Source: Promethearchaeia archaeon (lineage in GTDB: Archaea; Asgardarchaeota; Lokiarchaeia; Sigyniarchaeales; SOKP01). From it: a stretch of DNA of 32,000 nucleotides. Under the pieces are notes generated by a model, which was not told the origin of the DNA, made no database searches, and worked only from the letters and a program-made list of their open reading frames with translations. Each line of letters starts with the position of its first letter. Position 1 is the first letter of the stretch. Positions 1-32,000 of this stretch are shown here, in pieces. The position numbers were made by a program, and so were the translations under genes. Where the stretch lies: NCBI GenBank assembly GCA_046497275.1, contig JAWOFX010000175.1:1-32000 (forward strand), given 5' to 3'.

Positions 1-356
1 TTAATCCATCGATTATCAAACACTTCTGTGTTAATCTCCTCATTGAGTTTTATTTGTCTTTTCACTTCCTTTTTAGGGATTAGAGGTAATATTGGATGGA
101 ATTTAGCGGTGCCCACAATTTCTATTTTATTGTCTTCTATTAATTCTATTAGTAAATCAATTGAGTCCGACATTCCGTATTCTTTTAATAATTCTATGAG
201 TATACCATTAATATTTAAACAGAATTTAGCATTTTGGTGAGAAGCAATTTCATTGAATAAGGGTTTATAACACTGATCATTGATTTTTCTTAATATATCA
301 ATATCTTGAGTGGGTGGCTGATAAATGTGTAGTAAAGGTGCCCAATAGGTAGTCAT
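1..356 (-). CDS. Glycoside hydrolase family 57 protein, N-terminal part (runs off the left edge)
   Basis: Not in the ORF track. Manual translation from ATG at 356 is open to position 1: MTTYWAPLLHIYQPPTQDIDILRKINDQCYKPLF...LNINGILIELL...IEIVGTAKFHPILPLIP. HxYQP and GxxxxHPILPL match GH57 conserved regions 1 and 2. Confidence 0.85.
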   Translation of the reverse strand, partial: MTTYWAPLLHIYQPPTQDIDILRKINDQCYKPLFNEIASHQNAKFCLNINGILIELLKEYGMSDSIDLLIELIEDNKIEIVGTAKFHPILPLIPKKEVKRQIKLNEEINTEVFDNRWI

Positions 357-507
357 AATGATTTGATAAGTTTTTATTGGTTTTTGATATATTTAATTTT
401 AGATTTAATTTTCATTTTAATAATAGTTCTAATTATTAATTTCCAAATTAAAATTATATATACCTATAAAATAATAATTAATGAGAGCTTAAGAACGTGT
501 TTATTAT

Positions 508-951
508 ATGCCATATTTAGTGAAAGGTGGAAAATTTGTTTATGGTTGGTCTAAAATTAACGATGATAGTGAAATTAAGATACCAGATGAAGCTTTGAGG
601 GATTATAATTTATATAATGCTAAAAAAATTATTTTTATTCCTGGTAGTAAAAAATCAGGTGGAATGGGAATAACGACTGCCGAAAAGTTAAAAAATTCTA
701 AATTAAGGCAGATTTTGAATAGTAATAATCATAAACAAAAAGAAGATCAAACAGATAGAATCATTCTCAATACTCATATCAATCCAGAAGGATATATAAA
801 AATAGAAAAATCGATATTAGATCATTATGGATTAAGAAAGGGAGAACTCTTATTATTAGTGAGAGGGAGTCATCTTGCGTTAGGAATGATCAAAAAAGGT
901 CCGATTTATGAAGAGGCAAAAACACACCCCGAAATCGCCTTATTTGAATAA
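508..951 (+). CDS. AbrB/SpoVT-like (swapped-hairpin) DNA-binding protein, probably tandem domain
   Basis: 147 aa with two similar units: GWSKINDDSEIKIPDEALRDYNL and THINPEGYIKIEKSILDHYGLRKGELLLLV, matching the AbrB-type 'G.I.IP...R..yGl..Gd' pattern. Divergent from the GH57 gene. Confidence 0.6.
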   Translation: MPYLVKGGKFVYGWSKINDDSEIKIPDEALRDYNLYNAKKIIFIPGSKKSGGMGITTAEKLKNSKLRQILNSNNHKQKEDQTDRIILNTHINPEGYIKIEKSILDHYGLRKGELLLLVRGSHLALGMIKKGPIYEEAKTHPEIALFE

Positions 952-980
952 TAGAGAAGTTTTATAATTTATTGTTGTAC

Positions 981-2099
981 TTATTTTTCAATTATAGATT
1001 CCTTAATAGCTGTTCCGAAATGAGTCGCACCAGGACCAATATGCACCAAAACTTTATCGCCAACTGTTAAATCAACTACAGATTTTGCATTTCCCGCTGG
1101 ATCCACTAATCGAATTGTTTCAGCATTTTGACAAATACAATTTATTGGGATCTGTTTACCATTTTTTTGCCCTTGCATTTCAAATCGTAACATTGGGCGA
1201 GTTTCTATTTTGACTCTTCCAACCGATACAATTCGAGCATTCCCTTTTGCATTGACAACTAGCACTTTTTGTCCTCCCTTTAATTCGCTTAAATATTTAG
1301 TTCTATAAATCTCTGAACTCTCTGGATCTTCTTGAGGTACGAGAATATATGCTGAAACATCTCCTGCGTTAACTCGGAAGGGGCGGGAGGCAACAAATTG
1401 AGTTTCGAAAACTTCCGCATGAACAAGAGCAAACCCCATCGCAGTACTTCCTATTAACATACCCTCTCCTGGATGAAGTAATGACGTGGTGTCAACACAT
1501 ACTCTATCACTTTCTGGAATTTTTTGTATACTTCTAATTTCAGCTTCTCCTAAATCAATTTTGAATGAAGTTCCAAGAAGCTTTTTTATCTCTATTATTT
1601 GATTCGCATCCTTAGGTTTAAATAATATCCCATCTACTCCAATTTCTAATGTTTTTAACATTAATTCTGCTTCTTCCACAGTTTCTACTTCAGCAATTAA
1701 TTCTGCATCTTTTTTATGAATTTCTGCGATTAAATTTTCAAAGGGAATGATTTTCCAATCTTTCGCACTGACTATTAATAAATCAATATTTATCAAATTT
1801 GATAATTTTTTTATCTCTGCTTCATCGTCTTTGGTTGTTAATTCTTTATAATATGCAACACCCTTTGGAAGATCGCTCTGTGAGAGATATTGATTCAAAT
1901 CATCCTGTGTTTCAAACAAAATGTAATCAGACTGTAATTCTTTTTCTTTTGCGATAATTTTGATACGATCTATATCTTTAAATTCTTCATAGGTGTTTTG
2001 AGTAATGAAAAAATTCAAAATATCTCTATTAAATGCTTCTTGGACCAATTCCTTAAAATTATCCGTTTTTTCGGTAAAGTTCAAAATAATTCTTTTCAT
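981..2099 (-). CDS. aroB': 3-dehydroquinate synthase II (archaeal type)
   Basis: Motifs DWKIIPFENLIA, DRVCVDT, RPFRVNAG, YLSELKGG, GRVKIE.RP, QNAETIRL and C-terminal HFG.AIKESIIEK. ATG at 2099 preferred over the track's TTG at 2108. Confidence 0.92.
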   Translation of the reverse strand: MKRIILNFTEKTDNFKELVQEAFNRDILNFFITQNTYEEFKDIDRIKIIAKEKELQSDYILFETQDDLNQYLSQSDLPKGVAYYKELTTKDDEAEIKKLSNLINIDLLIVSAKDWKIIPFENLIAEIHKKDAELIAEVETVEEAELMLKTLEIGVDGILFKPKDANQIIEIKKLLGTSFKIDLGEAEIRSIQKIPESDRVCVDTTSLLHPGEGMLIGSTAMGFALVHAEVFETQFVASRPFRVNAGDVSAYILVPQEDPESSEIYRTKYLSELKGGQKVLVVNAKGNARIVSVGRVKIETRPMLRFEMQGQKNGKQIPINCICQNAETIRLVDPAGNAKSVVDLTVGDKVLVHIGPGATHFGTAIKESIIEK

Positions 2100-2234
2100 A
2101 ACTTTCAAATTTTGGTCTATATTAATTTTTTTTACTTATAATAATTTTATTTTTTTGATAATTGAAGTTTTTCCAAAAATAATTTTAAATTTCTGGATTT
2201 ATAATTATATAACTAGAGTAAAAAATAATCATAT

Positions 2235-2240
2235 AGGTGA
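2235..2240 (+). promoter_or_regulatory. Shine-Dalgarno site AGGTGA
   Basis: Matches the archaeal anti-SD core (GGAGGTGA) and lies 7 nt before the in-frame ATC at 2248. Similar (A/G)GTGA or AGGT sites precede several other genes in this window. Confidence 0.6.
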
Positions 2241-2247
2241 CTAAAAA

Positions 2248-2898
2248 ATCGGTCTTAAAGATAAACTTTTCCCAAAGAAGGGAAGTGACAAAGATATCAC
2301 AATAACCAAAGCGAAAAGCCATATTCGAAAACTTGCATTGATGAACAAAAATTACACTAAACGAGCTGAGATCAGTAGAAAGAATGCTAAAATTGCCTTG
2401 AAGCGTGGTGAAAAAAATAGAGCAAAGAACTATTTAATACAATATAAAAGTTATCAAAATAAAATTGACCGAACAAATAATATTCGGTCAAAAATAGAAA
2501 GACAAATTCAAGCAATAGAAGAAGGGCAATTGGTTTCTCAAACTGGAGATCTAATGGGCGGAATGAGAGATGAACTTAAAGAAATTGCTACTACTGCATC
2601 ACCTACCAGAGCAGCGGAAATAAATGAAGATGCTGAATTATATGTCACTGAAATAGAGGAAGCTGCAGAAATATTAGCTGGAGATCCAGAAATTGATTTG
2701 GCTATTGATGTGAATGATGAATTAGAACAATTAGAGACGGAAATGTTGCTTGAGCAAGGAGGCACAATGCCTGAAGTCCCTTCAGACGAATTACAATATA
2801 TCTCTGAATTTGATACGGAATTAGAAGAACCTGAACTTCAAGATAAAGAAAAGTTAGAGAAAGAAATTGAAAAGTTAAGAAAAGAATTAGAAGAATAA
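2248..2898 (+). CDS. ESCRT-III / Snf7-family protein (Vps20/32/60-like), probable non-AUG start, 216 aa
   Basis: The frame is open from 2245, giving (M)GLKDKLFPKKGSDKDITITKAKSHIRKL before the track start at 2338. Basic helical hairpin AKIALKRGEKNRAKNYLIQYKSYQNKI and IERQIQAIEE, acidic C-terminal half, MPEVPS motif and terminal amphipathic helix fit the Snf7 family. Confidence 0.85.
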   Translation: MGLKDKLFPKKGSDKDITITKAKSHIRKLALMNKNYTKRAEISRKNAKIALKRGEKNRAKNYLIQYKSYQNKIDRTNNIRSKIERQIQAIEEGQLVSQTGDLMGGMRDELKEIATTASPTRAAEINEDAELYVTEIEEAAEILAGDPEIDLAIDVNDELEQLETEMLLEQGGTMPEVPSDELQYISEFDTELEEPELQDKEKLEKEIEKLRKELEE

Positions 2899-3004
2899 AT
2901 TCATAAATCTCTCATTTTTCATACTATATATTCCTTCTTTATTTAAATTCTTTAATAACCCTAATTTAAATCTTATAGATTTCATTGAAAATTGAAAGAT
3001 AGAA

Positions 3005-4030
3005 TTATTTGAAACTTCTTAGTGCAAAAACCATATTATTTAATTTCCGTATGGTAATCTCATAGGCAAAATTCTCTTCGAATGCATCCTTTAGGGGTTT
3101 AAATCCACAATCTGGTTTAATAATTAAATTTTCTTCTCCATATAATTCAATTGCTTTCTTTATAGTTTGTTTAATTGTTGAAGTCTCCTCAACGTAATCT
3201 TCTATTTTACCATCTTTTTTTGGTTTAATCTTTGTTTCTACTGCCCCAAATCCAAGAAATTTATCATGCTGTTCAAAATGTGATTTTTCAAAAATGTCAT
3301 AATTCTGTTCATTTGTTTGAAATTCATGATCTAAGATATTCACATTTGTTTCTAAGAGAATATCTCTCAAATTTGGGTTTAATTGACCACAGACATGAAT
3401 TGAAGAAAAACTAGATATACCTGAAATTGCTTTATTTAAGATCTCGATAATAAAATCTTTTGAATGAAACATTGTTCTTCGACCTACAATGAGACCTAAA
3501 ATTGGCTCATCCATTGAGATAATATCGATACCCATATCATTATAAGCTTTTCCAATTTGTTTCATTATTTCTGCTAATTTCTCAACGATCCATCCAACCA
3601 TAATCGCTTTTGGTTCCTTAAAGAGCATAGGTTTTTTTCCCTCAGCCAAAGATCCTTTTAAAATGATCTCACTAGCTAAGGTAAATGGTCCAGTTAAACA
3701 TGCTTTAGTTCCCTTGATTTTCTGTTTAAGAGTAGGATTATTATTCAAATATTCAACCAAAAATGTTCCATATTCTAAAGCAACGGATTTTTTTGGAAGC
3801 TCAAAATCACCATTTAAAAAAAATTGGTTATTATTCTCTTGTAGTTCTGGAATTGTTTGGGATAATGGGGTTAAAAATTGAGAGATCATTGAAACCAATT
3901 GCGGATAACATGGGAAATCGATTCCAATATTGATTTGGTCCTGAAAAGCGCGCTCCATGTTGACTGGGGTATTTTCCAAGGGGATACTCCCTACAACCGT
4001 TGTTGATAACCCAAGATCTTCCACTTTCAT
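3005..4030 (-). CDS. metE: Short cobalamin-independent methionine synthase-like protein (catalytic domain only, core-MetE/MesA type)
   Basis: 341 aa with TTVVGSIP, TGPFTLA, DEP, and the Zn-ligand motifs HVCG, HEF and PDCGF. Lacks the N-terminal folate-binding half of bacterial MetE. Confidence 0.85.
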   Translation of the reverse strand: MKVEDLGLSTTVVGSIPLENTPVNMERAFQDQINIGIDFPCYPQLVSMISQFLTPLSQTIPELQENNNQFFLNGDFELPKKSVALEYGTFLVEYLNNNPTLKQKIKGTKACLTGPFTLASEIILKGSLAEGKKPMLFKEPKAIMVGWIVEKLAEIMKQIGKAYNDMGIDIISMDEPILGLIVGRRTMFHSKDFIIEILNKAISGISSFSSIHVCGQLNPNLRDILLETNVNILDHEFQTNEQNYDIFEKSHFEQHDKFLGFGAVETKIKPKKDGKIEDYVEETSTIKQTIKKAIELYGEENLIIKPDCGFKPLKDAFEENFAYEITIRKLNNMVFALRSFK

Positions 4031-4084
4031 AAATAAAATAAGGTTTATCTAAATTTAAAATTTAATTATAAAATAATAAAAAAA

Positions 4085-6238
4085 TTAGCTAAAATATTTC
4101 TTATTATCAAACTTGCGCCCAATATTTCGTATCGACTCATCCTCTCTGATTCGACCATCTAGATTTCGAATTTTTTTATTTATTATGTAGAGGTCTTGCT
4201 TAAGATTTTTAAACGCTCTTAAATAATCCACTTCAGTGATTTTTCCTTCATCAAACTTGGAATCTAAGTTTTTTAAAGTTTCAATAATACTGAATCTTTC
4301 TTTTTTTAATTCGAGCATATGTTCTTGGTTTTCATCTTTTTCTTCAAAAAGACCATCGTTTTGATACTTGCTTGGATCAAATGATAAATCATTATCTCTA
4401 AAAAATTCTGATAGATAATTTCGATTATAATCATGAATAGAAGGATTATTCCTATTTGTATTATATAATGATTCAGAAGATCGATTTAATGATTCTGCGT
4501 TTATAAAATCGCTCAAAGCTCTGTCAAGATTACTCTTCACATTATATCCTTCTTTTTGAGCTCGTTCCAATTTTTTCATCAAAATATTCTTATCTTCAGG
4601 ATTTAATGGATTTGGTTGGTTTCTAGCAAAAATTCGTGAATCGTAATTCTGATATCTATTTGGATATAATATATTTTGGAATTGGAAATTGTTTGGATCA
4701 TTAACATAATTCGGATGATTTTGATATTGATGAGGATATTGATGGGGGTATGAGGAGACCGGTTGATAGAGGTGGGGCTGATTATTTTGAAGAGTTGAAT
4801 ATTCTTGTGAATAAGGCGGTATATTATAGGGATTTATAAAATAATTTGGTGGAGGGGTTGAATTTTGGTTATAATGTTGATTCTGATTATTTCCTCGAAA
4901 ATAATCATTTTGAGGAGGAAAAGTATTATTATTGTGATAACTATTGGGAGAATTTTGAAACCTAGTAGTTCTTTGGTGTTGAAGACCTAAATGATCTGAG
5001 TCGAAATTTTTCTCATTATTGAGTTTGCATTTTAAACTGAAGAACGAATTGATTCCATCTTCGATAAAATTCTTTAAATTCGTAAGATCTATTTTTAAAT
5101 TTTCAATTATATTAGCAGATTTTTTGTCATAAATAGCAGTTTCATCGAAATTTCTTGCGAGTAAAATATATTCAATAACTCTTGAAATTGCTTTATTTGG
5201 GAGAGAAAATTCATATTCCCCATAGGCGAATTTTACAAAAAGTCTTTTGAATAACTTTCCTTTTTCTTTGATTCTCTGAAGATCATCTACAGGGGCTTTA
5301 AATATTAGTTCTTGCTTTGTCTTTAATAATCCATATTCATGAACAAATGATAAATCTAAATTGGTAATAAATAAGATGCCTTTATTTCTTTTGAATATAT
5401 CTTGGTAATTTGTACCATTGGATAATTTAGCATTGATCGCATAAACTGGTTTTTCATCTTCTGCTAAATTTATAAACCTTTTGTACTCAGTAAAATATTT
5501 ATTAATCTTTTCGATAAATGAGAGGTTTTTTTTTATAGAATCGATATCTTTATTCATTGATTCTATATTACTTTCAATAAAATCTCTAATTGATTGATTA
5601 CTTCTATATAGATTTTCTAATATTCCTTCAATAATTCTTATGCTAGTATTAGGTTGAGAATAAATGTCAAAAAAGTATTCTTTATTAAGCGAAAGGTGAT
5701 GAAAATGAATACTTATTTTCTCCATCATTTGATCTTCAATATATTTCACAAGTTTAAACAAAGAAAGGAGTTCTGCTTCCATTTTAGGGAAATGATAGCA
5801 TTTTATAGGTGGAGCTCTTGCTTTTTTTATTTTTTGTCTTAACACATAAAGTCCATTAACAAGATCCCTGAGAGGATCGATAAAATTTCGTGTTTCTTTA
5901 ATTAATTCTAAAAAAGACTGTTCTAATTTTTCTTTTTTTTCATAAATATTAATAATCCGATGAGAATGGCATTTTGGACAAGATTTAATATATTGTGTGA
6001 TCTGGATTACATTATCACTCTCACAGTCTTTACATATTTTTATTGTTTCACCTTTCTTAGAATCGGATTCCTTTATGTCTATATTTTTTGAATTACAATC
6101 TTGGCATACAAATGTTTCTACTTTATCATCATCTAAACAATCAGAGCAACAACTAGCACCACAATTCTCACAATAATAAGCTAAAGGCTCTCTTCCTTGG
6201 CAGAATCTACAGAAATTTTCTGATTTATGCTCTGACAT
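4085..6238 (-). CDS. Multidomain protein: Cys-rich zinc fingers, coiled coil, PH/GRAM-like segment, N/Q/Y/P low-complexity region, C-terminal helical (steadiness-box/SHOCT-like) hairpin
   Basis: 717-aa ORF with AAGGTAA upstream of the ATG. 13 Cys in aa 10-90, mostly CxxC. The coding status is clear, but the domain names come from pattern recognition only. Confidence 0.75.
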   Translation of the reverse strand: MSEHKSENFCRFCQGREPLAYYCENCGASCCSDCLDDDKVETFVCQDCNSKNIDIKESDSKKGETIKICKDCESDNVIQITQYIKSCPKCHSHRIINIYEKKEKLEQSFLELIKETRNFIDPLRDLVNGLYVLRQKIKKARAPPIKCYHFPKMEAELLSLFKLVKYIEDQMMEKISIHFHHLSLNKEYFFDIYSQPNTSIRIIEGILENLYRSNQSIRDFIESNIESMNKDIDSIKKNLSFIEKINKYFTEYKRFINLAEDEKPVYAINAKLSNGTNYQDIFKRNKGILFITNLDLSFVHEYGLLKTKQELIFKAPVDDLQRIKEKGKLFKRLFVKFAYGEYEFSLPNKAISRVIEYILLARNFDETAIYDKKSANIIENLKIDLTNLKNFIEDGINSFFSLKCKLNNEKNFDSDHLGLQHQRTTRFQNSPNSYHNNNTFPPQNDYFRGNNQNQHYNQNSTPPPNYFINPYNIPPYSQEYSTLQNNQPHLYQPVSSYPHQYPHQYQNHPNYVNDPNNFQFQNILYPNRYQNYDSRIFARNQPNPLNPEDKNILMKKLERAQKEGYNVKSNLDRALSDFINAESLNRSSESLYNTNRNNPSIHDYNRNYLSEFFRDNDLSFDPSKYQNDGLFEEKDENQEHMLELKKERFSIIETLKNLDSKFDEGKITEVDYLRAFKNLKQDLYIINKKIRNLDGRIREDESIRNIGRKFDNKKYFS

Positions 6239-6482
6239 TTTAATATTTACCTTTATATGTGAAGAAAGTGTTTTATACCAAATCGCTTTATTATAAGAAG
6301 GAGAGGTATATTTTTATTTAACTATGTTATTTGAATATTACGTTTTTAACTTCAATAAAACGGAAGATTAAACCTATATTTATGAAAATAATATAATTTA
6401 GAAATTGTAAAAACAATCCCGATCGATGTGAAAATGAATAGTTCTTAATTTTAAATTATAGGAAATTTAAAATTCAGAGGGA

Positions 6483-6776
6483 CTATTTTACTATTTTTAT
6501 TTTCTCCCCTAATGCTTGTCCAGGGAGTCCCGCTTTTTTAAAATAAGCACGAACAGCACCATTATTCCCATGTGCGCGGGTTATTTGTCCTTTTAACTCT
6601 TTTCCACTTGGACTATACCATACGACTGTTCTTCCAATAAGTTTATTTGCTACTTTCCTTGTATTTATATTTGGAAACACTAGTACGCATTGTTTAGGAT
6701 GAATTACATGTCGTGATCTTCTGTAATTTGCTATCCTACCCTCCATGCCAATAATCGTTGTTTTACTTTTACTCAT
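6483..6776 (-). CDS. rpl35ae: 50S ribosomal protein L35Ae
   Basis: 97 aa, basic: GRIANYRRS, LIGRTVVWYSPSGK, GQITRAHGNNGAVRAYF, LPGQALG. Confidence 0.95.
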   Translation of the reverse strand: MSKSKTTIIGMEGRIANYRRSRHVIHPKQCVLVFPNINTRKVANKLIGRTVVWYSPSGKELKGQITRAHGNNGAVRAYFKKAGLPGQALGEKIKIVK

Positions 6777-6856
6777 AATATTATCGTTCTTTTCTTACTA
6801 ATTAAGAAACAAAATACTTAAAAAAATAAAAAATTAATTATTATCCTAATGGAATC

Positions 6857-8260
6857 ATGAAAGTCTCGTTTTCAAAAATTAAAATTACTCCAAATGATTA
6901 TATAGGAATGCCCATGGCAGGATATTCGCGTCCTGATCCATGTTTAGGAAAGTTAGATGATATTTTTGCATATGGTGTATTAATAGAGCAAGAGAAATCA
7001 GATGAAAATAACAAGTTTCTTTTATTACTTTCTTTCGATCTCCTAAAAATTCCAATCTCAATTGCCACTTATTTTAAAGAAAAAATTGAAAAAAACTTCA
7101 AGGGAATAAAAGAGAAGAATATTCTAATTCATGCTACGCACACGCATTCTGCTCCAGATCTAACAGGAGAGTTTCATTGGCCTGGTGGTACTTTAGCAGT
7201 CGTTAAGGGTATCATGTTTGGAATAAATCAAAACGATAAATTTATAGTATGGATTGGAGATCAGATTCTTAAGTTAGTCGATCATTTATTAAATTCATTA
7301 CAAAACTCCAAAATTTCATGGATCAAGAAAGTTTTCAATCCAGATATAGTAATTAATCGAAGACATCCCTTAAGAAAACCTAAGCCGGAACTTGGAGTGA
7401 TTTCCTTTAAAGATCTCGATAATAACATAATAGGATTGATTATAAATTATGCTTGTCATCCTACTACCTTATCTTTATTCAATAATAAGCTATCAGCAGA
7501 TTTTCCGGGGAGAATCGTCTCAGAAATCTCAGAAATTACTAATGGAAAAACAAAATGCATATACTTCAACGGTCCAGCAGGGGATTTAAATCCAATCACC
7601 ACATGTGGAACAGATTATGAAGCTTTGAAAGATAATAAAAGTCCTATTTATACCCAATTCGGAACGTACAGACATACAAAAAAACTTGGTTTTCAAATAG
7701 CTGAAGAAGCTTTAAAACTAGCGGAATCAATCCCATCAAACAATTACTATGAAAATATCACATTCCAATTATATATTAAAAATATTTTAGTCCCTCTAAA
7801 AGATCCTAAATATTTTACCTCTTCATGGTTTCAAAATAAGTTATTATACATAATCAAAAAGTATGTTTTATTATCTGTGATCTTAAGTCTCTATGAAAAG
7901 ATTAATTTCCCAATTTTTAAAATTAAGAAAAAGAGAAAACACATTTTTGCGGAAACACTTGTCCAATATATTGATTTTACTGTTCAGAATACAACTAAAA
8001 AGAGAAAATTCACTATTTTTACAGTACCAGGCGAGCTCTTTGAGGAGATAGGAAGGGATCTTATTGAAGAGTCTCCTGTTGGTACTAGTAATAGTTTTTT
8101 ATTTCAAAATTCTAATGATTGGATAGCATATCTTTTTCCAATTAAAGAATATATACAGATTGGAGGGTATGAACCTGTTGCTAGTTTTGGACCTTTGTGC
8201 GGTTTTTATATAGAAAGAGAGATGTTAGATTTTTTTAAAGATATCAAAACACTCTTATAA
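6857..8260 (+). CDS. Neutral/alkaline ceramidase-family Zn amidohydrolase
   Basis: Motifs MPMAGY, ATHTHSAP, NYACHPT, SADFPG, NGPAGDLNP, PGELFEEIG and GGYE. Confidence 0.75.
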   Translation: MKVSFSKIKITPNDYIGMPMAGYSRPDPCLGKLDDIFAYGVLIEQEKSDENNKFLLLLSFDLLKIPISIATYFKEKIEKNFKGIKEKNILIHATHTHSAPDLTGEFHWPGGTLAVVKGIMFGINQNDKFIVWIGDQILKLVDHLLNSLQNSKISWIKKVFNPDIVINRRHPLRKPKPELGVISFKDLDNNIIGLIINYACHPTTLSLFNNKLSADFPGRIVSEISEITNGKTKCIYFNGPAGDLNPITTCGTDYEALKDNKSPIYTQFGTYRHTKKLGFQIAEEALKLAESIPSNNYYENITFQLYIKNILVPLKDPKYFTSSWFQNKLLYIIKKYVLLSVILSLYEKINFPIFKIKKKRKHIFAETLVQYIDFTVQNTTKKRKFTIFTVPGELFEEIGRDLIEESPVGTSNSFLFQNSNDWIAYLFPIKEYIQIGGYEPVASFGPLCGFYIEREMLDFFKDIKTLL

Positions 8261-8312
8261 GTTTCAAGATATAATATTAGGCTTTCAGTTCAATATTTAG
8301 AGATTCTTATAT

Positions 8313-9584
8313 TCACATATCTGAACTAAAATAGCTTGTTTTTTTTGGAAACATAATTTCAATCAATGATTCTGATGAATCCTTTACAATAGCATCCTTT
8401 AAGATATAATTTATTTCCTCAAAAGTACGATCTCCCAGTAATAATTTATATAAAAACCCATTTGGAATCCTAAGATCCGTATTTTGGAGATCTGGATAAC
8501 CTTTATCTAAAAAAATTGTTTCAATTATGCTATTTTTAATTATTAATTTCACAGTTTCTTGATAATCACTTATTATTACATCTTTGTTTAAAGTTTTATA
8601 TTCTGAATTTGCTAATCTCTTTTCTAATATTTTTTTCATTACTTGAAAGAATTTGGAAAGATCTGGAATTTTTACTTGCCAACCATAACTAGAAAGAGGA
8701 GTGCCGCCTAAGGATTTTATGTGGTTAAATAATGAGGAGGTTTCACTAACACTCAGAATCAATAAATCTTCTTTGGAATAATTTGCTATCTTAATTATAT
8801 ATTGCAGTAAAGTATTCATTTGTTTTTGATTTAAATTTGGACCTACTATTTCATAACACTGATTATCATAACTCAACCCTAACGAGAAGTAGCTGCTTTT
8901 TTTACCATCTTTTTCTAAAATATAAGTAGAACGAATTTCTGCGTTATAAATATCATTTAAATATTTAAATTTAAAGCAATCCGGATCAAATTTATTAAAA
9001 ATATAAAAATCTGAATAGAATTCATAATATTTCGATTGAATAAAATTTAGATCATTTATATTAGCTTTTCTAATTTTAATATCTTTAAAATTTGAGTGGG
9101 GAATGTTTGAGATTGGTATTTGTATTCGTTCATCTAAAGAAGATACGAATACATAACCTAATTTGCGATAATAAAAAGGGATTCCTCTTATTACTGAAAA
9201 AATATATTCTCTTTCACGCATTATTCTTTCATATAATTGGTTTAAAATCCTAATAAATCCCCTTCCCCGATATTTTTCAATTGTTCCAACAAACTCCATT
9301 TCACATATATTTAAATCTATATTTTCAATCTGCCATTTTAAAGGAGCTAAACATAGAGAAGAGACCATTCTATTTTTTTCATCATCCTTGATATATAACC
9401 ACATAATATCATTTCTTGTAGGATGTTCTAAAAATATACGGCGAATATAGGTATTCAAGATCTCTTCATGATGAACTTCCATATTTAAATTTATAATTGC
9501 TTCCAACTGTTCTTTATTATCTTCAGCAATATGAATGCTAAAATTAGTATCAATTTTTTCGCTATATCCTTTTTTAAATTTCAT
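8313..9584 (-). CDS. GNAT acetyltransferase, Eis-like (tandem GNAT plus SCP2-like C-terminus)
   Basis: VGTIEKYRGRGF (acetyl-CoA motif A) and GIPFYYRKLGY; 423-aa length typical of Eis-like proteins. Confidence 0.75.
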   Translation of the reverse strand: MKFKKGYSEKIDTNFSIHIAEDNKEQLEAIINLNMEVHHEEILNTYIRRIFLEHPTRNDIMWLYIKDDEKNRMVSSLCLAPLKWQIENIDLNICEMEFVGTIEKYRGRGFIRILNQLYERIMREREYIFSVIRGIPFYYRKLGYVFVSSLDERIQIPISNIPHSNFKDIKIRKANINDLNFIQSKYYEFYSDFYIFNKFDPDCFKFKYLNDIYNAEIRSTYILEKDGKKSSYFSLGLSYDNQCYEIVGPNLNQKQMNTLLQYIIKIANYSKEDLLILSVSETSSLFNHIKSLGGTPLSSYGWQVKIPDLSKFFQVMKKILEKRLANSEYKTLNKDVIISDYQETVKLIIKNSIIETIFLDKGYPDLQNTDLRIPNGFLYKLLLGDRTFEEINYILKDAIVKDSSESLIEIMFPKKTSYFSSDM

Positions 9585-9716
9585 TTTTTTATGTTTAATA
9601 TTATAAATTTAAAGAAAGATAGGATCGTAAATCTTTTTTAGATTTTAGTTTTTATTAGATAAATTATAAAAAAAGTGGGGAAAAGTTAGAGGATATAATT
9701 TCTTTGAAATATGTTG

Positions 9717-10916
9717 CTACACTATTAATTCATATGCTTTTTTCCAAGCGTCTTTATTGATTTTATTAAACTTTTCCATGAAATCATCTTCCTTGAGATT
9801 TTCTTCTTGTTCAACAAGATCTCTGACATTTAAATAAATTTTTCTTTCCAAAGCATCAAATTCATTCATATAAGTTAACTTTTCTTTTTCATTGACTTGC
9901 TTTTTGAAAGGTTCGATAAATTTTTCATGTTTTATCCAAAACCAATCTTCATCTTTTTTCTCATACGGACCTGGAGGGTTTACTTTTTGATCTTGTATCG
10001 GAAATGTATAAGGTTTATACATACTCAAACAAGGATGGTTGCTTCCTGTAAACCAATGAATTGATTTTTTCTCAGGAGGTTTTAAATGCGAAACTTGAGA
10101 ACCCACAGATTCAAAAGCACCATGCATACATATTCCAGCTTCATGCTCTCGCAAGAATTCCATCATCATATCAACTGTAATAGATCCTGCAGCATCAGTT
10201 AATAATTCTGTTGATTTTACTACTCGTGGAGTTAAAGGGATATTATCCCCGATAACTTTCGATTTGGCAAAAGTCTTAGCAAAATCAAAATCATCATCAT
10301 CTTTGCAATATTCGTTTTCAATAGCATGTTGAATAATCCCTTCTCTTCTCATGTCTCCCTTACCGCGAATTGATAAGCTATTAGATATAGCCCTTACATC
10401 CTTTACTTCCTCGACGATCCACCATTTATCAGATGTCTCTAATACATATGCTTCTTGATGATCTGCTATAATATAGGAATTATGATATAACATTTTTCCG
10501 TTATATGCACAATTACCGCCTTGATTGTATTTTTCAAGAAGATCTATTATTGTATCAAGCGCACATTCTGCCGTTTTACATCGTTCTAATCCCAATCGTA
10601 AAAGATCCATCCCAAGTAATCCAGTTTTTCTTATTTTTTCTTTAGTATATACCGCCTCGTTGCCGATGGTTACCCCAAACTCGTTGGTACCCATCTCCGC
10701 CCCCCACATCCACCACGGTTGGCTTAAAAGTACAGCATAGGTTTCTTTTACCTGAGGTATAGATATATAAGTGCATTCTACTTCATCTTCCTCATGAGTT
10801 CTGCGCGGTTGATGTGTTATTAATTGCACTTCATCACTCAGACGGTCACTATTTTTCCCAAAGATCGTATACTCATCTAAGGAAGCGTTTGGTAAGGATA
10901 TTAAGGTATCACACAT
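9717..10916 (-). CDS. Peptidase C69 / secernin-like Ntn hydrolase
   Basis: Starts MCDT (N-terminal nucleophile Cys), with FGKNSDR, WGAEMGTNEFGVTIGNEAV and GMDLLRLGLER. ATG at 10916 preferred over GTG at 10925. Confidence 0.88.
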   Translation of the reverse strand: MCDTLISLPNASLDEYTIFGKNSDRLSDEVQLITHQPRRTHEEDEVECTYISIPQVKETYAVLLSQPWWMWGAEMGTNEFGVTIGNEAVYTKEKIRKTGLLGMDLLRLGLERCKTAECALDTIIDLLEKYNQGGNCAYNGKMLYHNSYIIADHQEAYVLETSDKWWIVEEVKDVRAISNSLSIRGKGDMRREGIIQHAIENEYCKDDDDFDFAKTFAKSKVIGDNIPLTPRVVKSTELLTDAAGSITVDMMMEFLREHEAGICMHGAFESVGSQVSHLKPPEKKSIHWFTGSNHPCLSMYKPYTFPIQDQKVNPPGPYEKKDEDWFWIKHEKFIEPFKKQVNEKEKLTYMNEFDALERKIYLNVRDLVEQEENLKEDDFMEKFNKINKDAWKKAYELIV

Positions 10917-11030
10917 AATTATCACATCGTGAAGTTTTAGAATTAATTAATTATCTTTTATTTGTTTTTAATTAGAATTGCAGTTTCTATATTATATTAT
11001 TAATCATTATTTTCTATTAACAAGAGTCCC

Positions 11031-11069
11031 AAATGAATAAAAATGAAATTGAGTAATTTTTATTCATTT
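11031..11069. repeat. Perfect 14-bp inverted repeat with an 11-nt loop
   Basis: AAATGAATAAAAAT (11031-11044) and ATTTTTATTCATTT (11056-11069), read directly from the sequence. Confidence 0.8.
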
Positions 11070-11114
11070 TTCAAAGATTTTCAGTAGTAATTATTTTGAA
11101 ATCTTCTATTTGGG

Positions 11115-12305
11115 TTATTTTAAGGTTTCATGAAAAATTGAAAAAGGTGCGGCTGTGGATCTCCAGATTGCGATATCCTCAAATCCTAATATTTCTGCAA
11201 AAGTTTTTTTTCCATTACACGTCTTTTTAACTTTTTCCCATAAATTTATTGCAACATCTTCTACTTTTTTGTCTTTCGTGATAATTGTGCTCGCATCAAT
11301 ATCAATATTGCTTGCCATCCAATCACAAGTCTTCGGATTTCCACAAATTTTAATTACGGGAGAAACGGGGTTTCCACAGGGACTCCCTCTTCCGGTAGTC
11401 ATAATAATAATCTGCGCCCCTGCCGCTGCCAATCCTGTCATGCTTTCAACGTCCAAACCTGGTTCTATCATCAGCCAGAGACCTTTATCCTTAGGTTTTT
11501 CTGAATATTCTAATATTCCTTCAATTTGTGCGGTTCCCGCTTTCGCAATAGTACCTAATGATTTTTCCTCAATAGTGGTTAATCCCCCTTCTATATTTCC
11601 AGGAGTTGGTTGAATTCCCCGAAAATCTATCCCAATTTTCATAGTGTTATTTAGAAAAGTATCTATAGTCTCTCTTATCTTCTCCGCAACTTTATCACTC
11701 TTAGCTCGTTCCATAAGAAGATGTTCCGTGCCTACCCATTCGGTAAATTCAGGTAGGATTGAGGTACCTCCCAGCTCCACGACTTTGTCTGAGACTATTC
11801 CTACAGCAGGATTTGCAGTAATCCCTGAGATTGAATCGGATCCTCCACATTCGAGACCTAAAATTAAATTAGAGAAATCAAAGGGCTCTCTTTTCAATTC
11901 TTTAGCTTCCTCAGCCATTTTCTGACCAATTGTGATGCCTTTATCGATAGCAGCAGTTGTCCCTCCTTGGACGTCTTGGACATCAAAATATTCTATAGGT
12001 TTTTTAGATCTTTTAATTTGCTTTCCAATTAGTTTACTCGTTATATTTTCACACCCAAGGCCGACTACAACTGTTCCAAAAACATTAGGATTTTTGCCTA
12101 ATCCCACTAAAGTTCTTAAAGTATATGAAAAATCCGGTCCAAACTGTCCACACCCAAGTGGATGGGTAATCGCCACGGAATTATCAACCTTTTGTGATAT
12201 TTGATCAACGACATGATTTACGCAAACCACAGATGAAATTATTGCGATTTTATTCCTGATTCCAATTTCTCCTTTCGGTCGCTCATATCCCATGAATTCT
12301 TCCAT
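11115..12305 (-). CDS. UxaA/GarD-family dehydratase, large (catalytic) subunit
   Basis: GYERPKGEIGIRN, SSVVCVN, HPLGCGQ, VGLGCE, GLECGGSD, GGLTTIEEKSLG and TTGRG. The true start is probably ATG at 12305, overlapping the upstream stop (TAATG); the track's 18 extra residues overlap the SAF gene. Confidence 0.88.
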   Translation of the reverse strand: MEEFMGYERPKGEIGIRNKIAIISSVVCVNHVVDQISQKVDNSVAITHPLGCGQFGPDFSYTLRTLVGLGKNPNVFGTVVVGLGCENITSKLIGKQIKRSKKPIEYFDVQDVQGGTTAAIDKGITIGQKMAEEAKELKREPFDFSNLILGLECGGSDSISGITANPAVGIVSDKVVELGGTSILPEFTEWVGTEHLLMERAKSDKVAEKIRETIDTFLNNTMKIGIDFRGIQPTPGNIEGGLTTIEEKSLGTIAKAGTAQIEGILEYSEKPKDKGLWLMIEPGLDVESMTGLAAAGAQIIIMTTGRGSPCGNPVSPVIKICGNPKTCDWMASNIDIDASTIITKDKKVEDVAINLWEKVKKTCNGKKTFAEILGFEDIAIWRSTAAPFSIFHETLK

Positions 12306-12583
12306 TATTGTGCTACCTCCTCCAAATAATGACTTGTTATATTGTGCGTATGAATCCATTCTCCGATAGCAATTTCCTCAGTAGCAATACCAATTATTTG
12401 TCCGTATTTTATAATTTTTTCTCCTTTTGTTATATTGCTGAGAGCAAATTTATGACCTAAAGGGATTTTCTGTTTAATATTGATTGATTTATCATTAAAT
12501 TTTAATAACCTACCCTTATCAATTTCTTCCAAAGAAGTTGCACAATTATCTATTTCATCCATAATTATAAATTTATTCGGCAT
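12305..12583 (-). CDS. SAF-domain small subunit of a split UxaA-family dehydratase
   Basis: IPLGHKFAL, GEKIIKYGQIIG and IGEWIHTHN match the UxaA N-terminal SAF domain. Confidence 0.88.
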   Translation of the reverse strand: MPNKFIIMDEIDNCATSLEEIDKGRLLKFNDKSINIKQKIPLGHKFALSNITKGEKIIKYGQIIGIATEEIAIGEWIHTHNITSHYLEEVAQ

Positions 12584-12751
12584 TTATTTTCACTTGTATA
12601 AAAATATTGATTTTATTTAATTTCTATATTTTAAAATGATATATTTATCTTTTAGATTTATATTAAATCTTAGTATAATTTCCTATAATATCTTTTTATA
12701 TTTTACATTATATTATATTAAGTAAAAATCATAAAATTCATTATAATAGAA

Positions 12752-13480
12752 ATGGTTGATTCGAAATCGAATGTCTTAAGTGAGTCTAAAAAAGATAAAT
12801 TAAAGGAATATATTGAAAAGAAAACAGATGTAGTTGAAGCTTTAAATTCACTTATCCGCATCAGGATACTTATATTATTATGGGCATATAAAGAACAAAG
12901 TGTGAATGATTTATGTGAGAAATTAGGTAAAAGCTGGCCTACTGTGAATAAGCATCTTAAAATATTAAAAAAAGAAGGATTATTAGATTTACGAGAAGTG
13001 AAATCACCGGGACCAAGAGATAAAAAATTATATTCTGCGAACCCAGATTTAATCAAATATACACGATTAGGATTTGAATTTTTAGATTTAGATCCCGAGG
13101 ATGTAGTAGAAATTTTGCAAGAGGATGTTAAATCTGATGGAATCACATTGGAAATAATACAAAGAATTTTTGATGACTTAATCCCTTATCACCAAGAGCT
13201 AGAAAGAAAATTAAAAGAAATTGAGCTCACTAATGAAGCACTCAAAAATTTCTATGAAAAATCTCATGTAAATTATTATGTGGAAATTCTAGATGAGGAA
13301 GAATTTGATTATTACTTTCAAAGATACAAAGAATTTTTAAACGATATGGAACAATATAAAGCAAAACGGAGAAAACAAAAAGGAAAAGAAGTGAATGAAA
13401 AGCCATATGCGGCTTTTCACGTAATTTTGCCTTTAAAAAAAGTTCAAGAGGCTCGTTTTAAGCGTTACTGGAATACTTGA
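12752..13480 (+). CDS. ArsR-like winged-helix transcriptional regulator with C-terminal extension
   Basis: RIRILILL...SVNDLCEKLGKSWPTVNKHLKILKKEGLL...KKLYS is a wHTH. Divergent from the SAF/UxaA pair and upstream of aor. Confidence 0.8.
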   Translation: MVDSKSNVLSESKKDKLKEYIEKKTDVVEALNSLIRIRILILLWAYKEQSVNDLCEKLGKSWPTVNKHLKILKKEGLLDLREVKSPGPRDKKLYSANPDLIKYTRLGFEFLDLDPEDVVEILQEDVKSDGITLEIIQRIFDDLIPYHQELERKLKEIELTNEALKNFYEKSHVNYYVEILDEEEFDYYFQRYKEFLNDMEQYKAKRRKQKGKEVNEKPYAAFHVILPLKKVQEARFKRYWNT

Positions 13481-13845
13481 TTCTTAAATCTTAGAATTCT
13501 CCATATTATTTTAAAATATTTTTTGAATTATTGTAGATTCTAAAACACTGTTTGTGTTAAATTTCTTATATCTAAAAACTTGAAAAAGTATATTCCAATT
13601 TTATCGAATAGAAATAGATAAAATTAATAGAAAATTTTAATATATAGATTTCAATAAATTTTTTATATAAATTAAATATCGAATTTGAAATTTGCATCAA
13701 AACTGTTGATATACTAAGATTGAAGATTTCTGACAGAATTGAAAAATTATGAGCAATTATAATTACTTTACATAACCGTTTGAAAAAGATAATTATAAAA
13801 AGTATTCGATAGAATAGATAATAAAAAAATTTTAGAGTATACAAA

Positions 13846-15684
13846 ATGACAGGCTATATGGGAAAGATTTTATGGGTAGATTTGTCAAATGAAACCTTTG
13901 AGGAGCAAGAGATACAAGAGAAAATATATCGTGAATATTATGGCGGATATGGGCTTGCAGCTAAATTGTTATATGAAAACATGAAACCTAAATTGGATTC
14001 TTTAAGTCCAGAAGCATTGTTAGGTTTTTTTCCTGGTTTATTAACTGGTTCTTCAGCCTCCTTAACAGGCAGATTTATGGTTGCCGGAAAGTCCCCTTTG
14101 ACAGGAACATGGGGAGATGCGAATTGTGGCGGATATTTTGGACCTGAAATTAAGAAATGCGGATATGATGGCATAATTTTAAAGGGAAAAGCCTCATCAC
14201 CGAAATATATTGCTCTCATTGATGGTGAAGCTAAAATTGTGGATGCATCTCAATTATGGGGTTTAGATGGCGTCGAAGTAGAGGAAAAATTGCTAGAAAA
14301 ACATCCGAAATCTAAAATTGCGAGTATTGGTCAAGCAGGTGAAAACGTATCGTTAATTTCGGGAATTATTACTGATAAGGGAAGAATTGCAGCACGATCA
14401 GGCTTAGGCGCGATTATGGGGTCAAAAAAGGTCAAAGCAATTGTTCTCAAAGGAGATAAAAAAATCCAAGTTGCAGATAATAATTTAATTCTTGAAAATG
14501 CAAAAGATTATAACAAGGGAGTACAAGAAGCGGAGGCTGGTGCGATATTTTTATGGAAATCTTTGGGAACTCCGTGGCAAAACGACGTAAATACGAAGTT
14601 AGGAGATACACCAATTAAAAATTGGGGTGGAAATTCAGATGATCATTTTCCATTAGAAAATGTAGAACCTATCACGGGTCCAGAAATTAATAAATATAAA
14701 GAAAAAGAATATGGATGCTTTGCATGCCCTGTACGTTGTGGAGGGATTGTAAAAGTACCAGAAGCCGGCATTGAAGAGAGTCATCTTCCAGAATATGAAA
14801 CATGTGGGGCATTTGGCCATATGCTTTTGAATAATGACTTGATGTCTATATTTAAATTAAATGATCTCTGCAATAGAGCTGGAATGGATACAATCTCAGC
14901 AGGGGGTACAATAGCATTTGCAGTTGAATGTTTTGAAAATGGAATTATTGGTTTGGATGATACAGAAGGGCTCATGTTAAAATGGGGAAATTCAGATGCT
15001 TATGTTGAATTATTGAAAAAAATGATAAATCGTCAAGGTATTGGTGATATTTTAGCAGATGGAAGTAAAAAAGCCTCGGAACAAATTGGCAAAGGAAGTG
15101 AAAAATATGCTATCCATTCATTAGGTCAAGAATTGGCAATGCATTCTCCAAAATATTATGACTCTATGGGTACCACCTATGCATTTGATCCCACTCCCGG
15201 AAGACATACAGCAGCAGGACTTGATATGTTCTTATCAGGACCCTTATCGCGCTCTAATGGATATATCGAAGGGTTTCAACTTCCAAGAAAGTATAAAAGA
15301 AAACCAAAACCACGAGCAGAAGCGTTTAAAATGGTTGTCGGACTTGCTCAATCTCTTAGCTGTTTAGGTGTATGTCAATTTACACTTTACTTTCAGAAAT
15401 ATCCGTTACTGGAATTTATCAAAGGAGTTACAGGGTGGGATATCGGTGTTAATGAATTAATAAAAACAGGTCTAAGAATTCAAAATTTAAGAGAAGCGTT
15501 CACTCTGAGAGAAGGAGTTGAGATTGCAGATAATGAAATACCAAAAAGAGCTGTGGGGATTAACTATAAGAATGAATATGAGCGTTTATGCCAAGAATTA
15601 GGTTGGAATCCTGAAAATGGATATCCTTTAAAAGAAACTCTTCAAGATTTAAATCTTGATTTTGTAATTGATACACTATATTAA
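13846..15684 (+). CDS. aor: Aldehyde:ferredoxin oxidoreductase family (W/Mo-pterin, 4Fe-4S)
   Basis: KSPLTG, GRIAARSGLGAIMGSKKVKAI, CFACPVRCG, PEYET, CNRAGMDTIS, PGRH, LGVCQF and C-terminal GW...G.P. Confidence 0.93.
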   Translation: MTGYMGKILWVDLSNETFEEQEIQEKIYREYYGGYGLAAKLLYENMKPKLDSLSPEALLGFFPGLLTGSSASLTGRFMVAGKSPLTGTWGDANCGGYFGPEIKKCGYDGIILKGKASSPKYIALIDGEAKIVDASQLWGLDGVEVEEKLLEKHPKSKIASIGQAGENVSLISGIITDKGRIAARSGLGAIMGSKKVKAIVLKGDKKIQVADNNLILENAKDYNKGVQEAEAGAIFLWKSLGTPWQNDVNTKLGDTPIKNWGGNSDDHFPLENVEPITGPEINKYKEKEYGCFACPVRCGGIVKVPEAGIEESHLPEYETCGAFGHMLLNNDLMSIFKLNDLCNRAGMDTISAGGTIAFAVECFENGIIGLDDTEGLMLKWGNSDAYVELLKKMINRQGIGDILADGSKKASEQIGKGSEKYAIHSLGQELAMHSPKYYDSMGTTYAFDPTPGRHTAAGLDMFLSGPLSRSNGYIEGFQLPRKYKRKPKPRAEAFKMVVGLAQSLSCLGVCQFTLYFQKYPLLEFIKGVTGWDIGVNELIKTGLRIQNLREAFTLREGVEIADNEIPKRAVGINYKNEYERLCQELGWNPENGYPLKETLQDLNLDFVIDTLY

Positions 15685-15685
15685 A

Positions 15686-15718
15686 TTTATTTTTTTCTCT
15701 TTATTTTTTTAATTTTAA
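15686..15718 (+). terminator. T-rich archaeal-type terminator after aor
   Basis: Consecutive T tracts directly after the aor stop, in a convergent intergenic gap. Confidence 0.4.
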
Positions 15719-15794
15719 GCAGTATTAATCAAATAGCAATTTAAATTCTCTATTTCTAGAGATCTTGTAAATAAAAGTAGTAAAATGAAAAAAT

Positions 15795-17219
15795 TTAGTA
15801 TTTTGGTATTAGATTTAGTATTTTATCAAAAGCTTCTACGAATTTATCATTTTCATCACATGTATGCTGGAAACACGTAAAAGCTCTATTTCCATATTTC
15901 GTAATTATTCCTTCAGACAAAAGAACCGTTGCGATATCATCAACACATTTTTTTCTGAATACGGCTTTTGGTATATTATTTGCATCTCTTATATCCATAG
16001 CAACGGGAGAGTAAGTCTCATAATGAATACATGATTTATAATTATAGGCGAAATATGGGCGTTCATGCTCTTCGAATAGTTTATTAAGTTTCTTTACTAA
16101 ATCATCCCCAGCTTTAGCTGCTTTCTCTACTGCATTAGTTTCTTCTATTAGTTTGATTGTCCAGTATGTGGCTGCTACAGAAAGAGGGTTCCCCCTAATG
16201 GTTCCCCCGATAAACGCATGTTTTCCTCCCGTTTCTACATCTCCAGTAAACAAGTCCATTATTTCTTTTCTTCCTCCAATTGCTCCTGTTGATGGGTATC
16301 CGTGTGTAAGAATCTTCCCAAACACTGTAATATCAGGTTTAACTCCAAAATAGTCTTGTGCTCCACCTAATCCCATTCTAAACCCAGTCACTACCTCGTC
16401 AAAAATTAATAAGACCTCATACTCATCGCATAATTCCCTTATTTGCTTATTAAAATCAGGTGGTATTGGGATTGATCCAGATTCTGCTCCAAGTGGTTCT
16501 ACTAAAACTGCCGCTACTCCCGCTCGTTTTTCACTATATTTCTTTAAGGCTTCTTCTAATGCATCAATATCCGCCGGAGGAATACTTACAGTGTCTTTAT
16601 AACAACCCCGAGGTATTCCATCAGCTTCCATTGTCCCTGAATAAGGAATATGGATGTCAGTCATTAATTGATCACTCCATCCATGATAAGATCCGCTAAA
16701 TTTAATAATTTTATCTTTCCCTGTATAAACGCGAGCAAGGCGTATAGCTGCCATATCTGCTTCAGTTCCCGATTGAAAATAAGTCACTTTTTCTACAGAG
16801 GGGACATGCTTCGTGAGAAGTTGGAGTGCTTTGAGTTCTATTTCAGTATTCCAGTAGGTATTCGGATCAAGATCATCTAGAAGTTTCTGCATTTCCTCCC
16901 TTAATGGGGGATATGAATGCCCTAAAATACACGCACCAGCACTCATCAAATAATCAATATATTCATTATTATCCACGTCCCACATCCTTGTACCTAAATT
17001 CTTTTTCATCGTTATTGCGAACGGATCTTTAATGACTAACTGATGTTGCGTACCCCCAGGAATCAGGTCTTTAATTTTTTCATAGATCTCACTAGATTTC
17101 GGGGCTTTTTGAGTAATTTTCTTTCTAACTTTTGACATTTCCTCTTCAGGGATACCTTTACAAGGATTTTCAGTTATAACCTTTAATCGTTTTCTAATCT
17201 CTTCATATTCCATTTTCAA
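15795..17219 (-). CDS. Class-III PLP aminotransferase (GSA-aminomutase-like, probably not true HemL)
   Basis: WDVDNNEYIDY, SGTEADMAAIRLAR, GSYHG, DEVVTGFR and FGKIL (PLP Lys). Start is TTG at 17219 or ATG at 17213. Confidence 0.88.
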   Translation of the reverse strand: MKMEYEEIRKRLKVITENPCKGIPEEEMSKVRKKITQKAPKSSEIYEKIKDLIPGGTQHQLVIKDPFAITMKKNLGTRMWDVDNNEYIDYLMSAGACILGHSYPPLREEMQKLLDDLDPNTYWNTEIELKALQLLTKHVPSVEKVTYFQSGTEADMAAIRLARVYTGKDKIIKFSGSYHGWSDQLMTDIHIPYSGTMEADGIPRGCYKDTVSIPPADIDALEEALKKYSEKRAGVAAVLVEPLGAESGSIPIPPDFNKQIRELCDEYEVLLIFDEVVTGFRMGLGGAQDYFGVKPDITVFGKILTHGYPSTGAIGGRKEIMDLFTGDVETGGKHAFIGGTIRGNPLSVAATYWTIKLIEETNAVEKAAKAGDDLVKKLNKLFEEHERPYFAYNYKSCIHYETYSPVAMDIRDANNIPKAVFRKKCVDDIATVLLSEGIITKYGNRAFTCFQHTCDENDKFVEAFDKILNLIPKY

Positions 17220-17277
17220 ATAACCTTTATTATTAATTTTTTTTAATTATTCATTTTATATTCTAAATTATATGTTT

Positions 17278-18987
17278 TTAGGAGCGTCTTATTCTCAAAT
17301 GTGAAGCTTTTGGGTCAATGACCAAGTCAATAACCATTGCTTCCTTTGAATTAAGTCCTTCTTCTATTCCAGATTTCAAATCTTTATATTTCTCTATCCT
17401 TAAAGATTTAATATCCATTCCGTTTGCAATGTTTGCAAAATTAGTATCATAAAACTTTGCTAGATCTCTGCCTTTACGTGAGAGAACGTCTTGTACGTTT
17501 CCTAAATTTCTATCATTGAATACAAAGAATGAAATCGGTAAATCATGTTCTTTGACGGTATCTAAAGCGTAAAGAACCATCAAGAAACTACTGTCCCCAA
17601 CTATGTTTATAATCTTTTTATCTTGTTTTAATAATTGAGCTGCCAGACTTGCATTGGGACCATATCCCATTCCAGCGACCCCACCAGCTCCATAAATTTG
17701 ACCCGGATATTTTGATTGAAATAATTTAGTAAACCACATACGATTATTACCTGCGTCAAGAACTAATAAATCATCTTCCGTTGTTAATTCATTGAACAAT
17801 TTTACTATACTTTCTGGTTGGATTGGATCTTCTGTATCATTGTAATGCTCACTCGTAAAAAACTCAAATTTTGGATCTTGCTTCAATTCTTTCAATTTGG
17901 ATATTCTCTCATTTACATTATAAGGAAAATAGTTAATTTTAGCCTTTATTTTATCAATGATTTTTTTTAATGCTATTTTTGCATCCGAGGTTACTGCGAT
18001 ATTTGCAGGATAAGTCCACGCGGCATTCCGCGGTTCAATATCAATATGAATAAGTTTCTGTTTTTTTACATTGATAAATTCAGGGCTACAATTATTTGTA
18101 TTATCTGGTGCCAAACAGGTTCCAACTGCTAAAATTAAATCTGCATTTTGTATTCGATTATCAGCTAATTCTTGACCAAAACTAGCCATCACTCCTAAAG
18201 CAAGGTCATGTGTTTCTGGAATAATTGCTTTTCCCATATAGGAGGTAGCGACAGGCATTCCTATTAGTTCCGCTAACTCCTTTACTTCTTCATAGGCACC
18301 AGAAGCATGCGTCCCTCTCCCACAAATCATAACTGGACTTGCAGCTGCAATCAATACATTTGCTATTTTTTCTGCATCCAAATTTGATATGCTTGGTGGA
18401 CTCACATCAAGATGACCTTCAATAGAATATAATGGTACCTCCATTTCGTCTTCTTCCACAACAGATGTCATAATATTCCACCTGGTAATCACGCATGCAG
18501 GTCCTGGACGTCCAGTAGTTGCATGTTTAATAGCCATTTGAACAGCATATGGTAATTCTTGCGGTACATTTGCGAAAGCAGTATATTTTGTCATAGACCT
18601 ATACATATTTAGCAAATCAACTGTTCCGTATTCACCAGTCCCACTCTGATAGCACGCTTGAAGACTATTCCCATGATAATCCGACATTTCTGTTAAAATT
18701 ACCATGGGAACACCAGCATGATAAGCTTCCACTATTCCTAACCCTCCATTTGTAGCCATGAATACTCCCTGTCCAATTACAATAGCAGGTTTTCGGGTAA
18801 GCCGACCATGCATGTCAGCCATAATTGATGCAGATGCCTCATGATGAGTAATAATAGTGGTGAATTGATCACTTCTTTTATAGAACTCTTCTAATAAGAA
18901 ATTTGAAACTCCTCCCGGTAGTCCAAATACGTATTTAATCCCAGCATCATACACAGTATCACAAATCATATCTATAACTCTACGCAT
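17278..18987 (-). CDS. Thiamine-diphosphate-dependent enzyme (acetolactate synthase / decarboxylase superfamily)
   Basis: FGLPGG, HHEASA (catalytic Glu), GRPGP, DLILAVGT and the ThDP motif GDSSF...N; GGAG SD upstream. Confidence 0.9.
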   Translation of the reverse strand: MRRVIDMICDTVYDAGIKYVFGLPGGVSNFLLEEFYKRSDQFTTIITHHEASASIMADMHGRLTRKPAIVIGQGVFMATNGGLGIVEAYHAGVPMVILTEMSDYHGNSLQACYQSGTGEYGTVDLLNMYRSMTKYTAFANVPQELPYAVQMAIKHATTGRPGPACVITRWNIMTSVVEEDEMEVPLYSIEGHLDVSPPSISNLDAEKIANVLIAAASPVMICGRGTHASGAYEEVKELAELIGMPVATSYMGKAIIPETHDLALGVMASFGQELADNRIQNADLILAVGTCLAPDNTNNCSPEFINVKKQKLIHIDIEPRNAAWTYPANIAVTSDAKIALKKIIDKIKAKINYFPYNVNERISKLKELKQDPKFEFFTSEHYNDTEDPIQPESIVKLFNELTTEDDLLVLDAGNNRMWFTKLFQSKYPGQIYGAGGVAGMGYGPNASLAAQLLKQDKKIINIVGDSSFLMVLYALDTVKEHDLPISFFVFNDRNLGNVQDVLSRKGRDLAKFYDTNFANIANGMDIKSLRIEKYKDLKSGIEEGLNSKEAMVIDLVIDPKASHLRIRRS

Positions 18988-19184
18988 TTTGTATCTCCTT
19001 TTTCATTAATATTAATCTATTTTAAATAGAGAATAATTCATATATATATAAAAAAATTATATTTAATTTTTTGATATAATTCTTTTAATTATTATTTTAC
19101 TTAAAATTTATTGATATAATAATATTATCTTTGTTATTCTATTAAATGAATATTTAATATAGATATTAATTGGGAAATTAAATT

Positions 19185-20825
19185 ATGAATATTTTAATCA
19201 AGAACGGATTAATTATTGATGGTACGGGGTCTGAAGGGTATAATAGCGATTTGTTAATACGAAATGATGAAATAGTTGAAATAAGTACTCAGATCACTGA
19301 TTCTCAAGCAGAAATAATAGATGCTAAGGGTCTGATTATTGCTCCAGGATTTATTGATATGCATAATCATGCAGATTTAAATATTTTCGAGGCAAATGAG
19401 GCTATAGCTTTTATAAAACAAGGACTAACCACGATAACTGCGGGGATGTGTGGAATTGGAATAGCACCTGCAAATGAAAAAGTCAAAAACTATTATTATA
19501 AGTTCGCAAGCAAGGCTTTTTGTTCAAAACCAGAATTATATGATAATTATAGATTATTATTTGAAGCTTTGGAAAAAAAAGGGATTGGAATTAATCTATG
19601 CTTTTTTATACCTCAAGGAAATATTAGAGCATGTGCGTTAGGAACGGAAAGCCGAGACCCAACTGAAAGCGAAATGGAAAAGATGAAACAAATAGTTGAG
19701 GAGAATATGAAGGCAGGAGCATTCGGAATGTCAACGGGCTTAGTTTACCCTCCAGGTTCAGAAAGCAGCACAGAAGAATTGATTGAATTATCAAAAATTG
19801 TAAGTAAATATGATGGAATTTATGACTCACATATGAGAAATGAGGGTGCTGGGATAATCGATATCGGCATGAAAGAATTAATTACTATTGCACGAGAAGC
19901 GAATGTTAAAGCACATATCTCACATTGGAGTGTGATTAGCAATTATAATATAGAGGATTTGACAAAAGAAGCTATAGATTATATGAATCAAGCTCGATCT
20001 GAAGGATTGAAAATTACAGCTGATACTACAGTATATGATGATGGATTTACCAGTTTATCGCTCGTTCTGTTACCCACATGGGTTTTTAATAATTTTGAGG
20101 AAAATCTTACAAATCCCTTAATTCGAAAACAGATTCAAGAAGAGGTGTTTGATAAACTTTATTCTATGTTTATCGCTCAAGCGCCATTTTACATTAAAAT
20201 AATTCCAAAATTCATATTAAAGAAAATCATTTTTTCGAAAATGGCTAAAAACGTATGGGTTTTAAATACCTTAAAGAACCAAGAGTTGGTAGGACAGACA
20301 GTATATGATATTCTTTCCTCTCAATATCCCTCAAAAAGCCTAGAAGATGCATTATTAGATTTTATTAAAGACCAAGAGGGAGGGATTATGATACGAATAC
20401 TTAGTAAAGATGAAGAGAAAAGTGTTATTCCTCTCTTCAAACAAGAGTATGTTGCACCCTCGTCTGATGCGATTCCCTTGACGGAGGGTAATACGCACCC
20501 AAGAACATATAATGCATTCCCTCGCGTTATAGCACGATGGGTTAAGGAAAAGAAATATCTCTCATTAGAAGAAGCTATAAGAAAAATGACTTCTTTACCA
20601 GCATCAATTTTAGGTTTAAAAGACAGAGGAATTATCAAAAAAGGATATAAAGCAGATATTGTAATTTTTGACTACGATAAAATCCAAGATAGAGGGACTA
20701 TGGAAAACGGAAAAGAATTCCCAGATGGCATAAATTATGTAATTATAAACGGAGATTTAACTATTAAACAAGAAGAATATCTAGGAAATTATCCTGGATT
20801 AATATTTAAAAATAACAAAGAATAG
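19185..20825 (+). CDS. N-acyl-D-amino-acid deacylase (D-aminoacylase) family amidohydrolase
   Basis: APGFIDMHNH, GMCG, GAFGMSTGLVYPPG, HMRNE, HISH, SSD, HPRTYNAFPR and EAIRKMTSLPA...DRG; the family's metal ligands appear intact. Confidence 0.9.
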   Translation: MNILIKNGLIIDGTGSEGYNSDLLIRNDEIVEISTQITDSQAEIIDAKGLIIAPGFIDMHNHADLNIFEANEAIAFIKQGLTTITAGMCGIGIAPANEKVKNYYYKFASKAFCSKPELYDNYRLLFEALEKKGIGINLCFFIPQGNIRACALGTESRDPTESEMEKMKQIVEENMKAGAFGMSTGLVYPPGSESSTEELIELSKIVSKYDGIYDSHMRNEGAGIIDIGMKELITIAREANVKAHISHWSVISNYNIEDLTKEAIDYMNQARSEGLKITADTTVYDDGFTSLSLVLLPTWVFNNFEENLTNPLIRKQIQEEVFDKLYSMFIAQAPFYIKIIPKFILKKIIFSKMAKNVWVLNTLKNQELVGQTVYDILSSQYPSKSLEDALLDFIKDQEGGIMIRILSKDEEKSVIPLFKQEYVAPSSDAIPLTEGNTHPRTYNAFPRVIARWVKEKKYLSLEEAIRKMTSLPASILGLKDRGIIKKGYKADIVIFDYDKIQDRGTMENGKEFPDGINYVIINGDLTIKQEEYLGNYPGLIFKNNKE

Positions 20826-20913
20826 ATCTTATATTTAAGCGAAAGAGAACATCAGATTGAAATCTTTAAATATTAAATAAGCATCTTATTTTATATCAAA
20901 AAAAGTGAGATAT

Positions 20914-22128
20914 ATGAAAGCATTATATTTTGAGATTCCTAGATATTTAGAACTTAAACAGAAAATAATTCAAGATCCTACTTTCAATGTGAAAGCATAT
21001 GATTTAGTAGAATATTCAGAAAATTTTGAGGAACCAGAATTAATAAACGAGAATTGGATTAAAATAAAAGTAAAGCTAGGTGGAATTTGCGGAACAGACA
21101 TGCATACTATGAACATACAACAATCAATGGCACTTTCACCGTTTTCTTCATTTCCTGCAGTGCCTGGTCATGAAATTGTTGGGGAGATCGTAGAGATTGG
21201 AAAAAATGTTGACAATCTTCAAATAGGGGATAGAGTTATTTGCGATACCAATCTTTGCTGCGAGGTTAGAGGTTTAGAGCCATGTCCTCAATGTCTTGCT
21301 GGAGATTATAATCTATGTGCAAACCTCGATAAAGGGGATATTTCACCTGGAATAACTTTTGGGTATTGTAAGGATACAGGTGGAGGTTGGGGTGAATATG
21401 TTATTGCGCATCATAATTATGTCTATAAATTACCTGAGAATTTAACGTGGAAACAGGCTTTAATTGCTGAACCGGTTTCTTGTGCTCTCCATGGAATTTT
21501 AAAACATAAACCAGAAGAAAATGATACCTGTGTCGTGATAGGATGTGGAACGATTGGATTGTCTGTGATAACTACATTAAAAGCTTTAGGTGCGAATAGA
21601 ATATATGCGACTGCGCGTTATGATTTTCAAGGGGAACTTGCAAAGAAACTCGGTGCTGATGAAGTTTTTATCACTAAAAAAGATCTACATATTAAGAAAC
21701 TTGCACGAAAATTGGACTCGAGGATTTTATCACCCCCATTGGAAGCTGCCTATCCAATAGGAGGAGGAGGTGATATAGTTTATGATTCAGTTGGAAATGC
21801 CAGTTCTATCGAAGATTCTCTAAGATTAGTTAAAACGAAGGGAATTCTCCTTCTGATTGGTTATCCTAGTAATATTGAAGTTGATTGGACACCTTTAATT
21901 TCAAAGGAAGTATCAATCATCTCTTCAAATATTTTTGGCCATGAAATATTTGAGGGTGAGAGAAAGCGAACTATGGAGATTGCCTTAGATCTTATTTCCT
22001 CTCAGAAAGTAAACGTTGATCCGTTTGTCACTCACAGCTTAAGTTTAGAAAATTATAAGCAAGCTTTAGAAATAGCAAATAATAAGAGTCAGTATGAAGC
22101 AGTGAAAGTTGCCTTCGAATATGAGTGA
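20914..22128 (+). CDS. Zinc-dependent medium-chain alcohol dehydrogenase (threonine/sorbitol DH-like)
   Basis: GICGTD, GHE, structural Zn motif C...CPQC......C, and GCGTIG. ATG at 20914 preferred over GTG at 20905. Confidence 0.88.
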   Translation: MKALYFEIPRYLELKQKIIQDPTFNVKAYDLVEYSENFEEPELINENWIKIKVKLGGICGTDMHTMNIQQSMALSPFSSFPAVPGHEIVGEIVEIGKNVDNLQIGDRVICDTNLCCEVRGLEPCPQCLAGDYNLCANLDKGDISPGITFGYCKDTGGGWGEYVIAHHNYVYKLPENLTWKQALIAEPVSCALHGILKHKPEENDTCVVIGCGTIGLSVITTLKALGANRIYATARYDFQGELAKKLGADEVFITKKDLHIKKLARKLDSRILSPPLEAAYPIGGGGDIVYDSVGNASSIEDSLRLVKTKGILLLIGYPSNIEVDWTPLISKEVSIISSNIFGHEIFEGERKRTMEIALDLISSQKVNVDPFVTHSLSLENYKQALEIANNKSQYEAVKVAFEYE

Positions 22129-22320
22129 AGAGAACATATTTTTCGTAATGTTCAACTAATTCATTTGCATTTATTTTATTTGAGAATCCTTATCCTCTAA
22201 ATTTTTTATCTTATAGAAATTTTAATAGATCAATTTATTAGAAAAATTTAATAAATGTTTGAACTAAATTTCTTATATAAATTATTTTTTAACAAAAAAA
22301 AAAAAATTGGTTTAGATAAT

Positions 22321-23766
22321 ATGAGTGATGTAAAAGAATCACAGGAATTTAAGTATTCATTTGGAGTTCATGCAAGTTATGGATTAGGGGGGTTTCTAGA
22401 CAATTTCATTCAAGCGGCGTTTACAACGAGGCTATTTTACTATTATCTGGTTGTCTTAAATCTTGATTTCCTTTATTTAGGTATTGCCTACGGTATATTT
22501 GGCGTTTGGAACATGGTAAACGACGTTGTACTCGGCAATTTATCCGATAGGAAATATAAATGGACTAGCAAATGGGGAAGACGATTTCCATGGTTTACAT
22601 TTGGAATTTTGACCTACGCTGTATCATATTGGGCTTTATTTGCTGCTCCTTTTGCGTCTGGTGCCACTCAACAACTTGGAAAATTCTTATGGTGTTTAAT
22701 TACCTTAATCGTGTTTGAACTCTTATTTTCCCTGTGGCAAATTAATTGGCTTTCTATCTTTCCAGATAAATATCGAACAACCAGAGAAAGAAATAGAATT
22801 GGTGTATGGACAACAATTTGGGGGGTGTTAGGAATAGTTTTAGGTGTTCTTATTCCTCCATTAGTAATGACAGATTATCTACCTAAATTTGACTATTTAC
22901 TCTCCGGATTGGTTGTTGCAATCGTCACCTTAGTGGCAGCCGTCGCATCTATTCCTGGAATGCGTGAGGATAAAGAATTAATAGACAGACAACTTGATAT
23001 TTTAGAGAGAAAAGAAGAGAAGGAAAAGGAATCGTTTGTTCAGATTCTGAAATCTTGTTTGGGTGATAAAAATTTTCTAGCCTACGTTCTAACATATATG
23101 GGTCATCAAGTAATGACTGTATTCTTATTAGGTCTCTTGCCTTTCTGGAATACAGTTGTAATTGGTTCAAGTGATCCAGATACCGAGCTCGTGATGGGTA
23201 TTTTCTTTTTAATAGCGGTACTTGCAGGAACACCATTCTGGAGTTTTATTGGCAGAAAATTAGGGAACAAAAAAGCATTTATATTAGGCACATTCATAAC
23301 AACATGGTTATTTATACCCTTATGGTTTGTTGGAGTGGGACCTCTTGTTGGAGATTTAGCATTATATTTTACTGCTATTATCCTCGCCTTAATAGGTTTT
23401 GGAATAGGAGCTATTTGGACTCTAATGTATCCTTGCTTTTCCGATGTAATGGATAATATAGTTGTAAGATCAGAGGAACGAAAAGAGGGAGCTTATACTG
23501 GGATTAGAACATTTTTTGGAAGGTTTTCATTTGTTCTTCAAGCGTTATTCTTCTCTTTAATTCTTTGGGGAACTGGTTTCAATCCATATGTTCTTGATCC
23601 AACTGATCCGCAACCAGCAAGTGCGTTAATTGGACTTCGAGTCTTATTTTCATTGATACCACAAATTTTCTATTTCATTGGATTCTTGCTAATGTGGAAA
23701 GTCTATGACTTAGATATGGCTTGTGTAGCCAAGAATAGAGAATTGTTAGAACAAAAAATCTTATAA
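22321..23766 (+). CDS. MFS transporter, glycoside-pentoside-hexuronide (MelB-like) family
   Basis: About 12 hydrophobic segments; WNMVND...GNLSDR, WGRRFPW, ERKEGAYTG. ATG at 22321 preferred over 22255, whose extension crosses an A13 run. Confidence 0.88.
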   Translation: MSDVKESQEFKYSFGVHASYGLGGFLDNFIQAAFTTRLFYYYLVVLNLDFLYLGIAYGIFGVWNMVNDVVLGNLSDRKYKWTSKWGRRFPWFTFGILTYAVSYWALFAAPFASGATQQLGKFLWCLITLIVFELLFSLWQINWLSIFPDKYRTTRERNRIGVWTTIWGVLGIVLGVLIPPLVMTDYLPKFDYLLSGLVVAIVTLVAAVASIPGMREDKELIDRQLDILERKEEKEKESFVQILKSCLGDKNFLAYVLTYMGHQVMTVFLLGLLPFWNTVVIGSSDPDTELVMGIFFLIAVLAGTPFWSFIGRKLGNKKAFILGTFITTWLFIPLWFVGVGPLVGDLALYFTAIILALIGFGIGAIWTLMYPCFSDVMDNIVVRSEERKEGAYTGIRTFFGRFSFVLQALFFSLILWGTGFNPYVLDPTDPQPASALIGLRVLFSLIPQIFYFIGFLLMWKVYDLDMACVAKNRELLEQKIL

Positions 23767-23778
23767 TAAAATTTCCAT

Positions 23779-23834
23779 CTTTTTTTTATTTTTTATATCT
23801 AGTTGTGAAAATTAAGTGTAAAATAAAAAAAAGA
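23779..23834. terminator. Probable bidirectional T-rich terminator between convergent MFS and ridA genes
   Basis: T tract 23781-23792 on + and its mirror A tract 23820-23831 (T tract on -). Confidence 0.45.
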
Positions 23835-23846
23835 GTATAGATTTAG

Positions 23847-24227
23847 TTAGAGCATTGCGATTACATCAATTTCTAGTTTCATTATAGCTACAGGTAAGTC
23901 TGCCACTTCTATGGTGGTTCTTGCGGGATAAGCATCTTCTACTCCATTTTCATTAAAGAATTTCTTATATGCGCGATTCATTTTTCCAAAATTCCCCATA
24001 TCGTTTAAATAGACGGTTACTTTTACGATATCGGATACTTTTGCTCCCGCCGCTTCCAAGATGGTTTTAATATTTTCAAAGGTAGATAATGTTTGATCTT
24101 TTATATCATCAGATCCCGGTTTTGGTCCTTGCCCAGATACAAAAATAAGATTGCCAACTTTAATTGCAGGACTATATGGGCCGGCAGTTGCGGAATCTGG
24201 TGGCTTAATGATTTCTTTTTCAACCAT
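23847..24227 (-). CDS. ridA: RidA/YjgF family enamine/imine deaminase
   Basis: GPYSPAIKVGNLIFVSGQ, VKVTVYLNDM, PART (catalytic Arg) and LEIDVIA. Confidence 0.92.
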   Translation of the reverse strand: MVEKEIIKPPDSATAGPYSPAIKVGNLIFVSGQGPKPGSDDIKDQTLSTFENIKTILEAAGAKVSDIVKVTVYLNDMGNFGKMNRAYKKFFNENGVEDAYPARTTIEVADLPVAIMKLEIDVIAML

Positions 24228-24249
24228 ATTTATATATCACTTTTTTTAT

Positions 24250-25335
24250 TTAATAATTTTTACCTCGTGCTAGGATCGGCCATTTTCCTATATATTCTCC
24301 ATTTTTGACCACGTGAATATAATCGTGAATATTTACGGTTGGGCATATATGTGCGGGAATAAGTTCCACTTTATCACCAATCTCCAATTGATCTTTGGAA
24401 CTTGCCTTAAATTGACTATGTTCCTCAGTTATTACTCTAAAATTTGCTCTTTGCAATCCTTTAAATTCAGGTCTTCCATCTCCAGTGGAGAATGCTTTTA
24501 TGCCAGCATCTAGAGTATAGAGCCGTTTGCCAGTGTTACTTTGGACTGTCCCTAGGACCGTCACAGCGGTTTCAAATTCAGGAACCACTCTCTTAATATG
24601 TTCGTCTCCAAATATATATGTACCAGGTTGGATTTCAGTTATCCCATCCACTTTAGCAGAAAACATAAAAGTTCCCGAACCTGAAGCACTTAAATAATCT
24701 ATATTAAACCCATTTTTGTTTATCAAATCCCGGGTTGCAACTAATTCGTGCATCGCTTCTTCAGTTTGTTCTTTTCTCAAATCATAATCAGTTTGTGGGG
24801 TGAGATGTCCCTCATATCCTTGAAGTCCGACAAGTCTCAATCTTGGTTGACTTTTAATAAAGTTTGCTAATTCTAGCGCAGGTTCTCCCGATTTTACACC
24901 CGTTCTTCCCATTCCTAAATCAATATCTATTAAGACTTCTAATTCTACATTTGATTTTTTTGCCCATTGACTTAGATCTGATATATTCTTTTTCGAATCA
25001 ACAACACAGCGAGTTAATGTATATTTATTGAGTTTCATTAATCGTTGAATATGATTAGGAACAATTACTTGATTGGCAATTAAAAGATCATCAAACCCAC
25101 CTTGGGCGTAAACTTCAGCTTCTCCTACTTTTGCAACGGCAATCCCTTTCGCGGCTGATCCTGCGATTCTTATTTGTATATGAGCGACTAATGGGATTTT
25201 CGCAGTTTTTACATGTTGTCGTAAATTTACACCAGTTCCTTTGACAAACTCTGCCATGTATCTCATATTTTTTTCCATTTTATCATAATTTAGCACGAGA
25301 GCAGGAGTGGGGATTTCTTTTTTCCAATTTTCCAA
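24250..25335 (-). CDS. DSD1-family fold-type-III PLP enzyme (D-serine / hydroxy-D-amino-acid dehydratase-like)
   Basis: TPAL, RQHVKTAK (PLP Lys), GRTGV, GYEGH, EIQPGTYIF, DAG.K, TEEH and PAHICPTVN. TTG start with an AGGT SD. Confidence 0.82.
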   Translation of the reverse strand: MENWKKEIPTPALVLNYDKMEKNMRYMAEFVKGTGVNLRQHVKTAKIPLVAHIQIRIAGSAAKGIAVAKVGEAEVYAQGGFDDLLIANQVIVPNHIQRLMKLNKYTLTRCVVDSKKNISDLSQWAKKSNVELEVLIDIDLGMGRTGVKSGEPALELANFIKSQPRLRLVGLQGYEGHLTPQTDYDLRKEQTEEAMHELVATRDLINKNGFNIDYLSASGSGTFMFSAKVDGITEIQPGTYIFGDEHIKRVVPEFETAVTVLGTVQSNTGKRLYTLDAGIKAFSTGDGRPEFKGLQRANFRVITEEHSQFKASSKDQLEIGDKVELIPAHICPTVNIHDYIHVVKNGEYIGKWPILARGKNY

Positions 25336-25570
25336 ATTCTATTACCTTTTTTCATTAAAATCGATTAGTATATTTTGATAAAATCTAAATTTATAATTAA
25401 AATTATTGATAAAAGTTCTAGATAATTTTTTTTACATATTGGAATGCAATGAATTCAAAATGTTTCAATTGAATCCAGATAAAATAGTTTTTTTAAAATA
25501 TCTCCTCTTGAAATAATTTATAATCTTAGATTAATTCACTACTAATAACTATAAAGTTGGGAATTATACT

Positions 25571-26617
25571 ATGAGAATAATTGATCTCAGATCTGATACC
25601 TTTACAAAACCAAATGAAGAAATGTGGAAAAGATTAAGAGCGTTAGATAATTCAGAAATTGGAGATGATGTATATGGAGAAGATCCAACAGTAAATGCCT
25701 TGGAAGAGAAAGCAGCAAAGATGATAGGGAAGGAGGGCGCTTTATATGTCACTTCTGGAACCCAAGGTAATCTAGTCTCTCTCATGGCACATACGAATCC
25801 CGATGATACAATCTTAGTCGAAGAATTAAGTCATATTTTTCAAAATGAGATAACTAGTGCTACTCAAATCGCACGATTAAAAGTTAGAACATATTCATCA
25901 AATAGGGGAGTTCCAAAACTCAAGGATCTTTCGAAGAGTATTGAAAAAACTAAAAAAAATCCCTCTCCTTTGAAAGTTATTGTTTCGGAAAATACACATA
26001 ATTATCATGGGGGAGCAATAATAAAACCAGAGATATTAAAAGACATTAATAAAATAGCCAAAAAATATGAATTAAAATTGCATTTAGATGGAGCAAGAAT
26101 ATTTAATGCCGCTGTTGGTCTTGATATAAAAGTAACCGAATTAACACAACATGCTGATAGTATTATGTTTTGCTTATCTAAAGGTCTTTCCTGTCCTGTA
26201 GGATCTTTAGTAGCTGGCTCAAAAAGCTTTATTTCTAAAGCGAGGAAATACAGAAAAATGGTAGGAGGAGGAATGCGACAAGCAGGAATAATTGCTTCAT
26301 TTGGATTAGATGCATTGGAGACAAAATGGATACAAAGATTGGAAGAGGATCATATAAATGCAACATTTTTAGCTAATGGAATGAAAAATCTGAATCTCCC
26401 GATAGAAATAAATAAACCAGATAGTAATATGGTTATAGTTTCTATTCCAAAAGAGCTAAGAATTGGAAAAGTAATAAGAATACTAGGAAATGACGGAATA
26501 TTAGCTTTACCTATTGATAAGCAAAAGATTAGGTTTGTAACTCATTTTGGGATAGATCAAGACGATATCGAATATACTTTAAGGAAGATGGAAATGATCC
26601 TACCGCAGTTTTTTTAA
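25571..26617 (+). CDS. ltaE: Low-specificity L-threonine aldolase
   Basis: IDLRSDT, GDDVYGEDPTV, SGTQGN, ENTHN, HLDGARIFNA, CLSKGL and GGGMRQAG. Confidence 0.93.
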   Translation: MRIIDLRSDTFTKPNEEMWKRLRALDNSEIGDDVYGEDPTVNALEEKAAKMIGKEGALYVTSGTQGNLVSLMAHTNPDDTILVEELSHIFQNEITSATQIARLKVRTYSSNRGVPKLKDLSKSIEKTKKNPSPLKVIVSENTHNYHGGAIIKPEILKDINKIAKKYELKLHLDGARIFNAAVGLDIKVTELTQHADSIMFCLSKGLSCPVGSLVAGSKSFISKARKYRKMVGGGMRQAGIIASFGLDALETKWIQRLEEDHINATFLANGMKNLNLPIEINKPDSNMVIVSIPKELRIGKVIRILGNDGILALPIDKQKIRFVTHFGIDQDDIEYTLRKMEMILPQFF

Positions 26618-26810
26618 TTATTGATATTGGTTTTAAGAAATTTTTATTATCCTAAAAATTACGTTAAAAAAAACTTTAATTATTTTCTAGAATATAGATT
26701 TAATTTCTCTTTAATAGAATTATATTTTTAAAAAATTGGTTTAAAATAATATAAAATATTTACTCTTTTTAGGAATAATTGAAAGGGATAGATATTAATT
26801 TAAAGACTGA

Positions 26811-28607
26811 TTGAATTTGAGTAATAAAAAAGATAAAGTTTGGATTTTAACATTTGAATATAAAGGTATAGCGAAAGTTGGTGGATTAGGGGAGGTTCCA
26901 GCAAATCAAGCATTAAGCTTAAAAGATTACTATAATTTTCAAGTATTTATCCCATCTCACGGACAATTGGAAAGAATAGAAAAAGAATACCTAGTTAAAA
27001 AATTACCTATTGAATGTTTTGGTGAGATTCAGCTTAGATCTCAAGGGATTTATAATATAAAGGGCAATTATGAAATCGGATTCTATAAATTCAAATTAAA
27101 TGGTATAGAGATAATATTATTAAAGGGAGAGAATGAATTTACAGAACAATTTCTCGATGATAATGGAGTATATAATCCAGATACATTTGAAGGAAAATTA
27201 GCCCTTTATACTAAAGGGATGCAGTGTTATTTAAGTTCTCTAATAAGTAATAATAAAGAAAATATACCTGATATTGTTCATCTTCATGATTTCCACGCGG
27301 TAATCCCATATATTTCAATGAAACAAGAACTTTTTAGAAATAATCTTGAAATACCTTCAATCATCACAATTCACCTTTTAACTTGGCCGAGGTATGATTT
27401 AGAATTTTTAAGAAACTGTGGAATAGATGATACTCCAATAAAGATAAGACGTGAAGGAGGAATGGAAGAGATGACAATTGAAGAGATCTTTCATCTATTG
27501 AGTACTTCAGAAGAAAAAAAGGATAAAAAACCTCCTACAATGGAAAAGATCGGTGCATTTATATGCGACTTAGTTATCTCAGTTAGTAAATCTTATTTAG
27601 AATCTGAGATCATCCCAAATCTAGGAGATAATTTAATCAAGTATAAAGCGGATTTTGTTTGGAATGGTTCTGATTGGGATTACTATGAGATGAGAAAAAA
27701 AGTTCTTAACGATTTAGAGAAAGATATAAGAGATTATTTACATATTCCGCCCGACCAAGAGATTAAACGGTATCATATGAAAGATTTTCTTTTAACTTAT
27801 AAGATAGGTAATTTAGATCAAAGTCCATTGATAAATTCTAAAAAAATATTACATAAAATCAATCAAATCTCCAATGGAAATCAATTTGTAAGGAATGGGA
27901 GGATTAAAGCATTTAATGAATCGGGGCCATTAGCTATTACAACAGGTCGTATTTCAAAGCAAAAAGGGTTCGAAATCATTTTAGAGTCTATTCCAAAGAT
28001 TATAAAAGTAATTCCCGATGCCAAATTTCTATTTCTTATTTTACCAACAGAATATAGTATTGACAAAATTGAAGAATATTCTCAATATGTTAAAAAATAT
28101 CAAAATAATTTAAGAATAATTTTCGGGGTCGCATCTGATATATTTAATTTAGCTCATTTAAGTGCAGATGTGTATTGTGCATTATCTCGCTGGGAACCTT
28201 TTGGTATTATCGCATTAGAGGCAATGGCATCAAAATTACCAGTTATTGCTACGAAAGTTGGAGGATTACAAGAATCTGTCATAGATATCAGGAAAGATTC
28301 AGAGAAAGGCACGGGGATATTAATTAATAAACATGATAAAGAGGATTTTATTGCTGCTGTAATGTCCATTTTTCAATTATCAAATTTAAATGAAACATTC
28401 AAAAAGAGTAATAAAATTGATTCAGAGTTGATTAAAAAAATTCCAGATAAAGAAATTAGAAAACTTGCCAAAGAAAATCCTAGTTATTATACTAAAATGA
28501 AAGAGAACTGCTATAAAAGAGTTGAAGATCAATTTCGATGGACAGAAGTTTCGAAAAGATTGCGAATGTTATATGAGCAAATAATAAATTTTCATAAATA
28601 TCCTTAA
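26811..28607 (+). CDS. glgA: Glycogen synthase (GT5-like, archaeal type)
   Basis: KVGGLG near the N-terminus, VHLHDFH, VSKSY, GRISKQKG and SRWEPFGIIALEAMA. Requires a TTG start because the first in-frame ATG lies well after KVGG. Confidence 0.85.
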   Translation: MNLSNKKDKVWILTFEYKGIAKVGGLGEVPANQALSLKDYYNFQVFIPSHGQLERIEKEYLVKKLPIECFGEIQLRSQGIYNIKGNYEIGFYKFKLNGIEIILLKGENEFTEQFLDDNGVYNPDTFEGKLALYTKGMQCYLSSLISNNKENIPDIVHLHDFHAVIPYISMKQELFRNNLEIPSIITIHLLTWPRYDLEFLRNCGIDDTPIKIRREGGMEEMTIEEIFHLLSTSEEKKDKKPPTMEKIGAFICDLVISVSKSYLESEIIPNLGDNLIKYKADFVWNGSDWDYYEMRKKVLNDLEKDIRDYLHIPPDQEIKRYHMKDFLLTYKIGNLDQSPLINSKKILHKINQISNGNQFVRNGRIKAFNESGPLAITTGRISKQKGFEIILESIPKIIKVIPDAKFLFLILPTEYSIDKIEEYSQYVKKYQNNLRIIFGVASDIFNLAHLSADVYCALSRWEPFGIIALEAMASKLPVIATKVGGLQESVIDIRKDSEKGTGILINKHDKEDFIAAVMSIFQLSNLNETFKKSNKIDSELIKKIPDKEIRKLAKENPSYYTKMKENCYKRVEDQFRWTEVSKRLRMLYEQIINFHKYP

Positions 28608-28623
28608 AAAACGGGTTAAAACC

Positions 28624-29787
28624 TTGGTATATTCAAAAAAACTTGCTTATCTCATTCTAAGCACAGTTCTGGTTTTTAATATCATTGGTATGGCAATTTA
28701 TTCTTACATTGGACGATATCTTTTAATTTTAGGGACGGCAAAAATTGTAATACAAATCATTGTCACATTACTTCCGTTCTCATCTTTTATTTTTCCTCCT
28801 ATTTTTGGCAAATTATCAGATAAATTTCAAAATCGTAGATTATTCATATTAATCGGCGCTTTAAGTTTACCAATAATATTTGTTTTATTTTTATTTATTA
28901 CAAATTTGATTTTAATTATTATTTTGGTCTTATTATACGGAATATGTAGCTCTCTGATAGGATTGAATTTTATTTTATATCAAGAAGTCGTCTTTAATGA
29001 TCAAAAATATATTTCATACTATAATTCGATGATAGTTTTAGGCTGGTTTTTTGGGGCTCAGCTATGTGGAATCTTTATTGATATGTTTGGGATTAATAAT
29101 TTATTTCTTTTTCTTCTTATTTTTTCATTTTTGGAATTAGCATTAACATTATTACTCAAGGAGGAAAGAGAACTTATTCTAAAAGGCTTTGACAAATATC
29201 ACACAAAATATAATCTAAAACTTTTTGACCAAGAAATAGAACTTTCAATCAGTAGATCTATATATTATGCTTTATTCTTTCGAAATTTCGGTATTAGACC
29301 GATAATGTCTATTCTTACGATTATTATGGCATTTCATTTATCAACAGATTTAGAAATTGGATTTTTAGTGGGTTTTAATCCATTGATCCAATTCTTTTTG
29401 ATGATTTTAATGGGAAAAATAATTTCAAAAAAGAATGAAAAATCTTTCATGGTTATTGGATATTTATTGAGCGGGGTAGTTATTTTAGGATATATTCTTT
29501 CTTTTAATTTTTTTCATTATTTAATTTTTCAAATTCTTGTTTCTTTTAGTTATTCAATGTTTTGGTCAGCTACACATTTCTATATCGCCCAAAATACTAC
29601 ACCAGAAAACAAGGGACAATTTGTTAGTCTTGCTAATTCAAGTTTTTACCTAGGCAGTTTTATAGGAGGATTATTTTTTAGTGGTGTTTTAGCAATTTTT
29701 CCGGATTATTCTATCGCAATGATTCCGCTAATAATATTCCCAATAATTTCTGCTTTAATAATCAGTATAAGATTTAAGAATATTTAA
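28624..29787 (+). CDS. MFS transporter
   Basis: Highly hydrophobic 387 aa with motif A-like GKLSDKFQNRR and a second-half KG. TTG start. Confidence 0.8.
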   Translation: MVYSKKLAYLILSTVLVFNIIGMAIYSYIGRYLLILGTAKIVIQIIVTLLPFSSFIFPPIFGKLSDKFQNRRLFILIGALSLPIIFVLFLFITNLILIIILVLLYGICSSLIGLNFILYQEVVFNDQKYISYYNSMIVLGWFFGAQLCGIFIDMFGINNLFLFLLIFSFLELALTLLLKEERELILKGFDKYHTKYNLKLFDQEIELSISRSIYYALFFRNFGIRPIMSILTIIMAFHLSTDLEIGFLVGFNPLIQFFLMILMGKIISKKNEKSFMVIGYLLSGVVILGYILSFNFFHYLIFQILVSFSYSMFWSATHFYIAQNTTPENKGQFVSLANSSFYLGSFIGGLFFSGVLAIFPDYSIAMIPLIIFPIISALIISIRFKNI

Positions 29788-29833
29788 AAATTTGAATATT
29801 AAAAAAAGAGAAAAAAGAGAATTGATAAAGTTT

Positions 29834-30658
29834 TTATTTCCATTTCCATGTGGGCTTTTTCTTCATCATTCTACTTAGTGCTCCCGCAGTTGCATCTTTA
29901 GTTTGGAGCAATTGCGAGCTTACTAAGGTTTCAAGCTCTAAACCTAAAGCTATATCCTTTCCATAACAATCATCGATTAATTTCTTTGCAAGACCGACCG
30001 CGAGTGGACCACTATCAACAAGTTCCTCAATATAATCATTTATAATGGAATCTAAATCATTAATGTCTTTCGCGACACGATTCACGACTCCTAAACGATA
30101 TGCTTCATTCCCATCGAATCGTCTTCCCGTAAGAATAATATCCTTAGCGCTCTGAATGCCGCAAATTCTAACTGTTCGAATTGTACCACCCACATCTGGA
30201 TTCATTCCAATCTTTGTTTCAAGCATGCTAAAGAGTGCTGATTCAGTGCAGAATCTAAAATCACAGGCCATTGATAGTTCAAATGCCATACCAAAACAAA
30301 CACCATTAATTCGAGCAATTACAGGTTTTTCCATCTTTTCTATTTTGGTAAAAATGGGATGTATCCAGGTATTTGCAAAATAGCGAAAGTTTCTTGGAAT
30401 TTTTAAATCTGGTAATACTCCTTCGGGGGCATTGCCACTGCCAGTGAGAAAGTTTAAATCAATACCAGAACTAAAAAGATCATCTCCCCCAGTAATAATA
30501 ACTACTCGAGCTTTTGTTCTTTCAACTTTATCAATAGCATCTTTTAAACCTTGCATGATTTCATAATTCATCGCATTCTTCTTATCCAAACGATTCAATT
30601 TAATCGTTGTAACAGTTTTTTGTTCATTTTCTTCGATAATTATAGCTTCATTACTCAA
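29834..30658 (-). CDS. Enoyl-CoA hydratase/isomerase (crotonase) family
   Basis: LNRLDKKNAM, FSSGIDL, KPVIARING, ELSMACD, ETKIGMNPDVGG and EAYRLGVVN; both catalytic Glu positions present. Confidence 0.9.
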   Translation of the reverse strand: MSNEAIIIEENEQKTVTTIKLNRLDKKNAMNYEIMQGLKDAIDKVERTKARVVIITGGDDLFSSGIDLNFLTGSGNAPEGVLPDLKIPRNFRYFANTWIHPIFTKIEKMEKPVIARINGVCFGMAFELSMACDFRFCTESALFSMLETKIGMNPDVGGTIRTVRICGIQSAKDIILTGRRFDGNEAYRLGVVNRVAKDINDLDSIINDYIEELVDSGPLAVGLAKKLIDDCYGKDIALGLELETLVSSQLLQTKDATAGALSRMMKKKPTWKWK

Positions 30659-30793
30659 AAAGGTTCACATCTGTTCTTATTTTAATTTTTATTATATTAT
30701 TAAATAATGATTTAAACAAAAAGTTATATTAATATTTACACTTTTAAGGTAAAAATTAGGCGTTCGAGGAATCTGTTGATTAATTAGATGTCT

Positions 30794-32000
30794 TTATTTA
30801 TACCAAAAAGGATATAAATTTTGAATTATCGCATTTTTTTTATCAGGGATGATCTCAACTGATTTTTTTATCCAATCGGAAATCCATTGATATTTTTGTT
30901 TGAATCGAGAGTCCATGAAAATTATAGATCCTTTATCTGTAAGTTTTCGTATCGGTCTTCCTGACGCTTGATTAGCTCTCTGCATTGCAGGGTAAAGATA
31001 AGCGAAATTCCATCCTTGCTTGTCAAATACTTTATCATAATAAGATATTTTCGCATTAATTCGAGGTGTGGGAAGGTGATATGGAACTCCTACAATTATA
31101 ACTCCATTCATAGTTTCTCCCGGATAATCTTCTCCTTCTGAATTCCTTCCTCCACAAACTCCCAAAAGTACACCTCCTTTATCTTGAGATTTTGACATCG
31201 ATTTAAAATCTTCGATCATTAGTGAGTTTTCAGAAGCAGAAAATCCGGGTTCTTCAAAAAATAGTTTTTTATTATTGTGTTTAACAATATCCATTACATT
31301 ATTGTCGAGAAGTGCATTTAATACTTTATATGATGCACAAAAAATTCCTACGTTTGCTGGAGTACAATAAAGGACCTCATCGATTTTTTCTATAATTTTT
31401 TTATACATTGAAGTAGTTCTATTTTCTCTTCTTGTATCTATTCCCTCTGTTATCAGTACTTTAATATTCTTTTTCAAAAAGGGAGATTTAGCAATAATTG
31501 CTTTATACGATTTCCCACTTTGGTTTAATCCTAATAAATTATTATATACATAAGGATTGACCGTTCCAGAAAGATGAAGACTAGCATAACAAGACTTTAA
31601 TATAGGAATTGAAATTTCTCTTGGATCTAATGCTATAATTTCCAAAGAAATGTTTCTCTTTTCATTTTTACTCGAAATATTATAGGAAAAGAAATAACTT
31701 TCCAGAGGTTGTGATTCGATCCACTTATACCAAAAATCTGCCAAACTCCCCAAATAATCTCTGGAAATCTCTCCATTTGATACTCTCTCTTCGTGAATGG
31801 AAGTGCTCAAATCGTATAAATCCGTTAAAAAATTTTTAAATTCTGCCACATCATTTAATCCCATTTTGATAATAATTTCATTGAGTAATTTTTGAGGATT
31901 AATTGCTTTTTCATTTACACTTAAAGATTTTTTTTTTTTATCTAAATGAGTGAGTAGAATATTAACAAATCTCTGCATTATTGAACGAGCCCTATATAAC
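30794..32000 (-). CDS. xpd: XPD/Rad3/DinG-family helicase, C-terminal part (runs off the right edge)
   Basis: SGT (motif III), FCASY (IV), GRNSEGEDY (V) and QASGRPIR (VI). The frame remains open upstream of the track's ATG to the window end (LYRARSI-MQRF). Confidence 0.82.
   Translation of the reverse strand, partial: LYRARSIMQRFVNILLTHLDKKKKSLSVNEKAINPQKLLNEIIIKMGLNDVAEFKNFLTDLYDLSTSIHEERVSNGEISRDYLGSLADFWYKWIESQPLESYFFSYNISSKNEKRNISLEIIALDPREISIPILKSCYASLHLSGTVNPYVYNNLLGLNQSGKSYKAIIAKSPFLKKNIKVLITEGIDTRRENRTTSMYKKIIEKIDEVLYCTPANVGIFCASYKVLNALLDNNVMDIVKHNNKKLFFEEPGFSASENSLMIEDFKSMSKSQDKGGVLLGVCGGRNSEGEDYPGETMNGVIIVGVPYHLPTPRINAKISYYDKVFDKQGWNFAYLYPAMQRANQASGRPIRKLTDKGSIIFMDSRFKQKYQWISDWIKKSVEIIPDKKNAIIQNLYPFWYK

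Follow-up and report, generated by a model that had tools for sequence, protein, structure and literature searches.

Gene organization of the locus

The window, i.e. the whole stretch of 32,000 nt that was analysed from contig JAWOFX010000175.1 of a Promethearchaeia archaeon, carries a gene for a protein of 717 residues, here called the adaptor, that is located between the gene for ribosomal protein L35Ae and a MetE-like gene, followed by a convergent ESCRT-III (Snf7) gene (Table 1). A 13-Cys N-terminus, long helices, a beta-rich segment with a closing helix, a 106-residue N/Q/Y/P tract and a C-terminal hairpin had been described for this protein in the original prediction, and every detail was confirmed by the reading frame, the AF2 models and the composition. 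More than 261 full-length homologues with identities of 45–96% were found, and the features of the protein are therefore not due to chance. Conservation was judged on 24 homologous sequences, and no NCBIfam model matches the 717-residue protein.

Table 1. Genes at the adaptor locus and segments of the adaptor protein, with positions in the window.
Feature	Residues	Position (nt)	Strand	Basis
Vps20/32/60-type ESCRT-III (Snf7) gene, convergent with the adaptor gene		2248..2898	+	Pfam Snf7 PF03357, E 1.6e-11
MetE-like gene between the adaptor and ESCRT-III genes		3005..4030	-	Pfam Meth_synt_2, E 1.3e-8
Adaptor gene (Znr_CC_PH_SB orthologue)	1-717	4085..6238	-	717 aa, ATG start, no internal stops
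Six CxxC pairs, enough for three Zn(Cys)4 ribbon-type sites	1-97	5948..6238	-	Invariant Cys, weak Pfam matches, model
Antiparallel three-helix bundle ("coiled coil" stalk)	98-250	5489..5947	-	
PH-superfold domain, six strands and a closing helix	262-366	5141..5455	-	
Conserved helices closing the N-terminal module	372-411	5006..5125	-	Model, invariant residues
Low-complexity linker	412-620	4379..5005	-	Composition, alignment, pLDDT 45-71
N/Q/Y/P core of the linker (106 aa)	427-532	4643-4960	-	Composition
Steadiness-box (SB) helical hairpin	628-711	4106..4357	-	Pfam, profile, fold
Ribosomal protein L35Ae gene, conserved upstream neighbour		6483..6776	-	Pfam and NCBIfam

The ESCRT-III gene probably starts at the ATC at 2248 rather than at the TTG at 2338. 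It ends 1187 bp from the stop codon of the adaptor gene with only the MetE-like gene in between, which agrees with the Snf7-like gene predicted at a distance of 1.2 kb, and its match to PF03357 is above the Pfam cut-off. The genome has only two Snf7 loci, of which this is one, and the orthologous gene of Lokiarchaeum has been assigned to the Vps20 family, cog.001938 (PMC10936438).

Of 67 Loki-type loci, 65 have a convergent Vps20-type Snf7 gene after the adaptor gene. The MetE-like gene intervenes in 37 of these 65 and is missing from the other 28, where adaptor and Snf7 genes are directly tail to tail with a spacing of 26–166 bp; the MetE-like gene is probably a passenger. On the other side, the L35Ae gene is found at most 800 bp upstream of the adaptor gene in 68 of 76 loci. 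In the more distant Asgard families that were sampled, a Snf7 gene is present within 8 kb in 9 of 11, mostly adjacent or within 4 kb, and four genomes, three of f31 and one of f18, show no Snf7 gene within 9 kb of the adaptor gene. The adaptor and ESCRT-III genes converge and are therefore not co-transcribed. Contig C39 carries the main ESCRT cluster (Vps22, Vps25, Vps4 and ESCRT-III) and C33 the gene for Vps28, a protein of 214 residues, so the adaptor gene is located outside the canonical ESCRT operon, as had been proposed. A second SB protein of the genome is encoded at C24:8640-10442.

The N-terminal module

Residues 10–90 contain 13 Cys, arranged as six CxxC pairs and C30. None of the 12 paired Cys varies among the 24 homologues, and the pairs recur in distant orthologues. 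Weak Pfam matches in this region are to zf-B_box in 16 of the 24 family members, A2L_zn_ribbon in nine and Zn_Ribbon_TF in seven, and the AF2 model of the N-terminal part (residues 1–412, mean pLDDT 77) has beta hairpins across residues 1–97. The zinc fingers of the original prediction are thus present as a zinc module but are not of the FYVE type, since the CxxC pairs are ribbon or B-box-like.

In the same model three long helices, residues 98–141, 152–190 and 197–250, are followed by six strands at residues 266–345 with a closing helix at 350–362. GRAM is weakly matched in three family members, and the resemblance to bPH_3 is by fold only, apart from a short relative, P0221, in which it is also seen weakly at the sequence level. 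Two further helices, 372–380 and 386–411, are modelled at pLDDT 80–92 and contain the residues I392, E393, I396, S398, F399 and F400, which are invariant in the 24 sequences.

The N/Q/Y/P-rich linker

The core of the linker holds 24 N, 16 P, 15 Q and 15 Y, in all 66% compared to 26% over the whole protein, and only five charged residues. Three short conserved motifs are located at residues 521–536, 547–562 and 603–616, and apart from these blocks, around N531/Y532, L553 and N607/S610/F613, both the length and the sequence of the linker vary among the 24 sequences. In distant Asgard orthologues, which are 467–532 residues long, the hairpin is separated from the N-terminal module by only a few tens of residues. 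Judged from these comparisons, the tract is a lineage-specific expansion of a normally short linker, which reaches about 200 residues in Loki-type genomes, and the view of it as a conserved prion-like module had to be given up. A reading of PPNY at residue 463 as a late-domain motif was rejected, this motif being common only to the two closest homologues shown; a motif search of the 717-residue protein found neither P(S/T)AP nor YPxL.

The C-terminal hairpin and its predicted docking on Vps28

Helices 628–663 and 669–711 form a hairpin with pLDDT around 95 in the model of the C-terminal part. The Pfam match to Vps23_core in the 717-residue protein has an E-value of 0.011, with a score below the Pfam cut-off, and the same domain is matched in 19 of the 24 family members with a best E-value of 1.1e-4. 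CdvA is matched in one of the 24, and SHOCT weakly in two (E 0.034 or worse). The family profile reaches proteins with UEV and Vps23_core domains, among them P0252 at E 2.7e-8, which has a Vps23_core score of its own of 28.6 bits, above the 26.8-bit cut-off. By such profile comparison the C-terminal hairpin is shown to be homologous to the hairpin of Asgard UEV-Vps23.

The top PDB fold matches of the hairpin are chains of the ESCRT-I headpiece (2f6m_C, 2f66_A, 2caz and 6vme), with a TM-score by target of 0.74–0.91 and an rmsd of 0.6–0.8 Å over 54–61 columns, at E-values of only 0.1–0.9. With Foldseek, no PDB match of the N-terminal or the C-terminal model had an E-value of 0.001 or lower, and the rankings are informative while the E-values are weak. 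Together these searches and the models uphold the proposed list of modules, namely zinc fingers, helical stalk, PH-like fold, low-complexity tract and steadiness-box hairpin. The simplicity of a two-helix fold counts against the SB assignment. When the C-terminal profile was run against PDB sequences, yeast Vps23 chains appeared only at E 0.064 and 0.15. The top match in that search was ferritin heavy chain (E 0.0055), which covers the linker and the first helix and was judged to be a compositional or helical artefact.

A complex model of residues 1–112 of the genome's own Vps28 with adaptor residues 614–717 reached an ipSAE of 0.81, where the best of three controls gave 0.01. The high score may reflect memory of, or likeness to, the ESCRT-I headpiece complexes already solved instead of real binding. 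In the calibration, 58 of 80 solved complexes attained the mark, as did 2 of 110 mismatched pairs, counts that hold only roughly here because own alignments were used. Between runs at least 97% of the contacts are the same, the partner pLDDT is at least 75, and the modelled interface is formed by Vps28 residues 9–42 and 71 and adaptor residues 662–688. Binding to Vps28 has been published for related domains in other Asgard archaea, by SPR for a Helarchaeial Vps23 domain and by yeast two-hybrid for a free-standing Loki SB protein, which binds Vps22 as well.

Family identity and distribution

The original prediction regarded the architecture as new and unnamed, which does not hold, since the family was named computationally as Znr_CC_PH_SB (also Znr_PH_CC_SB), Asgard cog.011556, by Makarova et al. 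2024, mBio, and described as three Zn ribbons, PH, coiled coil and SB and as a "likely ESCRT-I component" (PMC10936438). Three zinc ribbons, a coiled-coil or helical region, a PH fold and a C-terminal steadiness box, the features that define membership, are all found in the 717-residue protein. The Lokiarchaeum GC14_75 member has the neighbourhood PepD, L35Ae, Znr_CC_PH_SB, MetE, Vps20(-) and DHQS (PMC10936438), and the gene order of the window is this order read in reverse, as in most of 80 Loki-type loci. By its architecture and gene order the protein is the Lokiarchaeial orthologue of Znr_CC_PH_SB. It shares with the family the three zinc ribbons, coiled coil, PH, SB, Asgard restriction and nearby Vps20-type ESCRT-III, and nothing differs at the family level. 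Compared to the GC14_75 member the copy in the window has a longer N/Q/Y/P linker (717 versus 650 residues), and its locus has two extra genes between L35Ae and PepD.

The N-terminal module is present in 273 of 400 Asgard genomes. Distant named matches are labelled Asgard (Baldr, Heimdall, Odin and others), except for one contig labelled Aenigmarchaeota, and one homologue contig is labelled Nanopelagicaceae; both are likely mis-binned, because the former is only 3.8 kb and the latter has Loki synteny. Znr_CC_PH_SB is widespread in Asgard archaea and absent from eukaryotes.

Comparison with other ESCRT systems

An ESCRT association of the protein, as first proposed, is supported by the profile and fold of the SB hairpin and by the synteny with ESCRT-III, and the points fixed beforehand for judging the proposal came out in its favour, the expected folds being matched, the named homologues being Asgard only and the ESCRT-III linkage being conserved. 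The protein lacks UEV, VHS and winged-helix domains and therefore belongs to none of Hrs, TSG101 and Vps36.

With Vps23/TSG101 and Asgard UEV-Vps23 it has in common the C-terminal SB hairpin after a helical or linker region and the predicted docking on the Vps28 N-terminus, whereas their UEV is replaced here by zinc ribbons, the three-helix bundle and PH, and P(S/T)AP is lacking. Pfam, searched to an E-value of 1, gave no UEV or UQ_con match in the 717-residue protein. The genome itself was also searched for the Pfam UEV domain, with a negative result, and the control genomes were equally silent, so that this search is uninformative on absence.

The PH fold together with zinc fingers recalls the GLUE domain of Vps36, and a cluster of eukaryotic Vps36 is among the ESM Atlas neighbours. 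The zinc sites here precede the PH domain and are not inserted in it, and the EAP30 or winged-helix part of Vps36 is lacking: Pfam gave no match to EAP30, the tandem winged-helix core, and the C-terminal half consists of disordered linker and hairpin. Likeness to Hrs/Vps27 (ESCRT-0) is by module type only, i.e. zinc module, coiled coil and P/Q-rich tail, and Pfam, again to an E-value of 1, gave no FYVE, VHS or UIM match in the 717-residue protein. CdvA of Thermoproteota is similar in having a membrane- or partner-binding N-terminus, a coiled coil, a related helical hairpin and linkage to an ESCRT-III gene, but CdvA carries a PRC barrel and, at its C-terminus, a peptide for binding the winged helix of CdvB, and neither is seen in the adaptor.

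Proposed role and alternatives

It is likely that the 717-residue protein works as an early adaptor of the ESCRT-I type. Its N-terminal part, with three Cys4 zinc sites, the three-helix stalk and the PH fold, is one conserved unit, as sequence comparison and modelling show, and by analogy with PH, GLUE and GRAM domains and the zinc fingers of ESCRT-II this unit may bind membrane, cargo or both. The disordered linker that comes next, which in most Asgard families is short and in Loki-type genomes has grown to some 200 residues rich in N/Q/Y/P, tethers the SB hairpin, and the hairpin is predicted by the complex model to dock on the N-terminal hairpin of Vps28. Vps28 would in turn hand over to Vps22/Vps25, the Vps20-type ESCRT-III of the nearby gene and Vps4, a step suggested by the established ESCRT order, the published Asgard yeast two-hybrid and SPR data on other SB proteins and the conserved gene pairing. 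The adaptor gene is paired with ESCRT-III and not with Vps28 or Vps22, and a direct link to ESCRT-III therefore fits at least as well.

CdvB is recruited by CdvA in Thermoproteota, and Snf7 by Bro1/ALIX. In the same manner the adaptor, held on the membrane by its PH/Zn module, could act directly on the neighbouring Vps20-type ESCRT-III, recruiting or nucleating it without Vps28 and ESCRT-II. This we find rather unlikely, as the hairpin is nearer to Vps23_core than to CdvA (19 versus 1 of 24 members), the Vps28 docking model passes its controls and the convergent genes are not co-transcribed. A function outside ESCRT altogether, as a generic prokaryotic membrane protein with zinc ribbon, bacterial PH domain and a SHOCT-like oligomerization hairpin whose likeness to ESCRT is superficial, would suit the bacterial Zn_Ribbon+bPH_3 and bPH_3+SHOCT clusters among the ESM Atlas neighbours, the weak SHOCT match in two members and the 222-residue relative P0221, which combines bPH_3 (E 0.0015) with a Vps23_core-like hairpin. 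It is highly improbable in view of the profile hit on true UEV-Vps23 (E 2.7e-8), the ESCRT-I headpiece chains as top fold matches, the ESCRT-III pairing conserved across Asgard families and the Asgard-only named homologues; neither SHOCT nor bPH_3 scored above the Pfam cut-off in the family sequences examined.

The N/Q/Y/P tract could itself be the functional core, either as a prion-like or condensate domain that concentrates ESCRT parts or as a carrier of PPxY/YP late-domain-like motifs. Its strong compositional bias over 106 residues with few charges, which recurs among Loki-type homologues, would agree with such a role, but the variable length and sequence, the few tens of residues in orthologues of other Asgard families, the restriction of PPNY to the two closest homologues shown and the low pLDDT, as expected of a plain disordered linker, make it very unlikely.

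The early-adaptor reading can be taken further, in a form that is speculative and quite unlikely to be correct as a whole. Znr_CC_PH_SB would then be an ancestral Asgard membrane-targeting initiator of ESCRT that replaces the missing ESCRT-0 and Vps37, acting in tandem with a Vps20-type ESCRT-III kept adjacent across at least 10 Asgard families, either via Vps28 or directly like CdvA, and in Loki-type genomes the N/Q/Y/P linker with its three motifs would add multivalent or condensate-type assembly.

The finding is a rediscovery that confirms the published Znr_CC_PH_SB prediction on an independent genome, and adds the counts of ESCRT-III linkage, the lineage-specific expansion of the linker and the complex model with Vps28. 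The domain boundaries, the predicted Vps28 interface (9–42 versus 662–688) and the conserved linker motifs provide handles for experiments. A question in eukaryogenesis is how the ESCRT pathway came by its early membrane- and cargo-selecting steps, and in Asgard archaea Znr_CC_PH_SB, with its lasting linkage to the nucleating type of ESCRT-III, is a candidate for such a role.

Gene family and surroundings

The original prediction of a new ESCRT-associated adaptor described its locus correctly, and the ORF, the cysteines, the low-complexity tract and the Snf7 gene are all present. Residues 10–90 of the adaptor contain 13 cysteines, six CxxC pairs plus C30. A word-indexed search gives more than 261 full-length homologues with 45–96% identity, all with Asgard labels as source names and several annotated merely as "B-box zinc finger protein". 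Across 24 aligned homologues (A1), conservation is good over the N-terminal 407 residues, with a mean column identity of 70% (A2), and the 12 cysteines of the CxxC pairs are all conserved; about 200 residues variable in length and sequence follow, and conservation returns in the final ~90 residues.

The family is already known as Znr_CC_PH_SB, cog.011556 (Makarova et al. 2024, PMC10936438), with a 650 aa member in Lokiarchaeum GC14_75, where the gene order is PepD, L35Ae, Znr_CC_PH_SB, MetE, a Vps20-family ESCRT-III gene on the opposite strand, and DHQS. The window shows this order reversed, plus two inserted genes, and Lu et al. also give cog.011556 as a steadiness/Vps23-box cluster; the claim of a candidate new, unnamed family is therefore refuted by the literature, in which our search found no experimental work on Znr_CC_PH_SB. 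The inserted genes, missing from the GC14_75 order, encode a protein of 467 aa that weakly matches the N-terminal region of neutral ceramidase (E 3.3e-6, under cut-off) and a 423-aa GNAT-domain protein.

Features of the window, of the adaptor protein and of other contigs of the same genome
Feature	Location	Strand	Remarks
DHQS	981-2108
Snf7	2338-2898	+	Pfam E 1.6e-11, above cut-off
MetE-like	3005-4030		between adaptor and Snf7 genes
Adaptor ORF	4085-6238	-	ATG start, 717 codons
L35Ae	6483-6776
Two inserted genes	6857-9584		between L35Ae and C69 peptidase
C69 peptidase	9717-10925
Beta hairpins	residues 1-97		AF2 model
Three long helices	residues 98-250		AF2 model
Six strands, closing helix	residues 266-345, 350-362		AF2 model
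Two further helices	reaching residue 411		AF2 model
C-terminal hairpin	residues 628-663 and 669-711		model, pLDDT about 95
Vps22, Vps25, Vps4, other Snf7 gene	contig C39
Vps28-like gene, 214 aa	contig C33
Second SB-type protein	C24:8640-10442	+	hairpin HMM, E 1.5e-6
Weak SB candidate	C158:12206-13630	-	hairpin HMM; faint Vps28 match

Predicted folds and steadiness box

The AF2 model of residues 1–412 has a pLDDT of 77, and in the C-terminal model a disordered linker precedes the hairpin. The top PDB fold matches of the latter are to the ESCRT-I headpiece, yeast Vps23 in 2f6m, 2f66 and 2caz and the human headpiece 6vme, with TM by target of 0.74–0.91 and rmsd of 0.6–0.8 A, the E-values being weak, as is usual with some 60 residues. 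Pfam Vps23_core matches the adaptor with E 0.011, and 19 of the 24 family members, at best with 1.1e-4. The whole-family profile found 184 proteins among 1.84 billion representatives, and its C-terminal positions reach proteins resolved by Pfam as UEV plus Vps23_core, which shows at the level of sequence that the hairpin is homologous to the steadiness box (SB) of true Asgard Vps23 proteins. One match, P0252 (E 2.7e-8), has a Vps23_core score of its own above cut-off, and another, P0260, reached through the C-terminal positions, is UEV, SB and Vps28 by Pfam. The predicted modular composition is thus supported by models, fold matches, Vps23_core matches and the profile link, with the exception of the proposed prion-like module. 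N, Q, Y and P make up 66% of residues 427–532, where five residues are charged. The tract is a linker, which Loki-type lineages and family f3 have in an expanded form and which elsewhere among Asgard families is only some tens of residues long; its sequence is not conserved save for three short blocks (residues 521–536, 547–562, a predicted helix, and 603–616), and a PPNY motif is common only to the two nearest relatives among the homologues shown.

The ESM Atlas neighbours of residues 56–374 include bacterial Zn_Ribbon+bPH_3 and bPH_3+SHOCT clusters, alike in the PH part. The hairpin turn motif, F/Y-D-x-G-x-I-S/T-E-x-D-Y, resembles SHOCT, which is weakly matched in 2 of the 24 members, and a deep link between the SB, CdvA and SHOCT hairpins is possible.

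Linkage to ESCRT-III and distribution

The Snf7 gene lies 1187 bp past the adaptor stop, with the MetE-like gene between. Of 80 Loki-type loci taken from public genomes, 67 extend 2.5 kb or more past the gene on its downstream side, and 65 of these carry a convergent Vps20-type Snf7 gene, directly tail to tail at 26–166 bp in 28 and with a MetE-like gene alone between in 37, which thus looks like a passenger. A further 20 loci were sampled from Asgard families at greater distance; in the most distant of these families the orthologues are mostly 467–532 aa and join this N-terminal module to the hairpin by a linker of only some tens of residues. A Snf7 gene is found within 8 kb in f3, f10, f11, f19, f20, f21, f26 and f30, at the majority of loci next to the adaptor gene or no more than 4 kb away; three genomes of f31 and one of f18 have none in 9 kb. 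The genomes are inter-related and the counts are therefore not independent events, but the pairing with ESCRT-III spans much of the phylum, and the predicted ESCRT link is upheld.

Of 400 genomes of the phylum, 273 encode the N-terminal module, which is near-universal in the family of the window (127/134) and in f3 (13/14), occurs in many additional families and is missing from some (0/31, 0/22 and 0/12 genomes); named distant matches carry Baldr-, Heimdall-, Odin- and Asgardarchaeia labels. The gene also occurs with L35Ae, Snf7 and DHQS, in the Loki-type arrangement, on a contig labelled "Candidatus Nanopelagicaceae bacterium" (DATKTW010000152.1, locus L109), most probably Asgard sequence placed in the wrong bin. 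One distant Asgard family (L131, G298:C138:73500-93400) has the Zn/helix/PH module fused to another C-terminus lacking a hairpin match (ORF 9901-11706), and a separate 236-aa hairpin-bearing protein (ORF 2813-3523) is encoded about 6 kb away; a split or a re-fusion may lie behind this arrangement.

The start of the window's Vps20-type ESCRT-III gene seems to be ATC 2248 rather than TTG 2338 (region 2242-2340), with a stop at 2242, AGGTGA a few bases before the ATC, and a frame from 2248 encoding the conserved x-GLK-x-KLFPKK N-terminus where orthologues begin. In the window and 50 orthologous loci bearing this motif the codon at the start position is ATG in 23, GTG in 11, TTG in 3, ATC in 9, ATA in 4 and CTG in 1, each with a stop 1–10 codons upstream, which suggests recurrent near-cognate initiation.

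Predicted docking to Vps28

The genome has only two Snf7 genes, the window's being one. Its Vps28-like gene (region L043:4439-6421 of C33) directly follows that of a 311-aa zinc-ribbon protein and precedes ribosomal protein L34e; the adaptor gene likewise has a ribosomal gene neighbour, L35Ae. The second SB-type protein, about 590 aa, has a long low-complexity region, rich in E/K and in P, ahead of its C-terminal SB-like hairpin. Together with the weak candidate it agrees with the published observation that multidomain proteins with SB are numerous in Lokiarchaeia.

A complex model of the N-terminal 112 residues of Vps28 (alignment A4) with adaptor residues 614–717 gives an ipSAE of 0.81, the best of three controls reaching 0.01; at least 97% of contacts recur between runs, the partner pLDDT is at least 75, and the predicted interface joins Vps28 residues 9–42 and 71 to adaptor residues 662–688. 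Among solved complexes 58 of 80 reach the ipSAE mark, as do 2 of 110 mismatched pairs, counts that hold only roughly as our own alignments were used, and since ESCRT-I headpiece complexes are solved, the pass may reflect likeness to known structures rather than binding. The main rival is a putative direct, CdvA-like link between the adaptor and the neighbouring ESCRT-III. Taken as a whole, the most likely mechanism is that the adaptor feeds ESCRT through Vps28: the Zn/PH head would bind membrane and cargo, the flexible linker would tether it to the steadiness box, and this box would plug into Vps28, feeding the pathway from Vps22/Vps25 through Vps20-type ESCRT-III to Vps4.
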